Source: a virus | Length of the DNA stretch: 50,874 bases | IMG/VR virus record: IMGVR_UViG_3300036783_000164 | Span: 1-50,874 of that record | Direction: 5' to 3' (one strand) | In this document: piece by piece, positions 1 through 50,874 of the stretch | Numbering within the stretch: the first letter of the stretch is position 1 | Layout of the letters: every line of letters starts with the position of its first letter | Translations under genes and position numbers: made by a program | Notes under the pieces: model-generated | Seen by the model: only the letters and a program-made list of their open reading frames with translations | Told to the model about the DNA's origin: nothing | The model's database searches: none

Positions 1-112
1 TGCTCAAGATGAATTCGAAGAACTAATAACTCAATTTAGAGAAAAAGACCCAGAAAAACAAAAAGAGATTATGAAATTATTTAAAGACTTAATGAAAATA
101 ACAGGCGATTGA
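1..112 (+). CDS. 3' end of the CI-like XRE repressor gene (duplicate copy of 50748-50859)
   Basis: Same reading frame and sequence as the end of ORF 50473..50859, ending ...KITGD then TGA at 110-112. Confidence 0.7.
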   Translation, partial: AQDEFEELITQFREKDPEKQKEIMKLFKDLMKITGD

Positions 113-127
113 TAGCTTTAGAAGCTA
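1..127. repeat. Terminal overlap identical to 50748-50874 (circular contig closure)
   Basis: The window starts tgctcaagatgaattcgaag. The same string restarts at 50748 and runs to the last base, an offset of 50747. Confidence 0.9.
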
Positions 128-148
128 CCGATCGCCTTTTTCATTTTT
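104..148 (+). terminator. Rho-independent terminator after the CI-like gene, overlapping the 3' end of the convergent small ORF
   Basis: Imperfect inverted repeat ggcgattgatagctt / aagctaccgatcgcc followed by tttttcattttt. Confidence 0.45.
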
Positions 149-267
149 AATATAATTTCAAGTGATTTTTCATCACCTTCGTGTGCCGCTTTCATAACCC
201 CTAATAATTGTGATTCGAATTCTGCTACCTCTGTTACTACCACGTCTTCTAAGTTCTCTTTTTTCAT
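118..267 (-). CDS. Small 49-aa ORF in the aimX position (downstream of aimP)
   Basis: Hand translation gives MKKENLEDVVVTEVAEFESQLLGVMKAAHEGDEKSLEIILKMKKAIGSF. A GGGGG Shine-Dalgarno lies 8 nt upstream. The ORF is below the 60-aa track cutoff. Confidence 0.4.
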   Translation of the reverse strand: MKKENLEDVVVTEVAEFESQLLGVMKAAHEGDEKSLEIILKMKKAIGSF

Positions 268-299
268 CCCTAAAACCCCCATTTTTTATTTATGTAATT

Positions 300-315
300 T
301 GTGAATCGATTCACA
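300..315. promoter_or_regulatory. Perfect 16-bp palindrome TGTGAATCGATTCACA (operator-like)
   Basis: Read directly. It lies between the aimP end and the small ORF start and shares the GTGAA/TTCAC half-site with palindromes in the immunity region. Confidence 0.4.
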
Positions 316-338
316 ATGTTTTCTCGAATATAGAATTT

Positions 339-355
339 GATATTTAGGAAATATC
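339..355. promoter_or_regulatory. Palindrome GATATTT-agg-AAATATC
   Basis: Read directly: 7-bp arms with a 3-bp spacer, just upstream (minus sense) of a TATATT -10-like hexamer. Confidence 0.3.
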
Positions 356-367
356 CCTAGAAACAGC

Positions 368-401
368 GAATGCGATTGCCTCTGTTGAGACAATCGCATT
401 C
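368..401. promoter_or_regulatory. 11-bp inverted repeat GAATGCGATTG-N12-CAATCGCATTC (candidate AimR operator or aimRP terminator hairpin)
   Basis: Perfect arms read directly, about 40 nt downstream of the aimP stop. No clear U-run follows on the minus strand. Confidence 0.35.
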
Positions 402-437
402 TTAATATTTATATTACAATCCTGATAAAATGGGATA

Positions 438-587
438 TTATCCCATTCCACCTCCGGGATCGACCATCATTCTATACGTATTTTCTTGAACAACCTTCGC
501 TGATTGCTCCTTTTGATCTTTAGCAGGAGATATGTATAGTACTCCAACTAGAGTCAATGTCGCTACAATAGCTAACACTTTTTTCAT
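438..587 (-). CDS. aimP: AimP-like arbitrium propeptide, 49 aa
   Basis: Hand translation gives MKKVLAIVATLTLVGVLYISPAKDQKEQSAKVVQENTYRMMVDPGGGMG. It has an N-terminal signal-like hydrophobic segment. Its ATG overlaps the aimR TGA (ATGA). Confidence 0.7.
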   Translation of the reverse strand: MKKVLAIVATLTLVGVLYISPAKDQKEQSAKVVQENTYRMMVDPGGGMG

Positions 588-1810
588 TTAGCATCACCCA
601 TATATATTATACCATTTTTATTAAAATCTACCAACATTTTTCTCGGTAATTTGCTGTAAAATCTGTTCCCTGCGCACTCGAAATCCACTATTGACTCTTC
701 TATCAATTTAATGTCTTTCAACGCATAACCTAAAATGCATTTTTTCATAGGACTTAACTTACCGTCTTTTCTTTCGCATTCCTTTAAAAGTTTAATCGCT
801 ACATCAGACTTTCCGATTAGCGCTTGGTAAAAAGCTTCTTCGCACACATTATAGATTTTAATTTCCTCTATCCCTTTATTACAGACAAGTTTAATAAACG
901 CGAAAGTATTTATAACACTTTCTTTTCTTTTTATCACTCTTTCAAAATGGCATGCGTCTAACATTTCTAACGATTTATTGATATACCAAGAAGCTCTTTC
1001 GTAACTTTCGAAAGTGTAAGACTCTGCAAGATATACTAAAGCTGATGCTCTTAAAAGAGAAAAACAATTTTTTTCGTCTTTTAAATTCATTATTTCATGA
1101 CACAACTCTCTGGATTTCTCGACGTTATCTTGCATTAAATAAGCGTAAGACAACCCTTCTTTAATTCTTCCTGAATATGCCGTTCTAATGAAATCATCTG
1201 GGATTTCTTCGACTTTTGGTTGCAATACTTCAGCATATTCAAACAATGAATTAAATTTTTCTAAATCATACATCGTATAGAAAGTTAGTATTCCATATAA
1301 CACTTTCATTTCTTGTGTCTTAATTACCTTACTTCTCTTACGGTCTTCTAATTTCTCTAATAATCCCTTACCACTAACGACACCCTTATTTCGCATCCAT
1401 ACCAATTCATATACATAAGCCCATTCTCTATTCATCGCCAACGAAGATGTTTTTTCTATATCTACAATCAACTTTAATAATTCTAAGTCACCAATTGCAT
1501 TGGCATATTCCATTGCAATTCGCATATTTTGTTTGCTCGTTGTAACTGAACAAAACTTATGTAGCATTTCTTTCTTTTTTAAAGCGTCGTCACCATACAA
1601 GATGTTAAGCAACTTAATCATATTCCAAAAATTAAATTGGCTCTTGCCTGACAAGTTTTTGGAAAACGATCCGCCTTTGATACCTAACTCCTTCGCAATA
1701 TCTTCTTGATTCCTTCTTTGAAAATCAATTCCATCAATAAGTTTGTTCAAAAATCCCCTTAATGCTTTCTTTTTCAATTCCTCTTGTTTTTGTTTAAGTG
1801 TCTGATCCAT
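584..1810 (-). CDS. aimR: AimR-like arbitrium receptor / HTH-TPR transcription regulator
   Basis: N-terminal HTH (EDIAKELGIKGGSFSKNLSG) followed by an all-helical TPR-like body. Segments recall phi3T AimR: AMEYANAIGDLE vs ALEYADANMFFE, and IKTQEMKVLYGILTFYTMYDLEKF vs IKTPEMNSFSRLLLLYHYLSTGNF. The ATG at 1810 is preceded by AAGGAG. Confidence 0.8.
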   Translation of the reverse strand: MDQTLKQKQEELKKKALRGFLNKLIDGIDFQRRNQEDIAKELGIKGGSFSKNLSGKSQFNFWNMIKLLNILYGDDALKKKEMLHKFCSVTTSKQNMRIAMEYANAIGDLELLKLIVDIEKTSSLAMNREWAYVYELVWMRNKGVVSGKGLLEKLEDRKRSKVIKTQEMKVLYGILTFYTMYDLEKFNSLFEYAEVLQPKVEEIPDDFIRTAYSGRIKEGLSYAYLMQDNVEKSRELCHEIMNLKDEKNCFSLLRASALVYLAESYTFESYERASWYINKSLEMLDACHFERVIKRKESVINTFAFIKLVCNKGIEEIKIYNVCEEAFYQALIGKSDVAIKLLKECERKDGKLSPMKKCILGYALKDIKLIEESIVDFECAGNRFYSKLPRKMLVDFNKNGIIYMGDAK

Positions 1811-1920
1811 CAAATTTGCTCCTTCTGGAACAAAGACGCTTCGCTCTTTCCCTCAAATTTTAAACAGGAAATTCATACCATAGTAATGCTTTAGTAATAT
1901 CGGCATGTTATAATGTAAGT

Positions 1921-2034
1921 GTTACTCGTGTAGTAACCGAAAAGAGACTTATGGCAGATGTTCCCCTTTGTGAGTCGGGCGAACGGTACAAGCAGTGCTC
2001 GCAACACTCTTGTACACGCTGTGAGTCTTTTTTT
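1921..2034 (+). ncRNA. Candidate small RNA (extended -10 promoter to T-run)
   Basis: TGtTATAAT at 1906-1914. A 5' hairpin GTTACT-cgtgt-AGTAAC (1921-1937). A hairpin at about 1986-2015. AAAAGAGACT (1940-1949) can pair with AGTCTTTTTT (2024-2033). T7 run at 2028-2034. No credible ORF. Confidence 0.3.
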
Positions 2035-2341
2035 CGTTCCGTTTATTTTAATGTTTTCATAATACCACATTTTTCCCAAAATTCAGTCGTGTAGTTATCA
2101 GACAATTGTTGAGAAAGTTGAGAAACCGCTTCAAATCAACGTTTCTAAGTGATGTAAAAATAAAATATGCAAATATGCATGGAACGTATAAAAGACTTCA
2201 CATGCATATATTACCATAAAATCGAACTTTTGTTCTATTTTTATTATATTTTTTAGTTGTTAAACGACTAAAATCGCCGTTTGGTTAATAAAACAACTTA
2301 TTGTAGTAGTATGATAGTTCAATATTTATACTTAAATTACT

Positions 2342-2686
2342 ATGATAATCTTTGGACAAACTTTAAAACAGTTAAGAAAGTCGCGTGATTTAACACAAGC
2401 AGAGTTAGCTGAAACTCTTAATTTAAGTCAGAGTCAAATTAAGAATTGGGAAACTGGTCGATTTCAACCGGATATTCAAACTTTAGCGAGTATCGCCTCC
2501 TTTTTCAATGTTTCTTTAGACGTCCTTGTAGGTTTCTCTAACAATTTCGAGGATGAACCAATACAACAAGTCATTTCTGAAGCTAGGTCAACGTATGGGG
2601 CGTTAGACGATGCTCAGAAAGAGCGCTTTTGTAATCAAGTGTTGTTGTTTATTCGAATGATTAAAGATAACCAAGAAACGTTCTGA
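2342..2686 (+). CDS. XRE-family HTH transcriptional regulator
   Basis: LKQLRKSRDLTQAELAETLNLSQSQIKNWETGRFQPDIQTLASIASFFNVSLDVLVG is a canonical HTH_3 pattern. No obvious SD. A TATACT hexamer 9 nt upstream suggests a possibly leaderless mRNA. Confidence 0.8.
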   Translation: MIIFGQTLKQLRKSRDLTQAELAETLNLSQSQIKNWETGRFQPDIQTLASIASFFNVSLDVLVGFSNNFEDEPIQQVISEARSTYGALDDAQKERFCNQVLLFIRMIKDNQETF

Positions 2687-2880
2687 TTTGATTTCATTGT
2701 AGAAGAAAAGTTTTCCAATGAATAGTGGTAAAATTTGACATAATTTGACCAATTGTGGTAAGAGGGCATATTGCTCTCTTTTTTTATTTTCATTCGACAA
2801 AATATGACAAAATAGTTGTAACTGGATTTGTTATGCTTAAATTGAAAATCTTACATTTTAGAAAGAAAGGATGCAATGTT

Positions 2881-3420
2881 ATGGGCTTTAAGTTTAGAAA
2901 AAGTATCAAAGTTGCTCCTGGAGTTAAAGTGAATCTAAGTAGTAAAGGTGTGGGAATGAGTGTAGGAGGAAAGGGTGCTCGTGTCAGCGTAGGCCCATCA
3001 GGTACTAGAGTTACCTCTTCAATTCCAGGCACTGGACTTTCTTACGAAAAACGTATTAGTAATAAAAAGAATAGAACTATCCAAAAGAGATCAGCTCAAG
3101 AATATCAGGAACAATATTACCCTGGTACATATGAAGTTAATACTTTCCAAACAAAAGATAATAAGTTAAATCATGGCGCTAGAAAATTAATGAAACCATT
3201 TTTCATAATTTCAATAATTTCTAGTATTATTTCAGCGATTTTATTACCACCTATTTTCGCTATAGTTTTTGCTGTATATAGTTTCTTTTGTTATAAAAAC
3301 TTCAAGGTGCCACACTCCGCGATATGTCCTGGTTGTAATAAGGAAAATACAATGTTATTCAAACGTAAAAAGATAAAATGTATCAAGTGTAGAAGTACAC
3401 TCAATATTAAAAATAAATAA
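2881..3420 (+). CDS. DUF4236-like protein with C-terminal TM segment and zinc ribbon
   Basis: MGFKFRKSIKVAPGVKVNLSSKGVGMSVGGKGARVSVGPSG matches the DUF4236 signature from memory. Hydrophobic FFIISIISSIISAILLPPIFAIVFAV, then CPGC...CIKC. Start moved to the internal ATG at 2881. Confidence 0.65.
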   Translation: MGFKFRKSIKVAPGVKVNLSSKGVGMSVGGKGARVSVGPSGTRVTSSIPGTGLSYEKRISNKKNRTIQKRSAQEYQEQYYPGTYEVNTFQTKDNKLNHGARKLMKPFFIISIISSIISAILLPPIFAIVFAVYSFFCYKNFKVPHSAICPGCNKENTMLFKRKKIKCIKCRSTLNIKNK

Positions 3421-3453
3421 ACTCACTACAAGATTATAGCTGGAGGACGTTTT

Positions 3454-4320
3454 ATGAAAATATCTAATAAAGCGCTGAGTATAAGTGGTATAGCAATTCT
3501 GCTTATACTCTTTGTAAGAGGAATCTATAATAGTATCAATATGTTTGGTGACACTGAATATGGATTTGGATATATTTTAGGGCAAGCAATTGGAGGAACT
3601 TTAGCCTGGTTTAGTATTATTGCATTCATCGTATCTTTAATTTTCTTGGTTATTGGTATTGTGAAGAAAATCAAAAAAACAGGGACTAGAAAACTATTCA
3701 TTACATCAGCTGTTTCGTTTGGAATATCTGTTGCATCTATAGCTATACTTACAGGGATTAGTTTTGTGACTGGTAACATAGAAATTGAACATGAAAAGAT
3801 AGCTGAACAGAAAAAGAAAGATGATGAATATTTAATGGCTGCAGCTAACTTTTACAATGACATTGATTCATTTGAAATGTATTCAACTCTGGTTTTATCC
3901 GGATACTCCAATACATGGTCTGAAGCAATTAAAAACCAAAAAGATTTTAATGTGGAATTAGTTTCTAAAAAAAACGAATCTGAGACCTTGGTCAATCATG
4001 GTGATTTACTCCATACCGAAATGGGGCAACAATTAAAACTAGTTTCAGAGGCTTCTAAAGAACACCCAAAAGAATATAAAGAAGTGTATGAAGAATATAA
4101 AAAGATATATAGCATTATAACGGCGCTCAATGAACAAATGACTTCACCTACTGGTAGCTTAATTTCATTTAATCAGAATGTTAATGCTTTAATTCAAGAA
4201 TATAAAAAGGCTCAAGGGAGTATTAAAATAGCAATTACAGATGAAATTAAAAGTAAATCTGAACAAATCGAAGAATCCAGAACAAAAAAAGCTAATGAAA
4301 CAAAAGTGAATAAAATATAG
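3454..4320 (+). CDS. Membrane protein with long C-terminal coiled-coil/helical domain
   Basis: Three or four hydrophobic segments in the first 110 aa, then a charged helical region. SD ggagga lies upstream. Confidence 0.65.
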   Translation: MKISNKALSISGIAILLILFVRGIYNSINMFGDTEYGFGYILGQAIGGTLAWFSIIAFIVSLIFLVIGIVKKIKKTGTRKLFITSAVSFGISVASIAILTGISFVTGNIEIEHEKIAEQKKKDDEYLMAAANFYNDIDSFEMYSTLVLSGYSNTWSEAIKNQKDFNVELVSKKNESETLVNHGDLLHTEMGQQLKLVSEASKEHPKEYKEVYEEYKKIYSIITALNEQMTSPTGSLISFNQNVNALIQEYKKAQGSIKIAITDEIKSKSEQIEESRTKKANETKVNKI

Positions 4321-4555
4321 ATTTTGTTCACTTTTACGATACATTTATGAAACATTTATATGTTACGTTATATAAGTCCTTTTTTTGAATCATTTTCATT
4401 CTGTCAAAAAGTCCCAGTCCCCTCTAGGGCTTTTTACGTTTAAATAGAGAAGTGTAGCATATTTCTCAATGCATAAAATTACTTAACATGGTAAAATAAC
4501 ATTTGGATTAGCGTCCAATACATATTATTAAAATTAAAGTGGTTCAAGTCGGAGG

Positions 4556-4580
4556 AAGGCACCTTAGGGTGTCTTTTCTT
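4556..4580 (+). terminator. Rho-independent terminator for the 2342-4320 operon
   Basis: AAGGCACC-ttag-GGTGTCTT followed by ttctttat. Confidence 0.5.
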
Positions 4581-4582
4581 TA

Positions 4583-4611
4583 TAAAAAATCCCCTACACA
4601 TAAGAAGGGGA
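4583..4611 (-). terminator. Rho-independent terminator for gene 4624-5193
   Basis: On the minus strand, TCCCCT-tcttatgtgt-AGGGGA followed by TTTTTTAT. Confidence 0.55.
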
Positions 4612-4623
4612 CATACAAGATTT

Positions 4624-5193
4624 CTATATAATAACATCATCTTTATTTAAAATTTTTATAGCTTTTTTATTAATCTTTGCAACCTCTTTACTTATCAAAG
4701 GTAAATCAAATTCATGATCTTTGAATGTTATTTTTAATTCTTCTTTATCGAAAAACTTAAGATGAGTATCTGGATCTATATCGAATCTATCTTTAACCCC
4801 AATACAAGCGTTAGTATATACATTAGATTTAGAACTTCTCGACCAATCAAACATTTTTTCATCAAAATGTTCAAAGCAATTCCTTACTTTTCTAGATTTT
4901 AATGGAGAATCATCAGTAACTTTTAAAATGTTTCTTAAATATTCTCTATCACGATCCTCGTCTTCTTTTTTCTTTCTCTCCTCATCATTCCTTGGATTTT
5001 TAAATGAACCCCATAATAACTTTGCTATATTAGCACTAGAATTTAAAAAAGACTGAGCATAAAACCAAAAGGCTCCTGCATCTACCTCATATTCTTGATT
5101 CAAGGCATTTTCCATTCCTTCAGTTGCATAAGAAACAAACTCACATTGAAGGTTTATTTCCAGTAAAAAAGCATGTTTAGTTAATTCATTCAT
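4624..5193 (-). CDS. Hypothetical protein with HEPN-like Rx4H motif (candidate RNase/abortive-infection-type moron)
   Basis: 189 aa, predicted all-helical. RNCFEH (R-x4-H) lies in the C-terminal half and an acidic/basic linker is in the middle. The gene is monocistronic with its own terminator. Confidence 0.55.
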   Translation of the reverse strand: MNELTKHAFLLEINLQCEFVSYATEGMENALNQEYEVDAGAFWFYAQSFLNSSANIAKLLWGSFKNPRNDEERKKKEDEDRDREYLRNILKVTDDSPLKSRKVRNCFEHFDEKMFDWSRSSKSNVYTNACIGVKDRFDIDPDTHLKFFDKEELKITFKDHEFDLPLISKEVAKINKKAIKILNKDDVII

Positions 5194-5439
5194 AAGACCA
5201 CTCCTTTAAATGATTATAAAATTTCACATACTATATCTTAATTATAAACACAAATTCCAAAGCAAGTCATTTTATAATCATCTACCACCTTTATCCTCTA
5301 ACCAAGTAAGTAGTAAATCCTTTATTTATTCCTCTATCTTAGTGAGTCATTCCCCCAGAACTTAAACAATCTCGTATTTTTCATCTTTTCTTCATAATTA
5401 ATCTTGACTGAAGGTCTTGAGGGTTTTTATCATGTGGGA

Positions 5440-6210
5440 ACGATTATGGAACACGGCTGGAAGGCAGATTTATCCCCTACTTTGAAAGACTACAAATAGA
5501 GTAATCAGTCAAAATAGATGGATAAGCGTCTTTGTTTTCGCCATGCGGTCACTTATAAGGTATCCGTATGTATAGACCCTGTTCACTCAGCGATCTTCAT
5601 CGCATACATCCTTTTACTATGGCTTGTCCTTGTAATATCGTCCCTACACGACAAACTGAATGCACTCCCTAGCACCGTGATGCTAACGATAACCACCCGA
5701 ACCTTTTAGAGAATCGTCCCTGGGTAAGTTCTCACCCACCCCCACCAGAAGAACAGGATTCCAATGAGGGGTGCTGTTTTTGTAGGCGCATACTCTGTAC
5801 CCCCTGCACGACCAACAGCTAGCCACGCACGTAACACGTTCCTCCTATATATAGCAGCACGGAATTACGGCTTATCAGTTTTTATTTACGTGGTATCAGG
5901 CAATTCCACGCGAACAAAAAACAAAAAGGCATCTCCAATACCTAAAATGGCCTGTAGATCCACAAGACTTCTAGGTTTAGAGATGCCCGCTATATATCTT
6001 TTGACTACAAAAAATACAATTCTAGCATTTACTAGTTGAATTTTAGTCAAACAATAGATAAAATGGGTATATCAAAGAAGCCTCGTGAAAAGGCATAATT
6101 GTTTAAGATAGTGGTGGTACACTACTTAAACCGAAATTCTGTATGGGTACAGATTAGTTCTAGCAAAGTCATTCCCGCTAATGGTTGGCGCCAATAGCAT
6201 ATGGGAGTGG
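5440..6210. ncRNA. Candidate large structured non-coding RNA or other non-coding element (strand unresolved)
   Basis: More than 1 kb without a credible ORF, and visibly more G+C-rich than the flanks. Long-range 8-bp pair GGCATCTC (5928-5935) / GAGATGCC (5980-5987). Hairpins GCGAT-cttc-ATCGC and TAGCA-ccgtga-TGCTA. Possible promoter TTGACT-N18-TATCAT near 5404-5433 (+). Confidence 0.3.
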
Positions 6211-6388
6211 CTTTTTGTTTTGTGTTCATATTCAATTGTTTTGTTCAATCTATTTATATAGATTTGATTTATCAAATTATGTTTTGTTTTGTAGAATGTT
6301 GCTTGTTGTTTATTACGTTACAACAGGCTTTTTTGTTTGTAAATACCTCTATAAGTGTGTTTATGGCATCTAATCAATTTAATTGAAG

Positions 6389-6505
6389 GATAAAAAGATA
6401 CAAAGATAAAAAGATACATTTATCCTTAGATACAAAGATACATAGTTCTCCTTTGTGTATCTTTAGATACAAAGATAAAAAGATACAAAGATAAAAAGAT
6501 ACATC
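6389..6505. repeat. Array of AAGATACA / AAAGATAAAAAGATACA direct repeats with one inverted copy (centromere/iteron-like)
   Basis: Read directly: gataaaaagatacaaagataaaaagatacatttatccttagatacaaagataca...gtgtatctttagatacaaagataaaaagatacaaagataaaaagataca. Confidence 0.85.
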
Positions 6506-6577
6506 TATTAACGCTGATTTTATAGGGTTTTTATTAAAAGTTATGTACACGAAAAATAGGGTTAATCTATTAAACAT

Positions 6578-6600
6578 AAAAAAAGATACATTTATCCTTT
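6578..6600. repeat. Copy of AAAAGATACATTTATCCTT unit
   Basis: The same 19-mer occurs at about 6410-6428, 6581-6600 and 6650-6668. Confidence 0.8.
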
Positions 6601-6638
6601 TACTTTTTGTACAAGCTCGTGTTATTATCAATTCGAGA

Positions 6639-6669
6639 ATAAAAAGATAAAAAGATACATTTATCCTTT
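6639..6669. repeat. Copy of AAAAGATAAAAAGATACATTTATCCTT unit immediately upstream of parA
   Basis: Read directly. It lies about 40 bp upstream of the parA GTG start. Confidence 0.8.
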
Positions 6670-6707
6670 GTTACATTTATATTACAATTTTAAAAGGAGC
6701 GATTCCT

Positions 6708-7655
6708 GTGAAAAAAGGATACGTAATAATCAACGCCCAACAAAAAGGTGGAGTTGGAAAAACAACTGATTCGTGTATGGAATCTCTTGTGGCTTCTTTA
6801 ATCTTTAATAAGAAAGTTTTATTTATTGATACTGATCTTCAAGGGAACGGTACAACGTTTTTAGCGAAATCATTTAATATTACCGAAATGCAAAAGACAT
6901 TAATGAAGTGTCTTGAAGATGGAGACTTGTCAGAAGGTATTGTGCAACTTCATAAAAATCTAGATATGATTCCATGCGGATATGATATGAGGAAATACAC
7001 TGACTTCTTAATCGAAACTTTCAACACGATTGAAGACAGAACTTTTTACCTTTCTAGACTACTAGAAAAAATCAAATATAACTACGACTACATATTCATT
7101 GATATCCCACCTTCAACAGATTTAAAAGTGGATAATGCTATGGTTGCCAGTGATTACATTATTGTTGTTCAAGAAACTCAACAATTTTCATATGAAGGAA
7201 GTCAACGTTTAATCTTTGAATACATCCAAACGTTAGTTGATGATTTCGGATCACTCGTAAAGATGCAAGTCGCTGGAGTACTTCCGGTATTACTACAACA
7301 AAAACGTGCTTTACACAAAGAAATTGTTAAAAGTACAATTGCTACTTTTGGTGAAGAAAACGTATTTACTACGATTATAAATAACCACGCCCGATTAGAA
7401 TGGTATCCACGAATTGGACTGCAATTTGAAGATCATCATGATAAGAGAATGCTAGCTTTATTCTGTGACATTTTCTGTGAGTTGGAAGAAAGAATTCACC
7501 TTTTCGAAATTGAGGGAGATATAGAAGCTGGATATAGATATACTCCAAAGTATTTAGTGGACAACAAGCTAACGAAATTAGGGAAGGGGATTGACATAAG
7601 TGGCTTTAATCAAAAGGGAAACACCGCAAGAACCGAAAATAGCACAATCTGCTAA
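6708..7655 (+). CDS. parA: ParA/Soj-family partition ATPase
   Basis: Deviant Walker A NAQQKGGVGKTT. GTG start preceded by AAAGGAG. The gene is flanked by repeat arrays. Confidence 0.85.
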   Translation: MKKGYVIINAQQKGGVGKTTDSCMESLVASLIFNKKVLFIDTDLQGNGTTFLAKSFNITEMQKTLMKCLEDGDLSEGIVQLHKNLDMIPCGYDMRKYTDFLIETFNTIEDRTFYLSRLLEKIKYNYDYIFIDIPPSTDLKVDNAMVASDYIIVVQETQQFSYEGSQRLIFEYIQTLVDDFGSLVKMQVAGVLPVLLQQKRALHKEIVKSTIATFGEENVFTTIINNHARLEWYPRIGLQFEDHHDKRMLALFCDIFCELEERIHLFEIEGDIEAGYRYTPKYLVDNKLTKLGKGIDISGFNQKGNTARTENSTIC

Positions 7656-7899
7656 TACAGAAAGAAATGTTCAGAGTACAAATAATAACACCACGCCCCA
7701 AAAGAAAGTTTTAACAGCACAAGATAGAAAGAACATAAAAGTAACTCCTGAATCATTTAGCAAAATTAAAACCATTTGTACAATGAAGAGTATGAAGAAT
7801 TATGAATTCATTGATGAAATTTTAGAGTTCTACATTGCTAATAATTTAACTGAGCGTGAGCAACGTATACTTAAAAATATAACTTCTAGTAACAAGTAG
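7600..7899 (+). CDS. Small partition partner (ParB/ParG-like centromere-binding protein candidate)
   Basis: 99 aa with a GTG start overlapping the parA 3' end. Basic, low-complexity N-terminus and a helical C-terminus. The call rests on position only. Confidence 0.45.
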   Translation: MALIKRETPQEPKIAQSANTERNVQSTNNNTTPQKKVLTAQDRKNIKVTPESFSKIKTICTMKSMKNYEFIDEILEFYIANNLTEREQRILKNITSSNK

Positions 7900-7934
7900 A
7901 TATGAGGAAATCCCGTCCTCATAGCATTCCTTTA

Positions 7935-7987
7935 TGTATCTTTGTATCTTTGTATCTTTGTATCTAAAGATACATGTATCTTTTTTT
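7935..7987. repeat. Inverted-orientation array TGTATCTT x4 plus palindrome TGTATCT-aa-AGATACA plus TGTATCTT
   Basis: Read directly: tgtatctttgtatctttgtatctttgtatctaaagatacatgtatcttttttt. It is the reverse complement of the repeat unit upstream of parA. Confidence 0.85.
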
Positions 7988-8213
7988 AAAAGGGACACTA
8001 ATATTCATACTGTATATCGAGTGAAGCTGAAGAAAAGTCGAGAATAGGTATAAGGTTTAACTTTATACCTATCTAAATAAACTCATTTATAAAAAGCAAA
8101 AGGGAGATAAGCATAACGCTTGTCTTTTTTATTTATTCTCAAAGGTTTTTAGGGAGGATTGTAGATTCTTAGGGAGAATGTTGCAATAGGAACGAAAGGG
8201 GGAACGGATATAA

Positions 8214-8834
8214 ATGGATCAGGAACAGTGGAACGGGAATCGTGACTCATTAGAGAAATCTTATTGGACTAAGGAAGTTGCTGAGACACTTGGTATAAGT
8301 GATAGCTATTTACGTAAATGGTGTTTGGAACTTGAGAAGAACGGGTACAAATTTATCAAAGTTAAGGACGGAAAGAACAGAGAGAACCGAGCTTTCACGG
8401 AACACGACTTGATTGCATTGCGAAAGTTTCAATCCCTTATCGGGAACGCAGGAACGACACGTTCTATGGCCGCTAAAGTCATTGCTGAAGAGTACAGTTC
8501 AGAAGATAGGAACGGTGGAACGGGGGGTGTTCCTGCACCTCTTATTAGAGATAATGATCGTGAGAAAGCCTTGGAGGAACTGAAACAACTAGCATTCACT
8601 GCTTGGAAAGATGAATTAAAATCAGAGCTTAGAGAAGAGATTAAACAAGAGCTTAAAGAAGAAATACAGCAACAAATGAACGAGGGAATACAATCAGCAG
8701 AGGAACGTCTTGGTGAACGTTTAAAGAGCCATGACGAATTACTCATGCAAACGATTCGCGAACAACAAGAGACTAAAAAGATGTTAGTTGCAGCGCAGGA
8801 AAAGAAGAAATGGTGGCAATTCTGGATTAAATAA
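8214..8834 (+). CDS. MerR-like HTH protein with C-terminal coiled coil (DUF3967-like)
   Basis: YWTKEVAETLGISDSYLRKWCLELEKNGY is a MerR-type HTH. The C-terminal part is an EELK-rich coiled coil. Confidence 0.6.
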   Translation: MDQEQWNGNRDSLEKSYWTKEVAETLGISDSYLRKWCLELEKNGYKFIKVKDGKNRENRAFTEHDLIALRKFQSLIGNAGTTRSMAAKVIAEEYSSEDRNGGTGGVPAPLIRDNDREKALEELKQLAFTAWKDELKSELREEIKQELKEEIQQQMNEGIQSAEERLGERLKSHDELLMQTIREQQETKKMLVAAQEKKKWWQFWIK

Positions 8835-8836
8835 AA

Positions 8837-8862
8837 AGCCCTGCATATGCAGGGCTTTTTTT
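8837..8862 (+). terminator. Rho-independent terminator
   Basis: AGCCCTGCATATGCAGGGCT followed by TTTTTTT. Confidence 0.8.
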
Positions 8863-8973
8863 ATATTCTACATCCTTATGCAATTACATAACATAGATAT
8901 AGTCCGTTACCCCTGTAACTCTTCCTAACTTCGACCGTACAACTGGGTGTGCTGTTTAGTTAGGGAAGAGTTA

Positions 8974-9582
8974 CTATATTTTCGTTGCAAGACTCTCCAT
9001 AAAATTGTTAATTGAAGAAGCTTGATAGATTCGTAAATTAGAAGAATTAATATCATACTGCTTATCAGTAATGATGAGGATCGATGGAAAGTATTTAGTT
9101 CCTTTCGGTTGCCACGATTCGTTGTGCCATTCCTGACTGTGGAAGTATAATTCATACCTGTTGATTTTATCTTGCATAATCTTTTTACTGTAAACTGACT
9201 TTTGAACTTCAATGAAGAATGGAGATCTGCGCCATATTGTAAATGCATCAGGTTCCATAAATTCTTTTCCATATTTCGGTTCAACTTTAAATAGTTTTGG
9301 TTTTTCATAATGGATAAGCTGTTTATAAACGTCCACGATACCAAGAAAATGAGGAATCTTTTGGCTAGTTTTTCGAAGTGTGCTAGGTTGGGGAAAATAT
9401 ATAAATGGCTGCTGTATGATATTGGCATCCACATGACCATCTCTTCTTAATCGTTTCATCACTGTATTACAGCAAGTAACCGCGTTTTTTACCCCTTGAA
9501 AATGCAAATCTATAATGTCATTACGTGACATACATCTGAAGCGTTTCAAATCGCCCAGTATCGCTTTATCTCTACTCTTCAT
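8974..9582 (-). CDS. Replication-relaxation family protein
   Basis: 202 aa. N-terminal wHTH-like ILGDLKRFRCMSRNDIIDL. It overlaps the upstream FtsK-like gene, a pairing typical of B. cereus-group phages (from memory). Confidence 0.65.
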   Translation of the reverse strand: MKSRDKAILGDLKRFRCMSRNDIIDLHFQGVKNAVTCCNTVMKRLRRDGHVDANIIQQPFIYFPQPSTLRKTSQKIPHFLGIVDVYKQLIHYEKPKLFKVEPKYGKEFMEPDAFTIWRRSPFFIEVQKSVYSKKIMQDKINRYELYFHSQEWHNESWQPKGTKYFPSILIITDKQYDINSSNLRIYQASSINNFMESLATKI

Positions 9583-10738
9583 AATCTAACACCCCAAACA
9601 ATTGATTCTCTTCTCGTGGAGGATTCTGGTGCTTCATATCCTCTTTAGGAATGCGATAAGGTTCAACGATTTGTTTCGCTTTGCTTAATTCTAAATAAGG
9701 AGCTTGCACTTTCTTTAATCCATTTAATTTCAATATCATTTGGCCCGATTGCTCTAAATGTTCTGAACCAGGTGTACCCATGATATTACTGTTAATCGTA
9801 CTATCACATTTAAAGCCCATTCTTACCGTCATATTGAGTTTTAACTTACCATCTAATACTTTTGCGTCAGGACGTTGCATACTGAGCATAAGGAAGACAC
9901 CAAGTGATCTGCCGACTGCCGATATTTTTTCGATTGTGGACATACATTCTTTTTCATCTTGCAACATAGCTACTTCGTCAATAGCAAGTAAAATATATGG
10001 TTTCTGATTGTCAGGATTCATTTTGTTGTATTCATCAATATGATCTACTTCATACTCTTCCATCAATTTTCTACGTTCGCGTATTTCCTTCCACATTTTC
10101 TGCAGCATGATCTTCATTTCGATTTCTTCCATGCAAACATCTTTTACGTGTTTCACTCTTCGCAAAAAATGAAATTCAGAATTCTTCAAGTCGCCCAGGT
10201 ACAAATGTAATTTATCCGGAGACATGTATTGAATGAGTGTGGACAGAACAACACGTACCATACTACTTTTACCGCTGCCTGTTTCCCCAGCTATCAGTAA
10301 ATGTGGTGTATTTGAATCAACCATGTCATACACAATCATGTGTCCGAATTGGTCACGACCCACCACAACAGGAAGACGATGTTGTTTTAGTAATGGCTGC
10401 CATTGTTTATAGTTGTAATTGTATGGTTGCAGTCCTGCATCTGAATGAAACACATTGAGTACAAACCGCTTAATATCACCTTCAATCGCTACGTTACGCC
10501 CTAATATTTGTTGAAAGCAAAACCATTTCTTTTCAATTGTCTTAGGATCCAAACCATTTGGAATAGTAAATACATATCGAATATTTTCTTGTGTGGAAGA
10601 AATGGAATGTATTTTTGGATAAATAGGTACTTTCCCACCTCTCGTTTGATGGTCCACAAATAAACCTGCTTTTCCAAATACCTCTATAAGTTGATTCTTC
10701 AAACTTTGTTTATGAAACCAATCCTTTACAATCCCCAT
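9572..10738 (-). CDS. FtsK/SpoIIIE-family DNA translocase ATPase
   Basis: Walker A GETGSGKSS and Walker B LLAIDEVAML. Start moved to MGIVKDW (10738), which is preceded by AAGGGGGG. Confidence 0.85.
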   Translation of the reverse strand: MGIVKDWFHKQSLKNQLIEVFGKAGLFVDHQTRGGKVPIYPKIHSISSTQENIRYVFTIPNGLDPKTIEKKWFCFQQILGRNVAIEGDIKRFVLNVFHSDAGLQPYNYNYKQWQPLLKQHRLPVVVGRDQFGHMIVYDMVDSNTPHLLIAGETGSGKSSMVRVVLSTLIQYMSPDKLHLYLGDLKNSEFHFLRRVKHVKDVCMEEIEMKIMLQKMWKEIRERRKLMEEYEVDHIDEYNKMNPDNQKPYILLAIDEVAMLQDEKECMSTIEKISAVGRSLGVFLMLSMQRPDAKVLDGKLKLNMTVRMGFKCDSTINSNIMGTPGSEHLEQSGQMILKLNGLKKVQAPYLELSKAKQIVEPYRIPKEDMKHQNPPREENQLFGVLDYEE

Positions 10739-10749
10739 ACGTTCCCCCC

Positions 10750-10944
10750 TTAAAACATAATTACGAGCCTGATAAATACATAACCAATGAAACAAACTCC
10801 ACCTATTCTCATTCCGTGATACATTCCATCACTCAAAAGTTTAGCTGCTGCAACGTGATCATTCTTTACAAGGTGCTTTTCTAATATCGCCCCACCAATT
10901 GTCGTTACTCCCAAAACTCCTAAAGAAACAAATGTAGTTAACAT
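10750..10944 (-). CDS. Small membrane protein
   Basis: 64 aa with two hydrophobic segments. First gene of the FtsK operon. SD ggggag lies upstream. Confidence 0.5.
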   Translation of the reverse strand: MLTTFVSLGVLGVTTIGGAILEKHLVKNDHVAAAKLLSDGMYHGMRIGGVCFIGYVFIRLVIMF

Positions 10945-11010
10945 ATAAAACTCCCCTTTATAAACAGATTTTTAAACACTGATGATATATGGGTTTAACG
11001 CCTCAAAACC

Positions 11011-11154
11011 TTGATAGTGTTACTTTGATAGCTAACTTGATAGCTACTTTGATAGTACAAATACTAGTTACCTTGATAGCAATTAAGCTATTTACTTTGA
11101 TATCTACTTTGATATTAAGTTTGATAGCTACTTTGGTAGCAACCTTGATATAGC
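11011..11154. repeat. About 10 direct copies of (C)TTTGATAGC(T) at 11-12 bp (some 22-24 bp) spacing
   Basis: Read directly: ttgatagtgttactttgatagctaacttgatagctactttgatagta...ccttgatagca...ctttgatatctactttgatattaagtttgatagctactttggtagcaaccttgatatagc. Confidence 0.85.
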
Positions 11155-11258
11155 ATATTGTGGATGGCTTGTACAATATTCAAACTTTCGTGAAGTTTAA
11201 AAAGTTTAATTTTGGTACAGACTTGTTAGCAATTATGAAAGTAAGGGAGAGAAAAAGG

Positions 11259-11483
11259 ATGTTTGGACTAGGGAAACCACGTTCACGTTTTAAAAAATTT
11301 CTTGATAAAAACGGTCTTTCACAACAAGACGTAGTGAAGGAGAGTGGGGTTAACAGAGGAACAATTAGTCGAATATGCCAGGGCGACGCATTTCAACCTT
11401 CATTGAAGAACGGGAATAAAATTATAAAGGCTTTAAAAAAGTTAACGGGGAAAAATGTTGATTATAACGATTTCTGGATGTAA
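11259..11483 (+). CDS. Small HTH DNA-binding protein
   Basis: FLDKNGLSQQDVVKESGVNRGTISRICQG is an HTH motif. Start moved to the ATG at 11259, which is preceded by AGGGAGAG. Confidence 0.6.
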   Translation: MFGLGKPRSRFKKFLDKNGLSQQDVVKESGVNRGTISRICQGDAFQPSLKNGNKIIKALKKLTGKNVDYNDFWM

Positions 11484-11552
11484 TTAGAAAAAAGAATCTT
11501 ACAATTTTCTTCTTAAATTGGTATGATTTACTTAATTTAAGGGGGCGGTCTT

Positions 11553-11879
11553 GTGGAATTACGAACAACAGCAGATGGAAATTCATATATCATTGAAGTT
11601 GAGAAAAAGAAAGCTTCTAAAAAAGGGATTATAGCTCGTTCGTTAACACTATTAACAGGTTCATTTTTTATCCTTATAGGAATTATTCTATCCATAACAA
11701 TAATAGGTGCAATTGTTGGTATACCGTTAATTATATTCGGTCTGCCTTTTGTTTTCGCTTCTCTAGGATATCAACGTGTAGAATGTCCTAATTGCAATAG
11801 AAAACAGACAGTGAAAAAGGGTATTGGCAATTTTAAGTGTCATAGTTGTGAGAAAAACACATTAATTGAGTGGAAATAA
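11553..11879 (+). CDS. Membrane protein with C-terminal zinc ribbon
   Basis: Long hydrophobic stretch LLTGSFFILIGIILSITIIGAIVGIPLIIFGLPFVFA, then CPNC...CHSC. GTG start after AAGGGGG. Confidence 0.6.
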   Translation: MELRTTADGNSYIIEVEKKKASKKGIIARSLTLLTGSFFILIGIILSITIIGAIVGIPLIIFGLPFVFASLGYQRVECPNCNRKQTVKKGIGNFKCHSCEKNTLIEWK

Positions 11880-11895
11880 TAAGGGGAGAACTGCT

Positions 11896-11988
11896 ATGAA
11901 AGTTATTCGTTTTATTTTTAACGGATTTCGTATAATGAGTAAAATCATGAATCCAATATTAAAGGCATTATCTAAAAGTAAATTCTAA
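11896..11988 (+). CDS. Possible 30-aa peptide
   Basis: Sequence MKVIRFIFNGFRIMSKIMNPILKALSKSKF. SD AAGGGGAG is 8 nt upstream. Below the track cutoff. Confidence 0.3.
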   Translation: MKVIRFIFNGFRIMSKIMNPILKALSKSKF

Positions 11989-12006
11989 TTACATAGAAAT
12001 AAAAAA

Positions 12007-12037
12007 AGCCGCCCAATAGGACGGCTCTTATTTTTTT
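12007..12037. terminator. Bidirectional terminator between convergent units
   Basis: AAAAAAAGCCGCCC-aata-GGACGGCT-cttATTTTTTT. Confidence 0.65.
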
Positions 12038-12803
12038 ATTTCACTTCATACCACCAACCTTTACGGTCAAGGTATTCTTTCATTGCTTTTAATTGCGCAT
12101 CTGATGTTGGATCAGAAATAAAATATGTTAATCCATCGGGTTCTAAAATGAATTTAGCGGTCATTTTTAAGGAAGTTAACGCCCCTGTAACATCAGGAGT
12201 TTCATAAGGTGAAAAAGCACCTGATTGGATAATGTTTTGTTTAGATTGTGGAGTAGGTTGACTTGTACCAGAAGATTGAATTGATTTACCCACAATAACC
12301 TCTGCTACAGCTTTAGCCGCTTTATCAAAATTAGCGTGGTACTTTTGCATATCCGTTTCATTATCGATAAAACAAATCTCTGGTAATAGTCCTGTTTTAG
12401 TCTTATTAATCCACCCTAATTCCGTAGAAAACTTAATTCCTCGGTCCCTTAAACCAAACGCATCAGCCATAGCCTTTGAAATCTTTGCTGCTAATTCTTT
12501 ATTACCATATGAAGGATGCAACCATACTTCGCACCCTGTCCCTCCTGGAGTCGCATTTAAATGAAACTGTAAATCTACATCACTATCTTTCACTCGTAAA
12601 TGATTATCAGCTGCGTTGCTCCATACTGCTGTTTTTGTCGTCCCTACTTCATCAGAACAGTTAACATATTTCCATCCTGCTGCTTGTACATAATTTGCTA
12701 CAGCATCCAAGAAACGTCTATCCTCTACATGTTCAATTCCATATTCACTATTAGCACCTGGTACAATTTTATTATGACCACCTGAACCTGCAAAACAACC
12801 CAT
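12036..12803 (-). CDS. Endolysin, N-acetylmuramoyl-L-alanine amidase with C-terminal cell-wall-binding domain
   Basis: The amidase-type N-terminal domain runs from GSGGHNKIVPGA to EICFIDNETD. It sits directly downstream of the holin with an ATGA overlap. Confidence 0.8.
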   Translation of the reverse strand: MGCFAGSGGHNKIVPGANSEYGIEHVEDRRFLDAVANYVQAAGWKYVNCSDEVGTTKTAVWSNAADNHLRVKDSDVDLQFHLNATPGGTGCEVWLHPSYGNKELAAKISKAMADAFGLRDRGIKFSTELGWINKTKTGLLPEICFIDNETDMQKYHANFDKAAKAVAEVIVGKSIQSSGTSQPTPQSKQNIIQSGAFSPYETPDVTGALTSLKMTAKFILEPDGLTYFISDPTSDAQLKAMKEYLDRKGWWYEVK

Positions 12804-13228
12804 TATTCAACCTCTCCTTTTTTCTCTACTTGTTTTTGTTTGCCACCTAAAATCTCAACTGCATTCGTTAGTGCTGACGGTAAAGGGATTCCCATACGTC
12901 CTGCATTTTCTAAAAGAGACAACAACTCATTTCCGATAAAGAAGAAAATTGTCGCTTCACGAATGGCGCTATTGCTTCCGAACGCTGAATCTAACTGCGC
13001 TGCAACTCCAACCAAAAGAAAAAGCACCACCTTTTTGGCGATGCCTTTGAATCCCACTTTACTTTTCAACTCTCCGTTATATCCTGCTGCGAATACTCCT
13101 GTGATATAGTCGATAGCTGCCATGATAACTAGAACTTTCAATGTTGTATCCCATCCTCCCAAAAAGTACCCGCAAAACGCTCCGAATGTAGCTATAAATG
13201 TTTTCATTAACACATCAATACGATCCAT
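12803..13228 (-). CDS. Holin (phage_holin_4_1 / LL-H-like)
   Basis: 141 aa with three or four TM segments. FKGIAKKVVLFLLVGVAAQLD is typical of this family. Charged C-terminus. Confidence 0.8.
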   Translation of the reverse strand: MDRIDVLMKTFIATFGAFCGYFLGGWDTTLKVLVIMAAIDYITGVFAAGYNGELKSKVGFKGIAKKVVLFLLVGVAAQLDSAFGSNSAIREATIFFFIGNELLSLLENAGRMGIPLPSALTNAVEILGGKQKQVEKKGEVE

Positions 13229-13386
13229 CTTTTCGCTCCTTTTCTAAAAATAAAAAAGTCTGCTATAAGCACGCTTTGGTTTGTTGTAAAAGCCGTATTT
13301 TATATAAAATTAATATATTAAACTGTTTATCACCTCACCTTTGGTATAAAGTTATATTGAATTAAGAAGAAAGGTGATGAAATAAG

Positions 13387-14013
13387 TTGACTGAAAAATT
13401 AAGTTTGAAGGAGAAAGCAGAAATAGCTATTCAAACAGGTTTACAACTAGTTCCATATGTTGGCCCTTCTTTGTCTGCTGCCTATTTTGGAACTAAACAA
13501 GAAAAACGTTTTAAACGCATCGAGTCATTTTATCAAGAGTTCTCAGAAGAAATCAAACAGCTTAACCTACAATTACCGCCAATTGATATTCATGACAAAG
13601 AGAAACTCGTTTCCATTATGGAAGAATTAAATGATAAAATTGAGAGAGAACATAGTGAACAAAAAAGGAATTATTTTAAGAAATATTTATTTAGCACACT
13701 TAACTCGCCAACGACTAATAATTTTGATGAGAGACGATTCTTTTTGGATGCTTTAGCTAATATGACTCTTTTAGAGTGTGATATTTTAATGTTTTTGCAC
13801 CAACAAAGAGAATTTATTAAAGTCGGAAGTATAAGTGCAGACGGAATAAACCAATATGCTATAGTTGGTGCAATTGGCCGTTTGAAAACGTATGGATTAC
13901 TAAGATCTGAAACACATTCATTCAGCATTGGTGGTGGTAGTGATAATGCTTTAAATGAAGCTGTTATTATTAGCGATTTCGGGTTAAGATTCATACATTA
14001 TTGTTTAGAATAA
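13387..14013 (+). CDS. Hypothetical protein (moron between the lysis and tail modules)
   Basis: 208 aa. TTG start after AAAGGTGATG. Opposite strand to its neighbours and has its own terminator. The C-terminus resembles a winged helix (ECDILMFLHQQ...GRLKTYGLLR). Confidence 0.55.
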   Translation: MTEKLSLKEKAEIAIQTGLQLVPYVGPSLSAAYFGTKQEKRFKRIESFYQEFSEEIKQLNLQLPPIDIHDKEKLVSIMEELNDKIEREHSEQKRNYFKKYLFSTLNSPTTNNFDERRFFLDALANMTLLECDILMFLHQQREFIKVGSISADGINQYAIVGAIGRLKTYGLLRSETHSFSIGGGSDNALNEAVIISDFGLRFIHYCLE

Positions 14014-14018
14014 CACCT

Positions 14019-14045
14019 AAACCTGAGGGAACTCAGGTTTTTTTA
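14019..14045 (+). terminator. Rho-independent terminator
   Basis: AAACCTGAG-ggaa-CTCAGGTTT followed by TTTTTAT. Confidence 0.8.
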
Positions 14046-14236
14046 TTTAAATAAAATATAATACTAAAACACAAAAAAATATAAAATAACCAAACTAACC
14101 AATATTTAATTAAATGTTGTAAAGGGGTTAGGTTGATTAGGTCCTGAAAAAAGTGAACTATGTTCATTTCATCACCTCTGTTTAAAGTCGCATTACATAT
14201 ATTAAAAAACAACCACATCAAATATACAGTTATTTT

Positions 14237-14367
14237 TAGCGGGTAGGGATTTGCACCCTACATGTGCTGTTAGTTCCTCTTTTACGCCTCATTTAACTAC
14301 GGGCCTCACTACCGTAGCACACGATCCTTTAAAAAGGTAACTGCGTCTACCTATTCCGCCACCGCTA
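14237..14367 (-). ncRNA. tRNA-like element (class II/Leu-like D-arm and a T-arm, non-canonical middle)
   Basis: On the minus strand, TAGCGG-TG-GCGGAATAGGTAGACGC reads as acceptor plus D-arm. At the 3' end, GTAGGG-TGCAAAT-CCCTAC-CCGCTA reads as T-arm plus acceptor. Between them about 80 nt form stems GTGTGCT/AGCACAT and CTACGG/CCGTAG, with no canonical anticodon stem. Confidence 0.5.
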
Positions 14368-14395
14368 TATATATTTGTTATTTATAAAAAATGAA

Positions 14396-14671
14396 TTAAG
14401 GATAATCTAAATGGACAGCATCAGGGAAAATCGTTTTTAAGTAATCATATCCTTGTACGTGATAGTTATAAGATCTCTCAGATATATCCGGTTGGAAATC
14501 AAACAGCCTCACATCGATTACTGGTCTTTCTTCTAAGTAAGCTTCTTTTGAAATATATAATTTTAACTCAATTGTCATCGTAGTATTGCCGTTCAGATTT
14601 GTAATAATCGCAAACGCATTTTCTGCAATTAAACCATTATTTAAAACGTATTTGGGGATTTCTAATGCCAT
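14396..14671 (-). CDS. Hypothetical protein downstream of the tail fibre
   Basis: 91 aa. SD ggaggaag lies upstream. Last gene of the tail operon. Confidence 0.65.
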   Translation of the reverse strand: MALEIPKYVLNNGLIAENAFAIITNLNGNTTMTIELKLYISKEAYLEERPVIDVRLFDFQPDISERSYNYHVQGYDYLKTIFPDAVHLDYP

Positions 14672-14685
14672 GTAACTTCCTCCTT

Positions 14686-16512
14686 CTATGGTACATTTAC
14701 TATAATTGTTCCGTCTGTATCGTTTGTAGGCGCCCCTTTTCTAATGCGTAAATTTTTTGCTCCATCTACCCAAAAGTGATAATCGCCCATTTGAAAATGT
14801 TTACCGTTCCAAGTATGATGAATCGTTTTTAGGATTGCATCCACTGCAAATGGACCACCAGATTCTATAGGAGTTAGTAATAATTCCCTGTTTTCATGGT
14901 TAATCCTAAAATCCCATCTCGCTTTTGTTGTTCCATCGCCGTTGTATTTTTCTAATCGTGCAACAGTTCCTTGAGCGTCACTATGATCGAGTCGCAAGAT
15001 AGGGCCTATACTATGCCCTTTTTCTTGAGCTGAACGAGCATAGAATGCTGTTGTTTCACCGTAATTCTCTGTATTTAAAGATAGATTGTTAGCTTTTATT
15101 CTATGAGTAACTCTTCCAGTAATGTCTGTTTCACTAATATTTACAACATTGCTAAGAGATAACTGGCTTTGTATGATAGACGATATTTTCATATACATTG
15201 AAGATATTGTTATGTTATTACCTGTCGCATTGTTCAGTAACTGTAATGCGTGTGATTGTCTTGGATCTGTTGCTCCAAATCGATTTGAGGCAATCCCTTG
15301 TATGTTACAATTTTTTGCTCCATATAGAAGGAAACCTGTCGCCCCAGCGTAAACATTACCAGAAATATATTGCCATCCATTTGTATCGGCGATTAAACCT
15401 GAACCTACTATGTCTTTTCCTTTAAATACAAAACCGTGTTTTGAATTATCTTGAGCTTCACATCCGATTAACCCTATTCTGGTACCACGAATATCAAAAC
15501 CATCACCTTGTTCCTGATCTAATTTTCCGCTAAACCAGGATTTACAGTTTATAAAACGGGAATTACCATCTGTATCAGAAGAAATAATACCTTGTAGACC
15601 CGATTCACCTGCGGACAGCGATTCATACCAGTTATCTTGAGAATCAAGATAGAATCCATTTTTATCACATCTTAAAGTCTGAACAGCTTTAACCTGCGAC
15701 TCACCACGTCCAGTAATTACGAAACCAGTACCTTTAGTCTCATAAATATAAACGTTTTCGATATAATGACGAGCATCATGTTCTCCCACAAGACTATCGT
15801 TATACATTGCCGCTGCATCTCTTGTATTTATAATATATATACCACCAGCTGCATCACTGGTTTGATTCGCTTTATTTCCATCAATCGTTAAATTTTTGAT
15901 TCCAATCATTTGCGACGTATCCTTTTTCAAAGCAATTAACGGAACATTACTCCCTGACTTTTGTTTCAAAATAGATTTTCGTCCAGTGCCTTCCAAAGTT
16001 ACATATGATGGTACTTTTAAATCTGATACAATAAATTTCCCTTCAGGTATAAGAACGCTTCCGCCTTTCCCTTCTAAAGAATCAATCGCAGCTTGAATTG
16101 CAAAAGTATTATCTTCTAATATTACATGTGCACCAAATTTCTTTATGTTTATTGAAATATCAGTTAAAAGGGAATTAATTTCTTTATAATCATCGTCAAT
16201 CCTACGTTTTAATGTAGGCTTTGTTATACCATTAACATTCGTTCTTGCTTGAGCTGCCTCCACAGAAGAGTCACCTTCTACAACCAAAGTATCCAGTTGT
16301 TTTTGCACGCTTTCCGATGTGCTATTTGCACTTATAGCTTGTTCTTTTGCCACGCTAGAGTTATTTACAGCTTGCTCACTCACTTCCTGGATTTTATTAT
16401 GTGACCTTTCTAATTGATCCCAGTTTGAATTCGTATCGTTACGAAAGGTTCTATTTTGTGCTGTATCTCCCAAACGTTTTAACTTAATCGACATGTTTTC
16501 ACCGTCCTTCAT
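14686..16512 (-). CDS. Tail fibre/tailspike with pectate-lyase-like right-handed beta-helix
   Basis: AIQAAIDSLEGKGGSVLIPEGKFIVSDLKVPSYVTLEGTG is typical of the pectate_lyase_3 N-cap. Repetitive G/N-rich beta-helix body. The real start may be MSIKLK at 16494. Confidence 0.75.
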   Translation of the reverse strand: MKDGENMSIKLKRLGDTAQNRTFRNDTNSNWDQLERSHNKIQEVSEQAVNNSSVAKEQAISANSTSESVQKQLDTLVVEGDSSVEAAQARTNVNGITKPTLKRRIDDDYKEINSLLTDISINIKKFGAHVILEDNTFAIQAAIDSLEGKGGSVLIPEGKFIVSDLKVPSYVTLEGTGRKSILKQKSGSNVPLIALKKDTSQMIGIKNLTIDGNKANQTSDAAGGIYIINTRDAAAMYNDSLVGEHDARHYIENVYIYETKGTGFVITGRGESQVKAVQTLRCDKNGFYLDSQDNWYESLSAGESGLQGIISSDTDGNSRFINCKSWFSGKLDQEQGDGFDIRGTRIGLIGCEAQDNSKHGFVFKGKDIVGSGLIADTNGWQYISGNVYAGATGFLLYGAKNCNIQGIASNRFGATDPRQSHALQLLNNATGNNITISSMYMKISSIIQSQLSLSNVVNISETDITGRVTHRIKANNLSLNTENYGETTAFYARSAQEKGHSIGPILRLDHSDAQGTVARLEKYNGDGTTKARWDFRINHENRELLLTPIESGGPFAVDAILKTIHHTWNGKHFQMGDYHFWVDGAKNLRIRKGAPTNDTDGTIIVNVP

Positions 16513-16577
16513 AGAAAAAGAGAACGTAATATACGTCCTCCTGTTTTATACAAAATTCGTTTTTTAATACTTCTCTA

Positions 16578-18200
16578 TTAACCTTCTAACCACACGCGAA
16601 ATACACGCGCGTATGCTTTCTTTCCTTTAACTTTATTTCTCATACGGAAATAAAAACTTTTAAGATCTCCATTAGGAACGCCTAAATCATAAACAAGATC
16701 CACGTCATCGTTTTGTGATGGCGGAGAGGTCTGTGTGGATGAAGCCTTGCTCATAATTTGCTGGCCACTATCAGAAGAAACCATTGCGATTTCGACTTCT
16801 CCGCCCTCTTCAGTGAAAATCTGCGCTTTTAATTTTACGTATCTCGTTTTATGTTCAAAGGTGTAAAAGTGACATTCATCTAAAACATCGTGTGTAGACG
16901 TTAACCACCAACCATCAAAAACAACATTTTCTCCAATATACGGTGGAAAATGACCTGCAATATCAAAACCATACTGTATAGCGCCACCAATAATGGTTGC
17001 AAAACCATCCTCCCTTTCAGCACGAAAAAGACCTCGATGACAATCGACGCCCCCTGCTCCAATATGGACATATCTGTTTGGATCATCTGGGTCTATATAA
17101 TAAATCCCAGTATTATCAGCAAACGTTTCAGTATTCATGTACAAGCGTTTTAAAGCAAGGTTTAAATTCCCACCATCATCTAACAATTGCTGCACTTGTT
17201 TCTGTGTTTGCTGAAACTGTGCTTGAATTGCACTCATCGTTTTAAGTTCTTTAAATGTACTCAATTCAATAATTGGACTCTTGGTCTGATCGGTTGGATC
17301 ATCTTCTATTTCAATGACACGAATCTTCACTTTCACGTCAGCCTTTTCGTAAAACATATAAACGTAATCACCATAATTAAACTTGTGTAATGGTGATAAT
17401 CCATTTTCAATTAAATTAGCAATACTAATTTTAAAACGTGTATCTGGTACGTCATTTATTTCTTTTTTACACGCTTCTAGTAGAGTTTCTTTTGATTTAT
17501 ATCGTTCATCACGAATTGGTTTTTGATGAAGCCTTCCGTACGCCTTAGCCATTGGAGACTCATATTCAACCATGAACTCTTTATCGCTTGCATCTTTTCC
17601 GTATCCTCTAATATAGGTAGCGAAGTTTGCCATATCAGTATCTTCTTCAAATGTTTTTAAGTTATGGCCATAACGGAATTGTGCATCAGTTTCTACACCA
17701 ATTTGATTTTTAAAAGTAACTGTTTTTGTTTTATTATCAATTTGCATTTCAGCTCCATATCTATTCAAAGCCTTCTGTAGTAAAGATGATCTTGTATCGT
17801 CTCCCAAATTTTCGAAAGTTGTTACTGCAAATGCCCCTTGATTAATGTACTTCCAACCTGTCCCATTGAAAATAAAATCCATACATTGTTTAAAATTAGC
17901 GTACCCATTATATAAATCGTATTGCCAATCCATCATATTATCGAAAAAAATGTGAACAGCTGTAACAGATTTTCCATAGTGACCACGTTTGTTTACACCC
18001 AATATTACATATTCATCGCCAAACTTATCTTGTATAATCGCTCTTTCATTCACAAGATTATAGGCATGTGCTACGTTTGGGGTATTTAATAAATAAAAAG
18101 AAAGAGAGTGTTCACCATTCACACGTCTCTTTCTTTTAACTTCTTTATAATCTGTTAGCATTTCAGATTGTCCATTCAATCCTTGTACAACTAACATCAA
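16578..18200 (-). CDS. Tail-associated protein (Tal / prophage tail endopeptidase family)
   Basis: 540 aa, directly after Dit. The N-terminus (VQGLNGQSEMLTDYKEVKRKRRVNGEHSLSF) resembles siphovirus Tal N-terminal domains. Confidence 0.7.
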   Translation of the reverse strand: MMLVVQGLNGQSEMLTDYKEVKRKRRVNGEHSLSFYLLNTPNVAHAYNLVNERAIIQDKFGDEYVILGVNKRGHYGKSVTAVHIFFDNMMDWQYDLYNGYANFKQCMDFIFNGTGWKYINQGAFAVTTFENLGDDTRSSLLQKALNRYGAEMQIDNKTKTVTFKNQIGVETDAQFRYGHNLKTFEEDTDMANFATYIRGYGKDASDKEFMVEYESPMAKAYGRLHQKPIRDERYKSKETLLEACKKEINDVPDTRFKISIANLIENGLSPLHKFNYGDYVYMFYEKADVKVKIRVIEIEDDPTDQTKSPIIELSTFKELKTMSAIQAQFQQTQKQVQQLLDDGGNLNLALKRLYMNTETFADNTGIYYIDPDDPNRYVHIGAGGVDCHRGLFRAEREDGFATIIGGAIQYGFDIAGHFPPYIGENVVFDGWWLTSTHDVLDECHFYTFEHKTRYVKLKAQIFTEEGGEVEIAMVSSDSGQQIMSKASSTQTSPPSQNDDVDLVYDLGVPNGDLKSFYFRMRNKVKGKKAYARVFRVWLEG

Positions 18201-18209
18201 CCCACCTCA

Positions 18210-19052
18210 TTATAAGTAATAAAATCTAAAATCGAATTCTATTTTAAAATCACCTGTCGTACCACTTAAAATAAAATCATTCCAACCGGGATCGAGCCTG
18301 ATTAATCCCCAATTCGTATTTTTAAAAATACTTCCTAGCACATTACGATACGCTTTGACACCATCTAAAGTAATAACATCACGTAATGTTGTCGTGCTAC
18401 CTGTATAGCTCCAAAGGTCACCTGTAGTAACATTTTTTATAGTTAGATTATTAGACTTACCTCTATACTTTATTTTCAAATCCATAAATTTCGGATCAAT
18501 AGTAACATGACCGGCATTGAAAATACGGAAAGATGTTGTGTTATGAATATACTTTGTATCTTCTGCGATCAAACCTTGACCGATTTGCCACATTTCTGAA
18601 TCAAATGTAAAAGGATCTAGTGTTGTCCCAATCGATTCGCAAAATGGAGAGGCTGATTTGAAAACAATATCAAATACCCCGTAAGAACCATTTCCCTTTG
18701 GTTCAACTTCATATCTTGCCGCTACTCTTACCTTCCAACGTTTTCCTGGTTCCCTATTAGTAGTTATATAAAAAGGTTCTTGCGAAGCAAACAAGTGAAA
18801 TATTTCATCCCTAAATAAATAAAAGTCGTAAATATCTCTCGAACGAAAGAATATTCGCGACTTTATACTCTCTTGAGAACCAAAGCTTCCCCCAGGTAAA
18901 TCAAGATCACCATGACGACCAGGTATCTTTTCATATTGTGCATTAAATAAAGGCGAGGAAGGCAAGAACATCAGGACTTTCATGTCTTTATTTGAAGATA
19001 TAATAAACTTTTGTCCATCAGATTTTGTTATCTTTAACGTTTGCTCGCTCAT
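18210..19052 (-). CDS. Distal tail protein (Dit, siphovirus tail component)
   Basis: 280 aa. Overlaps the end of the tape measure gene. Conserved gene order. Confidence 0.7.
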   Translation of the reverse strand: MSEQTLKITKSDGQKFIISSNKDMKVLMFLPSSPLFNAQYEKIPGRHGDLDLPGGSFGSQESIKSRIFFRSRDIYDFYLFRDEIFHLFASQEPFYITTNREPGKRWKVRVAARYEVEPKGNGSYGVFDIVFKSASPFCESIGTTLDPFTFDSEMWQIGQGLIAEDTKYIHNTTSFRIFNAGHVTIDPKFMDLKIKYRGKSNNLTIKNVTTGDLWSYTGSTTTLRDVITLDGVKAYRNVLGSIFKNTNWGLIRLDPGWNDFILSGTTGDFKIEFDFRFYYL

Positions 19053-22000
19053 ACTTTCACCCCTTGTACAAATAAACTAGTACTATATTGATTTCCTTGT
19101 AATAGATCCAATGGAGATAATAAAACTTCTGCTAGTTCCCTATCATTAATAATAATTTGCAATGGTTTTTTTTGAGCTAATTCATAATTAGTTGGTGTAT
19201 ATGATTTGTTTGAAGGACTTGAAATTGTCGAGAAACTCGGAATATTATTGTCTACATCAGATGATTGGTTTAAAACATATTTAATGCCCTTGCTTAAATT
19301 CACGCTACTAGGAATACTTTCATTAAATGTACTCATTATGTTTGAAAAAGAATCTTGATTAAACCCTTTTTGTAACGAGTCGTAGGCTGAATAAGCTAAA
19401 TTCCTACTCGCTTTTTCTACACTTCTCGTACTTTGAGAAATACCAACTTCAAAACCTTCGCCGAACGGTTTCCCTGCTCCATCTCTTACTAATCTAGATG
19501 GAGAGTTAATATTTAGTGTAGCTTTCATCGCCTCAAAGGCCCCTTGTGCTAATCCAGATGCTACTCTAGAAATATACGAACCTTTGCTATCCATCCCTGA
19601 GGCAAATCCTTCTGCAAAGCTTCCACCTACACTGTTCGCACTTACGCTTCCTAAGCCAGACTTTCCAGACTCAGCTACGTTTTTACCACTTGCGCTAGCT
19701 TGCCCTTTTGTATTTTCAAGTCCTTGTGCAAATTCACTACCGCCCTTTTGACCAGGTGGGTTACCGTTGATAGTATTAAATCCACCATGAGCCGAAGATA
19801 CTGCTTCAAGTGCACTACCTCTAATGACACCATTTTGATTAACAATACCACTCGCAACACCTTGTCCACCTTGATTACCAGCTGGATTACCATCAATTGT
19901 ATTAAATGAGCTGTGAGCACTAGCAACAACTTGCAAAGCACTCCCTCTAATATAGCCATCTTGACTTATAATCCCTTGACCTAATTCACTACCGCTTTTA
20001 CTACCGCCGCCACCATCAGTGGTACTTCCCATAATTCCTTGCACGGCTTGTTTCTTTCCTGTCGCCGCATTTTCTGGAGCTGTATTATTAGTAATACCAT
20101 TAGCTTGTGTTTGACTTATATCAAATCCAACTTGGGTTAAATCTAACTTTGCACCATTTTGAATTAATGCAGCAATAGCTTTAGCCGCTACTTCAGCGTT
20201 GATTGAACCATTTTGCATTCCTTGAACAAGCGTCTGCACATTAAATTGTCCTGCTGCTCCAAGGTCAACTTGAACATTACTTTTAATATCTAACCCCATA
20301 GTCTGTGCGACCTGAGGTAAAGATAACGCTCCAATCTGCATTCCATTAATTAATGTTTGAATGTTGTTTTGTCCCTCTTGTGTAGCATCAACTTTCACAC
20401 CATTTTTAACATTCTGTTGGAAGAACTGAAATACCGTATCAAAAGATAATGTCCCGTTTTGAAGTCCTGTTATCCACGAATCCATTGTCATTTTTCCGTA
20501 GATTCCAAGATCGATAGTTGTATCACCTTGCATATTCTTGTTTAGAAATTCTCTTACTTGACTGGTATCTTTCGTTTTAATACCATCAATCCATTTTTGC
20601 ATGGATTCAATACCACTTTGAGAAAGATCTACTTTATAAACATCTTTTAATTTATTAACATTTGCAGTTGCTACTGCGTTACTATCTATTTCGCCTTTTT
20701 TCATCTTGTCTAGGAAAGTATCTATTGTGAATTGTCCTGCTGGTCCTAAATCAATTTTCATCTTCCCATCAATTTCTCTTGCCATAGATTCAGCCAATAG
20801 GCGAGAAGATTCTGTTCCTTTCTGCAACTCTCCAACATACATTCCTATACTTTCAATCTTTGAATTACCATATTGTAATTCAAATGCTAACAATTTATCT
20901 TTATGCTCTTTTTCAGCTTTTTCTTGTTCACTATTGAAACGATTTGAAACCTCTTCATATGTTTCTTTTCCGAAAAGATAGGCTTTTGTTTTCTCTGCCC
21001 ATCCTTTCTTTTCTGCTTCAATTTTATTAGCATTTGCAAATACAAGCGAGGCATCTTCGGCCTTTAAATGTTCCTCTAACTTTTTAAATCCATCACCGCG
21101 TATGGTTTGTAAATCTGATACATGTTTCGCTTCATACAAAGCGATTGCATCTAATGTAGCTTTCCGTTCTTCAGGTTTTATTTCGCCCATTTTGAAAGCT
21201 TTTTCTACATTTTCACGCCAACCTTTAGTTTGCTTTTCTAACGATTTAACACCATCATCATAAACCTTTATAATACTTTCGAATCGTTTTCTACCTGCAT
21301 CTACTGATAACATGCCACCTGATTCGATTTCTTTTGAAATGGATGTGATTTCTTTTGCTTTTGAATAAAATTGTTGAACATTTTTATCTGCTACCTGTAA
21401 AGCTTGGTCAAACTTTTGGGCAAAGTCTTTCGGCATTTTCATGGTATCTCCTTGATACCTTTTTATGCCTTCTTCTAAAATTGTTTCAGCCTTCGTGGCT
21501 ACTTCAATTTCTTTATTAATAGATTCAATTACATTATTTTTTACTTGTTCTAATGTTTTTTGAGCACCTTCTGGAACAGAACCCATTAACTGGCTAAACA
21601 TTTTATTAAATTCGCTTTTCTTTCCCTCTAATTCTTTGATGACTTCATTCGTCATACGTTGGAAAGCCTTGATAGTTTCATCAGCAGCTTTATTTGCTTC
21701 TGCGCCTGTTTTTAATTTTAGATCAATCATGCTATTAATTGCTTTATCTTTTAAATCTATATACGCGCCTGCAGCTTGTCTTGTACCTTCGCTTACTCTT
21801 CCACCGAATTTAGAAGTCTCTTCGCTTGCCTTTTGTGATTCATTAATAAAATATCCGATAGCTGCTGTTGCTCCGGCTATACCTAATACCGTTAAACCAA
21901 CTGGTCCTGTTAATGCAGCAAATGCCGTCCCTAATATCGCTACAACTCCACCAGCACTTGCGATAGAAGTTGTTAATATACCAACACCAGCTATAACTCC

Positions 22001-24043
22001 GCCTATCCCTGCTAATATCGTAGCTCCAACTGCTGCTATAGCTGTAAGTCCGAATATCACTCCGGCACTAATAGAAATGAACTTTTGTACACTAGGTGAT
22101 AGATTATTAAACCCATCTACCAGAAATTGAAGACCACCAACCATTGTGCTAACAACTGGCATTAAAGCATCGCCAATCGTCTTTTTCATAGTATCGAATG
22201 CACCACCTAATTGTTCAATGCGCCCCTTCATTGTGTTCATCTTCGTTTCAGCTGTCTCCAAGGCTGTAGTTTTAGACATCTCGCTGTACATGTTATTTAC
22301 GCCTTTAGCGCCTTCATTGAACAGAATTGTGGCTCCACGAACTGCATCAGAACCAAATAATGTTTCAAGCGCCATACTACGCTGTTGATCCGTTAAATCT
22401 TTCATAGATTCATTAAGAGTTCCGGAGATGTTTTCTAAACTTTCTATATGACCTTCTTGATCATAGAATTTAGATGATAGAAAAGCTGAACTCGTTGCTA
22501 GTTCACGGAAGGTCGTATCACATTTATCATTCCATTTTGTTACGCCTTCTGTTTTCATTACATATTTTTCTAAAGCAACCTCTATATCCCCCACGTTTCT
22601 GGAAGCTGGTTGAATACCGTTTCTTACTAAGAAATCAAATCCGGCTTGTGCATTATATGTGATTAAACCTAAATCCTTCATCTTATTGTAAGCTTCTTTA
22701 GTTGATGGATTTAATCTCATAAGCATAGTTTTCAATGAAGTACCTGCATCAGAACCTTTTAACCCATTCTGAGCAAATACAGCTAAAGCTGTTGCAGTAT
22801 CTTTAAATGTCATACCTGCCCCAGCTGCAACTGCTGCGGAAGCTGAAAGACCATACTTTAATTCATGCACATCAGTAGCCGAGGCATTAGCTGCACCTGC
22901 AAGTAAGTTTGCGGCATCGGTAACACTCAATCCATCCTTTTTAAATGCATTTAGAGCAGTTGAAGCAATTTCAGCAGCTTCACCAAGTTCTAGTTCTCCT
23001 GCTGAAGCTAAATTTAGCGCCCCTTCAAGCCCGCCATTTATAATATCAGTTAGCGAAACCCCCGCTTTTATTAATTCTTCAATCCCTTTTCCAGCTTCTA
23101 CTGATGAATATTTGGTGTCTTCACCATACTTAACTGCCAGTTTAGATAGAGTCTCCATTTCAGTTCCAGTTGCGCCTGATACAGCTTTTATGTTAGCCAT
23201 CTGTTGTTCAAAATTCATTGATTCCTGAACAGCAGATTTCAATCCGCGCCCCATTGCATAAGCCATACCGCCAAATACTAATCCAATTTGCATACCAGCA
23301 TTTTGCAAATTGTTCCCCATTGTTTCCAGATGTCTACCGGTATTCATCATTCTATTACTTTGTTCATCGAGATGCCTGTTCGCTTGTTGTAGTTCTGTCT
23401 CGAATCTATTTAATTCAGTGGTTGCCCGATGCAATTGTTCCGCATACCGTTGCGTAGATTGACTAGTGGCTCCTTCAGCTTGTTGTGAACGATTGTAGGC
23501 ATCACTTAACTGCTGTACTTTCTGTCTCTGGGTATCAACCATTCTATTTAAAACGTCAACCTTCGCATGTGCTTGTTCGGATCTATTCGCAAATCCACCC
23601 ATACCTGTACTTACCGATTGAAGTTCAGCTTGTAATGCCTTCATCGTATTAGAAAGCTTATCAATACCCTTTTGATCTGCTTGCCTGTTTACTTGTTTCA
23701 ATTCATTTTCAAATCTATTTAAATCAGCTACGGCTCGGTTGACCTGCGCTGCATATCTCTGAGTAGCTGCATCATTTTCACCAAGTTTAGCTTTGTTTTG
23801 ATCATAAGCCGCTCTTAAACTTTTAACTTTTTCTTTTTGAGCCTCAATAATACGATTTAGTACATCAACCTTCGCTCTTGCCTGTTCGTTTGCATTTGCA
23901 AATCCGCCCATGCCTGTGCTTACTGATTTCAATTCATTTTGCAATGTTTTTACCGCACGACCAGAAGTAGCAATGCCTTGTCGAAAATCAACGTTATCTA
24001 AGGAAAGCCTTACGACTAAATTGTTTATTTCATTCGCCAACAC
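19049..24043 (-). CDS. Tape measure protein
   Basis: 1664 aa. Coiled-coil N-terminus with a tandem ~100-aa duplication (SVSTGMGGFAN...RFE(N/T)EL), a G/A-rich hydrophobic centre and repeated C-terminal units. GTG start after AAGGAGG. Confidence 0.9.
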   Translation of the reverse strand: MLANEINNLVVRLSLDNVDFRQGIATSGRAVKTLQNELKSVSTGMGGFANANEQARAKVDVLNRIIEAQKEKVKSLRAAYDQNKAKLGENDAATQRYAAQVNRAVADLNRFENELKQVNRQADQKGIDKLSNTMKALQAELQSVSTGMGGFANRSEQAHAKVDVLNRMVDTQRQKVQQLSDAYNRSQQAEGATSQSTQRYAEQLHRATTELNRFETELQQANRHLDEQSNRMMNTGRHLETMGNNLQNAGMQIGLVFGGMAYAMGRGLKSAVQESMNFEQQMANIKAVSGATGTEMETLSKLAVKYGEDTKYSSVEAGKGIEELIKAGVSLTDIINGGLEGALNLASAGELELGEAAEIASTALNAFKKDGLSVTDAANLLAGAANASATDVHELKYGLSASAAVAAGAGMTFKDTATALAVFAQNGLKGSDAGTSLKTMLMRLNPSTKEAYNKMKDLGLITYNAQAGFDFLVRNGIQPASRNVGDIEVALEKYVMKTEGVTKWNDKCDTTFRELATSSAFLSSKFYDQEGHIESLENISGTLNESMKDLTDQQRSMALETLFGSDAVRGATILFNEGAKGVNNMYSEMSKTTALETAETKMNTMKGRIEQLGGAFDTMKKTIGDALMPVVSTMVGGLQFLVDGFNNLSPSVQKFISISAGVIFGLTAIAAVGATILAGIGGVIAGVGILTTSIASAGGVVAILGTAFAALTGPVGLTVLGIAGATAAIGYFINESQKASEETSKFGGRVSEGTRQAAGAYIDLKDKAINSMIDLKLKTGAEANKAADETIKAFQRMTNEVIKELEGKKSEFNKMFSQLMGSVPEGAQKTLEQVKNNVIESINKEIEVATKAETILEEGIKRYQGDTMKMPKDFAQKFDQALQVADKNVQQFYSKAKEITSISKEIESGGMLSVDAGRKRFESIIKVYDDGVKSLEKQTKGWRENVEKAFKMGEIKPEERKATLDAIALYEAKHVSDLQTIRGDGFKKLEEHLKAEDASLVFANANKIEAEKKGWAEKTKAYLFGKETYEEVSNRFNSEQEKAEKEHKDKLLAFELQYGNSKIESIGMYVGELQKGTESSRLLAESMAREIDGKMKIDLGPAGQFTIDTFLDKMKKGEIDSNAVATANVNKLKDVYKVDLSQSGIESMQKWIDGIKTKDTSQVREFLNKNMQGDTTIDLGIYGKMTMDSWITGLQNGTLSFDTVFQFFQQNVKNGVKVDATQEGQNNIQTLINGMQIGALSLPQVAQTMGLDIKSNVQVDLGAAGQFNVQTLVQGMQNGSINAEVAAKAIAALIQNGAKLDLTQVGFDISQTQANGITNNTAPENAATGKKQAVQGIMGSTTDGGGGSKSGSELGQGIISQDGYIRGSALQVVASAHSSFNTIDGNPAGNQGGQGVASGIVNQNGVIRGSALEAVSSAHGGFNTINGNPPGQKGGSEFAQGLENTKGQASASGKNVAESGKSGLGSVSANSVGGSFAEGFASGMDSKGSYISRVASGLAQGAFEAMKATLNINSPSRLVRDGAGKPFGEGFEVGISQSTRSVEKASRNLAYSAYDSLQKGFNQDSFSNIMSTFNESIPSSVNLSKGIKYVLNQSSDVDNNIPSFSTISSPSNKSYTPTNYELAQKKPLQIIINDRELAEVLLSPLDLLQGNQYSTSLFVQGVKV

Positions 24044-24052
24044 CTCACCTCC

Positions 24053-24244
24053 TTAAAATATCTGGTCGATGTATGCGAATTGTTTTTCTGTTTGCTTATT
24101 CGCTTTCTTTCTTACCAGGCGCAAATAATATATGATGTCCATTTCATCTATTTCATTTAACTTATAGCCCTGCTCCATTAAGGAGAGATACATATCTTCA
24201 AAGAAGTCTTTTAAAGTTGTAGTCTCTCCGCTTATTCGTTTGGG
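24053..24244 (-). CDS. Tail assembly chaperone -1 frameshift extension (gpT-like)
   Basis: The -1 frame opens exactly at the slippery heptamer C-CCA-AAC (24238-24244). It reads PKRISGETTTLKDFFEDMYLSLMEQGYKLNEIDEMDIIYYLRLV...QIF and stops at 24053. Confidence 0.7.
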   Translation of the reverse strand, partial: PKRISGETTTLKDFFEDMYLSLMEQGYKLNEIDEMDIIYYLRLVRKKANKQTEKQFAYIDQIF

Positions 24245-24579
24245 TCAATATCTTCTTCACTTTCGTTTGCCCCTATAGCCTCGACTACACCAGTTGTGAT
24301 GTATTTGAAGAATGCTGCAATTGTTTTATACATAAAACGCGTATCAATTCCGTCTAAAAATTCATCTGTAGTAAATTGTTTTCCGAACCCTCTACAAACA
24401 AAATCAATTAAGATGTCTAAAACTTCCGTTTGCGTTTCTTCAAAGTCAATTTGTTGGCTTCTTAGGTATTTTTCTTCTAAATCAGCACCTTCACGTCCAA
24501 TTCGACCTGAAATGAAGCTAGGTGAGTAAAACGCCTTTTCTTTTCCATCTATAAATAATACGACTTTCATTTTTTGCAT
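24232..24579 (-). CDS. Tail assembly chaperone (gpG-like)
   Basis: 115 aa, acidic. Located between the major tail protein and the tape measure gene. Confidence 0.75.
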   Translation of the reverse strand: MQKMKVVLFIDGKEKAFYSPSFISGRIGREGADLEEKYLRSQQIDFEETQTEVLDILIDFVCRGFGKQFTTDEFLDGIDTRFMYKTIAAFFKYITTGVVEAIGANESEEDIDPNE

Positions 24580-24635
24580 TTTGTATGACTCCTTCCGGTT
24601 ATAAGAAAATAAAAAAAGAGGGGGAATTCCCCTCT

Positions 24636-25232
24636 TTAAGCTTTAGGTGCTGATGTGCCACCTGCAGTTGCGTTAGGATTAAAGACATCTTTAAACCAAT
24701 TAGCACCTGTTTCTGGTTTGAAATCCGTCTCATCTTCATCACCTGTATATTGCCAATCACCAGTTGCGTCTACTTTAATGAAAGAACCTTTGATTTTTGG
24801 AGTTTGGAAATTAACCTTGTCGCCTTTTGTTTCATAGTTCTCCTCTAACAGTTCAAATCGACCTTTTAATAACCACATAAAACGATATTTTCCATTTGAT
24901 TTTAATGCCTTGAATCCAATTGCTACATAAGGTGCAATGTCCGAAGCGTTTTTAATCAAAACTCCATTTTTAACTGTATGACCTAGTAAATCAGCTTGTA
25001 CAGCTAGCGGAATATCTTTAACTTCAAACTCTACTTCTGTTTCACCAAGAGCTGATACTGTATCAGCTGCTCCGTCATCTGCATATAAAGTCTCTGATGA
25101 GCTCTTAGGTTTGATTGAAGCATTAATTGCACCAATAATCTTTTTTACTGCATCATAGGAAACTCCTGTTTCATCATCATTTTTTAATTTCGCATAAGTT
25201 AAATCCTTTAAACCAATTAAAGTTCCTGCCAT
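24636..25232 (-). CDS. Major tail protein
   Basis: 198 aa. Position and composition are typical of phi13/TP901-type major tail proteins. Confidence 0.75.
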   Translation of the reverse strand: MAGTLIGLKDLTYAKLKNDDETGVSYDAVKKIIGAINASIKPKSSSETLYADDGAADTVSALGETEVEFEVKDIPLAVQADLLGHTVKNGVLIKNASDIAPYVAIGFKALKSNGKYRFMWLLKGRFELLEENYETKGDKVNFQTPKIKGSFIKVDATGDWQYTGDEDETDFKPETGANWFKDVFNPNATAGGTSAPKA

Positions 25233-25233
25233 A

Positions 25234-25596
25234 TTACACTTCCTCCTCTAATTTTCGAAATCTCATTGCATAATGAAAAATCTTCGTATCATCTTCGTAT
25301 AGATCAGCGACAGCATACCGAGAAAAACCAATGTTTTTCATGATTTCATTCACTTTTGTATGAATTACTGTTGTACTGTTCTTTGACCAAATATCTGTTT
25401 GAAATGTTATTTCACTTGCTATTTCTTCATCGTCAGCAAATGAATTTGGAACATTGTTCAACTCAAAAAATGTAATTCTAGGGAACTCTTCAGCATTTTT
25501 TGCTTTTTGATAGTAAACTCGTTTCCCGCCTAAAATAGAAACAAGCTCTTGATTCGATTCAAGAGCTTGTAAAATAACTGGACGTAAATTCTTCAA
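25234..25596 (-). CDS. Tail completion / tail terminator-type protein
   Basis: 120 aa. The call is based on gene order in an HK97-type head-tail joining cluster. Confidence 0.55.
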   Translation of the reverse strand: MKNLRPVILQALESNQELVSILGGKRVYYQKAKNAEEFPRITFFELNNVPNSFADDEEIASEITFQTDIWSKNSTTVIHTKVNEIMKNIGFSRYAVADLYEDDTKIFHYAMRFRKLEEEV

Positions 25597-26027
25597 AATC
25601 TCAGCCTCATTTCTTCTCTGAGAATATCCGTCATAGCACGAATTGCTTCTGCTTTTGAAGAACTAAACCCTGGTTCGATAAATGGTTCGGCTGGCATTTT
25701 AGATGTACCCCATTCTTTAAATTTCATATAAAAATACGGAGAGCGATCTGCCTTATCAATACCTACCTTAACGGTTTTTAATCCGTCTTCCATTTTAGCT
25801 TTAGTGACACGTATATTGTCTGCTGCGTGTTGCCCTGTACGCCAAGGTTCACTTTTAGAAGCTGGCTTTGGACTGGCGCTTCGTGAAGCTCGCTCAGAAA
25901 TCGCTTTTCTAATCGGCTCCCCACCAGCTGCAAGAGCTTTGTCTTCAATCTTATCTCCTCTTAGCCCCAAAGCATTAAGTTCTGAAACAAGTTGATCAAA
26001 ACCCATGAAATCTACGTTATTACCCAT
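25593..26027 (-). CDS. HK97 gp10-family neck/tail component
   Basis: 144 aa. The N-terminal VDFMGFDQLVSELNALG pattern is typical of gp10-like proteins. Confidence 0.65.
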   Translation of the reverse strand: MGNNVDFMGFDQLVSELNALGLRGDKIEDKALAAGGEPIRKAISERASRSASPKPASKSEPWRTGQHAADNIRVTKAKMEDGLKTVKVGIDKADRSPYFYMKFKEWGTSKMPAEPFIEPGFSSSKAEAIRAMTDILREEMRLRF

Positions 26028-26343
26028 TCATACCACCGCGTTTCCACATGATTAGTAGAGTATGTTTTTCAGTAGGAATTGCTGAAACAATTTCATACAT
26101 TTGATTTTTATATTTAATCTGCATATCCGCCGTAACATCTTCTCGATATCGAATTTCACTTTTTCCTTGAACAGCACTGTTTGTTGCTGCTGCTTGGAAG
26201 TATTCTCTTCCCTTCAAGAAAACGAATGATCCCCAGGTAGTAAATGACTCTATATATCCATCAATTGGTTCGCCATCTTCGCTTTTTGCATCTGGATCCT
26301 TCATATAAAATGCTAAACGTTTATTCCTTTTAGCTAACGTCAT
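26020..26343 (-). CDS. Head closure / head-tail adaptor protein
   Basis: 107 aa. The patterns SEIRYREDV and MQIKYKNQMYEIVS are typical of Phage_H_T_join proteins. Confidence 0.7.
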   Translation of the reverse strand: MTLAKRNKRLAFYMKDPDAKSEDGEPIDGYIESFTTWGSFVFLKGREYFQAAATNSAVQGKSEIRYREDVTADMQIKYKNQMYEIVSAIPTEKHTLLIMWKRGGMNG

Positions 26344-26600
26344 AAAGCTTCACCTTCATATTTCATTTGAAGAATATTGCTTTGCAAAGATCGCTCCAAT
26401 TTCCTATATGAATCAGGGTCATATTGGATGGCCACATAAATTATTACTGATAATCTATATAAAGCTGAATCCTTCTTCTCAGAAACTCCAGCATTAGCAA
26501 AATATTCTTTTGCAGAATCAAGTAAAAGAGTGAGGTTCATATCATCCTCACTCCCTTCGATTCGTAAGTATCCTTTTACTTGTTCAAGCATATCATTCAT
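26340..26600 (-). CDS. Head-tail connector (gp6-like)
   Basis: LEQVKGYLRIEGSEDDMNLTLLLDSAKEYFANAGV is the gp6-like signature. Start moved to the ATG at 26600, after GGTGG. Confidence 0.7.
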   Translation of the reverse strand: MNDMLEQVKGYLRIEGSEDDMNLTLLLDSAKEYFANAGVSEKKDSALYRLSVIIYVAIQYDPDSYRKLERSLQSNILQMKYEGEAL

Positions 26601-26614
26601 ATGCATACCACCTA

Positions 26615-26905
26615 TCAACCACTAGATGCAGCTGTTTTCACTGATAATTCCGCGCTTAATGGAGAAATCAACCCATTGTTACCTACAGATTTAACTTGAT
26701 ATGAATACGTTGTATCACCAGTTAAACCAGTATCCTTATAAGTAGCTGTCGGTGAAGTTCCTACTTGTTTCCCATTACGGAATACTTGGTACTCTTTAAT
26801 ACCCCCATCGTACACAACAGGAGACCAACTAATGTTGGCCGTTGTTACTGTGGTAGCATCAACTTTTAATCCTGTTGGTGTTTGGGGATCCTTAGGGCTG
26901 CGCAA
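26615..26905 (-). CDS. Fibronectin type III (Ig-like) domain ORF, probably a +1 frameshift extension of the capsid protein or a decoration protein
   Basis: PTGLKVDATTVTTANISWSPVVYDGGIKEYQVFRNGKQVGTSPTATYKDTGLTGDTTYSYQVKSV is a canonical FN3 pattern. There is no ATG. The frame opens one codon before the TTG and overlaps the capsid stop. Confidence 0.7.
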   Translation of the reverse strand: MRSPKDPQTPTGLKVDATTVTTANISWSPVVYDGGIKEYQVFRNGKQVGTSPTATYKDTGLTGDTTYSYQVKSVGNNGLISPLSAELSVKTAASSG

Positions 26906-28034
26906 CTACCTTCGCAACACGGAATGCTGATTTCAGTTTAATTTTATGGTCCAACCAAGCTGTTAAAACGAATAATTCCATACCGCTATCTACATCTTTG
27001 TCTCGATCATAAATCATGTTTAAATCATAGTTAAAATGAGAGTAACGGAAATCACCAACTACCGGATCAGTTGCATTATCACAGAAGATAACTGGTCGCC
27101 CTAATACTTGCTCTGGCTGAGCGTTATAAAGTGTTGCACTTCCGTTCGCTAAGATTTCAATAATGTCAGAGTAATCTTGGTATGCCATACAGATTTTTGC
27201 ATTCGCACGATAGTCTTCGTGAAGATCAGCAAGTGCTTTTTTAATAGCTTTATATTTATTTTCAGCACTAACTTCCTTAATACCAACTTTATAGAATGAC
27301 ATTGACTCTTCTCCGACTTTAGGAGTTTTGGCAAAAGCTACTTTTTTCTCTTTTGCTGCTAAACCTGATTCAAGTGCCGCATCTACAGTTTGTACTAAGT
27401 TGGTATCAGTACCGTTTAACACAGTTTCTGATACTTTAGCTTTCACTTTGAATTTATTACGTCCAAATGTTACAACATCGCCTTCTGTTTTAATTTCTTT
27501 TGCTGTTTCTTCATCTGAAACAAAATTATCATCATCTAATGTGAAGTCGATTTTAGGTACTTCTAAATTCGTGATATTTGTGAATGTAGCCACATCACGT
27601 AATGGATTTTTTACAAAAGGCTCATGTAATAATTCATTTGTTAATGTAGATGGTAAGAACTTTTCTCCACCAGAATTATTACGGTCACCTAAAGCCATTT
27701 TAGCTTCTTCAGTCATTGGGCGATTACGAATTGTAGCACGAATTAATTCAGCTTTTGCTGCTGTTTTACGTGCTTTTGGGTCTTCACTTTGTAAACCAGG
27801 AATATTAGGATCTTGTTTTGCTTGAATAGCTGCACGTTGAGCTGCTTCTTGCTCATCATGTTGAGCTTTTAATAAGTCAAAACGTTCTTTTAAATCTTCT
27901 TTAGTATTTTTTAATTGTTGAATGTCTTTAATTGGTACATTAGGATCTGCAGCTTTAGCAACAATATCACTTTCAACTTGTGTTAACTGATCACCCACAG
28001 TTTTTAAATTAGCTTTTAATTCATATAATTTCAT
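26892..28034 (-). CDS. Major capsid protein, HK97 family
   Basis: 380 aa with an N-terminal coiled-coil delta-like region. It follows the ClpP-type protease. Confidence 0.9.
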   Translation of the reverse strand: MKLYELKANLKTVGDQLTQVESDIVAKAADPNVPIKDIQQLKNTKEDLKERFDLLKAQHDEQEAAQRAAIQAKQDPNIPGLQSEDPKARKTAAKAELIRATIRNRPMTEEAKMALGDRNNSGGEKFLPSTLTNELLHEPFVKNPLRDVATFTNITNLEVPKIDFTLDDDNFVSDEETAKEIKTEGDVVTFGRNKFKVKAKVSETVLNGTDTNLVQTVDAALESGLAAKEKKVAFAKTPKVGEESMSFYKVGIKEVSAENKYKAIKKALADLHEDYRANAKICMAYQDYSDIIEILANGSATLYNAQPEQVLGRPVIFCDNATDPVVGDFRYSHFNYDLNMIYDRDKDVDSGMELFVLTAWLDHKIKLKSAFRVAKVVAQP

Positions 28035-28778
28035 CTAAATTCCTCCTAAAATTAACTTCAATTTCTCATTACTCGCTTTCGATTCAGCAATAAGTTGTTT
28101 TCTATATTCTTGTTCCTTAATATCGTCAGCTATATTGGACTTATTTGATTGATTCAATAAGTCTTTTGGTGTGTTTTTATATCGATTAAACATATCTTTA
28201 TTTACACTTGCTGCAATTTCAGTTGTCGATTCGACTACATCACATAAGCCGTAATCCAAACATTCTTGCGCTGTTAACCATGTTTCATCATCCATCAACT
28301 TTGTTAAATCTTCTTCCGAGATACCATCACCAGCTTTTTGCATGTATGACTGTCTTATAGAAGTGTTAACTTTATCCAACATGTCTGCCGCTTCACGTAA
28401 ATCGTTAGAATTACCCGCTGTGTACAGCCATGCATTATGAATCATCATCATTGCATTTGATGGCATATGAATTGTGTCTGCTGCCATTGCAATTACACTC
28501 GCAATAGAAGCTGCTAACCCATCAACATGCACATTTACATGCGCTTTATGGCGTTTTAGCATGTTATAAATCGCAACACCCTCAAATACATCGCCACCAG
28601 GAGAGTTAATATAGACATTAAGTGTGTTGATTTCACCCATGTTGTCTAATTCTTGTTTGAAGCTTTTCGCTGAATGAGCGTAATAGCCTCCACCCCATGA
28701 AGCGATTTCTACATATAAATAAAGATCTGCTGTATCATCTGTTTGATTTTTAAATTCCCAGTACTTCTTAATTCCCAT
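28035..28778 (-). CDS. Head maturation protease (ClpP/S14 family)
   Basis: INSPGGDVFEGVAIYNMLKRHKAHVNVHVDGLAASIASVIAMA. Start moved to MGIKKYW (28778). Confidence 0.85.
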   Translation of the reverse strand: MGIKKYWEFKNQTDDTADLYLYVEIASWGGGYYAHSAKSFKQELDNMGEINTLNVYINSPGGDVFEGVAIYNMLKRHKAHVNVHVDGLAASIASVIAMAADTIHMPSNAMMMIHNAWLYTAGNSNDLREAADMLDKVNTSIRQSYMQKAGDGISEEDLTKLMDDETWLTAQECLDYGLCDVVESTTEIAASVNKDMFNRYKNTPKDLLNQSNKSNIADDIKEQEYRKQLIAESKASNEKLKLILGGI

Positions 28779-29991
28779 CACCTCCCTTCGAGTCAGGTAC
28801 TCTTTTACCATTTCTTTCTGTAATAGGTGTATCGATTGGATACAAGTCACCACTAATAAGTAGTACATCGCCTCCATCTACAGGTGGCAATTCCTCATAA
28901 GCCCTAACCTCATTAGGTTTGAACCAACCAGATCGGATTCCCTTCGAGTAAAATTCACCTCTAGTTTGAATATCTCCACGTAAAAGAGCGTTCACATTGA
29001 ACTTAAAAGTAAGTCCTTGCGAACGCTCTGTAACAGATAGAAGCTTCTTATTAAATTCTTGTTCATACATTCGTACAATTGGAATCAACGTGTTTTGTAA
29101 AAACTCCAATGATTGTTGTTCCATACTCGAAAAGTTAGCGTTACTAAAATCTCCGAGCATATGAGGTGGTATATTGTAAACTGTGGCCACTCGAGATCGC
29201 GTGATTCGTTCGACTTCAAATACCTTCGTATCAATAAAATCACGACTTATTTCTTTTAGATCCGAGCCGTTATCTACAATAATTACGCCACTTCCATTTG
29301 TAGAATAAAACTCTTTGAACGATTTAAGCATGGATTTCTTCTTTTCATCATTCATATTGGTTGCTATTTTCAGCACAAAAGAAGCTTTAATACCATTCTC
29401 CATTTGAGCTAGGCTGAATTCTTTAACTTGTGCATCATAATCAATGGAATCCCTTAGAACATGTATTGGCTTGATTCCTTTATAGCCAGACGTATGAATG
29501 TGCTTAACGTGAATCATATCCATATTATGAACATAATACCGTTGCCCATCTTCTCCCTGTATTTCATAATAAAGTTCTTTTGACTTCTCTTCTAAAACTG
29601 GTTCTACTCTAGTTGGATCTAAAATATCCAATGCTTCAACCTGAAATCGATAATTATAGCGCTTTAAAGCGTATGCGTTACCTTCCATATCACGAAATAC
29701 TTCCATTGTTCTAATAAAATCAAAGCTTGTCATGTTTGGATTTGGGGAAGTATTCATTAAATCCGCCATTCTGTTGTTTGTAATTGGATAAAAGTCTTTA
29801 TATAATTTCAATGGCAATGTAGCTAGCGAATTCGACAGTCGAGAAACAGCTGCGAAGATAGTTTCGTTATTTGCTAGAACATCATGATTTTGCCAACTGC
29901 GTTTACTAGTAAGTTGGTTCCATTTCGTAAAATTTTCATCGGTTATCTTTCTTCTGCGGAAAACATTCTTTACTTTGTTCATAAAACCCAT
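28768..29991 (-). CDS. Portal protein (HK97 family)
   Basis: 407 aa. Positioned between terminase and protease. Typical portal composition. Confidence 0.88.
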   Translation of the reverse strand: MGFMNKVKNVFRRRKITDENFTKWNQLTSKRSWQNHDVLANNETIFAAVSRLSNSLATLPLKLYKDFYPITNNRMADLMNTSPNPNMTSFDFIRTMEVFRDMEGNAYALKRYNYRFQVEALDILDPTRVEPVLEEKSKELYYEIQGEDGQRYYVHNMDMIHVKHIHTSGYKGIKPIHVLRDSIDYDAQVKEFSLAQMENGIKASFVLKIATNMNDEKKKSMLKSFKEFYSTNGSGVIIVDNGSDLKEISRDFIDTKVFEVERITRSRVATVYNIPPHMLGDFSNANFSSMEQQSLEFLQNTLIPIVRMYEQEFNKKLLSVTERSQGLTFKFNVNALLRGDIQTRGEFYSKGIRSGWFKPNEVRAYEELPPVDGGDVLLISGDLYPIDTPITERNGKRVPDSKGGDGN

Positions 29992-30002
29992 CTTCTCACC
30001 TC

Positions 30003-31703
30003 CTAATCATTAAAATTCCACACTTCAACAACTGGTTCTGACGTTGTTAATATCATAGAACGTACATGAGCATTCATTAATGAAGCAATAGGATCAATTC
30101 TTTCAATAGATTTCGATTTATCTAGCATGATATTTTCATTGTGATCTTCTTTCGTAACAGAATTCCCAACAGCCCAACCTAGAACTGGATTATTGTCATG
30201 AACAACATTCTTAGAGTAAACTTCTTCTCTGAAGTTCTTTGTCGGTTCGCCCAGCGTGCCGATTCCTTGTCTAATTTCAACCATTACATATCCTTCAGCT
30301 TCCATATCCTGAGAAAATTGGCTTGCATTCCATGGATCATAACAAATTTCTTTTATAACAATTCCGTATTCTTTTTCAAGATTCTTGATATATTTTTTAA
30401 TATAGTTATAGTCAACTACACTTCCTGGCGTTGTTGTTATATAACCTTGTTCGTTCCATAAGTCATACCTAGTTTTATCCTTTTTCACTTTTTCCATCAT
30501 CGTATCTTCTGGCATAAAACTATGACTAAAAACGTTGTATTTATCAGCTTTGATAATGATTCCAAGTGAAGTTAAATCAATTTTAGCTGATAAATCTATG
30601 CCCAATACTGCCTCATGGCCTTCAAAATCTTTAAGATTTAAAGAATCATCTCCACATTTATTCCACTTGGCCATATCCATATAGCCATTGTCTTTCATAT
30701 CGACCCAAATATTCATATTTTTAGTTAAGAAACTTCTCATTTTCTTTGGGTCTTCAAGTGCTTCTTCGAGTTTAAGCTCAATGCTATTTATACCCTCTTT
30801 ATAGGTACAAACTATAGGATTGGCTTTGATCCAATTTCTTTTATCTTTAATATCATCATCTTTATCCAACTCACAAATCATCACAAAATAACGTTCGTTC
30901 TGAGTTTTATATTCTTCATCAATAATCTTAGACACATATTGATATTCAGAAAAACAAGGAGCTGCCTTGTTAAAACCAGCTGTTGTGATAATTACTAGTA
31001 ATGGATTTTTACGAGAAATCATCCCCGAGTCTAATACATCATATATTTCTGACGTCTCATGACAATGGTATTCATCTAGAATTCCTAAACTTGGGTTACT
31101 TCCATCACCGGATTTTCGGGCTTCTTTTGATAAAGGTTGAATTATAGAGCCTGTTTTTAAATGTTTTATCTTTCCGTAAGAGTCAGAGTATTTCCCTTTA
31201 AAAAGTTCAACTGGAGACAATTGCAAATTGATTTCTGAATACACTTTATCTGATTGATCGCGACCCCAACCAGCAATATAACATTCTTCAACTTCACCTG
31301 ATAAAAATGTTGAATACGTAGCTATAATAGCTAACAATTGGGATTTTGCATTTTTTCGAGCTAATTGGATATAAGATTTCCTGAAACGCCTAGAATCATC
31401 TTCTTTTAATTTCCAACAAAAGATATTACCACATACAAATAGCTGAAAATCCGTTAGTTCAATGTATTGACCAGCAAGGGTTCCTTTTGTATGTTTGAAC
31501 ATCTTTGCCCATACATAAAAATCTTCTAGCTCAGAAATATCGAAATAAAATGGATAGTCTTCTTGGCTAATCTTTGTTAAGTCATTTAAAAATCTATTGC
31601 AAGCTGCTATGTGTTTTTTACAAGCTATTATTTTGCCATCAACAATATCTACAGCATAGTTATATACCCGTTCAAATAACTCTTCGGCTGTAAACTCATT
31701 CAT
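30003..31703 (-). CDS. Terminase large subunit
   Basis: 566 aa. Terminase_1-type ATPase followed by a nuclease domain. Overlaps the terS stop. Confidence 0.9.
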   Translation of the reverse strand: MNEFTAEELFERVYNYAVDIVDGKIIACKKHIAACNRFLNDLTKISQEDYPFYFDISELEDFYVWAKMFKHTKGTLAGQYIELTDFQLFVCGNIFCWKLKEDDSRRFRKSYIQLARKNAKSQLLAIIATYSTFLSGEVEECYIAGWGRDQSDKVYSEINLQLSPVELFKGKYSDSYGKIKHLKTGSIIQPLSKEARKSGDGSNPSLGILDEYHCHETSEIYDVLDSGMISRKNPLLVIITTAGFNKAAPCFSEYQYVSKIIDEEYKTQNERYFVMICELDKDDDIKDKRNWIKANPIVCTYKEGINSIELKLEEALEDPKKMRSFLTKNMNIWVDMKDNGYMDMAKWNKCGDDSLNLKDFEGHEAVLGIDLSAKIDLTSLGIIIKADKYNVFSHSFMPEDTMMEKVKKDKTRYDLWNEQGYITTTPGSVVDYNYIKKYIKNLEKEYGIVIKEICYDPWNASQFSQDMEAEGYVMVEIRQGIGTLGEPTKNFREEVYSKNVVHDNNPVLGWAVGNSVTKEDHNENIMLDKSKSIERIDPIASLMNAHVRSMILTTSEPVVEVWNFND

Positions 31704-32233
31704 AATTTAGACCCAAATTTCTTTTCTGCTATTGTTTTTGGCTGTTCTTCTTGTTTTGTAGGCATAACTAATTTACATCTTGAAGTAATAGTTAAACCTA
31801 AATCACTAGCTGCTTGTCTACATTGTTTAAAAAGCTTGTCCTGATTAACGAGCAAATCTGTATAAACATCATTTGAAACTATCTCTTCTATGGATTCAAC
31901 TTTATTGCCATCCTGATCGGATTTAATAAATATCTCTATCTTCGTTGGGGAAGTATCAAGTAGTGTTTCTGTTACTTGCCAATACATTTTTTCAGACAAT
32001 AAATAACGAGCTAGTGCATCGACATCGAGATTAGACATAATCCCAATTTCCGCTAGCTCGTCAGAAATCTTTTTGAATTTTCTTCTTAAATCTTTCGGGA
32101 GGTAAGTCGGTGCTTTTATCCTATTACTAGGCGCTTTAATTTCTTGCGACTTCCGTTCCTCAATTTCTTGTTTTGTTAAATTCTTTTTTCCTTTATATAC
32201 AATCAAGTCAATTGGTTGTCTTGGCCGTGCCAT
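31700..32233 (-). CDS. Terminase small subunit (P27 family)
   Basis: The N-terminus, from MARPRQPIDLIVYKGKKNLTKQEIEERK to APTYL, is typical of P27-family TerS. Confidence 0.85.
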   Translation of the reverse strand: MARPRQPIDLIVYKGKKNLTKQEIEERKSQEIKAPSNRIKAPTYLPKDLRRKFKKISDELAEIGIMSNLDVDALARYLLSEKMYWQVTETLLDTSPTKIEIFIKSDQDGNKVESIEEIVSNDVYTDLLVNQDKLFKQCRQAASDLGLTITSRCKLVMPTKQEEQPKTIAEKKFGSKL

Positions 32234-32239
32234 CTTCTT

Positions 32240-32390
32240 ACCTCCTTTCAGATTTTTAGTTTAGGGAGCCCAATCCGCCATTTTTGAAAATTTCATTTAG
32301 GGAATTTTCTGCGCGTGAAGCGGGGCGGCGGTCTGGAGGGTCGCCTGCCTTCAAATGTTCATAAGGGGGGCTATATATAAAAGTGAATGT
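32240..32390. other. Probable cos/packaging recognition region
   Basis: Non-coding gap between the HNH-side genes and terS with a sharply G+C-rich core gcgcgtgaagcggggcggcggtctggagggtcgcctgcc. HNH plus P27 TerS plus HK97 head is the usual cos-phage layout. Confidence 0.4.
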
Positions 32391-32397
32391 ATAAATT

Positions 32398-32781
32398 TCA
32401 TTTCTTTGTAAACCCCATTAACATTCCATCTGCATACACAATTTCTTTCGATTTCTCATTTATCTCAATAAGCCTAATATCATCACGTCTAAGTAAACTG
32501 TTATTACTCAACTTAACCCATAACTTACTTGTTGATACATTGTTGTGTAGTTCATCAAGTTGCTCATTGGTTACATTCATTTCTAACCGCTCTCCGGTAT
32601 TCAAATGAATAGCGATATCGTTATTATCTTCATTTTCATTTCGGTTCAGACGGATTAAGTCGTTTTGCAATACACGAACTCTATACTCTAATGCACCTAA
32701 ACGAATATTTGTTAACGTATTCTCGAACTCTTTCTCTTCCTTCATAATCTTCTTAACTAACCATCTAAGCATCACACTCAT
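32398..32781 (-). CDS. Hypothetical protein
   Basis: 127-aa ORF that overlaps the HNH stop. Confidence 0.6.
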   Translation of the reverse strand: MSVMLRWLVKKIMKEEKEFENTLTNIRLGALEYRVRVLQNDLIRLNRNENEDNNDIAIHLNTGERLEMNVTNEQLDELHNNVSTSKLWVKLSNNSLLRRDDIRLIEINEKSKEIVYADGMLMGFTKK

Positions 32782-33140
32782 CCTCTCTTTCCATGAATCT
32801 TGTTATGACATGCATTAGATAGACTTACTAAGTTATCTATATCTAAACGTAATTCCCAATCATCTTTAACTTCTACAATATGATGGACCATATCAGCAGG
32901 CTCCATCTTTCCTTCTTTGAAGCATTGTTGACACAGGTTATTATCACGTAACAAAGCTTGCTGTCTTACTACTTGCCATGCTTTGCTGTTATAGAATGTA
33001 GTTGATCTACTATCCCGCTGTACCTTATCGTAATACCTTGTAGCATTCTTCTTATGATTCTCGCAGTATCTTTCCGTTGTAAGTTCTGGACATCTAGGAT
33101 GAGCACATGGTTTCTTTGGTTTACTTGGCATGATTATCAA
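32778..33140 (-). CDS. HNH endonuclease (packaging-associated)
   Basis: CQQCFKEGKMEPADMVHHIVEVKDD...NLVSLSNACHNKIH is an HNH motif. Confidence 0.85.
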   Translation of the reverse strand: MIIMPSKPKKPCAHPRCPELTTERYCENHKKNATRYYDKVQRDSRSTTFYNSKAWQVVRQQALLRDNNLCQQCFKEGKMEPADMVHHIVEVKDDWELRLDIDNLVSLSNACHNKIHGKRG

Positions 33141-33339
33141 ACCACTTCATCACATTAAGAAGTAATACAATTGGCCATACAAATGAAAGTACACATATGA
33201 ATAACAACATAGAAAAGAATGCACCGACTATTTGATTATCGTTGTACTGTTTCTCTTTGATTACTTTCCTTGTCGCCTTTCGCACATCATAAGTAACCAC
33301 ACACATTCCAACCGTTATATATAGAAGAAACCAGAACAT
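33121..33339 (-). CDS. Small membrane protein
   Basis: 72 aa with two hydrophobic segments. Confidence 0.5.
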   Translation of the reverse strand: MFWFLLYITVGMCVVTYDVRKATRKVIKEKQYNDNQIVGAFFSMLLFICVLSFVWPIVLLLNVMKWFDNHAK

Positions 33340-33373
33340 AATAACTACCTCCTTATAAAATAAAAAGGCACCA

Positions 33374-33685
33374 TCACTTGGCGCCTTCTACTTCTTTCCG
33401 TACTCTATCTAACTCTGCTGCAACCTTCTCATTAGTCTCTTGCAATTCATCCCATACCTTTTGTTTACGTCTAACACTTGTAGCCTTCTGTAATCTAAAG
33501 CGTAGATTCTTTTGATGTTGCATTAACTTCCTTACTAACTTATCAGCATAGAAGCAATTCTGCTCTACACCACATTCAGGGCATACAAAGTAATATCCTT
33601 CTATATCTTCAGTAATACGTTTGCTCCTAATTTCTTTTATCTTATATTCATGTTGGCATTGACTACACGTTACATTTGTTTTCAT
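33374..33685 (-). CDS. Zinc-ribbon protein with coiled-coil tail
   Basis: CSQC...CPEC, followed by a basic helical C-terminus. Confidence 0.6.
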   Translation of the reverse strand: MKTNVTCSQCQHEYKIKEIRSKRITEDIEGYYFVCPECGVEQNCFYADKLVRKLMQHQKNLRFRLQKATSVRRKQKVWDELQETNEKVAAELDRVRKEVEGAK

Positions 33686-33756
33686 TTATCACCCACCACC
33701 TTCTATATAATAGGTAGTAATTCGTCATAACTCCTCCTTATGGTAATACCTTTATC

Positions 33757-34035
33757 CTATTTGTCTTCTATGTTTCTTTCTTCTAATTTACTCTTTATTA
33801 ATTCCACATCAGATTTTAGATCATGTAGTTTGAATGAACATTCTTCCCAATACTCAGCACGCACTTTCATCCAACCTAAATCCATTTTCATAAACTTCAC
33901 TTTATCTTTTAAACGTTTTACATCCGCAACAAGATTCTTCTTATTCCTACGTTCTTTCTTAACGATAGTAATAATCTTATAAACGACTACACTTACCACT
34001 ACTCCACCAGTAAAAGCTAATACTGTCGCAATCAT
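33757..34035 (-). CDS. Single-pass membrane / coiled-coil protein
   Basis: N-terminal TM segment IATVLAFTGGVVVSVVVYKIITIV followed by a charged helix. Confidence 0.55.
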   Translation of the reverse strand: MIATVLAFTGGVVVSVVVYKIITIVKKERRNKKNLVADVKRLKDKVKFMKMDLGWMKVRAEYWEECSFKLHDLKSDVELIKSKLEERNIEDK

Positions 34036-34076
34036 ATTCGTTCCCCCTCATGCAAAATAAAAAAGCAGCTTATTGG

Positions 34077-34325
34077 CTACTGTAATTGTTCTACTATCTC
34101 ATTAAATAACCGATGTCCTTTTTCCGGGTATCTTTCTAATCCACCATCAGCGAAATATTCACCTTCACTATTTATAATTTCAATCAGCACTTCCCCCTTT
34201 TCCCAAACCTGCAAAGAAAACGCTGCACATGATTCGAATTCTTTTAACGCCTCTTCTCTGTCTGCGGTAGCTAACATAATATCTGTATCAGCAAAGTCCC
34301 ACATCACAACTGTATAGATCAGCAT
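34077..34325 (-). CDS. Hypothetical protein
   Basis: 82-aa acidic ORF. Confidence 0.55.
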   Translation of the reverse strand: MLIYTVVMWDFADTDIMLATADREEALKEFESCAAFSLQVWEKGEVLIEIINSEGEYFADGGLERYPEKGHRLFNEIVEQLQ

Positions 34326-34687
34326 GAAATCACCTCAAAAGAATCTTTTTTTTAAAAATCCATAACGAAAACTAATTTATACAGGGAAATTAATACCCCA
34401 TACATCTAGTTTTCTATTTAGTTTACATAATTATTGTTATGGGCAGTTCTTAAAAACTAATATTATGGGAAATCGTTGATAACACTAACTTCCCGTAACA
34501 TATAATTCCAGTTCTTTATGCACGATTTTATACATAGCGTAGTTTAGCGGGTTTTCCGCACCTAATCACCGTTATTTCCTGCATAAACTTCACCTTGTTA
34601 ACTATCTCTATTTTCGTTCACTTTTGTTACTTTATTAGCCTCCGAATGTATATACCCATGAGGAACCCAATATAAGGAGGCTTTGTT

Positions 34688-34813
34688 ATGAAACTTAAAA
34701 AGACAGAATTAGAAAATGGAATGATCACTTCAGAATGGGAATTTGATATTGTCGGTTGCATCTACGCTATCGCCAATTTAATCCGCGCTCTCCATGAAGC
34801 AGGAATCATTTGA
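34688..34813 (+). CDS. Possible 41-aa plus-strand ORF in a 500-nt gap
   Basis: Sequence MKLKKTELENGMITSEWEFDIVGCIYAIANLIRALHEAGII. A strong SD TAAGGAGG lies 7 nt upstream. Below the track cutoff. Confidence 0.35.
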   Translation: MKLKKTELENGMITSEWEFDIVGCIYAIANLIRALHEAGII

Positions 34814-34830
34814 TTCTTGCTTTTCCATTT

Positions 34831-35076
34831 TCATTCGTTGTGTTCGTTTGTTTTGTTAGGTTCAGCAAGATCATCTATGATTTCATCAAACACTTCTGCC
34901 CTGTCAAATTGTCCCCATTCACTACCGCTATATATTCCATTACCACACGCACTACAAGTTAAGTCGTATTCATAGCTCTCACAACCGCATGATTCTCCAC
35001 ACGTTCCACTCCTATAATCAATATCATCCTCAGTATTAAGATGACCACACTTCTTACATTCGATAGTCTTCTCCAT
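34831..35076 (-). CDS. Cys-rich zinc-ribbon protein
   Basis: CKKCGH...CGESCGCE...CSACGN. Confidence 0.6.
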   Translation of the reverse strand: MEKTIECKKCGHLNTEDDIDYRSGTCGESCGCESYEYDLTCSACGNGIYSGSEWGQFDRAEVFDEIIDDLAEPNKTNEHNE

Positions 35077-35139
35077 CCCCTCACCCCTTATCTTCCCTTA
35101 ACAACAAACAAGACGCCACCCAGATCACGGCAGTGCCTA

Positions 35140-35418
35140 CTATAAATCAAAAATCTTTTCCTTTATATCTGCATTTTGTATACACTCAACAATTTCCTTA
35201 CCATCTAATAATGTAGTAATTTCAATTTCATCATCTTCTGCTTGATTACCATTTAATAACACACCTACATTAGCGATAGCATCTCCTAATTCTTCAAATG
35301 CTTTTGTGCAACCTTCAGTAGCTTTCTTTAATCGTTCAAGTTTTACTTCCGCTTCATCAGTGTCAACATTAACTTCGATATCTAATTTATTTCTAGGACT
35401 CTTCACTTCTTCCATCAT
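35140..35418 (-). CDS. Hypothetical acidic protein
   Basis: 92-aa ORF with SD aggaggatga upstream. Confidence 0.6.
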   Translation of the reverse strand: MMEEVKSPRNKLDIEVNVDTDEAEVKLERLKKATEGCTKAFEELGDAIANVGVLLNGNQAEDDEIEITTLLDGKEIVECIQNADIKEKIFDL

Positions 35419-35485
35419 TCATCCTCCTATCCAAATATCCATTTCATTCATCTTCACGTTTAATGTGTAATTTCTATATAACAAA

Positions 35486-35510
35486 GAAAAAAGCACCCGT
35501 TATGGATGCT
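35486..35510 (-). terminator. Rho-independent terminator
   Basis: On the minus strand, AGCATCC-ataac-GGGTGCT followed by TTTTTTC. Confidence 0.55.
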
Positions 35511-35519
35511 GAATATGCG

Positions 35520-35737
35520 CTATTTATCATCTTTAGTTGTTTTTTCACTTACTCTCATAGATAATACATTGTCTAAATTAATCCAAGTATCATTAAGTTG
35601 AAACCATTTTGATTCACGAGACCTAGTAATATAATCCCCTAGTGTTTGAACGGTAGTTTCATTATCATCTTCGTACCAGCAACATGTTTTCTAGTTTTTC
35701 CATTATTCAATACGATTTCAATTATAAATTCTTTCAT
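35520..35737 (-). pseudogene. Small gene split by a frameshift (or sequencing error)
   Basis: MKEFIIEIVLNNGKTRKHVAGT... stops after 32 codons. A second frame continues with EDDNETTVQTLGDYITRSRESKWFQLNDTWINLDNVLSMRVSEKTTKDDK but has no start codon of its own. Confidence 0.35.
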
Positions 35738-35765
35738 CGCCTATCACCTCATATCTTATTATACA

Positions 35766-35795
35766 TAACAAAAAGCCATCACCGAAGTGACAGCT
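35766..35795 (-). terminator. Rho-independent terminator closing the ORF-free tract
   Basis: On the minus strand, AGCTGTCAC-ttcg-GTGATGGCT followed by TTTTTGTT. Confidence 0.65.
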
Positions 35796-36597
35796 TTCAA
35801 GGGGATGGGAGAAAAGAGAGAAAACAAATGGCAAAGTTTCTCTTAGATCAAGGCTGAGTACTCTCAACCTTCTCAAAACAACCGATACATACAATGTGGC
35901 TCAGGTTTTTAGCTCTTTGGCTATCCTGATTATCGTGTTCGGTTGCTTAGAGAAGGAAAAGACCTTCTCGTTTATACTCCGTAGAGCTTGTCGAATGAGA
36001 GCTATGGTGTAACTCTCTTATAAAGTTTTTTTAATTTTTATCAAGACGTATGAGTTTATTCCGACGCCTTGTTTGAACCAATACACTAGAGGGACGGAAG
36101 GGGAATGTTTCCGCTGTATTGGCTCAAACAAAGAGTGGAACTCTTTGCCCTCGTTTTGGTCATTAATAAGAATCGTGAGTAATTACTAATGTACGAGATA
36201 CGTATACAACTTATTTGGGGTACTCAGAAACGTGATGTTTGTTCAATCAAGAACAACCACCCCCATTTCCATTTTCAAGAGACGACATAATAGAGAGTAA
36301 TAGACTTATATTTATTATCAACCCAGAGGACGCATTCCGAGCTGATTGATAAATACAATAGAAACAGCATGACGAATGCGAGTTATCTCACACCCGCCAC
36401 ACTGGAATATGTCATTGTAATACATTCATTGGTCTTTTCGTCTTAACGCGGGTTCGTACCGCCTTGCCCGCCCTACTATGCGGTATACGTTACCGTGACA
36501 TTCTCGCATAAGAACGTTTCACTTATAGGTGTACTAATCCTCTTCAATATGCTGTTGTCAAAGGGCTTGTACATTAAGAATACCGTTGATTTCATTA
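35796..36597 (-). ncRNA. Candidate large structured non-coding RNA (about 0.8 kb)
   Basis: No ORF in any frame. It is embedded in a tightly packed minus-strand operon, is G+C-richer by eye, and ends at a terminator. A 16-bp interrupted helix pairs 36068-36085 with 36115-36133. Hairpins lie at 36129-36147, 35950-35969 and 35850-35871. Confidence 0.4.
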
Positions 36598-36861
36598 TCA
36601 AAATTCCCCCTTTTTATCCCCTATTTTCTCGGGATTTTCTCGGTGTTTTTTCAATTCAAAAACTGCTTTAAAACGTTTAATTTCCTTACCTTCTTCTGTT
36701 TTAAAATATCCATAGAATAATTTTGCCGGTCTCACCCAGACTAACCCTGTCTCGACTGACATATAAACTACCACATCTTCTCCTGTTTCTGTATGACGTG
36801 CTACCTCAGCTATAACACGATATAAACCGCCTTTATAATGTTCGTATAACATACTGTTCAC
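36598..36861 (-). CDS. DUF1653-like protein
   Basis: YEHYKGGLYRVIAEVARHTETGEDVVVY matches the DUF1653 signature from memory. Confidence 0.65.
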   Translation of the reverse strand: MNSMLYEHYKGGLYRVIAEVARHTETGEDVVVYMSVETGLVWVRPAKLFYGYFKTEEGKEIKRFKAVFELKKHRENPEKIGDKKGEF

Positions 36862-36878
36862 CTTTTCTTATAATATTT

Positions 36879-37265
36879 TTAAATCATCCCTAAAGCTGTA
36901 GCAATCAATCGAATAGCATTCTTTTTCTTTGCATAGAATGGATCTTTCTTAATTAGCAATTCGTTGTAAATATAATCGTCCTTTAGTTTCTTGTTACTTA
37001 GATACTTCATTTTGATGATATTAACTTCATCTTCATCTAAGCCGTAATTCAATACCCTTTCTACTTGTCTAAACTTCATTTCATTAATATGTTTTGTATC
37101 ACGAATTTCAGGGAATAAACTAATTCCTTCTTGCCTTTGCTCTGCTTCATTCTCGAAACATATCTTTAATGCTCTGTACTCCTTTAAGATGCTTACTACT
37201 TCCTTCTGCACCTTCTTTTCTGTCTCCTTATCGATAGCCGGTAATAAAGTCAATTGTCTCTCCAT
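36879..37265 (-). CDS. ArpU-family late transcription regulator
   Basis: 128 aa. The overall pattern is LLPAIDKETEKKV, then ILKEYRALK, then the C-terminal AIRLIATALGMI. It sits at the early/late boundary. Confidence 0.7.
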   Translation of the reverse strand: MERQLTLLPAIDKETEKKVQKEVVSILKEYRALKICFENEAEQRQEGISLFPEIRDTKHINEMKFRQVERVLNYGLDEDEVNIIKMKYLSNKKLKDDYIYNELLIKKDPFYAKKKNAIRLIATALGMI

Positions 37266-37407
37266 GAAGGAATCCCCCTATTTCGTATTTTGGTTTTTAC
37301 ATTCACATCAGGTACGTGAAATTTTACTATCTCTTTGTTGAATAAGGGAACGATGCTTAGTAAAGTAGCCCCCACCAATCTACTCTGCATGGTTCCGTTA
37401 TCCATTA

Positions 37408-37512
37408 AATCCAATCGATATAACTAAACTTCGCTGGTCTAGAAAAATATACATCTATAACTCTATCGTTACCCTCAATACGGTCCCACACATATATTTT
37501 CGTCTTTGTCAT
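37408..37512 (-). CDS. Possible 34-aa ORF coupled to the rusA stop
   Basis: ATGA overlap with the rusA stop. Sequence MTKTKIYVWDRIEGNDRVIDVYFSRPAKFSYIDWI. Confidence 0.3.
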
Positions 37513-37925
37513 TCGTTCAGCTCCTTTATAATTACTTCAACACGTGGCTTCTCTGAATACCATTTACTCACCTTTAGATCCACTACCTGACTGTCATCAT
37601 TCCATATGACCTTATTGAGCGCATCCTTCACACCTTTTACGTAATTATCAACGTCTGGCTTTGTTGTTGGTCTCAGTAACCCTTCTTCTGCTGCCAGTGC
37701 TTTCTTTTTAGAGAAGGACTTGAGAGAAGGCTTGTACACCTTCACCTCAAGTTGTAATGGCCCTTCCAATAATTTCTCTGGTGCATACTGTGAAGCTACT
37801 AATCCCACATACTGCTTAAAGTTTCTTGATTTCATCGGATCTCTCATATTAATCTTTCCGTTGCGAATACCTGCTCTTGGTCTCCCCTGAGCTACTGGTT
37901 CTCCAAGTACTGTGAATTTAATCAT
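37509..37925 (-). CDS. rusA: RusA Holliday junction resolvase
   Basis: MIKFTVLGEPVAQGRPR...KPDVDNYVKGVKDALNKVIWNDDSQV. Start moved to 37925, after GGAGG. Confidence 0.85.
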   Translation of the reverse strand: MIKFTVLGEPVAQGRPRAGIRNGKINMRDPMKSRNFKQYVGLVASQYAPEKLLEGPLQLEVKVYKPSLKSFSKKKALAAEEGLLRPTTKPDVDNYVKGVKDALNKVIWNDDSQVVDLKVSKWYSEKPRVEVIIKELNE

Positions 37926-37938
37926 GCTACGCCTCCAT

Positions 37939-38103
37939 TTATTCTTTACACTCTTCAAGAAAATCAATAACTTCCTGAACATGCTCCCTCGTTGTCATAC
38001 TCTCCATCACATATCCTTCATCGTCATAAACATTAACCTTATCTCCTGTAAACTCCATTCCACACATTCCGTCTGCGCCTAATAGCTTTACGTTACCTTC
38101 CAT
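37939..38103 (-). CDS. Possible 54-aa ORF
   Basis: Sequence MEGNVKLLGADGMCGMEFTGDKVNVYDDEGYVMESMTTREHVQEVIDFLEECKE. Below the track cutoff. It fills the gap upstream of rusA. Confidence 0.4.
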   Translation of the reverse strand: MEGNVKLLGADGMCGMEFTGDKVNVYDDEGYVMESMTTREHVQEVIDFLEECKE

Positions 38104-38237
38104 TCTTTTAACCTCACTTTCTCTTCAAATGTATTAAATGTTCTTTCTTTGGTGCTTCTGTGTTCCATAAAATGTACATTAATAATTTGATGTAATATTT
38201 AATGTGATATTTCATTCATATCTCTCCTACAAAAGGA

Positions 38238-38636
38238 TTATTTATTCAGACTCTCTATATCAACATCTATAAATGTATTTTCAGAAAACCAACTAAGTTT
38301 ATAATCGCTTCCTTCTATCGACACCTCGCCAATTTCTTCTTTATATATCCCCTTTGAAATAATTCCATGCTCACCACGTTTATAAATAAAATCAAGCTGA
38401 TTAAATGGTTCTAATGGATCTTTTTCTTTCTTCACTAACTGAAGCCAATTTGTTTTCATACGATCCAACGCTTCGAAACCTGTATATGTTTTTACATATT
38501 CTGTTTTATCATCTTGAATTATTGCGACATCTGTTCCTGATTCTCCGCAATCTTTACATATCCATCTAACTTGTGGCGGATATGTAAACAACATTTTATT
38601 TTCATACACTTTTTGATGTTTACATAAATTATTCAT
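38238..38636 (-). CDS. Hypothetical protein
   Basis: 132-aa ORF. Confidence 0.6.
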   Translation of the reverse strand: MNNLCKHQKVYENKMLFTYPPQVRWICKDCGESGTDVAIIQDDKTEYVKTYTGFEALDRMKTNWLQLVKKEKDPLEPFNQLDFIYKRGEHGIISKGIYKEEIGEVSIEGSDYKLSWFSENTFIDVDIESLNK

Positions 38637-38662
38637 TACAATCTACCTTTCTATTAAAAGGA

Positions 38663-39109
38663 TTATTTTGTTGAGTTTCTTAACAAACAACGGTTCTCAT
38701 GAATATTACCGACCACTTCAATATCATCTTCTATAAATTCATTCAGTAATTCATAATTCCCATCTGCATCACCACTTACATCGCTATCTTCCTTAACTCG
38801 CTTGGTTCCCCAGAAAGCGCCATCTCCATATTCAACTACACCTACATATCCGTCTTCTTTACTAACTGGATATCTATCAGCTTGAAAAATATCTCCTTCA
38901 TAAATCTCGTTGTCGTTCTTGTCTTTCCAACCTGTATACCTCATCAAGTGATATTTATCATCTAATTGATCGTAAAGCGTTAAATCGACCTCGCAAAAAT
39001 CATATCCGTTTTGTTCATGCTCTAAAATTATTAAAGTCCCTATAATTCCTACATTGTGATACATCTTACTCTCGGACATATCATACGCCCTAAATTTAAT
39101 CTCACTCAT
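38663..39109 (-). CDS. YopX-family protein
   Basis: Starts IKFRAYD and ends with the C-terminal VVGNIHEN signature. Confidence 0.7.
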   Translation of the reverse strand: MSEIKFRAYDMSESKMYHNVGIIGTLIILEHEQNGYDFCEVDLTLYDQLDDKYHLMRYTGWKDKNDNEIYEGDIFQADRYPVSKEDGYVGVVEYGDGAFWGTKRVKEDSDVSGDADGNYELLNEFIEDDIEVVGNIHENRCLLRNSTK

Positions 39110-39227
39110 TTCTCCTCATCCCCCTGAATAAAACTCAATATTCCGTCAATACTGTAGACAACCCATTAAGTTACTTTCTCCTTGTTCCCCCTTGGAGATG
39201 AGCAGTTAGCTTTTGCTAGCTGCTCTT

Positions 39228-39473
39228 TTACTGTGTATTGTTTTCCCAGCCGTCTGTTCTTTTCCATCCTTGACCACGTAATTCTAAAATATATGACACT
39301 CTTCTTTTTGAAGCATTTTCAATTGCTCTCTGTAAACTTTCAATTTCTTTTTGTTTGTATTCCAATTGTCGTTCAAATAATTCAATATCCTTCTCTTCAT
39401 TTGTTACATATCTTTTATAAGCTGCAATTCTTTCTGCTGGCCACTTTTCCATATCCATTCCCCTTTTCAACAA
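39228..39473 (-). CDS. Hypothetical coiled-coil protein
   Basis: 81-aa ORF. Confidence 0.55.
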   Translation of the reverse strand: MLKRGMDMEKWPAERIAAYKRYVTNEEKDIELFERQLEYKQKEIESLQRAIENASKRRVSYILELRGQGWKRTDGWENNTQ

Positions 39474-39565
39474 AATGAAATTTTTATTATAAACAATGAA
39501 CTTTCAACGCTACTCAATTGTAAATATACATACAATACTATTTATCTATAAAGGGGCGTTTTTAT

Positions 39566-39733
39566 ATGAATCCATATCAAAGAATATCTTTAATAATGGT
39601 TATTTTAGTACCACTCCTTTTCTTAACTGTCACCCTAATAACTGGTCGATGGGCCTTCTTTTTTTGGAGCCTACTGCCTAGTTTCTTTAGTGGGATAATA
39701 GCCTTCAACACTTTTCAAAAATCACGAAAATAG
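39566..39733 (+). CDS. 55-aa two-TM membrane peptide on the opposite strand (moron)
   Basis: Sequence MNPYQRISLIMVILVPLLFLTVTLITGRWAFFFWSLLPSFFSGIIAFNTFQKSRK. SD AAAGGGG lies upstream. A hairpin plus T-run follows at about 39750-39779. Confidence 0.5.
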   Translation: MNPYQRISLIMVILVPLLFLTVTLITGRWAFFFWSLLPSFFSGIIAFNTFQKSRK

Positions 39734-39807
39734 ACAAAAACAATTTGCAAAGAGTGCCTTTACAAGGTGCTCTTTTTTTACATACACTTACCAAATAGCG
39801 TTTTTGT

Positions 39808-40206
39808 TTAGTTTTTGATTAATTCCGGATTATCATGAATGTTCCCGATAACTTCGTTTACATTTAGCTCGCTCCATAATGGTTCTTGATGATTAATGCC
39901 ATTTGATATAACCCATGCACCTTCCGACATCTCGACTTTCCCTGTAAAGGCACCCACTTCTATAGGTCTGTAATCATGGAATTCTTGATCAACAATATCA
40001 TCTTCATAAATTTCATTACTGTATGCGTCTATTTCTCCAGTGAATTGCCCAACTGATTCCCATACGACTGGTACAAACCCTTGCCCTGGCGCTTCTATAT
40101 AAGCTAACTTGTCCTCGTAATTTATAACTGCATTACCATAAAACCATTTAATATCACCGTAATCTTCAATTGGTTTACCACGAAACTTAATCTTTCTCAT
40201 ATTCAT
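39808..40206 (-). CDS. YopX-family protein (second paralogue)
   Basis: Starts IKFRGKP and ends VIGNIHDNPELI. Confidence 0.7.
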   Translation of the reverse strand: MNMRKIKFRGKPIEDYGDIKWFYGNAVINYEDKLAYIEAPGQGFVPVVWESVGQFTGEIDAYSNEIYEDDIVDQEFHDYRPIEVGAFTGKVEMSEGAWVISNGINHQEPLWSELNVNEVIGNIHDNPELIKN

Positions 40207-40229
40207 TCCCCTTTCAAATAACTATTTTG

Positions 40230-40604
40230 TTAAGATTTAAGCACTTTGTACGCTATCCCTAATGCATCACCCATCGCATAGCATTCTGGTAACTTGCTGT
40301 AATATTTTTCATATAATTCTTTATCCACAAAATAGATTGACCTCATGATTTCATGTCTACCACATAAAGTACTTCCCATTAATTTATCGCAGTAATCTTT
40401 ATACGCTTCTGGATGATGGAACCCTAACAATTCCCAAACTTTCGTAATATGTGTTTTGTGCATGCTTGCCGCATACGTTTCAATAATCATCACTGCAAAA
40501 GCACGGTTATTCTTTGCTACCTCAAAAATATCTTTCTTAAATTCTTTTCTTATTTGTCTATGTTTTCTTTTGACAGCTCTGCGTGATCTGCTTACTACTT
40601 CCAT
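40230..40604 (-). CDS. Hypothetical protein
   Basis: 124-aa ORF with a basic N-terminus. Confidence 0.55.
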   Translation of the reverse strand: MEVVSRSRRAVKRKHRQIRKEFKKDIFEVAKNNRAFAVMIIETYAASMHKTHITKVWELLGFHHPEAYKDYCDKLMGSTLCGRHEIMRSIYFVDKELYEKYYSKLPECYAMGDALGIAYKVLKS

Positions 40605-40607
40605 CTC

Positions 40608-40817
40608 TCATTCCCCTTTTCGATTTAATTCTCTACCACACATAGGGCAGAAGTTTATTTTCTCTCCGAATAGAGAGTGAGGAACGCTGTTACCTACAAC
40701 GCTATCCTCTAGATAATTGCAGCTATTTATAAATACTTTGTAATCACTCATGTAACTGGTCATCAAATTCTTTCTATCCCTCAAAGGTTCACCTGTGCAA
40801 TACTCGCATTTCTCCAC
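40608..40817 (-). CDS. Small zinc-ribbon protein
   Basis: CEYC...CPMC. Confidence 0.55.
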   Translation of the reverse strand: MEKCEYCTGEPLRDRKNLMTSYMSDYKVFINSCNYLEDSVVGNSVPHSLFGEKINFCPMCGRELNRKGE

Positions 40818-40851
40818 GACTTTTCCCCTTTCCGACCAAATAACGCTTTGG

Positions 40852-41118
40852 TTAAATTATTTTAGAATGGTCTTTGGTTAAAATACTTCCCGTCACCTTT
40901 AACGCTGGCCATTTAGAAACAAAGCTTTTCAATGTAAAAATATAATCTTTATGTTCGATAACCTGTACTATTGGCTCACTATTAACATCTATCAAGACAA
41001 CAACATCATGAGTAGTTGGCGAACTTAAAATGTCCCCGAACTTAATTTTCTCACCTTTTAACGTTTGTATATCTGTAAAAATATCCATATAATCTCCACC
41101 TAATTTAATAAAATTCAA
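40852..41118 (-). CDS. Hypothetical protein
   Basis: 88-aa ORF. Confidence 0.55.
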   Translation of the reverse strand: MNFIKLGGDYMDIFTDIQTLKGEKIKFGDILSSPTTHDVVVLIDVNSEPIVQVIEHKDYIFTLKSFVSKWPALKVTGSILTKDHSKII

Positions 41119-41126
41119 ATTTGGTC

Positions 41127-41624
41127 TTAGTATCCGTTCGCTATTCGATCATAGTTAACCTGATTCTTATCAAAGTAAGACTTTTCCATGTCTTCATATG
41201 ACATACCTAACTTCATTCCGATTGCTATTAAGGATGCAAATACACAATAATAACTAGCATGGGTATCAAGTGAATTTTCACGAATTTTATCGAATAGTTC
41301 ATAATAAGTTTTATTAGCTTGTCTTCCTACATAATTTACCCAAAAAGCATTGTGAGGAAGGTCATGACTAAACCCGTATTCGTTACCTATACTTGCTATG
41401 AAATGAATACAATCTGCCCATTCATCATGTTGTTTTTCCTTATTGTTACGCTTATTCTTCTTCCAGTATTTGAAGTATTCTATTTCATTTGCTAGTTCAC
41501 TTACTTCCACATAAAAAGCATGTGTTACGTCTCCAGTTAGGTTTTGTCCTTCTAATCCATGAACCTCAACAACCTTACGATCAAACTTGTCCTGTGCTTC
41601 AAAAATCTTTTGTATGTTCAACAT
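41127..41624 (-). CDS. All-alpha NTP pyrophosphohydrolase (dimeric dUTPase-like)
   Basis: FEAQDKFDRKV...YVEVSELANEIEYFKYWKK...DEWADCIHFIASIG resembles the dUTPase_2/MazG-like fold signature (from memory). Confidence 0.55.
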   Translation of the reverse strand: MLNIQKIFEAQDKFDRKVVEVHGLEGQNLTGDVTHAFYVEVSELANEIEYFKYWKKNKRNNKEKQHDEWADCIHFIASIGNEYGFSHDLPHNAFWVNYVGRQANKTYYELFDKIRENSLDTHASYYCVFASLIAIGMKLGMSYEDMEKSYFDKNQVNYDRIANGY

Positions 41625-41625
41625 A

Positions 41626-41805
41626 TTAATTATCTCCCTTTAGTAAAATGTTAATTTTGTCTTTGCGATCAACTAATTCTGATAGATTTCTTTCTGATTT
41701 TTGTTTCTCCAGGTTTAACATGTGGATATGTAACTTCGTGTTGCTAACATCGCTTTGTACTTTTTCTAATTCTGATTCGAGTTGAACCCTTGTTTCTTTC
41801 TTCAT
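41626..41805 (-). CDS. 59-aa coiled-coil ORF
   Basis: Sequence MKKETRVQLESELEKVQSDVSNTKLHIHMLNLEKQKSERNLSELVDRKDKINILLKGDN. Just below the track cutoff. It fills the gap. Confidence 0.5.
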   Translation of the reverse strand: MKKETRVQLESELEKVQSDVSNTKLHIHMLNLEKQKSERNLSELVDRKDKINILLKGDN

Positions 41806-41815
41806 GCAATCCCTC

Positions 41816-42052
41816 CTACAGTCCTAATTCTGCTGCAAATTCGCCAAACTCAAATCCAACTAATTCCTTACCACTCGGGAACACTGTAACCGGAACGCTC
41901 ATGTAATTTTTATCAGCTAACCATTGCGCATACTCCTCATTTTCTTCAATATTACGAGTTTCAAACTCTACTCCTGCAGCACCTAGCGCCCATTTAACTT
42001 CTTCACAGTTTTTGCAATTATTCTTCGTATAAACAACAATCTTAGTTGCCAT
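41816..42052 (-). CDS. nrdH: NrdH/glutaredoxin-like redoxin
   Basis: 78 aa with VVYTKNNCKNCEEVKWAL, a CxxC motif in thioredoxin-fold context. Confidence 0.7.
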   Translation of the reverse strand: MATKIVVYTKNNCKNCEEVKWALGAAGVEFETRNIEENEEYAQWLADKNYMSVPVTVFPSGKELVGFEFGEFAAELGL

Positions 42053-42118
42053 TCTCTTCAGTCTCCTTTGCTTCTGCTAGTAATTTAGTAATTTCAAATG
42101 TCCCATGCTCTGTATATT

Positions 42119-42322
42119 TCATCGTTCTTCCTCCTTATATTTAGATAAGATAGTTGTTAAAGCTATTGCCGTTCCTTCATTCGCAATCCATTGTCCTTTA
42201 TAAAAACCGGATAACCCTAAATCCTCGTTATCATAAGCTGTATCTGCTTTCTTTCTGTTTTCTACCGCTGATAACTGTAACTGTTCGATATACTCTTCAA
42301 TCGCTTCTCTCATTCTCCCCAT
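42119..42322 (-). CDS. Hypothetical protein
   Basis: 67-aa ORF. Confidence 0.5.
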   Translation of the reverse strand: MGRMREAIEEYIEQLQLSAVENRKKADTAYDNEDLGLSGFYKGQWIANEGTAIALTTILSKYKEEER

Positions 42323-42402
42323 CTCCTTTTATTAATTCGAATAGCTCCTGTTCACTCATTTCATAAAGCTGACGCCCTGTCTCTTCTTCCTTATAAATTC
42401 CC

Positions 42403-43089
42403 TTAAGCAGAAGTACTTCTATGTAGATTCTCTTTTTGTTCACGATTGAAATACCTCTTATTTTTCACTACTGGAATTGTCATTGCGTCTTCTTTACTCC
42501 ACCCTTTATAAACGCGTTGGTAATATGTGTTTTCGCTTATTCCGTTTTTAATTGCTATAGCTACGTTACTGATTCTTTTGATCGTTTTTTTCGTCGCCGC
42601 TTCCATTGGGTCTAAACCTAAATCCATAACCCTTTTATAAAATGTCTGATAAGTAATTCCGTTGCTTTTAGCGATTTTTAATTCTTCTTTATATTCTTTA
42701 GAAAACTTCTTATATTTTGGTGGTTGTGTCGCCGCCTCGTACGGTGTCATCCCTCTTCTGATACGAGCGTAAAACGATTCAGTTCCAATACCATTGTCTA
42801 ATGCAATCTGAAACTCCACGCTGTACTTACTGCATTTAACAGCAGCTTCATGAGGATCCATTCCGTCTTTTATTCTCTTTTTATAAGTGCCATAGTTAAC
42901 ACCGTTCAATTCAGCTAACAGCATTAGAGTACGATCTGTTTTTTTGTTTTTTGTATTATGAAGAGTCTGTGTGATAGCTTTTTCAACCGACCAACCATAT
43001 TCGTTTACACGTTGATATACATTTTTCTTTGAAATACCGTTTCTATTTGCAATTAAATACTGTTCGTCTGTGATGTATATTCTTGTCAT
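42403..43089 (-). CDS. Tandem-repeat HTH-like protein (5 repeats)
   Basis: Five copies of the pattern NGI-x4-(F/Y)Y-x-R-x4-(G)(W/M/L)-x3-A: NGISKKNVYQRV, NGVNYGTYKKRI, NGIGTESFYARI, NGITYQTFYKRV and NGISENTYYQRV. Confidence 0.65.
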   Translation of the reverse strand: MTRIYITDEQYLIANRNGISKKNVYQRVNEYGWSVEKAITQTLHNTKNKKTDRTLMLLAELNGVNYGTYKKRIKDGMDPHEAAVKCSKYSVEFQIALDNGIGTESFYARIRRGMTPYEAATQPPKYKKFSKEYKEELKIAKSNGITYQTFYKRVMDLGLDPMEAATKKTIKRISNVAIAIKNGISENTYYQRVYKGWSKEDAMTIPVVKNKRYFNREQKENLHRSTSA

Positions 43090-43090
43090 T

Positions 43091-43543
43091 TTAGGCTTCC
43101 TCCTTATCTTTCAATGAACAACGGCTTCCTGTATTATTTACTGGCATCGTTGCCGCTCTTTGTGACCCCCACCCTCTAATGTTCACTCTTGACATAAACG
43201 TTTGATAATTAATCCCGTTTTGTTTTGCAATTTCTAGCCAATACTTCTTTTCAGAATCCATTTCTTTCGCTGGCTTTGTTGCCGCTTCTTCACAACTCCA
43301 ACCTAAAATCCTTACTCTGCTATAAAAAGTTCTTTTATTTATTCCATTTTGCATTGCTTTTTTTACCCATTTTTCATATTTCCTTTCACATTTATGCCTA
43401 ACTGTTCCTGGTGGCGCTGTTAAAGCTTCCTCTAGCCCCCACTTATCTGATCTATAAAGGCGATAATATAGCGTACTTCTTTTTATCCCGTTAGCTGCTG
43501 CCCTTGCATATTCCTCATCAGTTAGCCACCGATTTAAAGTCAT
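43091..43543 (-). CDS. Tandem-repeat HTH-like protein (3 repeats), paralogue of 42403-43089
   Basis: NGIKRSTLYYRL, NGINKRTFYSRV and NGINYQTFMSRV, each followed by GW...A(A/L)T. Confidence 0.65.
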   Translation of the reverse strand: MTLNRWLTDEEYARAAANGIKRSTLYYRLYRSDKWGLEEALTAPPGTVRHKCERKYEKWVKKAMQNGINKRTFYSRVRILGWSCEEAATKPAKEMDSEKKYWLEIAKQNGINYQTFMSRVNIRGWGSQRAATMPVNNTGSRCSLKDKEEA

Positions 43544-43553
43544 TTTCTTCCTC

Positions 43554-43826
43554 CTAATCTAGCGCTAAAAATTCTGTCCTTGTACGATTCGAATGTTTTA
43601 TCTCAATCTTCTGAATGCCCTTGCCATGCTCTTCTATTGCTGCATTCCACGCTTCACTTTCTGTATCAGCATCAAAACAATCTATCTTTTGCTTTTCGTC
43701 TTGATCGTAGAAATGAACCTCGTATGTCGTTATGACGCTTGGCTTCGCTAGGAATTGCTCCGCCGTGCTCTTTGCTTTGTAATCGAAAGTCCCCAATATG
43801 TCGTCAAAGCTTAGTTGACTTCTCAT
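43554..43826 (-). CDS. Hypothetical protein
   Basis: 90-aa ORF that overlaps the dnaB stop. Confidence 0.55.
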   Translation of the reverse strand: MRSQLSFDDILGTFDYKAKSTAEQFLAKPSVITTYEVHFYDQDEKQKIDCFDADTESEAWNAAIEEHGKGIQKIEIKHSNRTRTEFLALD

Positions 43827-45154
43827 TGTTCAAACCTTCTTTCCAAGTTAACGAACTTCCCGTATTCCTTAATGAATGCCAATTCTACTGATCCAACTGG
43901 GCCATTCCTTTGCTTTCCTATGATGATTTCAATTGTGTTTTTGTTCTCTGTTTCTCGGTCGTAATAATCTTCCCGATATAGGAACGCTATGACGTCCGCA
44001 TCCTGCTCTATTTGCCCGCTCTCACGTAAATCGGACATCATAGGTCTTTTGTCTTGGCGTTGTTCTACACCACGACTCAGCTGAGATAGAGCAATCACAC
44101 ATATATCCAATTGACGGGCCATTGTTTTTAGTGTCCGGCTTATTTCTCCTATTTCTTGCGTTCGATTTCCCTTATGTACCGGATTCCCTGTTATGAGCTG
44201 TAAGTAGTCGATAATCACCATGATTCTTCTCCCTGGGAACTCATCACATAGTTTTTTAACTTTTGACCAGATAAAGTTCGTTGTAATTCCTGCGTCATCA
44301 AAAATTCGAATATTTTTATTGTTCAAAACTCCCATGGCTTGTGTTAATTTCGTCCAATCATCTGGGTTTAGTTCGCCTGTTTTCATGCGATTCCCATCAA
44401 TATTGCCGTTAATGCTAACCATTCTTTTTAGTAGTTCTTTCTTGCCCATTTCTAACGAGAATATAGCGACTACATCACCTTCACCATGCTCACCTGCTGC
44501 ATTGCTTCCTACGTTTAGACAGAATGCTGTTTTACCTACTGATGGGCGTGCTGCTACAATTATTAGCTCCTGCGGTTTGAATCCCGCCGTCATGCGGTTT
44601 AATTCCGTGAATCCCGTATCCATTCCAGCCAATCCGCGAACTGGATTTTCTAACTCCCCGTAAACCTCTATAAGTCCGTCCTTGATTCGCCCATCGCTGT
44701 TCTTGTCTTCCCTGCTTAAATTCAGTAGCGCTGCCATTTGCGTTTGAATAGCAAGTTCAGTGTCATTCCCGCTATGAACCGCCTGTTTTAGCGCTTCTGT
44801 ATTCCTTACAACCTCTCGATCTCGCCATTTACTCCACACGATTTTTTCATAGTATTTAATATTAGAAGTGCTTGGCGTTGTTTCTGATAATTGAGCAAGA
44901 TAACCAATTCCACCTACATCTTCTATAAGCCCTTTCTCAGCCAATCTAGCGGTCATTGTTACAAAGTCTACTGGTTCGTTTCCGTTATCAATTTCTAGCA
45001 TTGTACGGAAGATATGGACGTGCTGAGGACGATACATCTGCTCAGGTTGTAAATTGATATCTTTTATCTTGTCAGGATCTAAAATTAGTCCCCCTAGAAG
45101 ACCTTGCTCCGCTTGAATGCTATATAACCCCTCGTAATCTAAAGTGTGATTCAC
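43823..45154 (-). CDS. dnaB: Replicative DNA helicase DnaB
   Basis: Walker A ARPSVGKTAF, plus the IIDYLQL and SQLSRGVEQRQDKRPMMSDLRESG motifs. Confidence 0.92.
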   Translation of the reverse strand: MNHTLDYEGLYSIQAEQGLLGGLILDPDKIKDINLQPEQMYRPQHVHIFRTMLEIDNGNEPVDFVTMTARLAEKGLIEDVGGIGYLAQLSETTPSTSNIKYYEKIVWSKWRDREVVRNTEALKQAVHSGNDTELAIQTQMAALLNLSREDKNSDGRIKDGLIEVYGELENPVRGLAGMDTGFTELNRMTAGFKPQELIIVAARPSVGKTAFCLNVGSNAAGEHGEGDVVAIFSLEMGKKELLKRMVSINGNIDGNRMKTGELNPDDWTKLTQAMGVLNNKNIRIFDDAGITTNFIWSKVKKLCDEFPGRRIMVIIDYLQLITGNPVHKGNRTQEIGEISRTLKTMARQLDICVIALSQLSRGVEQRQDKRPMMSDLRESGQIEQDADVIAFLYREDYYDRETENKNTIEIIIGKQRNGPVGSVELAFIKEYGKFVNLERRFEQ

Positions 45155-45513
45155 TGTCTTCCCCTCCGTTTAATCCCCAATATCTTCGCTATTTCTTTCA
45201 AATGCTTTTCCCGTTCCTCCGGCGGCGCCACGTCTTTGCTATTTTCATCCCATTGATTGAACATGGATTTTGTCTCCGAAACAGTTGGCCCCATATATTT
45301 CACTTCATGATCTTCTTTTAATAAGTCAGCTGGTTTAGGAGGAAATTGATTGTATTTCGCGTAGTTAGAAAGGTTCTTTAGCATTTCCTCATATTCTTGT
45401 TCCGATAGAATAGTAGTCCATAAATCAATTTTCATTTGTGTAACTTCAAATATCGGATATAGCGAACCAATTGCCTTTAATAATTCAAACGTTTCTTTCT
45501 TAATCAAGGTCAA
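45151..45513 (-). CDS. Helicase loader/inhibitor (SPP1 G39P-like)
   Basis: 120 aa immediately upstream of dnaB. The patterns KAIGSLYP and IDLWTTILSEQEYEEM resemble the G39P family (from memory). Confidence 0.55.
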   Translation of the reverse strand: MTLIKKETFELLKAIGSLYPIFEVTQMKIDLWTTILSEQEYEEMLKNLSNYAKYNQFPPKPADLLKEDHEVKYMGPTVSETKSMFNQWDENSKDVAPPEEREKHLKEIAKILGIKRRGRQ

Positions 45514-46291
45514 AATCCTCCTCTCTAACTTCCTTCTTACTTTTAATCGTTTTAGATTGACCCTTGCCCTTTTCTTTCTTAATCTTCACTACCAATGCAT
45601 CAAACTGTTTTCTTAACTTAGCCGGAGAAAGAATGTTAGTACTCCAGAAGTCATCCTTTTGTGTCCAGTTAATAAGGTATTTGATTTGTTCATCCGTTCT
45701 ATTGTCTTTTTCCCTCATTAAACGGAAGTCATTTGCCCACTTTTCTAAGTTAGGTTCTTTTGCTGATGGATTGTTTAGTAACATTAATTCGAATAACAAT
45801 TTCGCGTTCTCCAGGTCGGAAGTTGAAAACTTTTGACAAGAAGTCTTTTTCTTTGTTGTATTCTCTGTAGTATTCTCTGTTAAAGATTCCGACATTTTGT
45901 CAGGTTCCATTCCGACAATGTGTAAGTTTCCATTCTGACAATTTGTAAGAATCGAATCTACCAATTTGTTATAATCCAATTTGTAGTGAACGGTTGGAGC
46001 TCCGTTCGCTTTTTTTAATGACGTTTCTACATATCCGGAAGCAACAAGCTTTTTCGTTGAATACCTAACTTGTCTTTCCGTTAAACATATTTCTTCTTCC
46101 CATTCCTTATAGGTTTTGTAAAAGAATCCATCCTTTCTTTTTGATTTATCACTGTAAAATACGATTTGATTAAGAAGTATAGCCGTTGTGAGATCGCCTG
46201 TTAACTTAACAAACAACTTAGGTACAACAACTATGTTTTCTTGTCCGCTCATTTGAGAAATAATAGTACGTATCGTGTTGTAATTACTCAC
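45500..46291 (-). CDS. Replication initiation/organizer protein with DnaD-like C-terminal domain
   Basis: N-terminal wHTH. The C-terminal WANDFRLMREKDNRTDEQIKYLINWTQKDDFWSTNILSPAKLRKQFD is a DnaD-domain signature. Confidence 0.75.
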   Translation of the reverse strand: MSNYNTIRTIISQMSGQENIVVVPKLFVKLTGDLTTAILLNQIVFYSDKSKRKDGFFYKTYKEWEEEICLTERQVRYSTKKLVASGYVETSLKKANGAPTVHYKLDYNKLVDSILTNCQNGNLHIVGMEPDKMSESLTENTTENTTKKKTSCQKFSTSDLENAKLLFELMLLNNPSAKEPNLEKWANDFRLMREKDNRTDEQIKYLINWTQKDDFWSTNILSPAKLRKQFDALVVKIKKEKGKGQSKTIKSKKEVREEDFDLD

Positions 46292-46513
46292 TTAGTTCAC
46301 CTTCTTCATCCAACATTCGTAACTCGCACGATCTTCCATGCCTGTGAATCGAATTTTGTCCTTTCCTTTGAACTTTCCATCGTTATAAAACGTTTTTTCT
46401 GCTCTATAAACCTTCTTGATTGGCGTTACGTAGTCATAACCTCGTTTCTCCAAATCACGAACTGCTGTTAACATTTCTTTCATTGATCCGCGTCTTACTG
46501 GCACTTGGAACAT
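46292..46513 (-). CDS. Hypothetical protein
   Basis: Start moved to MFQVPV (46513), after GGGAGG. Confidence 0.55.
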   Translation of the reverse strand: MFQVPVRRGSMKEMLTAVRDLEKRGYDYVTPIKKVYRAEKTFYNDGKFKGKDKIRFTGMEDRASYECWMKKVN

Positions 46514-46683
46514 CACGTTTCCTCCCGTTCGCATATCGCAAATCCTTTCGATACTTTCAGGACCCTATAACCTGGGTAGCGTTTCGGATTTATATATTTC
46601 AGTACGTTTTGTTTTACTTCTTCCTGGTCAGTGCCTTTTAAGCACCAACCTGGAAGGAGTACCTTACTTTGTGTGTTGATCAT
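46513..46683 (-). CDS. 56-aa ORF translationally coupled at both ends
   Basis: Its ATG overlaps the recT TGA (ATGA) and its TGA overlaps the next ATG. Sequence MINTQSKVLLPGWCLKGTDQEEVKQNVLKYINPKRYPGYRVLKVSKGFAICEREET. Confidence 0.5.
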   Translation of the reverse strand: MINTQSKVLLPGWCLKGTDQEEVKQNVLKYINPKRYPGYRVLKVSKGFAICEREET

Positions 46684-47507
46684 TGTTCAAACACGATTTC
46701 TGATTGCCCGTTATTCGTTGAATCTTCACTAGTTTCTTCCGCTTCAATAAATTCTGGCTCTGCTGTAATATCTTTTCGAACTACTTCGTCATGTTGTGCC
46801 TGTGTTTGAACCTCAATGCTGATTGGTAAGTATTTGAACATTGCTCTTACAACTGTTTTCTTAGCCATTTCTTCATAATCGCTATCCCAAGGGCTATAGC
46901 TCTTTGACTTAGAACGGTTTCGTCGTTTCTCGATCTCGCTTTTTGGCATGAATTCCATCTGATACCCACCATCTTTGAAGTGAGCAACTGCATAAGCTCC
47001 AATAAATTGACCACGATCACCGAATGAAGGTTTATGTTTTAAAGTAGGATGTAATCCTAATTCGTACTCGAATTCATCATGTTCAAATACTGCGTGAGCA
47101 TAAATGCTTTGGATATGTCCAGAACGTCTTGCTAAATCAATCATCCCTTTGTATCCGATGATGAATTGAACTTCCTTAACCCATTGAGGATTCTGTTTTG
47201 TGCCTGCATTCTTATTGAAAGGAAGCAAGTAACAATGCCCTAGTAATCCTGGTTCTAATCCGAGTTGCACCGCTTGCATCACAGCCCCCATTAGAGAAGG
47301 AACAGTGCATTCTAATAACGTTGGGTTAGTGCGAATCGTAGTAAGCGCTATGCGACTCATACGGTCCATATCCATGTGCTTTGGTAATACCTCTGCCATT
47401 CTCGGACCCATTTTCTTCATATAAGCTTCAACTGTTTGTTCTGGGCTAACTGGTTTATTTTCAGTACGGTTTGCTAATTGATTTTTAATAGATTCATTGT
47501 TTGCCAT
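46680..47507 (-). CDS. recT: RecT single-strand annealing recombinase
   Basis: LMGAVMQAVQLGLEPG...CYLLPF...IIGYKGMIDLARRSG is the RecT family core. Confidence 0.9.
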   Translation of the reverse strand: MANNESIKNQLANRTENKPVSPEQTVEAYMKKMGPRMAEVLPKHMDMDRMSRIALTTIRTNPTLLECTVPSLMGAVMQAVQLGLEPGLLGHCYLLPFNKNAGTKQNPQWVKEVQFIIGYKGMIDLARRSGHIQSIYAHAVFEHDEFEYELGLHPTLKHKPSFGDRGQFIGAYAVAHFKDGGYQMEFMPKSEIEKRRNRSKSKSYSPWDSDYEEMAKKTVVRAMFKYLPISIEVQTQAQHDEVVRKDITAEPEFIEAEETSEDSTNNGQSEIVFEQ

Positions 47508-47521
47508 TGTTCATTTCCTCC

Positions 47522-48466
47522 CTATTTAACTGTGAATTTTCTACTCTTAGATTCTTTCGTATACTGTTTGTACAATTCTGGTTGTTCTTCTCTTAAACGC
47601 TTGCTATCAATCCGATTAGAAACCTGCGTTTTCCAAGAAACCTTATAATTCTCTGTTTTTCCAATCTCATTTGAACCAAGTTTTGCTTTAATTTTGTTTT
47701 CATACTCTGCTTTTTGTTCCTCTAATGCTTTGATCTCTTTATCTACCTGATCACGAGCTTCTATTAATAACTCAACTTCGTTTCCTAACTCGACTTCGCT
47801 ATCCTCAACCGAATCCGGATACATTTCTTTGAGTAATGTAGATGATGCTTCCGAACCATCAAACATTGGAGGGATACCCTTCTCAACGTGGTTTAACCAG
47901 AAGTCTTTTTCAATATCGATTAGGTACTGGATGATTTCTTCATCACGTTCAATCTTTTTATAGATGAATTTGTTGCCACCGATTAATACCGCAATCCACC
48001 ATACTTTATAACCTGTAACTGCCATATAGTGTTGGCATTGTAGAAGGTAAGAAGTTGGAATTTCTTCACCTTCCCACTCTTTCTTTAGGTACTCAGAAGC
48101 TGTTTTACACTCAAGTCCTATTTTTTCACCAACAACCAGCCTGTCCACATTTGCTAGCATCCAAGGGTAATCAGGATGTTGTAAGATTGCGTTGCATGTT
48201 CTAACCTTCAAATTAGTACGTTTGCTGAATTCCTCTGCTACAATTTCCTCTAGCACATTACCAAAGTAAGCTGTTTCACTTGGTAATTGATCTTTAACCG
48301 TTTCACTTGTTTTGTCGTAGTAAACTCCAATTGGAGAACTCCATTTATTTAACCCTGCAATAGCTGCTGCATCAGAACCACCAATGCCGGCTTTTCGAGC
48401 TTCTAACCATTGTTCATGGGCCATATCTTCAGTTGTTATAAGTACATTTGCTTCCATCTTATTCAC
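47522..48466 (-). CDS. YqaJ-type viral recombinase exonuclease
   Basis: W...RKAGIGGSDAAAIAGLNKWSSPIGVY, followed by PD-(D/E)xK motifs (NVDRLV, LECKT). Confidence 0.9.
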   Translation of the reverse strand: MNKMEANVLITTEDMAHEQWLEARKAGIGGSDAAAIAGLNKWSSPIGVYYDKTSETVKDQLPSETAYFGNVLEEIVAEEFSKRTNLKVRTCNAILQHPDYPWMLANVDRLVVGEKIGLECKTASEYLKKEWEGEEIPTSYLLQCQHYMAVTGYKVWWIAVLIGGNKFIYKKIERDEEIIQYLIDIEKDFWLNHVEKGIPPMFDGSEASSTLLKEMYPDSVEDSEVELGNEVELLIEARDQVDKEIKALEEQKAEYENKIKAKLGSNEIGKTENYKVSWKTQVSNRIDSKRLREEQPELYKQYTKESKSRKFTVK

Positions 48467-48665
48467 CTGCCACTTTCTCTGTAGAATGAGACTTTACATA
48501 TTGAGTAATGCATTCTGTATCTGCATGTAGGTAATCCCCACTGAAGTCTAGGCAACTTTCTCCGAAGTATATTTCTCCATTGCAACCCGCACATTCTTCG
48601 ATGAAGTCTCTTGTTGATGAATCATGATGATTGCCGTAAGTAATCGGATTTTCAATCATTCCCAC
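48459..48665 (-). CDS. Small Cys-containing protein
   Basis: 68-aa ORF with SD AAGGAGGAATG upstream. Confidence 0.55.
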   Translation of the reverse strand: MGMIENPITYGNHHDSSTRDFIEECAGCNGEIYFGESCLDFSGDYLHADTECITQYVKSHSTEKVAGE

Positions 48666-48710
48666 ATTCCTCCTTATTTACTTGGAAGAAACGACGTTGT
48701 ATAATAGAGA

Positions 48711-48776
48711 CATATGATATTGAGTCGTTTCATGAACCAGTCGATTAGGGGTAATCGGCTGGTTTTATTTTGTTTT
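48711..48776 (+). ncRNA. Candidate ~65-nt small RNA antisense to the leader of the recombination operon
   Basis: TATAAT at 48700-48705 (+). Terminator CCAGTCGATTA-gggg-TAATCGGCTGG (48737-48762) followed by TTTTATTTTGTTTT. There is no plus-strand gene for it to terminate. Confidence 0.35.
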
Positions 48777-48868
48777 GATGCTTTCGAGCATCGGAATATC
48801 CAGGAACCCATTTGCTAGGTGGGGGATACCATTAGATTCCTGAATATTCCGACAAGCGAAGGCTTGTC

Positions 48869-49000
48869 CTATTTAGCTAGAGTTATATAATGGTACTTCT
48901 CGATGACTTTCACACAGTTATGTAACTCTTTAGCTTTTAAATCACGCACCATTTTGATGATGTTTGCTTTCTCTTCCTTATCCTTCTGCTGTCTATCCAT
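48869..49000 (-). CDS. 43-aa ORF
   Basis: Sequence MDRQQKDKEEKANIIKMVRDLKAKELHNCVKVIEKYHYITLAK. Its start overlaps the upstream stop (TGATG). Confidence 0.4.
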   Translation of the reverse strand: MDRQQKDKEEKANIIKMVRDLKAKELHNCVKVIEKYHYITLAK

Positions 49001-49113
49001 CACTTTTCATCCTTCATAATCCGTTTGTCTATGCGTTCCATCAGATATCCCAATCCTACAAAAGCGATTAATGTAACTAGTACCATCAAATGTGAGAATG
49101 AGCTTTCTTCCAT
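49000..49113 (-). CDS. 37-aa single-TM peptide
   Basis: Sequence MEESSFSHLMVLVTLIAFVGLGYLMERIDKRIMKDEK. SD GAGGAGGAATG lies upstream. Confidence 0.45.
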   Translation of the reverse strand: MEESSFSHLMVLVTLIAFVGLGYLMERIDKRIMKDEK

Positions 49114-49116
49114 TGT

Positions 49117-49299
49117 TCATTCCTCCTCTTGTTCCCAAAGAATGTTTAAAGCATTTTCAATTAACCCTTCTAAGTACTCCGTTCTATTTATGATGCTAGG
49201 GAATGAGCCTTGTGAATTAGTTAGGGTTGCTGGGTAACGATCTCTAACATCTGTGAAAGCTGATTCTAAAATGTCGATTGCTTCTTTTAGTTGACTCAT
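49117..49299 (-). CDS. Hypothetical small protein
   Basis: 60 aa with an ATGA overlap with the antirepressor stop. Confidence 0.55.
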   Translation of the reverse strand: MSQLKEAIDILESAFTDVRDRYPATLTNSQGSFPSIINRTEYLEGLIENALNILWEQEEE

Positions 49300-50033
49300 G
49301 CTGTAGCACTTCCTTTATTAAGGAGCTTGTCAGCTACTCGAACCGCATCTTCTAGTTGATTTGTCATTGATAAGTACTGTGGTCTAGTTAAGTCCTTAAG
49401 ACCGTGCTTTTCTTTATATTTTGTAATGCGTAACTTCAAATTAGTCTTGTATGCAGTGTTGAATGCATCTGTGAAAGCTCTCCATGCATTCGGGATAGTC
49501 ATTTTTTCTTGTTGTGCATGTCGTCTAATCATTTTGTTTAAGCGTTGCTGCAAGTCACCAATTGTATCGATTCTGTCAATGTTATCTAATCGGTGATTCA
49601 CTGTTGTTACTTGTTGCTCTAGCTGAACCATTCGTCTTTCACTTTCCATATTTTGTTGAGCTAGCATGTAGATCAACTCAGCTGGTGACTTTGCTTGTTG
49701 TTGACGGAATCTCTTTTCTACTTCAATGAAGTATTTTCTGATTACTCGTCCAGCTTCGTTATTTTGTACCATCGCAAACTCTTTTCCGGTATCCAATGTC
49801 AGCCAATATTCATGTTTAGTAACATTTTGACGTTCCCCAATTTTGGTGAGCGTTAGATAGTAATCTTCATTCTCTGTGAATCCGTAATTTTTAACTCTCT
49901 CCTTAACCCATGTTGTAAAATCTTTCTTTACTAACATCTGTTCATGTAACTCACGAGCATTTACGAATTTTTCACCATTATCATTTTGATAAACTGGAAG
50001 CATTTCATTTGCGATTACTTTTAATTGATTCAT
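49296..50033 (-). CDS. Phage antirepressor (AntA/AntB N-terminal domain)
   Basis: VNARELHEQMLVKKDFTTWVKERVKNYGFTENEDY is an AntA-type signature. Start moved to MNQLKV (50033), after AAGGAGG. Confidence 0.75.
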   Translation of the reverse strand: MNQLKVIANEMLPVYQNDNGEKFVNARELHEQMLVKKDFTTWVKERVKNYGFTENEDYYLTLTKIGERQNVTKHEYWLTLDTGKEFAMVQNNEAGRVIRKYFIEVEKRFRQQQAKSPAELIYMLAQQNMESERRMVQLEQQVTTVNHRLDNIDRIDTIGDLQQRLNKMIRRHAQQEKMTIPNAWRAFTDAFNTAYKTNLKLRITKYKEKHGLKDLTRPQYLSMTNQLEDAVRVADKLLNKGSATA

Positions 50034-50048
50034 TTTCTTTCCTCCTTT

Positions 50049-50069
50049 ATGTTCACGTTTCGTGAACAT
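50049..50069. promoter_or_regulatory. Palindrome ATGTTCACG-ttt-CGTGAACAT (operator-like) between the cro-like and ant genes
   Basis: Read directly. It shares the GTTCAC/GTGAAC half-sites with 50344-50360. Confidence 0.45.
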
Positions 50070-50098
50070 TTAGTTAAAAAATAATAGTTAACTTTTCG

Positions 50099-50299
50099 TT
50101 AACCTTCTACTAATTCGTCAACTGTAACATCATACAATTTAGATAGTAAACCCAATCTGTATATACTCGGTTGCCTCTTGCCAGACTCAAGTTGTGAATA
50201 AGCAGATTTTGTTGAGTACCCAAGATAATCGCCCACATAAGCCTGACTATAACCACGATTCTTGCGTAACGCTTTGGCTTTTTCTATATTTAATTTCAT
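50099..50299 (-). CDS. Cro-like XRE HTH regulator, first gene of the leftward early operon
   Basis: LRKNRGYSQAYVGDYLGYSTKSAYSQLESGKRQPSIYRLGLLSKLYDVTVDELV. The ATG at 50299 follows AAAGGTG. Confidence 0.8.
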   Translation of the reverse strand: MKLNIEKAKALRKNRGYSQAYVGDYLGYSTKSAYSQLESGKRQPSIYRLGLLSKLYDVTVDELVEG

Positions 50300-50330
50300 G
50301 TTTATCACCTTTGTTCGTTTCGTTAATTTG

Positions 50331-50360
50331 ATAATAACACGACGTTCACTATTTGTGAAC
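50331..50360 (-). promoter_or_regulatory. Leftward early promoter with overlapping operator
   Basis: On the minus strand, TTCACA (-35), a 17-nt spacer, then TGtTATTAT (extended -10). The palindrome GTTCAC-aaata-GTGAAC covers the -35 and the spacer. Confidence 0.5.
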
Positions 50361-50508
50361 CCTTAAATTTAATTTTCTTTAAAAAACTTAAAAAGGTTGT
50401 CTTTGAGTGAACTTTTCTGTTACATTTTAAATATATATTAGGTATATATTTAATGTACAAACGCAAAAGATAATGGTATATGTGAACGTTATGAAGGGGA
50501 GAAAACAA

Positions 50509-50859
50509 ATGAATTACCAATTAATTAGCAAGAGGGTTAAAGAAATCAGGACTGAAATACTCAAAATGAGTCAATCTGAATTCATTAATGCACTTGGACT
50601 AAAAAGTAAATCAGCAGTTTCTATGTGGGAAAACGAAGAAATGGATAAATGCCCATCTAGAAAAACTTCTTTAGATATAGCAAAACTCGCAAATGTATCT
50701 GTAGCTTATGTATTAGGAGAATCTGATGAAAAGAATCCTATTACAAGTGCTCAAGATGAATTCGAAGAACTAATAACTCAATTTAGAGAAAAAGACCCAG
50801 AAAAACAAAAAGAGATTATGAAATTATTTAAAGACTTAATGAAAATAACAGGCGATTGA
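50509..50859 (+). CDS. CI-like XRE-family repressor (116 aa)
   Basis: IRTEILKMSQSEFINALGLKSKSAVSMWENEE. Divergent from the cro-like gene. Start moved to the ATG at 50509, after AAGGGGAG. Confidence 0.75.
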   Translation: MNYQLISKRVKEIRTEILKMSQSEFINALGLKSKSAVSMWENEEMDKCPSRKTSLDIAKLANVSVAYVLGESDEKNPITSAQDEFEELITQFREKDPEKQKEIMKLFKDLMKITGD

Positions 50860-50874
50860 TAGCTTTAGAAGCTA
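50748..50874. repeat. Terminal overlap identical to 1-127
   Basis: See the feature at 1-127. Confidence 0.9.

Follow-up and report, generated by a model that had tools for sequence, protein, structure and literature searches.

The window analysed here is the complete virus record IMGVR_UViG_3300036783_000164, which is 50,874 nt long. Its ends carry a direct terminal repeat of 127 bp (1–127 is identical to 50748–50874), and the record is therefore circular; it represents a circular phage-plasmid of the Bacillus cereus group. The closest named phages are the Bacillus phages PfNC7401 and PfIS075, with 80% identity over positions 1–2400, and partial matches were obtained to Waukesha92, phiS58 and TP21T, all of which are B. 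cereus-group phages. The genes around the origin of the record are arranged as in the extended arbitrium module, which consists of aimR-aimP-aimX, a convergent aimC and a divergent aimL (Kabel et al. 2025, bioRxiv 10.1101/2025.11.23.689978).

The aimR gene (584–1813, minus strand) encodes an arbitrium peptide receptor of 409 aa that matches the Pfam family AimR (PF22871) over residues 82–394 (E = 1.5e-42) and is 78–95% identical to the AimR proteins of 15 phage loci in IMG/VR. When genome contigs were searched with AimR, three loci only were obtained. Adjacent to the receptor gene and downstream of it, as in other extended arbitrium loci, is aimP (438–587, minus strand), which encodes a 49-aa pro-peptide matching phrog_2682 (2.4e-18); its C-terminus reads ...MMVDPGGGMG, and this tail is the same in the relatives. 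A putative aimP promoter, TTGGTA-17-TATAAT with TG before the -10 element, is located inside the 3' end of aimR (606–634, minus strand) and agrees with the consensus at 10 of 12 positions. In a consensus scan this site (634–606 in the direction of transcription), just 5' of aimP, is the top promoter match in 1–2400, and its TGnTATAAT is kept in PfNC7401 and Waukesha92.

The initial annotation had placed a 49-codon ORF (118–267, minus strand) at the aimX position, and this ORF turns out to be a real gene. Residues 3–49 of its product match phrog_7267 (3.8e-22), a family of 45 positions whose function is unknown, and the product is 43% identical (E = 3e-8) to that of the small ORF which Waukesha92 has in the aimX position. 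By homology it is the small antirepressor AimX, and its length of 49 aa falls within the 29–80 aa of the small same-strand ORF found downstream of aimP in extended arbitrium loci. The Shine-Dalgarno sequence GGGGG (275–279) sits 8 nt 5' of the ATG. A longer reading of 54 codons was rejected in favour of the 49-codon one, because aimX of the relatives begins at the matching ATG behind GGAGG. AlphaFold2, using a six-sequence alignment, predicted two helices in AimX (residues 6–29 and 33–45) with a mean pLDDT of 89.

The gene that converges on aimX had been described as CI-like, and it does encode such a repressor. This gene, aimC (50509–50859, plus strand), has a product of 116 aa in which Pfam recognizes HTH_3 only, without a cleavage domain; convergent repressors of extended arbitrium loci are likewise short (80–140 aa), with a single HTH and no autocleavage domain. 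AimC is 66% identical to its homologues in Waukesha92 and PfNC7401, and a comparison of its sequence against the PDB gave no match. The last 36 codons of aimC are repeated at 2–112 through the terminal repeat, so that in this circular record the plus-strand frame ending at 112 is the tail of 50509–50859. The stop codon of aimX (118–120) is 5 bp from the TGA of aimC (110–112), and the two ORFs do not overlap. A two-way terminator common to both genes covers the two stops (104–137), with folding energies of -22.5 kcal/mol on the minus strand and -20.2 kcal/mol on the plus strand and T-rich runs on both sides; this hairpin is kept in PfNC7401 and Waukesha92.

Divergent from aimC is the cro-like gene aimL (50099–50308, minus strand; 69 aa; Pfam HTH_3, 4.5e-14), with genes for AntA, YqaJ and RecT downstream of it; a divergent cro-like HTH gene also heads the early lytic operon in extended arbitrium loci. 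Two perfect copies of GTTCAC-N5-GTGAAC, compared with 0.01 expected, are the only matches to this sequence: one (50344–50360) is at the aimL promoter, just before its TGTTATTAT -10 element, and the other is at 50051–50067. Both are candidate AimC operators, to which AimC would bind. In the relatives, the same AimR–AimP type is joined to at least four AimX–AimC–AimL types, and the operators by the aimL promoter in four of these types are GTTCAC/GTGAAC, GTTCTC/GAGAC, GTTTAC/GTAAAC and TTGACC/GGTCAA.

The description of the region downstream of aimP as a dense control region is well supported: the stated features are all in place, namely its four palindromes, the ORF of 49 codons, the two stops 5 bp apart and the hairpin that they share. 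With perfect inverted repeats counted at an arm length of at least 7 and a spacer of at most 12, the 161 bp from 290 to 450 contain four, compared with a mean of 0.28 in dinucleotide shuffles, none of which reached four in 2000 trials. Elsewhere in the 50.9-kb phage, four such repeats are reached at one place only, around 7841–8080. The cluster is non-random. In an Rfam scan of 1–5000, nothing came up except a miRNA match below threshold, which falls on the terminator hairpin described below.

The palindrome nearest to aimP, AATGGGATA-t-TATCCCATT (429–447, minus strand), lies across the aimP stop codon (438–440) and folds as RNA with -12.4 kcal/mol. The codons for the terminal G-M-G of aimP make up one of its arms. 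Conservation of this palindrome is poor: the two closest relatives (L005 and L016) alone have it in perfect form, other loci carry changes in it, and from the PfNC7401 group and Waukesha92 it is deleted.

The next palindrome, GAATGCGATTG-N12-CAATCGCATTC (368–401), forms part of a terminator. Its N12 'loop' itself pairs, giving a 15-bp stem with the 4-nt loop AACA, followed by GCUGUUUCU; the whole element (359–401, minus strand) was picked up by a terminator scan and folds with -24.6 kcal/mol (z -8.7). A hairpin of 12–22 pairs and -17 to -26 kcal/mol follows aimP in all 17 arbitrium loci that we folded, which have diverse AimR types. The stem sequences differ among these loci and the tails are short and U-rich; structure is kept, not sequence. 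In phages phi3T and SPbeta, a terminator stops the transcript that comes from the aimP promoter; antitermination is the work of AimR bound just downstream of it, and no separate promoter serves aimX (Zamora-Caballero et al. 2024, PMC10769878). The window has the intrinsic terminator between aimP and aimX that such an AimR antitermination unit calls for, with a short U-tract, and by analogy with phi3T and SPbeta the hairpin at 368–401 would be the target of AimR antitermination.

Likewise by analogy with phi3T, aimX would be read through from the aimP promoter, without a promoter of its own. A consensus scan of the minus strand found no promoter-like site in 270–360. The initial annotation had counted the lack of a transcript start in 270–360 on this strand as evidence against its reading; given the phi3T analogy and the result of the scan, this is actually the expected outcome. 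Among the metatranscriptome contigs of relatives, which come from soil and tick only, one spans aimR, aimP, the terminator and aimX of another type. Strand and transcript ends cannot be read from such contigs, and RNA libraries may contain contaminating DNA, so that bridging contigs offer a weak hint of transcription only.

Downstream of the terminator is GATATTT-CCT-AAATATC (339–355), which does not fold into a stable RNA hairpin. It is invariant in every locus that has the AimR type of the window, down to 60–64% AimR identity. Loci of other AimR types have a different inverted repeat in the equivalent position, around 13–17 nt after the terminator: TTCGAAGTT-N14-AACTTCGAA in Waukesha92, TTCGGTTTTT-N12-AAAAACCGAA in the related locus L020, AGTGGAAA-N24-TTTCCACT in 0105phi7-2, GTGACACA-N23-TGTGTCAC in HD29phi, and repeats with 12-bp arms in PHBA67-J and BMBtp16. 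Because it is specific to the AimR type, 339–355 is the best candidate for the AimR operator.

The outer six bases of the repeats of the other B. cereus-group AimR types are 20–28 bp apart, and this spacing matches the SPbeta AimR operator, which is 6-N25-6 (Gallego del Sol et al. 2019, PMC6458997). In contrast to the 20–28 bp of all other types, the candidate in the window spans 17 bp and has a spacer of 3 bp. The only long-spacer partner found there is imperfect (GGATAT-N19-ATATTC, 5/6), and the candidate operator may include ATATTC at 325–330 as a degenerate third box. The odds on the exact operator boxes are about even. Another repeat, TAATAT-N26-ATATTA (404–409 and 436–441), has the canonical AimR spacing and was rejected as an operator: it is upstream of the terminator, its 6-bp arms consist of A and T only, and L017, L019 and the PfNC7401 group lack it.

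Judging by the gene identities, homologies, hairpins and conservation patterns observed here, this region is quite probably the cis-regulatory core of an extended arbitrium module carried by a B. cereus-group phage-plasmid. The following scheme models three elements on the relatives, namely antitermination, the AimR site and the AimX–AimC interaction. Transcription would start at the aimP promoter (634–606) and read aimP, after which RNA polymerase would meet the strong but U-poor terminator hairpin (401–368). Peptide-free AimR, bound to the type-specific inverted repeat just downstream (355–339), would allow read-through; as the AimP peptide accumulates, AimR would be released and transcription would end at the hairpin. 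The read-through RNA would cross the palindrome at 316–299 and be translated into the 49-residue, two-helix AimX, which would bind the C-terminal oligomerisation domain of AimC. AimC would then leave its GTTCAC-N5-GTGAAC operators, and aimL and the early lytic genes would be turned on. The transcripts of aimX and aimC would both end at the shared hairpin (104–137).

The present reading assigns a role to three of the four palindromes, the exception being the one over the aimP stop. The scheme itself gives no role to the conserved palindrome TGTGAATCGATTCACA at 300–315, which extends to 299–316 and reads TTGTGAA-TCGA-TTCACAA. Its arms are the same in relatives with four AimC types having four different operators, and they are also kept in loci where AimR is only 27–30% identical. 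Because the arms are kept across types of both proteins, the palindrome is specific to neither AimC nor AimR. There is one per locus, no second copy having been found among the 38 related loci. It is absent from PHBA67-J, Athena, BMBtp14, B83, IEBH, BMBtp16, phBC6A51 and HD29phi, and half of it is left in 0105phi7-2. The spacer between the arms is N3 in 27 of around 30 related loci and has four nucleotides only in the window, L019 and L012. Many B. cereus-group phages have a palindrome with fixed arms between the AimR site and aimX, and no published model covers it.

Several candidate binders were set aside. The spacings of the CcpA cre, PlcR, ARG and LacI-type boxes do not fit 299–316 in a comparison by eye, and the ResD motif TTTGTGAAT was dropped after a full-text literature search gave only unrelated matches. 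The XRE gene at 2342 was considered as well; Athena has this gene without the palindrome, so that the two do not correlate.

Two explanations of 299–316 deserve discussion, and the better of them, which we regard as possible though short of probable, is that the leader RNA of aimX folds there into a small hairpin with an effect on stability or processing, or that the palindrome is chiefly a conserved recombination junction between aimR-aimP and aimX-aimC-aimL. In line with a hairpin or a junction, spacers of 3 and 4 nt both occur, and the sole internal change in the arms, TTCGCAA in L012 and L027, retains a G-U pair in RNA. Loci of different module types cease to be homologous at the palindrome or just beyond it, and in one RNA contig homology breaks at the palindrome centre (loose end at 307). 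However, the hairpin folds weakly (-5.4 kcal/mol, z -2.3), and the arms keep their sequence with no true compensatory changes, a pattern more typical of protein-binding sites.

The other explanation, which we consider rather unlikely, is that host Rex, a sensor of NADH/NAD+, binds 299–316 and blocks aimX read-through, or a weak promoter, at low NADH. Lysis would in that case require a reduced host in addition to low peptide, and such gating would be an addition to the model proposed above, not a replacement for it. The palindrome has the Rex-operator form TTGTGAA-N4-TTCACAA and matches the Rex consensus TTGTGAAnnnnTTCACAA at 14 of 14 positions, the only perfect match in the phage; this consensus is used for B. 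cereus and Staphylococcus aureus (Pagels et al. 2010, PMC2883068; B. cereus Rex, PMC4162614). By sequence, an FNR/CRP-type site (TGTGA-N6-TCACA) and a Rex site cannot be told apart at 299–316.

A B. cereus-group Bacillus genome that has a related arbitrium locus contains few boxes of the N4 Rex pattern, namely four perfect ones and three with one mismatch. The context of the boxes was examined at five loci, three with one or more perfect boxes and one with a one-mismatch box. Perfect boxes are found upstream of an adhE-like gene, the L-lactate dehydrogenase gene (ldh) and a lactate permease gene, and a one-mismatch box is found upstream of a formate/nitrite transporter gene. All of these are classic Rex targets, which speaks for Rex at 299–316. 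The matches listed in an IMG/VR scan for the N4 box belonged to unrelated metagenome viruses and were left out of account.

A host-repressor box between aimP and aimX also has a precedent. In the phi106 family a LexA box occupies this position, and its mutation derepresses aimX while leaving peptide control intact (Aframian et al. 2021, 10.1101/2021.09.20.460909). In the window, a search of 100–640 for CGAAC-N4-GTTCG with up to two mismatches gave no match, and none of the 38 related loci has a LexA box between aimP and aimX; this absence of a LexA box is again in favour of Rex. The best LexA-like box of the phage (2223–2236) is conserved and lies on the far side of aimR. The phi106-type box explains DNA-damage control in that family, and its absence here, together with a LexA-like box across aimR, bears on a point left open by Kabel et al. 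2025.

The spacer argues against Rex. A Rex operator should have an A/T-rich spacer of fixed length that is conserved among orthologous sites, whereas the spacer in the window is TCGA, half G/C, and 27 of around 30 related loci have identical arms with a 3-nt spacer. In S. aureus, Rex binding is strongly impaired by changes in spacer length, and G/C in the spacer lowers affinity. The Bacillus genome mentioned above has no perfect N3 box, and because of this the family-wide N3 element is probably not a Rex site; the N4 version in the window may be a 1-bp insertion that created a Rex box by chance. Moreover, no promoter overlaps the box in a consensus scan. No paper in the literature library searched links arbitrium with Rex. 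That Rex rather than LexA acts between the AimR-controlled terminator and aimX, and that the family-wide TTGTGAA-N3/4-TTCACAA is an undescribed third input, is a doubtful proposition in our view. If it were true, the lysis–lysogeny decision would integrate phage density, through the arbitrium peptide, with the NADH/NAD+ state of the host.

The initial annotation had also suggested that aimX runs head-on into the repressor gene. Its antisense mechanism is an older hypothesis, raised by Stokar-Avihail 2019 as cited in Kabel et al. 2025, in which the AimR-dependent transcript would continue beyond the stop of aimX into aimC and lower repressor expression, either through RNA pairing or because polymerases collide. 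The two genes are indeed convergent and 5 bp apart, one RNA-library contig of a relative covers the 3' end of aimC together with aimX, and RNA-seq of two related phages reportedly has aimX transcripts over the repressor gene (cited in Kabel et al. 2025). However, recoded and start-to-stop aimX alleles of phi106 and phiW23 show that the protein is required, and in both phages the aimX antisense RNA has little effect in cis or in trans, the AimX protein doing the work. In the window, the lack of overlap between the aimX and aimC ORFs and the strong two-way terminator between the genes, whose -22.5 kcal/mol hairpin is followed by a U-rich tail after aimX, also oppose it. We find such interference improbable in the present phage.

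Least credible of all is the proposed cross-wiring in which AimC binds 300–315 and represses its own antirepressor, for although the pentamer GTGAA/TTCAC is common to the palindrome and the GTTCAC-N5-GTGAAC operators, the half-sites in the palindrome are oppositely oriented and 2 bp rather than 5 bp apart, and the palindrome is unchanged where AimC and its operators belong to three other types as well as in loci with a 27%-identical AimR.

The nearest known system to the module proposed here is that of Kabel et al. 2025, which was tested in phi106, phiW23, Wbeta, BMBtp14 and a Waukesha92-like phage. That study showed AimX to be a small protein that, on binding the C-terminal oligomerisation domain of AimC, takes the repressor off the aimL promoter, and AimX of the Waukesha92-like phage likewise relieves AimC repression. 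The five genes recur in the window with their order and orientation unchanged; AimX is small and helical, AimC is a short HTH protein without a cleavage domain, and aimL is followed by early lytic genes. It differs from Waukesha92 in that its AimX and AimC are only 43% and 66% identical to those of that phage, and in its operator half-site, which is GTGAAC instead of GAGAC.

In comparison with phi3T and SPbeta, promoter, aimP, strong hairpin, inverted repeat and small ORF follow in the same order in the window, and a separate aimX promoter was not seen there in the consensus scan. In contrast, the AimX target in our model is a CI-like repressor, not MazF or phi3T_93. With the phi106 family the window shares a palindrome of host-repressor type between the AimR-controlled element and the aimX ORF, but its sequence matches a Rex operator and not a LexA box. 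Both 7-bp arms and the 4-nt spacing of 299–316 agree exactly with the Rex operators of Firmicutes (PMC2883068, PMC4162614), but the site is in a phage leader and not in the promoter of a fermentation gene. The phage mainly adds one member to an already described module type and its logic of peptide, AimR, small antirepressor and CI-like repressor.

Comparison of the window, over positions 265-320, with the related IMG/VR phage loci L005-L019 revealed that a single AimR-AimP type, with the peptide tail DPGGGMG, is paired with at least four unrelated AimX-AimC-AimL cassettes, and that the homology breakpoints lie at or just past the TTGTGAA...TTCACAA palindrome upstream of aimX. The association of one sensor type with several cassettes, broken at or after this palindrome, shows modular exchange between the sensor and effector halves of the arbitrium system.

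A second pattern of constancy and variation surrounds the aimP terminator (359-401 in the window). The stems of this terminator, compared over 17 loci with highly divergent AimR types, in most cases start with GAATG or AAATG and finish with CATTC or CATTT. After the stem comes a short motif, (G)TTT(T)A...GGG. Such a constant frame around variable stems may be relevant to AimR action.

On the effector side, the terminal repeat (1-127 and 50748-50874) duplicates the 3' end of aimC together with a portion of the terminator that aimC shares with aimX. The CI-like gene placed at 2-112 by the initial annotation and the gene at 50509-50859 are one and the same. Two perfect AimC-type operators are present, at 50051-50067 and 50344-50360, spaced 293 bp apart. 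The former sits in the gap separating aimL from the AntA antirepressor-like gene, where it covers the annotated upstream ATG of the AntA gene. It is conceivable that an AimC tetramer loops the DNA between these operators.

The non-coding stretch beyond aimR (1814-2341) is kept in many B. cereus-group phages, some with very different aimR genes, and contains the maximum of summed metatranscriptome contig depth (1981-2160; 40-97 versus approximately 5-15 elsewhere). This fits the candidate small RNA proposed initially, although contigs summed over relatives are no proof of it. A LexA-like box, CGAACTTTTGTTCT (2223-2236), lies around 105 bp upstream of an XRE gene (2342-2686; 114 aa), and may be the entry point of SOS input in these phages. 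None of 16 related loci sharing this upstream-of-XRE box has a LexA box at aimX. In these 16 loci, which differ in AimR type and include Waukesha92, BMBtp3, IEBH, Athena, CUBc25 and 0105phi7-2, the box and its position are identical to those in the window.

Follow-up and report, generated by a model that had tools for sequence, protein, structure and literature searches.

The window analysed here is the whole stretch of 50,874 nucleotides of the IMG/VR virus record IMGVR_UViG_3300036783_000164. It is circular (approximately 50.7 kb), and its first 127 bases are the same as its last 127 (terminal overlap). At the locus the receptor gene aimR is followed by aimP and aimX, which face a repressor gene, aimC, followed in turn by the divergent cro-like gene aimL. 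As the window is circularly permuted, 5 bp separate the end of aimC (50510..50859) from aimX, and the final codons of aimC are found again at 1..112. The genes and the non-coding features around them are as follows.

50099..50308, minus strand: aimL, small cro-like HTH protein of 66-69 aa, likely start ATG at 50299, divergent from aimC
50344..50360, no strand: palindrome GTTCACTATTTGTGAAC between aimL and aimC, candidate AimC operator at the aimL promoter
50510..50859, plus strand: aimC, short repressor with an HTH, 116 aa when started at the ATG at 50510, convergent with aimX
100..140, no strand: bidirectional terminator-like hairpin (inverted repeat I1, arms 100-118 and 122-140)
118..282, minus strand: aimX, 54-aa ORF, 49 aa from the likely start ATG at 267 with a GGGGG ribosome-binding site
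299..316, no strand: palindrome TTGTGAATCGATTCACAA just 5' of aimX, candidate AimR operator or shared regulator site
358..401, minus strand: terminator-like hairpin 3' of aimP, 15-bp stem GAATGCGATTGTCTC / GAGGCAATCGCATTC with a 4-nt loop, then GCTGTTTCT
438..587, minus strand: aimP, 49 codons (49 aa), predicted secreted propeptide (ATGA overlap, phrog_2682, conservation, hydropathy)
584..1813, minus strand: aimR, 409 aa from TTG or 408 aa with the ATG at 1810 as start, peptide receptor inside the cell and transcription factor

A preliminary description of this DNA had placed the 408-aa gene and the 49-codon ORF at these positions on the minus strand, and both were found there, with the translation exactly as quoted. 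The receptor consists of an N-terminal HTH and TPR-like repeats, with 21 helices in a model calculated by AF2 using database homologs (pLDDT 90.6). It matched Pfam PF22871 (AimR) over residues 82-394 (E 1.5e-42, 146.3 bits, cutoff 26.7) and the NCBIfam equivalog NF038310 (lysogeny_AimR) over residues 27-394 (408.8 bits, cutoff 70), and none of the Rap, PlcR and NprR families of Pfam or NCBIfam matched it. A Foldseek search of the model against the PDB led to AimR chains for all of the best 16 matches (TM 0.65-0.78, one chain 0.58-0.67; E 6e-10 to 5e-7), from SPbeta, phi3T, Katmira33 and ATCC13952, compared to TM 0.34-0.5 and E 2e-3 or worse for Rap, PlcR and NprR. Therefore, from the Pfam match, the NCBIfam equivalog and the fold match to solved AimR structures, the receptor is AimR and not Rap, NprR or PlcR, in agreement with the family first proposed for it. 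The 'recognisable segments' that it had been said to share with AimR of phi3T and SPbeta were not recovered, as there was no pairwise or profile match (identity 17-20%) and the likeness exists at the level of family HMM and fold only; phmmer and a 10-sequence profile searched against the sequences of solved structures retrieved no AimR, which was found by the fold search alone. The 120 homologues listed of 126 found all belong to the B. cereus group and are mostly named AimR, the family already carrying the NCBI name 'AimR family lysis-lysogeny pheromone receptor'. AimR-encoding strains of this group have a mean of 2.8 AimR copies.

All RRNPP receptors have a TPR fold and, encoded next to them, a small propeptide that is secreted, and homologues of the window AimR exist on conjugative plasmids too (e.g. 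pAW63), with no aimX, aimC or aimL after them. The pair might thus be read as belonging to one of the other RRNPP families (Rap-Phr, PlcR-PapR or NprR-NprX) and regulating host or plasmid functions and not lysis-lysogeny. We regard this as very improbable, since AimR was the only family matched above cutoff, the AimR chains are clearly set apart from Rap, PlcR and NprR by TM score, and the full aimX/aimC/aimL context is present in the window.

The stop codon of aimR overlaps the start codon of aimP, as had been noted before: bases 584-587 read tcat on the plus strand and ATGA on the coding strand. AimP gave a full-length match to phrog_2682 (E 2.4e-18), and an equivalent ORF was present directly 3' of aimR on the same strand in 47 of the 47 related loci fetched, some of which encode an AimR only 48% identical. 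Judged by hydropathy, residues 1-22 form a predicted signal peptide, with a charged n-region (MKK), a hydrophobic core of 16 residues and, after it, SPA|K, and cleavage is predicted after SPA; for the AimP homologue of B83, cleavage has been predicted at residues 23-24 (PMC6669507). The C-terminal tail ..YRMMVDPGGGMG is the predicted site of the signalling peptide. Its sequence QENTYRMMVDPGGGMG was invariant over 10 protein clusters, while the N-terminus and the middle of AimP vary. Among members of the MMVDPGGGMG group, 21 of the codon differences in the final 16 codons were synonymous and 1 was non-synonymous, indicating that the tail is under purifying selection. Conservation of the small ORF and its C-terminus in homologous elements, on which the preliminary description had made its reading depend, was thus observed.

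Many ORFs of 30-60 codons arise by chance in the window, and no Pfam or NCBIfam model matches this one, as would be expected if it were a chance ORF in AT-rich DNA beside an orphan receptor. This is the least probable of the readings considered here and can practically be dismissed, given the phrog_2682 match, the presence in every locus including those with the 48% identical AimR, the bias of in-frame substitutions to synonymous ones and the ATGA translational coupling to aimR. From its position after aimR, the signal-peptide-like N-terminus, the conserved tail and the purifying selection, the 49-codon ORF is identified as a real aimP. It had been called unannotated, but homologous small ORFs do appear in public records, under the label 'hypothetical protein' and in one case as 'complement C1q protein'.

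The tail ending in ..DPGGGMG is, as described earlier, unlike the xxxRGA hexapeptides of the clade 2 phages SPbeta and phi3T, and the sequence does not reveal where it is cleaved. The variants of the tail track a hypervariable block of AimR, residues 296-380: between systems with MMVD- and MEVG-type peptides, AimR residues 81-295 are 97% identical, but residues 296-380 only 38%. For SPbeta AimR, the N-terminus of the peptide is reported to touch TPR7-9 (residues 296-366) and its C-terminus TPR5-6 (PMC6458997). Taken together, the divergence of this block and the SPbeta contacts fit a peptide whose N-terminal half varies while its PGGGMG half stays the same. The mature peptide probably takes in the variable residues before PGGGMG and would then be approximately 9-10 residues long, e.g. 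(M)MVDPGGGMG. The only isolated phages in the collection with an AimR of the window clade (81% identity) are PfNC7401 and PfIS075 (Cecivirus; plasmid pNC7401, emetic B. cereus). They have the same module layout and DNA 88.6% identical over window positions 890..2813, but the 3' third of aimR and the whole of aimP have diverged, with AimR residues 296-380 38% identical and a tail ..LYMEVGPGGGMG. Because of this divergence their signal specificity probably differs from that of the window system.

The third gene of the module, aimX, was absent from the preliminary description. AimX matched phrog_7267 (E 5.3e-22) and Waukesha92_35 (44% identity, E 3e-8), homologous small ORFs were present at the equivalent position in related loci, and a sequence search against the PDB gave noise only. 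AimC contains Pfam HTH_3 as its only domain and no autocleavage domain, and is 66% identical to AimC of Waukesha92. AimL (Pfam HTH_3, E 4.5e-14) is 50% identical to Waukesha92_33, and its gene heads an early lytic operon that continues with genes for an AntA antirepressor, YqaJ, RecT, DnaB and RusA. The earlier statement that the module lies beside a CI/Cro-type switch is thereby confirmed, and holds only across the circular junction with its 127-bp terminal repeat. A five-gene 'extended arbitrium' system, aimR-aimP-aimX/aimC/aimL, has been described by Kabel et al. 2025 (bioRxiv 10.1101/2025.11.23.689978). It is defined by an aimX of 29-80 aa in the same direction after aimP, a convergent aimC of 80-140 aa that encodes a short HTH repressor without autocleavage domain, and a divergent aimL that encodes a small HTH protein and stands at the head of early lytic and replication genes; the sizes, orientations and domains of the window genes agree with this definition in each case. 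Neither of the two features used for the SPbeta-like clade 2, namely an xxxRGA/xxxxGA hexapeptide and AimR sequence similarity, was found. By analogy to the system of Kabel et al., AimX is probably a small antirepressor protein.

Since aimX and aimC run towards each other, overlap at their 3' ends and have 5 bp between their stop codons, the output of the arbitrium system could also be mainly antisense: the aimX transcript would enter aimC and lower the repressor, with the small ORF being incidental. Such a sense-antisense arrangement is what had first been proposed for arbitrium outside clade 2 (cited in bioRxiv 10.1101/2021.09.20.460909). However, both stop codons lie within the hairpin 100..140, which is common to the two genes, was present in the predicted fold and has T-runs on both sides, as for a terminator on either strand between aimX and aimC. 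Moreover, the aimX ORF belongs to a conserved protein family (phrog_7267 and homologues), and mutants of the start codon and recoded alleles in related systems showed that the effector is the protein and not the RNA (bioRxiv 10.1101/2025.11.23.689978). We therefore consider a mainly antisense output unlikely and prefer AimX as a protein effector.

In the region 1..2400, the hairpin after aimP (inverted repeat 368-401) is the sole terminator-like site. Its arms are nearly invariant among 26 unique sequences of the window AimR clade, with one change of a base in the 5' arm and only A to G changes in the 3' arm, which leave G.U pairs in place in the sense RNA; at the equivalent place, other AimR clades carry a hairpin of unlike sequence. 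The palindrome 299..316 occurs once in the window, with 0.02 chance matches expected. Its TGTGA and TTCACAA parts are kept in all loci of the window clade, with one single-base exception (locus L011), and also in clades with an AimR only 25-27% identical, the spacer of TGTGA..TCACA differing by 1 bp across clades. A terminator hairpin and the palindrome TGTGAA-N3/4-TTCACAAAC 3' of aimP are thus common to B. cereus-group arbitrium systems with unlike peptides and AimRs 25-27% identical. The inverted repeat 368-401 and the palindrome 299-316 are the two candidate AimR sites. The hairpin arms as operator are weakened by the unlike hairpin sequences of other clades, as expected of a terminator. 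The palindrome in the window has the form TGTGA-N6-TCACA, which is also the Crp/Fnr-type consensus; reading it as a site for a host Fnr was set aside because most relatives have N5. The operator of SPbeta and phi3T consists of two inverted 6-bp boxes approximately 25 bp apart, and neither candidate resembles that layout within 283-437. The only long-range inverted repeat in this interval is the terminator hairpin itself, the outer hexamers of which are 22 bp apart, a spacing that is suggestive. Upstream of aimX, neither a sigma-A promoter consensus was called nor a LexA box as in phi106 found.

On the other side of aimC, the sequence GTTCAC-N5-GTGAAC of the candidate AimC operator has two exact matches in the window (0.02 expected), the second at 50051-50067, and weaker copies at 50087 and 50396. 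A conserved element of approximately 115 nt upstream of aimR, at about 1921-2035, is a non-coding RNA candidate; Rfam gave no match in the whole window, nor in 1780-2360 at E<=1, and no tRNAs were found.

Besides the module, the window encodes ParA, Replic_Relax and FtsK-like proteins, with 8-bp repeat arrays flanking the par genes, and a full siphovirus virion and lysis module (TerS, TerL, portal, capsid, tail, holin, amidase). No integrase or resolvase was found in 27 of the 29 ORFs of at least 150 aa (the other two being the tape-measure gene and the ORF 41127..41624), in line with the apparent lack of an integrase described before. From this gene content and the terminal overlap, the element is identified as a phage-plasmid of the B. 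cereus group, predicted to be kept as an extrachromosomal prophage.

The analysis established the identities of the genes, the layout of the module, the families to which its parts belong, their conservation and the selection that acts on the tail of AimP. It is highly likely that a complete lysis-lysogeny module of the extended arbitrium type is present at the locus, carried by a circular phage-plasmid of the B. cereus group, and that it works as follows. By analogy to published relatives, from which secretion and processing, peptide binding, activation of aimX by AimR and antagonism of AimC by AimX are taken, the 49-aa AimP precursor would be exported by Sec, cut after approximately residue 22 and then shortened extracellularly to the C-terminal peptide, which would be taken back in by an oligopeptide permease. 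Peptide-free AimR most likely activates a promoter 3' of the aimP terminator, leading to AimX. AimX would then bind AimC and block its oligomerisation on operators at the aimL promoter, turning on the early lytic operon and leading to lysis. As AimP builds up, AimR would be locked in a form unable to bind DNA and aimX would fall silent, allowing AimC to repress aimL, so that the plasmid prophage state would be set up or kept. [quoted passage not shown] As AimR of Waukesha92 is just 27% identical to that of the window, experiments with its AimR clade can be transferred by analogy only.

The Waukesha92-like phage-plasmid shares with the window the order and orientations of the five genes, the plasmid-prophage lifestyle, the approximately 115-nt non-coding element upstream of aimR and the TGTGAA..TTCACA palindrome before aimX, along with the related AimC, AimL and AimX. 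Apart from the AimR sequence, it differs by its tail (..MMSEPGGGGW instead of ..MMVDPGGGMG) and by a gap between aimR and aimP, where aimP of the window overlaps the aimR stop codon. The phage-plasmids vB_BtS_B83 (PMC6669507) and RBClin15 (PMC11526630) are likewise B. cereus-group plasmid-prophages in which AimR/AimP are flanked by CI-like and Cro-like regulators. The tails of their AimPs, ..YYMADPGGSVG and ..QRMMVDPGGGGW, have the DPGG core in common with the window, but their AimRs belong to other clades and are at most 30% identical to the window AimR. SPbeta and phi3T (Erez 2017; PMC6458997) are alike in receptor fold (TM ~0.75) and, as assumed by analogy for the window, in the logic that peptide-free AimR activates aimX and the peptide releases AimR from DNA. 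In contrast, AimX acts in them as an RNA or as a MazE-like antitoxin and not by antagonising a repressor encoded convergently.

The module type, its architecture and the plasmid-prophage context are thus already published and named, the arrangement having been reported for the B. cereus-group phage-plasmids B83 (PMC6669507), RBClin15 (PMC11526630) and a Waukesha92-like one (bioRxiv 10.1101/2025.11.23.689978), and the window module is an ordinary further member. As family, architecture and context were known, no long-standing question is opened. The gain lies in naming aimP, aimX, aimC and aimL, for which related public records say 'hypothetical' or give generic HTH regulators. In addition, the AimR block 296-380 co-varying with the peptide, the two well-conserved candidate AimR operator sites and the conserved non-coding RNA candidate adjoining aimR are leads for arbitrium outside clade 2. 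A speculative and rather doubtful extension is that the palindrome is the AimR operator. Co-resident arbitrium elements would then be insulated by peptide but cross-wired at the DNA level, and any peptide-free AimR could turn on aimX of a neighbouring prophage or plasmid. A second part of this extension, separate from the first, is that the AimR block 296-380, which swaps along with the four residues that precede PGGGMG, would be a portable specificity cassette and would define a mature peptide of approximately 10 residues.

The receptor encoded beside the small open reading frame is an AimR, as the preliminary description had proposed, and the module to which it belongs is a five-gene extended arbitrium, larger than aimR-aimP. 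The features concerned are:

1813 to 584, minus strand: aimR, with 409 aa if it starts at TTG and 408 aa if at the ATG of 1810
587 to 438, minus strand: aimP, a 49-codon ORF whose ATG overlaps the aimR TGA as ATGA
299-316: palindrome TGTGA-N5/6-TTCACAA, unique in the window, ~30 nt before the aimX start
118-282, minus strand: aimX, a small ORF of family phrog_7267, 3' of the non-coding cassette after aimP, with its start probably at the ATG at 267
50510-50859, opposite strand to aimX: aimC, 116 aa with an HTH domain only, its end lying five bp beyond the aimX stop
50099-50308, divergent from aimC: aimL, an HTH gene of 66-69 aa

A Pfam scan of the receptor matched AimR (PF22871, E 1.5e-42), and matches to the NCBIfam equivalog 'AimR family lysis-lysogeny pheromone receptor' (408.8 bits, cutoff 70) and to phrog_1728 (E 2.5e-130) were also obtained. 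Among solved structures, no AimR was recovered by pairwise or profile sequence searches. AlphaFold2 modelling on 27 homologs (pLDDT 90.6, pTM 0.87) was followed by a fold comparison with the PDB, in which the best 16 matches were all AimR, from SPbeta, phi3T, Katmira33 and ATCC13952 (E 6e-10 to 5e-7; TM 0.65-0.78 except for one chain; 17-20% identity). Rap, PlcR and NprR appeared later in the list (E 2e-3 or worse, TM 0.34-0.5); from the profile and fold matches together, the receptor therefore does not group with another RRNPP family. In a large protein collection 126 AimR homologs were found, of which the best 120 all belong to the B. cereus group; among the matches listed, most already carry the NCBI AimR-family name.

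Translation of the 49-codon ORF gave the product quoted in the preliminary description, and the ATGA overlap was likewise as reported there. The ORF matched phrog_2682 end to end (E 2.4e-18), and its residues 1-22 comprise MKK and a hydrophobic core ending in SPA|K, as judged by hydropathy. In 47/47 related loci examined, aimR is directly followed by an equivalent ORF; the set extends to loci whose AimR is 48-58% identical and to three large plasmids, of which two are typed as conjugative. Across ten protein clusters QENTYRMMVDPGGGMG is invariant, while the N-terminus and middle vary, indels included, so that a lack of conservation of ORF or tail was not found. In this tail group, the DNA of the final 16 codons showed 21 synonymous changes vs a single non-synonymous one (R to K). 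Further tails within the clade are YRMMVDPGGGMG, YKMMVDPGGGMG, LYMEVGPGGGMG, LYSEMGPGGGMG, AKMTDPGGGIG, ARMGDPG(G/S)GMG and IML(R/K)MDPGTGMG. The small ORF is thus a real aimP. One AimP homolog (..RMMTDPGGGGW; 2423-2581 in locus L049, from plasmid p.BC006.2) is named 'complement C1q protein' in RefSeq, probably a misannotation arising from the glycine-rich tail.

Comparison of the receptor with that of the PfNC7401 type, whose AimP tail is MEVGPGGGMG, revealed 97% identity at residues 81-295, 38% at 296-380 and, rising again, 85% at the C-terminus; megablast identity to PfNC7401 ends at window position 890. Residues 296-380 are a localised hypervariable block that switches jointly with the four AimP residues before PGGGMG, resembling a specificity cassette that has recombined. 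In SPbeta AimR-AimP as solved by crystallography, the peptide N-terminus is held by TPR7-9 (M296, Q299, E300, N329, M333, D360, F362) and the C-terminal carboxylate by R228 in TPR6 (PMC6458997). By analogy, the constant PGGGMG half would meet the constant half of the receptor, and the variable 3-4-residue half the hypervariable block. Because this pattern of variability fits a signal including the residues just before PGGGMG, the mature peptide is probably ~9-10 residues long; the sequence itself does not reveal the cleavage site, in agreement with the preliminary description. As a candidate reading, the specificity block could be portable.

PfNC7401 and PfIS075 are the only isolated phages in the collection with an AimR of this clade (81% identity), every other isolated-phage AimR being 30% identical or less. 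A plasmid of B. cereus NC7401 is the PfNC7401 prophage, and a published arbitrium survey already includes this strain with three AimR-AimP pairs. The nearest database relatives reach 95% identity in AimR, among the matches listed, and 96% in AimP; the locus adds to an already known kind of system.

Positions 1-127 are identical to 50748-50874, an exact 127-bp terminal direct repeat. The window is therefore a circular or circularly permuted molecule of ~50.7 kb, opened arbitrarily inside aimC, and the genes at its right end physically neighbour those at the left. Pfam scans covered 27/29 ORFs of 150 aa or more and detected:

6708-7655: ParA; further plasmid-type genes, Replic_Relax and an FtsK/SpoIIIE ATPase
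Virion and lysis genes: both terminase subunits (small and large), portal, capsid, tail proteins, holin and a PlyG-type amidase

These 27 ORFs showed no domain of an integrase or resolvase, and this gene content therefore supports the earlier suggestion of a plasmid-state lysogen. [quoted passage not shown] Arrays of 8-bp repeats at 6389-6503 and 7935-7965 (AGATACAA / AGATAAAA; inverse form TGTATCTT) flank parA and a small downstream gene and are possibly partition or centromere sites.

Extended arbitrium has been described as five genes, aimR, aimP, aimX (small antirepressor, 29-80 aa), aimC (short repressor without autocleavage domain) and aimL (cro-like), in a layout counted in ~75% of 9,300 AimR systems; AimX over-expression in a Waukesha92-like phage-plasmid lysogen raised phage titre 100-fold, and the earlier antisense-RNA model was judged largely inconsequential (Kabel et al., bioRxiv 10.1101/2025.11.23.689978). 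In the window, aimX and aimC share a bidirectional terminator-like hairpin, and aimL is followed by genes for an AntA antirepressor, YqaJ exonuclease, RecT, replisome organiser, DnaB and RusA (Pfam). AimC, AimX and AimL share 66%, 44% (E 3e-8) and 50% identity with their Waukesha92 counterparts, whereas AimR is only 27% identical and, with AimP, comes from another clade. Such a mosaic implies that the sensing half and the executing half of the module have undergone exchange. In operation, peptide-free AimR would turn on aimX, AimX would block oligomerisation and DNA binding of AimC, and the aimL operon would fire, leading to lysis. AimP would be secreted, processed and re-imported, and its accumulation would inactivate AimR and silence aimX, leaving AimC to hold the prophage. 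The palindrome GTTCAC-N5-GTGAAC has two exact copies, at 50344 and 50051 (0.02 expected by chance), and both are candidate AimC operators.

Two further features lie beyond aimR:

1907-2035, plus strand: small RNA candidate, conserved and unannotated, in the interval from aimR to the HTH gene at 2342
2342-2686: second HTH regulator gene, named 'prorepressor' in PfNC7401

The elements of the RNA candidate are an extended -10 that does not vary (TGTTATAAT), a first hairpin, two hairpins enclosed by a long closing stem, and a U7 tail; its MFE is -43.3 kcal/mol (z -3.2). Among 11 sequences, 5 of 46 predicted pairs carried compensatory double changes; wobble pairing is consistent with the plus strand only, and a 1-nt indel argues against a coding role. 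No Rfam match was obtained. The element adjoins aimR in Waukesha92, phiS58, BMBtp3, TP21T, Athena, PfNC7401, PfIS075 and CUBc25. A LexA-box-like CGAACTTTTGTTCT (2223-2236; one mismatch to CGAAC-N4-GTTCG) is located ~105 nt upstream of the second regulator gene; none was found near aimX.

The cassette after aimP (283-437) was compared in 26 unique sequences of this AimR clade. It starts with a 15-bp-stem hairpin followed by GCTGTTTCT, the sole terminator-like site in 1-2400, with arms that are nearly invariant (the first base differs in one locus) and 3'-arm changes that are A to G only, keeping G.U pairs in the sense RNA. Second is GATATTT-CCT-AAATATC, a short inverted repeat, and third the palindrome, which takes the form TGTGA-N6-TCACA in the window. 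From these sequence patterns, the hairpin is read as the putative aimRP terminator and the palindrome as a likely part of the aimX control region; both are unlike the SPbeta/phi3T operator (two 6-bp boxes 25 bp apart). Upstream of aimX no promoter matching the consensus was called, which would fit an activator-dependent promoter. The cassette of aimR, aimP, hairpin and palindrome is also carried by the large plasmids pAW63, pFORC47_2 and pKK3. In the conjugative pAW63 and pFORC47_2 no aimX ORF follows it, and in pKK3, a plasmid typed as non-mobilizable, the gene directly upstream of aimR encodes a peptide ABC transporter substrate-binding protein. In Waukesha92, CUBc25 and an RBClin15-like plasmid, with AimR only 25-27% identical, the hairpin has the same place and a different sequence, and the palindrome, (A/T)TGTGAA-N3/4-TTCACAAAC, recurs near letter-for-letter. 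If true, a cis element common to clades could allow DNA-level cross-talk between co-resident arbitrium systems.

Follow-up and report, generated by a model that had tools for sequence, protein, structure and literature searches.

In the 50,874-nucleotide stretch of viral DNA analysed here (IMG/VR record IMGVR_UViG_3300036783_000164, hereafter the window), an ORF-free, G+C-enriched tract beside the partition locus is probably the plasmid-mode replication module of a phage-plasmid, and would represent a variant of the Rep-free ori1030 family with a new RNA body. We infer that initiation at this module is driven by RNA and host enzymes.

A conserved non-coding tract in plasmids and phage-plasmids

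A reading of the window made from its sequence only (the sequence-only reading) had found no credible gene at 5300-6388, and our comparison with relatives agrees. There is no conserved ORF in this interval: the ORF at 5518-5709 is intact in 20 of 73 relatives, that at 5764-6039 in none of 72 and that at 6201-6386 in 6 of 67. Substitutions across these ORFs show no codon periodicity, the lengths of indels in the tract are not multiples of three, and no intact gene stands here in the relatives, as would be expected beside a degraded coding sequence. A search for tRNA and tmRNA genes found none. The G+C-rich centre that had been described is also borne out, as G+C content in 200-nt windows is 0.41-0.485 across 5400-6000 and 0.24-0.33 on either side, and so is the AT-rich right end (6200-6400, G+C 0.26), which is T/G-rich given its GC skew of +0.35 and AT skew of -0.30. 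GC skew was dropped as a means of mapping the origin since it merely tracks gene orientation. As noted before, the tract does not resemble the one at 35.8-36.6 kb of the window (best blastn E-value 0.06).

The tract is better conserved than its flanks. The BLASTN comparison that the sequence-only reading proposed finds it conserved as unannotated DNA in at least 112 PLSDB plasmid records and 78 IMG/VR contigs (the matching segment bears no annotation in nearly all of these plasmids), and its core is 94-97% identical among about 75 phage-plasmids. A phage collection yielded one partial match only, to Bacillus phage C30-2. On large plasmids the element always lies immediately upstream of parA and the left flank differs. 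The carriers include plasmids of 7-15 kb in which no rep gene is annotated, as well as small plasmid-sized contigs, one of them with a coverage of ~6800x. In these small element-bearing plasmids parA is not annotated, no protein family is common to all of them and the window encodes no protein of theirs; those of 7-8 kb have neither DnaB nor the MerR/DUF3967 protein, nor any protein in common. This distribution, with carriage on 7-15 kb plasmids sharing no protein as indirect support for autonomous replication, and the ori1030 homology described below are among the observations that we counted in favour of a replicon, together with the non-coding nature of the tract, its structure and strand, its promoters and terminators, and the lack of a nearby Rep protein and of DnaA boxes.

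Kinship with the ori1030 replicon

The Bacillus origin of the vectors pHT304/pHT315/pHT370, pBQ200, pGP380 and pBS0E is ori1030, which derives from the Bacillus thuringiensis plasmid pHT1030 (Arantes & Lereclus 1991; Lereclus & Arantes 1992). Positions 5904-6216 of the window match pIS56-15 and CP041081 with 66-70% identity (E 3e-24 to 4e-19), the corresponding coordinates being L012 4347-4659 and L004 9409-9721. An nhmmer profile also matches the ori1030 region (E 2e-17). The homology begins at hairpin 2 and ends with RNA-B, covering only the 3' third of the module. CP041081 is a pHT304-type vector, because it contains bla, ermB and a lacZ fragment. Its pUC part begins ~135 bp past the RNA-B terminator, and its sole Bacillus DNA is a 2645-bp segment that is 99.6% identical to pIS56-15 7213-9852. 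The ori1030-homologous region sits inside this 2.64-kb fragment, in which the longest stop-free stretch is 115 codons and which encodes no Rep protein, rolling-circle Rep included, no DnaB and no MerR/DUF3967 protein. The minimal replicon of pHT1030 is reportedly ~1 kb long and free of ORFs.

The window and pHT1030 share an order of elements: a promoter P1, a G+C-enriched body of ~450-550 bp, hairpin 2, hairpin T, a promoter P2, a terminated RNA-B and a post-terminator motif. P1 (5404-5433, plus strand) is a sigma-A-type promoter, TTGACT-N18-TATCAT, that the sequence-only reading had picked out; it has 10/12 matches and forms the left edge of family-wide conservation. Its -35 box is TTGACT or TTGACC in 74/74 relatives and its -10 box TATCAT in 65/74, TTGAC is invariant among 11 divergent members, and in small plasmids it is preceded by ~25 nt of conserved A/T-rich sequence, a context also found in pHT1030 (L012 3755-3790). 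Hairpin 2 (5888-5911), a conserved ACGTGG...CCACGT, is the first element common with pHT1030. Before it, the core and its pHT1030 counterpart share no motifs and no BLAST or profile match. The core nonetheless keeps a constant order with the ori1030-homologous block, always standing between P1 and hairpin 2, and in pHT1030 the same two elements enclose a structured body of comparable size. Since the core itself has no detectable similarity to pHT1030, it is its position and conservation alone that point to a need for it in replication; the two bodies showing no homology, we class the module as a variant of the ori1030 family and not as ori1030 itself.

Hairpin T (5915-5987, minus strand) consists of a stem (5978-5987/5928-5937) that carries an apical hairpin; on the minus strand a U-run (5927-5915) comes next, and it is present in most of 21 aligned sequences. 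The complementarity of GGCATCTC (5928-5935) and GAGATGCC (5980-5987), which had already been remarked on, is real and belongs to this stem, which covaries family-wide with compensatory changes in 7/10 pairs (helix 1). Hairpin T folds at -38.4 kcal/mol on the minus strand (z -5.8) and at -19.6 on the plus strand (z -2.4), and is thus a predicted intrinsic terminator or attenuator for minus-strand transcripts, and a weak plus-strand terminator in the window. Promoter P2 (6036-6064, plus strand; TTGAAT-N17-TAAAAT, 9/12 matches) has both hexamers conserved at fixed spacing, with a -35 of TTGAxx in 70/74 relatives and a -10 of TAAAAT/TATAAT/TACAAT in 72/74. Behind it, and probably transcribed from it, lies RNA-B (6071-6218, plus strand), which is common to the window and pHT1030 and is predicted to be ~150 nt long, with 3-4 hairpins ending in a long terminator hairpin (6168-6211) and U-run. 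RNA-B folds at -48.4 kcal/mol (z -3.64) and has 20 consensus pairs, 12 of them compensatory, with G.U-dominated pairs that work on the plus strand only. The post-terminator motif (6219-6240, plus strand; consensus TTTCCGTTC-N-TATTAAGTT, in the window GTTTTGTGTTCATATTCAATTG) is a mirror image of what comes after T on the minus strand. We considered whether the inverted arms flanking T and the RNA-B terminator evolve in concert and dropped the idea, as own partners scored 13.5 and foreign partners 11.4, with 38% of foreign partners matching the own-partner score (not significant).

The right edge of the element can be placed, from conservation, at about 6240-6340, ahead of the 8-bp repeat arrays; pHT304 retains at most ~135 bp past the RNA-B terminator. 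The AT-rich, T/G-rich spacer (6241-6385) is conserved in close relatives only, and conservation with relatives collapses at the AAAGATA(C/A) arrays (6386-6680, upstream of parA, 11 copies in register), which are the only repeats present. These arrays look like a partition centromere that adjoins the replicon module without being part of it, and the annotated gene sets of the small carrier plasmids suggest that these plasmids lack them. The sequence-only reading had joined the tract to the adjoining repeats as a possible origin: the tract is supported as such, and the repeats probably belong to the partition locus.

The folded core, its strand and the start of replication

Between P1 and hairpin 2 lies the RNA-A core (5455-5824, minus strand), a multi-branch domain of ~370 nt with a closing helix (5821-5824/5455-5458) and two pseudoknots, PK1 (5687-5691 with 5636-5640) and PK2 (5751-5757 with 5578-5584). 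It is followed by a variable expansion segment (5826-5887, minus strand), an optional hairpin that is present in the window group and missing from several small plasmids (helices 18-20, gaps in 8-10 of 21 sequences). The minus-strand model, with T and hairpin 2 included, comprises 112 pairs in 18 helices with 97.0% of cells paired, and 59 of the 112 pairs show compensatory changes, compared to 9-19 in slid controls. The GGGGT/ACCCC pairing proposed earlier around 5768-5803 gives way in this model, covariation supporting a pairing of the G-run with 5739-5750 instead. Rfam 15 has no match in the whole window at gathering score and only chance-level matches at E<=10 in 5100-6750, so the Rfam and covariation checks that had been proposed end in no known family and strong covariation. 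The earlier suggestion of an ncRNA, a plasmid-mode origin or both is supported by this covarying structure, by the small terminated RNA-B next to it and by the ori1030 homology.

A first, plus-strand RNA model was superseded by the minus-strand model. When both strands are modelled on the same 21 sequences, 93.8% of cells are paired on the plus strand and 97.0% on the minus strand, RNAalifold gives -43.9 kcal/mol for plus and -84.7 for minus, and plus-strand wobble-type cells in the robust helices are A.C in 192 cases and G.U in 57. The folding z is -1.39 for plus and -4.40 for minus. On the minus strand, many pairs are G.U in most sequences. Covariation and the G.U pattern fit the minus strand better as the folded strand, and the folded RNA would therefore run opposite to P1. 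We found no convincing minus-strand promoter; between T and P2 there are only weak, non-conserved sigma-A candidates (for example TGCTAGAAT at 6027->6019). Two observations were counted against a replicon here: T lies upstream of the core on the minus strand, where no promoter was found, and the best promoter, P1, points opposite to the folded strand.

Our preferred reading is that plasmid transcripts, together with host RNA polymerase and a host DNA polymerase, start replication in a manner broadly analogous to ColE1, so that an initiator protein binding iterons would not be needed. The folded minus-strand RNA would act as the plasmid-specific initiator or pre-primer and would probably arise by regulated read-through of terminator T, with the convergent P1 transcript and RNA-B as putative regulators. 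The class-specific core may set specificity (incompatibility), and the conserved T-P2-RNA-B block may constitute the common origin-proximal machinery. A bolder version, which we put forward only tentatively, is that the ~370-nt pseudoknotted minus-strand RNA is itself a replication initiator, a new class of large RNA that replaces a Rep protein, with read-through of T as a copy-number switch and with interchangeable bodies. Such an RNA would recruit or position host replication enzymes at the adjacent T-P2-RNA-B block, and the non-homologous bodies, at least two (the window and pHT1030 classes), would be interchangeable modules of specificity and incompatibility.

The functional RNA could instead be the plus-strand transcript from P1, a long ColE1 RNA II-like pre-primer of ~800 nt that runs through T into RNA-B, with the minus-strand preference being a side effect of base composition or the mark of an antisense regulator that is long and structured. 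No promoter is better conserved than P1, which stands exactly at the conservation boundary, the plus strand is the one for which RNA-B and its terminator are optimised, and T has no plus-strand U-run in the window group, so that read-through into RNA-B is possible. Members of the ColE1 family likewise combine a variable 5' body with a conserved origin-proximal 3' part. However, all the strand comparisons above (paired cells, RNAalifold energy, wobble-type cells and folding z) give the plus strand the poorer model, and a plus-strand RNA would be rich in C, a composition that does not favour a persistent RNA-DNA hybrid; we regard this explanation as unlikely. A promoter/terminator pair for a short countertranscript was not found within the core on either strand, and the tract thus lacks, as far as its sequence can tell, a ColE1-type short antisense RNA over the 5' end of a pre-primer. 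Unrestricted RNAduplex pairing of RNA-A with RNA-B was uninformative, as it pairs the entire molecules.

Replication of the plasmid could also be protein-based, driven by the phage DnaB/initiator module or by a 'RepA-like' HTH/DUF3967 protein (8214-8834), with the core as a structured RNA beside the partition cassette that has another role, such as regulation, immunity or defence. The core is indeed not homologous to the pHT1030 body, and the window carries a phage replication module with DnaB (near 44-46 kb) and neighbouring replication genes. Moreover, at least 46 loci, and pIS56-15 too, have an HTH protein of the MerR/DUF3967 kind alongside the element, and in a paper on a similar phage a CDS of this sort is named 'repA-like' (PMC11526630). 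Yet the protein at 8214-8834 has Pfam matches to HTH and DUF3967 only and no Rep domain, the vector fragment and the 7-8 kb carriers do without all these proteins, and the core keeps its place next to the ori1030 block, where pHT1030 has a structured body too. We therefore consider a role outside replication improbable. The neighbouring genes gave no Rep-family Pfam match and 5300-6700 contains no DnaA box with <=1 mismatch, and hence no cluster of them, so that the sequence lacks the marks of an iteron- or DnaA-dependent theta origin. In some natural relatives HTH_36/DnaD_N-like or weakly RepA_N-like proteins lie beside the element; among the small plasmids no Rep-like protein occurs in all, and the HTH_36/DnaD_N and RepA_N signals are weak and fall outside the vector fragment. 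It should be noted that these neighbours, the DnaB module of the window and the 'repA-like' CDS were counted against a replicon.

A further explanation keeps the ori1030-type origin and has the folded element act as single-stranded minus-strand DNA that would signal lagging-strand synthesis or primosome assembly, much as single-strand origins do in rolling-circle plasmids and ssi sites in ColE1 and F. This would suit a fold that fits the minus strand, the missing minus-strand promoter and a strong terminator T that would stop transcription into the core, and G.T pairs are tolerated in DNA. Nevertheless, the known ssi and sso elements are simple hairpins of 100-300 nt, far exceeded by a domain that spans 370 nt, contains two pseudoknots and is 94-97% conserved, and the G.T counterparts of the many pairs that are G.U in most sequences are weak. 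The vector fragment has no rolling-circle Rep, and if plus-strand RNA primed the leading strand, the strand displaced would be plus and not minus. Thus, we hold this explanation to be very improbable. Finally, a decayed coding gene, for instance what is left of a rep or an integrase, can be dismissed with near certainty despite the several short ORFs, given the ORF, indel and codon data above, the absence of a convincing gene here in all 112 plasmids, and a conservation of the tract that is due to covarying base pairs.

Significance and comparison with known systems

The origin ori1030 is a workhorse of Bacillus vectors, and we know of no published mechanism for its Rep-free replication; none was found among the accessible papers. 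Our findings would link to the ori1030 family a widespread set of phage-plasmids from the B. cereus group, along with small cryptic plasmids, and provide this family with a large, covariation-supported, pseudoknotted RNA that is missing from Rfam. Replicon typing by protein profiles would miss such a module, and its phage-plasmids would therefore appear to have no plasmid replicon. Should the folded RNA prove to be the initiator, ColE1 would gain a Gram-positive counterpart whose RNA is far more elaborate, and modular RNA bodies would, if real, account for the coexistence of several such plasmids in one cell.

The closest known system is ori1030/pHT1030 itself. Both modules have a P1-type promoter with the same upstream context, a structured ORF-free body of ~0.5 kb, hairpin 2, T with its minus-strand U-run, P2, RNA-B and a TTTCCGTTC-type motif. 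They differ in that the ~430-nt structured body of pHT1030 is not detectably homologous to the core of the window, in that even the shared part is only 66-70% identical, and in setting: the module of the window lies by parABS in a 50-kb phage-plasmid, whereas the pHT1030 version lies by spbA on a 15-kb plasmid.

As in ColE1/pMB1, an initiator protein is lacking and a plasmid RNA of ~500 nt with a defined fold lies by the origin; convergent or overlapping transcription, small terminated RNAs, and variable and conserved origin-proximal regions may be further points in common. However, there is no sequence or Rfam similarity, the host phylum is another, the folded RNA is pseudoknotted and opposite to the strongest promoter, and RNA-B is not antisense to the folded RNA and does not overlap the core. 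ColE1 uses an RNA II pre-primer, an antisense RNA I, RNase H and DNA polymerase I, and the likeness of the window to it is one of analogy only. The Bacillus-plasmid RNA motif, reportedly an Rfam family that goes back to Weinberg et al. (2010), is likewise a structured RNA confined to Bacillus plasmids; it is much smaller than the RNA of the tract and is not among the matches at E<=10 in 5100-6750. In architecture, and in having come to notice as a G+C-enriched, ORF-free tract of an AT-rich genome, the tract recalls the large 'ornate' bacterial non-coding RNAs OLE, GOLLD, ROOL, HEARO and raiA; it too spans hundreds of nucleotides, is rich in covarying helices, contains pseudoknots and is often phage-borne. 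It matches none of them at gathering score or at E<=10 and, in contrast to them, its linkage to a cloned origin suggests what it may do, namely replication.

A conserved non-coding tract upstream of parA

The whole window is a phage-plasmid, encoding AimR, ParA, a replication-relaxation protein, FtsK, an endolysin, DnaB, RecT, YqaJ, an antirepressor and an HTH repressor. The tract under study, 5300-6388, is placed between a minus-strand gene without a Pfam family (4624-5193) and the arrays of 8-bp repeats that precede parA (6708-7655). A sequence-only reading had described a G+C-rich centre and a T/G-rich, AT-rich right end, and both are evident: G+C is 0.41-0.485 in 5400-6000 against 0.24-0.33 on either side, and 0.26 in 6200-6400, where the plus strand is rich in T and G. 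The same reading had discounted the ORFs called here, and none is conserved: of up to 73 non-identical relatives, 20 retain an intact 5518-5709, 0 an intact 5764-6039 and 6 an intact 6201-6386. Their length differences among relatives are mostly non-multiples of three, and substitutions in the tract show no third-position excess (14.3 / 12.7 / 12.7). The tract is non-coding. The Rfam search proposed for it matched no family, neither a tRNA nor an Rfam family was found in the entire window, and the structured RNA of the tract belongs to no Rfam family.

The AAAGATA(C/A) repeats (6386-6680; 11 in-register copies in three clusters upstream of parA) are probably the partition centromere, and similar words cluster again at ~7934-8000, after a small gene (7600-7899), as read from ORF translations alone. 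Elsewhere in the window, 35800-36500 has a G+C of 0.39-0.44 and no Rfam match, and GC skew at 35.8-36.1 kb is locally +0.12 to +0.15 within a strongly negative-skew region; as had been supposed, the 35.8-36.6 kb tract shows no similarity to 5300-6400 (best E 0.06).

Conservation as non-coding DNA in related phage-plasmids, which the earlier reading had suggested checking, was seen in 112 PLSDB plasmids that keep the tract without annotation, 76 of them with at least 80% query coverage and 81-90% identity. With few exceptions these are 50-90 kb replicons of the B. cereus group, including NC_007105 (B. cereus E33L), NC_008598 (B. thuringiensis Al Hakam), NC_010183 (B. mycoides KBAB4) and a 52-kb plasmid of B. 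cereus G9241. An exact-pattern scan also recovered 78 IMG/VR viral contigs of ~50-70 kb as well as contigs of plasmid size from Bacillus and Peribacillus genomes, of which one has a Paenibacillus label and one a coverage of ~6800x. Among ~75 relatives, identity is 94-97% in 5400-5900 and only 86-89% over the entire 1.2 kb, which indicates stronger constraint on the G+C-rich part than on its flanks. Similarity to relatives weakens past ~6340, and the 8-bp repeats begin at 6386. On large plasmids parA always follows the tract immediately, and the gene on the opposite side varies. Parts of it also occur on 7-15 kb plasmids of B. cereus, B. mycoides and Planococcus, where the element occupies a gene-free gap of 1.2-1.6 kb and there is no annotated rep gene. 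No single protein family runs through all these small carriers, and the window codes for none of their proteins.

Promoters, hairpins and a covarying minus-strand fold

The anatomy of the module was derived from alignments of 11-21 divergent members. Family-wide similarity starts exactly at the predicted promoter P1 (TTGACT-N18-TATCAT, 5404-5433, plus strand), which had been proposed from the sequence and whose -35 hexamer is conserved in 74/74 relatives and -10 hexamer in 65/74. It is followed by a structured body (5455-5824), a variable expansion hairpin (5826-5887), hairpin 2 (5888-5911) and hairpin T (5928-5987), the last containing the previously noticed complementary pair GGCATCTC/GAGATGCC. 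A second predicted promoter, P2 (TTGAAT-N17-TAAAAT, 6036-6064, plus strand), is likewise conserved, with both hexamers kept at constant spacing around a variable spacer sequence. Downstream lies RNA-B (~6071-6218, plus strand), with 3-4 hairpins and then a long terminator hairpin and U-run. Of its 20 consensus pairs 12 show compensatory changes, its folding z-score is -3.64, and some pairs are G.U in most sequences and workable on the plus strand only; the alignments thus define a small plus-strand RNA ending in a predicted terminator, directly past which lies a conserved motif. The sequence before T (5901-5931) is an imperfect inverted repeat of that following the RNA-B terminator (6208-6238; 73-77% complementary), so that the T and RNA-B terminators are each trailed, on opposite strands, by a similar U-run and GTTC-type motif; co-variation of these arms was not significant.

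The large covarying fold of the body fits the minus strand. With the same 21 sequences, RNAalifold gave 98 pairs, 49 of them compensatory, at -84.7 kcal/mol on the minus strand, against 67 pairs, 30 compensatory, at -43.9 kcal/mol on the plus strand. With both pseudoknots, the minus-strand model comprises 112 pairs in 18 helices and 97.0% of cells are paired (38-46% with slid partners). The covariation analysis recommended earlier found compensatory changes in 59 of its pairs, against 9-19 with slid partners and 31.1 +/- 2.7 in shuffles, 0/500 of which reached 59. In an extended plus-strand model with two pseudoknots 93.8% of cells are paired and 53 of the 114 pairs show compensatory changes. 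Further pair types number 123 in the minus-strand model (0/500 shuffles) and 88 in the plus-strand model (345/500). Only the minus strand pairs helices 10, 11 and 15 in every sequence, and helix 12 in 99.4%. In a strand-symmetric helix search that allowed both G.U and A.C, the robust covarying helices contained 192 A.C against 57 G.U in plus-strand letters, an excess that corresponds to G.U on the minus strand. Single-sequence folding gave -188.5 kcal/mol (z = -4.40) for the minus strand and -134.9 (z = -1.39) for the plus strand. Hairpin T of the window shows a similar bias (minus -38.4 kcal/mol, z -5.8; plus -19.6, z -2.4), and a U-run follows its stem on the minus strand in most of 21 sequences (alignment A4) and on the plus strand in only some. 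Together, the covariation model, the A.C/G.U bias, the single-sequence fold and the bias of T indicate that the folded molecule has minus-strand sequence.

In this model the core is a multi-branch domain with closing helix 5821-5824/5455-5458. Pseudoknot PK1 pairs 5687-5691 with 5636-5640 (5/5 pairs covary), and PK2 pairs the loop of a 12-bp hairpin (5751-5757) with 5578-5584. A GGGGT/ACCCC pairing suggested earlier was not supported; the G-run is instead partnered by 5739-5750.

Relationship to ori1030

Window 5904-6216 matches CP041081, a 9926-bp 'plasmid' from a Paris strain (CP041081.1 was deposited as 'Bacillus tropicus LM1212-W3 plasmid p8'). Its TEM bla and ermB genes, lacZ fragment and pUC sequence mark it as a laboratory pHT304-series shuttle vector, not a natural plasmid. 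Its pUC sequence begins at ~4800, and its sole Bacillus-derived DNA (2151-4790) is 99.6% identical to 7213-9852 of pIS56-15, a 15.2-kb pHT1030-like plasmid that carries tnpI and a gene for a Tn3-family transposase, as would fit Tn4430. Vectors of the pHT304 lineage are described as using 'ori1030', the replication region of B. thuringiensis plasmid pHT1030, to replicate in Bacillus. The longest stop-free stretch in the Bacillus fragment is 115 codons, and a P1-like promoter (3755) lies 1.04 kb from the fragment end (4790). Lereclus and Arantes reportedly delimited, in 1992, a minimal pHT1030 replicon of ~1 kb with no ORF. Judged by homology and architecture, the tract belongs to the ori1030 family, and we infer that the module is the plasmid-mode origin.

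pHT1030 has the same P1 context, and its hairpin T also folds on the minus strand (-48.9, z -8.6). The inverted-repeat arms have counterparts in the pHT1030 class (CP041081.1 4355-4380 and 4646-4671), and part of the pHT1030 T resembles an internal RNA-B hairpin (I2 in CP041081.1). Homology between the window class and pHT1030 was detected from hairpin 2 onward only; BLAST, motif search and profile HMM found none to its left. At the same place pHT1030 has a body of similar size (G+C 0.42-0.45, C-rich on the plus strand), conserved in ~13 plasmids at 73-100% identity. Folded from five sequences, this body likewise favours the minus strand (-125 vs -93 kcal/mol), with 5 A.C against 0 G.U in plus-strand letters. 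Some plasmids, among them pBAslCI14 and LM1212 p5, join a window-class body to an RNA-B much nearer the pHT1030 type, and such combinations show the family to be modular, with a variable body and a conserved T-P2-RNA-B block. Window-class elements are present on both NZ_CP009604 (strain S2-8, 7.3 kb; element ~80% identical to the window) and NZ_CP009603 (51.5 kb), whose adjacent accessions suggest the same strain, and the megaplasmids CP003692.1 and NZ_CP036068.1 hold two copies each; such paired or duplicate carriage bears on incompatibility and cointegrate formation.

Several proteins are encoded near the element. Plasmids resembling pHT1030 or pBAslCI14 encode a 346-422 aa protein whose gene runs towards the RNA-B end of the module (minus strand; pIS56-15 9984-11024, and 6972-8240 and 4057-5166 in plasmid loci L003 and L007). 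The 346-aa protein of pIS56-15 has weak matches to HTH_36 (E 1.7e-4) and RepA_N (E 9e-4, below cut-off), and falls outside the vector-carried fragment. In three small plasmids (L002, with homologues in L009 and L021), a 164-aa HTH_36 protein lies ~600 bp left of the element (L002 1940-2434, minus strand; 29.4 bits, above cut-off, with a weak DnaD_N signal); in this subgroup it may serve as a replication accessory or as an initiator-like protein. The window itself encodes an HTH/DUF3967 protein (8214-8834, plus strand), which over its N-terminal 105 residues shares 30% identity (E 6e-13) with the MerR-family protein of pIS56-15 (5727-6440). In at least 46 retrieved loci a homologue is found close to the element; the 7-8 kb plasmids and the pHT304-type vector fragment have none. 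The protein could act as an accessory regulator for this type of replicon, and may be the 'repA-like' CDS of PMC11526630.

Proposed mechanism and known systems

No DnaA boxes, iterons or Rep gene were found inside the module, and we infer that initiation relies on plasmid RNA and host enzymes. P1, the best promoter, is directed into the core on the strand without the structure; a plus-strand pre-primer is one alternative. We found no conserved minus-strand sigma-A promoter, and such minus-strand candidates as occur in the AT-rich 48 bp separating T from P2 are weak and not conserved; the fold might alternatively serve as a single-stranded DNA signal. On the minus strand T, a predicted strong terminator, precedes the core, so that RNA polymerase could reach the core only by reading through T or from a start site that went unrecognised. 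Wherever the annotation of a relative was checked, its left neighbour gene proved to be on the minus strand, which fits either a divergent promoter pair or co-transcription. A third alternative is an RNA without connection to replication; all three are held less likely than the model that follows.

We favour a minus-strand RNA, and propose that its transcription begins between T and P2, that most transcripts would end at T, and that read-through of T would yield the folded RNA as a pre-primer or initiator. Transcription from P1, convergent with and fully antisense to the folded RNA, would modulate its production, as would RNA-B, and the variable body would determine specificity.

With its AimR-family arbitrium receptor at 584-1813 (minus strand, Pfam E 1.5e-42), the window groups the element with the arbitrium-using Bacillus phage-plasmids of PMC11526630, where parABS and the 'repA-like' CDS are discussed and this element is unmentioned. 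The B83 group uses RepA and ParM (PMC6669507) and is different. The likeness to ColE1 is one of analogy only: no promoter/terminator pair for a short antisense RNA was found in the core on either strand. The closest known system is ori1030: the window has homology to the cloned fragment, an ORF-free region and the same architecture, and differs in a body without homology, and we therefore regard it as a variant of the ori1030 kind.

What the first reader, a model, noticed from the sequence alone, without database searches (positions are those of the whole stretch)
35766..36597. About 0.8 kb ORF-free, hairpin-rich tract ending in a terminator inside the early/late operon: candidate large structured RNA
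The surrounding 20 kb is packed with minus-strand genes separated by 0-60 nt, yet this tract has no ORF in any frame. It is visibly richer in G+C than the AT-rich coding flanks, which in AT-rich genomes is a hallmark of structured RNA. It ends on the minus strand in a clean UUCG-loop terminator (35766-35795). It contains a 16-bp interrupted long-range helix (36068-36085 with 36115-36133). One arm of that helix can instead form an 8-bp hairpin (36129-36147). There are also several 7-9-bp hairpins (35850-35871, 35950-35969). It lies just downstream of the ArpU late regulator. Large ornate RNAs such as GOLLD and ROOL are known to reside in Firmicute prophages. I cannot assign this tract to any family by eye, so it may be a new class.
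Basis: partly seen in the sequence, partly recalled or inferred. Interest (0 to 1): 0.8.

Follow-up and report, generated by a model that had tools for sequence, protein, structure and literature searches.

The report
New giant structured phage late RNA
The gene-free 0.8 kb tract is a real, strongly conserved, elaborately folded non-coding RNA of about 805 nt that matches no known RNA family; in Bacillus cereus-group phage-plasmids it sits between the ArpU-controlled late promoter and the DNA-packaging genes.

Summary

**What is there**
- Window 36570-35766 (minus strand) has no conserved ORF.
- It starts just after phage-type-specific direct repeats of the kind ArpU-family activators bind.
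- It ends in a 12-bp UUCG intrinsic terminator.

**Evidence for folding**
- It folds far better than shuffled sequence: z = -8.6 on the sense strand against -2.1 on the antisense strand.
- Across 96 distinct relatives, 184 predicted base pairs are 92.9% canonical. Sliding the partners drops this to 42-46%.
- One 19-bp helix occurs in 28 sequence versions, and all but one truncated row keep 17-19 of the 19 pairs.
- Many G-U pairs show that the minus-strand transcript is the folded strand.

**Distribution and novelty**
- The RNA is in 159 B. cereus-group plasmid records, 9 phage records and about 130 viral or metagenome contigs, and is never annotated.
- Rfam 15 (4227 families, including GOLLD, ROOL and OLE) gives no match.
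- Nine literature searches found no description.

**Architecture**
- An optional 5' domain of about 300 nt.
- An autonomous 3' core of about 470 nt.
- The terminator hairpin.

**Function (inferred)**
- Most likely it is a stand-alone, late-expressed ornate RNA.
- The main rival is a cis-acting antitermination or attenuation leader for the late operon.
- No expression data exist.

The parts
36879..37265 (-). arpU: late-gene transcriptional activator (128 aa), upstream context
   Evidence: NCBIfam TIGR01637 phage_arpU, 45.7 bits (cut-off 43.1). PHROG 248 'transcriptional activator'.
36598..36861 (-). DUF1653 gene (87 aa) between arpU and the RNA. It is optional: absent or replaced in relatives.
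   Evidence: Pfam PF07866. In relatives arpU or a methyltransferase gene directly precedes the RNA.
36601..36645 (-). Four direct-repeat boxes in 11-nt phase (CACCGAGAAAAU CCCGAGAAAAU AGGGGAUAAAA AGGGGGAAUUU). Putative ArpU recognition repeats.
   Evidence: Sequence. The tandem is unique in the 50.9-kb window. Box type tracks the ArpU protein cluster in 57 loci. ArpU/RinA/LtrC bind such repeats (PMC3753634).
36573..36601 (-). Weak sigma-A-like promoter: TTGATA, 17 nt, CTTAAT. Inferred start about 36570-36566.
   Evidence: Read from the sequence. The same layout occurs in other box types. Conservation of the RNA begins at GUAC/AAGCCC right after it. The consensus scan did not call it. This part is inference.
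35766..36570 (-). The structured RNA, about 805 nt, from the inferred start to the terminator U-tract
   Evidence: MFE z = -8.59. 184 pairs are 92.9% canonical across 96 relatives, against 42-46% when slid. No Rfam match.
36265..36570 (-). 5' domain (about 300 nt). Optional: missing in the L110/L112/L123 versions.
36531..36572 (-). P1 hairpin (GUACAAGCCCUUUGA / UUGAAGAGGAUUAGUAC)
   Evidence: RNAalifold and pair counts. Conserved, with few compensatory changes.
36495..36522 (-). P2 hairpin (GUGAAACGUUCU / AGAAUGUCAC). Deleted cleanly, as 34 nt, in L007-L009.
36431..36494 (-). P3 branched stem holding two 4-bp G+C-rich hairpins (CCGC/GCGG, GCGG/CCGC)
36365..36404 (-). P4: an 18-bp, nearly invariant hairpin with six G-U pairs and an AUAA loop, followed by UUUCUAUUGU. 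Terminator-like internal hairpin.
   Evidence: At least 91 of 94-96 sequences are paired at 17 of the 18 positions (86 of 96 at the loop-closing pair). The G-U pairs fix the strand.
36306..36358 (-). P5: long two-part hairpin (UUGUAUUUAU..AUAAAUAUAA and UCAGCUCGGA..UCUGGGUUGA)
   Evidence: In a 9-bp run of the outer stem, 5 pairs carry double changes (43 cells). Pair types.
36257..36264 (-). 5' arm (GGGGGUGG) of the long-range helix that closes the 3' core domain
   Evidence: Pairs with 35808-35801. Conserved, with one-sided changes only. The short L110-type RNAs begin just upstream of it.
35801..35808 (-). 3' arm (CCAUCCCC) of the long-range closing helix
36239..36256 (-). P6 hairpin (UUGUUCU / UGAACAA)
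   Evidence: Position 448-459 is UA in 45 and CG in 40 sequences.
36149..36238 (-). Variable region. Poorly aligned, with length differences between relatives.
36128..36148 (-). Pa hairpin (GCAAAGAG / CUCUUUGU). Its 3' arm can instead extend Pb.
   Evidence: Three pairs carry compensatory changes.
36067..36133 (-). Pb: 19-bp helix (CUUUGUUUGAGCCAAUACA / UGUAUUGGUUCAAACAAGG) with a variable distal stem and a C-rich loop
   Evidence: 10 pairs with double changes, 143 cells. 28 sequence versions; all but one truncated row keep 17-19 of the 19 pairs. Formal test.
36041..36071 (-). Pc hairpin (CAAGGCGU / ACGUCUUGA). Its 5' arm overlaps the outer pairs of Pb.
   Evidence: helix 3: 4 pairs with double changes.
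35976..35987 (-). P7: C(UACG)G tetraloop hairpin, followed by the nearly invariant UAUAAACGAGAAG
   Evidence: Expansion site: IEBH and phage 250 carry inserts of about 35 and about 100 nt here.
35953..35969 (-). P8 hairpin (GAGAAG / CUUUUCCUUC region)
   Evidence: GAGAAGG recurs at 35874-35868 and can pair alternatively.
35872..35952 (-). P9: 12-13-bp helix (CUCUAAGCAACCG / CGGUUGUUUUGAG) enclosing a variable inner stem-loop
   Evidence: Compensatory changes at several pairs. At inner pair 769-779 the counts are AU 44, GC 34, UA 9.
35850..35871 (-). P10: 9-bp hairpin (AAGGUUGAG / CUCAGCCUU)
   Evidence: Three pairs with double changes, and six pair types at one position.
35766..35798 (-). Intrinsic terminator: 12-bp stem GAAAGCUGUCAC-UUCG-GUGAUGGCUUUU plus U-tract. 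This is the 3' end of the RNA.
   Evidence: At each stem position 80-88 of 91-92 aligned relatives are paired, with some compensatory changes.
35492..35510 (-). Second intrinsic terminator about 260 nt downstream (context: the first of several between the RNA and terS)
   Evidence: Further minus-strand terminators at 34081-34064 and 33389-33363.
31700..32233 (-). terS (P27 family): start of the packaging and structural genes downstream (context)
   Evidence: TIGR01558, 81.4 bits.

Best explanation
The tract is a gene for a previously unclassified, roughly 805-nt, two-domain structured non-coding RNA. It is carried by Cecivirus-like siphophages and phage-plasmids of the Bacillus cereus group.

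**Shown**
- It is non-coding and conserved.
- It folds on the minus-strand transcript into more than 15 helices supported by covariation.
- It is bounded upstream by phage-type-specific 11-nt-phased direct repeats and downstream by a strong intrinsic terminator.
- It matches no Rfam family.

**Inferred**
- ArpU binds the repeats and switches on a weak promoter late in infection.
- RNA polymerase starts near 36570.
- Most transcripts stop at the UUCG terminator (35798-35771) and accumulate as a discrete, compact RNA. Its 3' core is closed by a long-range helix placed just before the terminator hairpin.
- This RNA acts as an RNA in trans during the late phase, in the manner of the other giant phage RNAs (GOLLD, ROOL). 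Most likely it is a self-assembling or protein-binding scaffold.
- The fraction of transcripts that reads through feeds the small genes and the terS-terL late operon.

**Sub-claim probabilities**
- Real structured RNA: about 0.95.
- New class: about 0.85.
- ArpU-dependent late transcription: about 0.65.
- Stand-alone trans-acting role rather than a purely cis role: about 0.5.
For: **Non-coding**
- No ORF longer than 58 aa.
- No conserved frame in 98 representatives, and indels of 34, 45 and about 100 nt.

**Structure**
- MFE z = -8.59 on the sense strand against -2.13 on the antisense strand.
- 184 pairs are 92.9% canonical against 42-46% when slid. Double-sided compensatory cells number 601 against 164-246.
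- Domain C formal test: 97.3% paired against 34-49% when slid; 152 double-sided cells against 32 in shuffles, 0 of 500 shuffles as high.
- The 19-bp helix occurs in 28 sequence versions.
- The covariance model scores 72-142 bits on the sense strand and 24-37 bits on the antisense strand, with one copy per locus.

**Conservation and spread**
- 9 phage records.
- 159 plasmid records at 67-95% identity, unannotated.
- 94 and 87 IMG/VR loci.
- 10 GTDB species genomes: nine B. cereus-group (seven on 52-68 kb contigs) and one likely contaminant contig.
- 33 metagenome contigs.

**Promoter**
- Direct repeats lie upstream in every relative and are unique in the window.
- Box type tracks the ArpU cluster even where 263-889 nt separate arpU from the RNA.
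- Such repeats are the ArpU/RinA/LtrC binding sites required for late-promoter activation (PMC3753634).

**Discrete RNA**
- A strong, conserved terminator.
- A closing helix next to the terminator.
- An autonomous 3' core placed after a different late regulator in L110/L112/L123.

**New class**
- No Rfam 15 hit.
- No literature found.

**Analogy**
- GOLLD and ROOL are giant, phage-borne RNAs of unknown function, and GOLLD rises during lysis (PMC12286853).
Against: - **No expression data of any kind.** The start site, ArpU dependence, termination efficiency and stability of the RNA are all inferred from sequence.
- **The promoter is weak.** The consensus scan did not call it.
- **Box-ArpU linkage.** The link between box type and ArpU cluster could reflect physical linkage rather than specificity.
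- **Read-through problem.** The only ArpU boxes in the window are those of the RNA. At least four intrinsic terminators lie between them and terS. This fits a cis-acting read-through device at least as well as a trans-acting RNA.
- **Alternative pairings.** Two places in the RNA have mutually exclusive helices, and both alternatives are supported by covariation. That looks like a switch.
- **No tRNA genes nearby**, unlike GOLLD and ROOL.
- **A deletion lineage exists.** Metagenome contigs L156 and L159 keep the boxes, promoter and a terminator but have lost nearly all of the RNA. The RNA may be dispensable, or those elements may be defective.
Confidence: 0.55

Rival explanations
1. Cis-acting leader of the late operon. 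The RNA is the first part of the late transcript. It modifies the elongating RNA polymerase (processive antitermination, as with HK022 put, EAR or conAn2), or it switches conformation. Either way, transcription passes its own terminator and the further terminators on the way to terS, terL and the structural genes.
For: - The only ArpU-type box array in the 50.9-kb window is the one in front of the RNA.
- terS lies 3.5 kb further on. Minus-strand terminator-like sites sit in between at 35798, 35510, 34081 and 33389, and more lie inside the late operon at 25570, 24637, 16542, 13048 and 12029.
- IEBH has the same layout.
- Two pairs of mutually exclusive helices are supported by covariation or conservation: Pa or Pc against the extended Pb, and the GAGAAGG/CCUUCUC sets.
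- P4 is an internal terminator-like hairpin.
- There is a precedent: conAn2 elements of 260-600 nt act in cis as antiterminators at the start of long operons of Firmicute plasmids (PMC8191782).
Against: - At about 805 nt with more than 15 helices, it is larger than any known antitermination RNA.
- A very strong, sequence-conserved terminator sits directly at its end, next to a closing helix. That is the architecture of a stand-alone RNA.
- The count of terminator-like sites in the late operon is not clearly above shuffles: 16 against 11.1 +/- 3.2.
- The 5' domain, which holds the most conserved hairpin, is dispensable in some relatives.
- A deletion lineage exists.
Confidence: 0.3
2. DNA-level element such as a cos or pac site, a replication or partition site of the phage-plasmid, or a single-strand origin, rather than an RNA.
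For: - It lies upstream of the packaging genes, in elements that replicate as plasmids.
- Direct repeats are adjacent.
Against: - Pairing is strand-specific. Many invariant G-U pairs become C-A on the other strand: 92.9% against 79.4% canonical.
- z = -8.6 against -2.1, and 72-142 against 24-37 bits.
- Double-stranded DNA sites do not need compensatory changes.
- The record of 0105phi7-2 ends about 2.6 kb away from the tract.
- The repeats match the published ArpU-type arrangement.
Confidence: 0.03
3. Small-protein or leader-peptide locus. A Shine-Dalgarno-like GGGGGA and an ATG precede the conserved region and open a 39-41-codon ORF (36476-36601) across the 5' domain.
For: - The SD-like sequence and the ATG recur in most box types.
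- The ORF is open for 23-41 codons in several types (and my reading).
Against: - The ATG lies 27 nt before the conserved block in some types and 29 nt in others, so the same conserved RNA sequence is read in different frames.
- A 34-nt deletion in L007-L009 truncates the ORF.
- One box type has no ATG at that position.
- In the promoter model the ATG lies in the spacer, upstream of the start.
- This accounts for at most 120 of the 805 nt.
Confidence: 0.03
4. Decayed pseudogene tract or neutral spacer.
For: None beyond the absence of an ORF.
Against: - It is the best-conserved stretch of the region, while the flanking genes are swapped among relatives.
- Substitutions are compensatory.
- No relative has an intact gene here.
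Confidence: 0.02
5. A divergent member of a known large RNA family (GOLLD, ROOL, OLE, HEARO, raiA, group I or II intron).
For: Similar size and a phage setting.
Against: - No Rfam 15 model reaches its gathering score in the window.
- With permissive filters on 1.7 kb, the best hits are miRNA and snoRNA models at E = 1.1-7.2.
- No tRNA island is present.
Confidence: 0.02

Closest known systems
[quoted passage not shown]
   Same: About 800 nt or more. Multi-domain, heavily base-paired, and encoded by phages and prophages of Firmicutes. Its expression is linked to the lytic phase, and its function is unknown (PMC12286853).
   Different: No match to the Rfam model. No tRNA genes nearby. Restricted to B. 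cereus-group phage-plasmids. Sits at a fixed position behind an ArpU-type late promoter. Oligomerisation is untested.
ROOL RNA
   Same: Large (about 600-660 nt), ornate, phage- and prophage-borne. It can be very abundant yet non-essential, and no protein partner is known.
   Different: No match to the Rfam model. Different genomic neighbourhood (no tRNA island). Different host group.
conAn2 antitermination RNA of pLS20-like conjugative plasmids
   Same: A large (260-600 nt), non-coding, poorly conserved-in-sequence RNA element at the start of a very long operon of a Firmicute mobile element. The operon contains internal terminators (PMC8191782).
   Different: conAn2 follows the conAn1 processivity gene and is not ended by its own terminator. 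It belongs to conjugation operons, not phage late operons. The present RNA is larger, much more conserved and ends in a strong terminator. Antitermination has not been tested here.
Lambda pR'-tR' gate (6S transcript) and HK022 put RNAs
   Same: A promoter-proximal transcript that ends at a terminator directly upstream of the late genes, or a cis-acting RNA that makes polymerase terminator-resistant. This rests on established knowledge of lambdoid phages, as reviewed.
   Different: Those transcripts are 70-200 nt. The lambda gate needs the Q protein at a constitutive promoter. Here the promoter itself appears to be activator-dependent, and the RNA is four to ten times larger.
ArpU/RinA/LtrC-dependent late (terS) promoters
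   Same: Direct repeats specific to each activator, lying downstream of the activator gene and upstream of the late promoter (PMC3753634).
   Different: In the characterised phages the promoter drives terS directly. Here it is followed by an 805-nt RNA, terminators and several small genes before terS.

Membership tests
GOLLD RNA | Match to the Rfam covariance model at or above its gathering score | tested here: not met
   No hit in the whole window at gathering. No GOLLD hit at E <= 10 in 35300-37000.
GOLLD RNA | Encoded in a phage or prophage, often next to tRNA islands | tested here: not met
   The phage setting is met. However, ARAGORN finds no tRNA gene in the 50.9-kb window.
GOLLD RNA | Homo-oligomeric RNA-only nanocage | not testable with these tools
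   Needs cryo-EM, SEC-MALS or DLS (PMC12286853).
ROOL RNA | Match to the Rfam covariance model | tested here: not met
OLE, HEARO, raiA, group I and II introns, RNase P, 6S, tmRNA, EAR and all other Rfam 15 families | Match to the respective covariance model | tested here: not met
   0 of 4227 families reach gathering score. The best sub-threshold hits are miRNA and snoRNA models at E = 1.1-7.2. ARAGORN finds no tmRNA.
conAn2-type antitermination RNA | Large non-coding element at the start of a long operon with internal terminators | tested here: met
   Position behind the only ArpU-box promoter, with terminators at 35510, 34081, 33389 and inside the late operon. This is a resemblance by layout only.
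conAn2-type antitermination RNA | Immediately preceded by a conAn1 processivity-factor gene | tested here: inconclusive
   The upstream genes are arpU and DUF1653 in the window, and arpU, a methyltransferase gene or a PHROG 36 regulator gene in relatives. No ConAn1 profile was available to test against.
conAn2-type antitermination RNA | Confers read-through of terminators in cis | not testable with these tools
   Needs reporter assays as in PMC8191782.
Ltr (ArpU/RinA/LtrC)-dependent late promoter | Several direct repeats downstream of the activator gene, just upstream of the promoter | tested here: met
   Two to four repeats in 11-nt phase in all 56 distinct upstream sequences. Window 36645-36601.
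Ltr (ArpU/RinA/LtrC)-dependent late promoter | Repeat sequence specific to the cognate activator | tested here: met
   Five ArpU clusters. Four carry a single box type (one locus in one of them is unclassified) and the largest carries two (57 loci). Physical linkage cannot be excluded.
Ltr (ArpU/RinA/LtrC)-dependent late promoter | The promoter directly drives terS | tested here: not met
   An 805-nt RNA, at least four terminator-like sites and about seven small ORFs lie between the promoter and terS.
Ltr (ArpU/RinA/LtrC)-dependent late promoter | Activator binds the repeats and is required for transcription | not testable with these tools
   Needs EMSA and reporter assays as in PMC3753634.
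Intrinsic (Rho-independent) terminator | G+C-containing stem-loop followed by a U-tract on the transcribed strand | tested here: met
   35798-35771: 12 bp, UUCG loop, CUUUUUGUU. Conserved in relatives.
Protein-coding gene or pseudogene | A reading frame conserved among relatives | tested here: not met

The most novel reading that the evidence does not exclude
The RNA is a new kind of RNA device that licenses phage late gene expression. It would be a giant, self-folding leader made from the ArpU-activated promoter. Through conformational switching (the mutually exclusive Pa/Pc and extended-Pb helices), through direct action on RNA polymerase, or through both, it would decide whether transcription stops at its own terminator or becomes terminator-resistant and runs through the packaging, structural and lysis genes downstream. 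This would be an RNA-based processive antitermination or gating system in Gram-positive phages, far larger than put, EAR or conAn2. A second reading is equally unexcluded: it is a third class of self-assembling RNA-only nanostructure, like GOLLD and ROOL, but tied to a defined promoter and time of expression.
Probability: 0.35. Interest if true: 0.9.

Novelty: categorically new. Interest (0 to 1): 0.8.

Why it matters
**Rarity.** Bacterial and phage non-coding RNAs above 500 nt with conserved intricate folds are very rare, about a dozen classes. Each one found so far (ribosomal RNA, RNase P, group I and II introns, OLE, GOLLD, ROOL) has turned out to do unusual biochemistry or to form unexpected architectures.

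**Tractability.** This RNA is as large as GOLLD. Unlike GOLLD and ROOL, it has a defined genetic address: directly behind the binding repeats of a known late activator (ArpU) and in front of the packaging genes. It occurs in cultivable phages (IEBH, phage 250, LY4, 0105phi7-2) of genetically tractable hosts. That makes the long-standing question of what giant phage RNAs are for directly testable.

**Other consequences**
- If it acts in cis, it would be a new and very large RNA-based control of late transcription in Gram-positive phages.
- It changes how late operons of B. cereus-group phage-plasmids should be annotated. At least 159 plasmid and 9 phage records currently show a blank here.

Tried and rejected
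- **Rfam.** Gathering thresholds on the whole window, and permissive E-value mode on 1.7 kb. Nothing usable.
- **tRNA and tmRNA scan.** None found.
- **Coding potential.** Stop-free stretches of up to 150 aa occur in some relatives. They are antisense, in differing frames and low-complexity. The exception is L110/L112/L123, where the stretch is a real upstream regulator gene.
- **All-against-all column covariation for pseudoknots**. It returned 682 'pairs', most of them plainly spurious because the sequences are related and mosaic. I therefore trusted only stacked antiparallel runs, and I do not claim any pseudoknot.
- **Seven IMG/VR loci sharing a 19-mer.** These are one coding sequence of an unrelated phage group, so chance hits. 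Three metagenome loci sharing the 18-mer (two of them one sequence) also look like chance; two others (L156, L159) are a deletion derivative.
- **phi105-like B. subtilis phages.** Their ArpU is 52% identical, but they have no such tract and give no model hit. The RNA is therefore not a general companion of ArpU.
- **Small gene at 35520-35737.** It is not a homologue of 0105phi7-2 gene 079.
- **Literature.** The 0105phi7-2 and B83 papers, plus keyword searches for ornate or large RNAs, Cecivirus, ArpU and antitermination, found no description of this RNA.
- **Default MAFFT alignment of domain C.** It misaligns the nine most divergent sequences in Pa, so understates Pa's covariation.
Full report
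**1. What the tract looks like**

All surrounding genes are on the minus strand. Between the stop of an 87-aa DUF1653 gene (36598-36861) and a small gene fragment starting at 35737, mechanical ORF listing finds nothing longer than 58 aa in any frame.

G+C is only slightly raised, 0.37-0.41 against 0.31-0.35 in the flanks. The strongly negative GC skew typical of the coding flanks vanishes inside the tract.

On the minus strand the tract ends in a 12-bp stem with a UUCG loop and a U-tract (35798-35771).

The minus-strand RNA (808 nt folded) has an MFE of -253.5 kcal/mol against -195.8 +/- 6.7 for dinucleotide shuffles, z = -8.59. The plus strand gives only z = -2.13.

**2. Relatives**

The search results were:
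- blastn finds the tract in 9 phage records, none annotating anything there: IEBH, phage 250, LY4, PfNC7401, PfIS075 and 0105phi7-2.
- It is in 159 Bacillus plasmid records (192 places, 67-95% identity), with essentially nothing annotated under the match.
- Exact-motif scans gave 94 and 87 IMG/VR contigs.
- Ten GTDB species genomes matched. Nine are B. cereus sensu lato, seven of them on 52-68 kb contigs of phage-plasmid size. The tenth is a probable contaminant contig.
- 33 metagenome contigs matched, of which all but five aligned to the window RNA, at 71-93% identity.

The gene order is constant: late activator gene, then zero to two small genes, then the tract, then a terminator, then several small ORFs, then terS and terL.

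phi105-like B. subtilis phages have an ArpU that is 52% identical. They have no such tract and give no hit with the covariance model. As far as tested, the element is specific to B. cereus-group phages.

**3. It is an RNA, and the minus strand is the one that folds**

From 110 full-length copies I kept 98 representatives below 97% identity and aligned them. Conservation begins abruptly at GUAC/AAGCCCUUUGACAAC (window about 36572) and ends at the terminator.

RNAalifold on 96 sequences predicts 184 pairs. The measurements on that structure are:

| Measure | Predicted pairs | Controls |
|---|---|---|
| Cells forming a standard pair | 92.9% | 42-46% with the 3' partner slid by 1-3 columns |
| Cells with a change on both sides | 601 | 164-246 in the slid controls |
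| Same pairs read on the opposite strand | 79.4% | many invariant G-U pairs become C-A |

The formal tool test on domain C (alignment A2, 29 pairs) gave:
- 97.3% paired against 34-49% when slid.
- 152 double-sided cells against 32.1 +/- 4.7 in shuffles, with 0 of 500 shuffles as high.
- 13 pairs with double changes, with 2 of 500 shuffles as high.

A covariance model of that domain scores 72-142 bits on the sense strand and only 24-37 bits on the antisense strand, with exactly one copy per locus.

The strongest single feature is a 19-bp helix, 36133-36115 with 36085-36067. Ten of its pairs carry compensatory double changes. It occurs in 28 different sequence versions, and all but one truncated row keep 17-19 of the 19 pairs. 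One example is CUUUGUUUGAGCCAAUACA/UGUAUUGGUUCAAACAAGG against CUUUACUCUAGAUAAUAAG/CUUGUUAUCUAGAGUAAGG.

Relatives differ by clean insertions and deletions at fixed sites: a 34-nt loss of hairpin P2, and inserts of about 35 and about 100 nt after the UACG hairpin. This is typical of structured RNAs and incompatible with a reading frame. No conserved ORF exists.

**4. Architecture (window coordinates, minus strand)**

5' domain, about 36570-36265:
- P1: 36572-36531.
- P2: 36522-36495.
- P3: a branched, G+C-rich stem, 36494-36431.
- P4: a nearly invariant 18-bp hairpin with six G-U pairs, followed by UUUCUAUUGU (36404-36365). The scan calls it terminator-like.
- P5: a long covarying hairpin, 36358-36306.

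3' core, about 36264-35801:
- A conserved long-range helix closes it: GGGGGUGG (36264-36257) with CCAUCCCC (35808-35801).
- P6: 36256-36239.
- A variable stretch.
- The Pa/Pb/Pc module: 36148-36041.
- P7: a C(UACG)G hairpin with the invariant UAUAAACGAGAAG, starting at 35987.
- P8, P9 and P10: 35969-35850.

The terminator hairpin follows (35798-35771). Sequences and coordinates were checked.

The 3' core can stand alone. In L110, L112 and L123 a different late regulator (151 aa, PHROG 36 / PHROG 10157) is followed directly by a short version. That version starts at the G-rich arm of the closing helix and runs to a terminator.

Two sets of mutually exclusive helices exist:
- The 3' arm of Pa (CUUUGU) pairs either with GCAAAG (Pa) or with ACAAGG. 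The second choice extends Pb and undoes Pc. Compensatory changes fit all three helices.
- GAGAAGG occurs twice and can pair with CCUUCUC or with UUUUCUC.

I do not claim pseudoknots. A blind pair search was swamped by phylogenetic linkage.

**5. What drives it**

Immediately upstream, every relative has the same layout:
- An A-run.
- Two to four direct repeats in 11-nt phase. Their sequence differs between phage types: CCGAGAAAAU twice in the window at 36643-36623, and elsewhere CGGAUAA, GCGAAC, GCAGAGAAA, GGGAACAAA, UCGACAAA or GGGAGAAAA.
- A weak sigma-A-like promoter. In the window this is TTGATA, 17 nt, CTTAAT, at 36601-36573.

The tandem is unique in the 50.9-kb window.

Quiles-Puchalt et al. 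(PMC3753634) showed that ArpU, RinA and LtrC bind direct repeats lying just downstream of their own genes. Those repeats are required to activate the late (terS) promoter and are specific to each activator.

The window's 128-aa protein at 36879-37265 is an ArpU (TIGR01637, above the cut-off). Among 57 loci, ArpU proteins fall into five clusters. Four carry a single box type and the largest carries two. This holds even where 263-889 nt and another gene separate arpU from the boxes.

I therefore infer that the RNA's promoter is the ArpU-dependent late promoter. This is inference: there is no transcript or binding evidence, and linkage could contribute to the correlation.

**6. How it most likely works**

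*Shown:* a conserved, strand-specific, multi-domain RNA fold. It is bounded by activator-type repeats plus a promoter-like sequence on one side and a strong terminator on the other.

*Inferred:* late in infection ArpU switches on the promoter. An RNA of about 805 nt is made and most of it ends at the UUCG terminator.

Several features are those of a stand-alone stable RNA: the compact design (a closing helix abutting the terminator hairpin), the very high sequence conservation of unpaired segments and of P4, and the size. I therefore rank first a trans-acting, late-expressed ornate RNA comparable to GOLLD and ROOL. Those RNAs are also giant and phage-borne, and GOLLD rises during lysis (PMC12286853). 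Read-through transcripts would supply the late genes.

The main rival, at about 0.3, is that the RNA is a cis-acting leader:
- The only ArpU boxes are in front of it, yet terS is 3.5 kb downstream.
- Terminator-like sites intervene at 35510, 34081 and 33389, and further strong ones lie inside the late operon. IEBH looks the same.
- The alternative helices look like a switch.
- Large (260-600 nt) cis-acting antitermination RNAs at the head of long operons are known in Firmicute plasmids (conAn2; PMC8191782).

Against the rival stand its unprecedented size and its own strong terminator. The two roles are not mutually exclusive.

Minor rivals are each judged at 0.03 or less:
- A DNA site: refuted by the strand asymmetry.
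- A leader peptide: the SD-like sequence and ATG at about 36610-36594 read the conserved block in different frames in different types.
- A pseudogene.
- A divergent known RNA family.

**7. Comparison with what is known, and novelty**

No Rfam 15 family matches (0 of 4227 at gathering). The best permissive hits are miRNA and snoRNA models at E > 1. The RNA is therefore not a member of GOLLD, ROOL, OLE, HEARO, raiA, the introns, EAR, 6S or any other curated family.

It resembles GOLLD and ROOL in size, complexity and phage residence. It differs in sequence, in fold, in the absence of neighbouring tRNA genes, in host range and in its fixed promoter context. It resembles conAn2, put and the lambda pR'-tR' gate in position only.

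Nine full-text searches and three phage genome papers gave no description of it. In the 0105phi7-2 record the locus-tag numbering even skips from 077 to 079 exactly here.

I rate it a new RNA class. Its function is open, but it is unusually accessible to experiment.

**8. Caveats**

- All functional statements rest on sequence.
- The sequences are related and mosaic, so cell counts overstate the number of independent events. The slid-partner controls and the 28 helix versions address this only partly, and R-scape could not be run.
- The middle of the RNA (36238-36149) and the 35850-35809 segment are not well modelled.
- One metagenomic lineage (L156, L159) has lost nearly the whole RNA while keeping the boxes, promoter and a terminator. 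The RNA may be dispensable under some conditions, or those elements are defective.

Noticed in passing
window 35520-35737 (minus strand) and 35492-35510: The first gene after the RNA terminator appears broken. A 32-aa ORF (35639-35737, with a good RBS) stops, and the reading continues in another frame to about 35520. A second intrinsic terminator follows (35510-35492). This could be a frameshifted small gene or a sequencing error. It is not homologous to gene 079 of 0105phi7-2.
   Followed up: partly
window 34326-34830, especially 34688-34813 (+): A second gap of about 500 nt without minus-strand genes. It contains a plus-strand 41-aa ORF that is 73% identical to 0105phi7-2 gene 085 ('41-residue family in Bacillus chromosomes'). 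The ORF has its own plus-strand terminator (34796-34823) and converges on the surrounding late-direction genes. It could be a small toxin- or regulator-type gene.
   Followed up: partly
L110 534-1650, also L112 and L123: A different late regulator (151 aa, PHROG 36 / PHROG 10157, C-terminal helix-turn-helix) replaces ArpU. It is followed directly by a short version of the RNA holding only the 3' core, then small genes and terS.
   Followed up: partly
L156 about 1270-1640 and L159 (same sequence): Metagenome contigs with ArpU-type boxes (CGATAAATAG CTGATAAAATG ...) and the same promoter and start (..TATCTTAC/AAG). Only about 110 nt follows before a terminator. The invariant ACGGAGUAUAAACGAGAAGG is kept but almost all of the RNA is gone. 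This is a natural deletion derivative.
   Followed up: partly
window 36476-36601 (minus strand): A Shine-Dalgarno-like GGGGGA and an ATG open a 39-41-codon ORF across P1-P2 of the RNA. An ATG recurs 27 or 29 nt before the conserved block in most box types, so the frame is not conserved. In the promoter model it lies in the spacer.
   Followed up: partly
L002 (0105phi7-2, OQ317942.1 49085-50025): Locus tags jump from 0105phi72_077 to 0105phi72_079 exactly across the RNA region. The annotators seem to have dropped a gene call (078) here.
   Followed up: no
window 36404-36365 compared with 35798-35771: The invariant P4 hairpin and the terminator hairpin share arm sequences (GUGUGG../..GUCAUG against GUGAUGG/CUGUCAC). 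Their arms could therefore cross-pair: 7-bp and 6-bp conserved runs, with no covariation available. This may be coincidence or may relate to termination control.
   Followed up: no
window minus strand 25570-25541, 24637-24615, 16542-16518, 13048-13020, 12029-12004: Several long-stem intrinsic-terminator-like sites lie inside the late structural region, on the strand of the genes. The total count is not clearly above shuffles.
   Followed up: no
L150 (NZ_JBJLWK010000024.1, 'Chryseobacterium proteolyticum', 865 nt, coverage about 1): A tiny low-coverage contig in a Bacteroidota assembly carries the Bacillus phage RNA at 83% identity. This is almost certainly contamination of that assembly.
   Followed up: no
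L003 (phage 250) and L001 (IEBH), alignment A1 columns about 890-1000: Phage 250 carries an extra hairpin of about 100 nt (UUUCUCACGGG...CCCCGUGAGAAG), and IEBH and LY4 carry an insert of about 35 nt. Both sit at the same site, right after UAUAAACGAGAAG. This is a helix-expansion site of the RNA.
   Followed up: no
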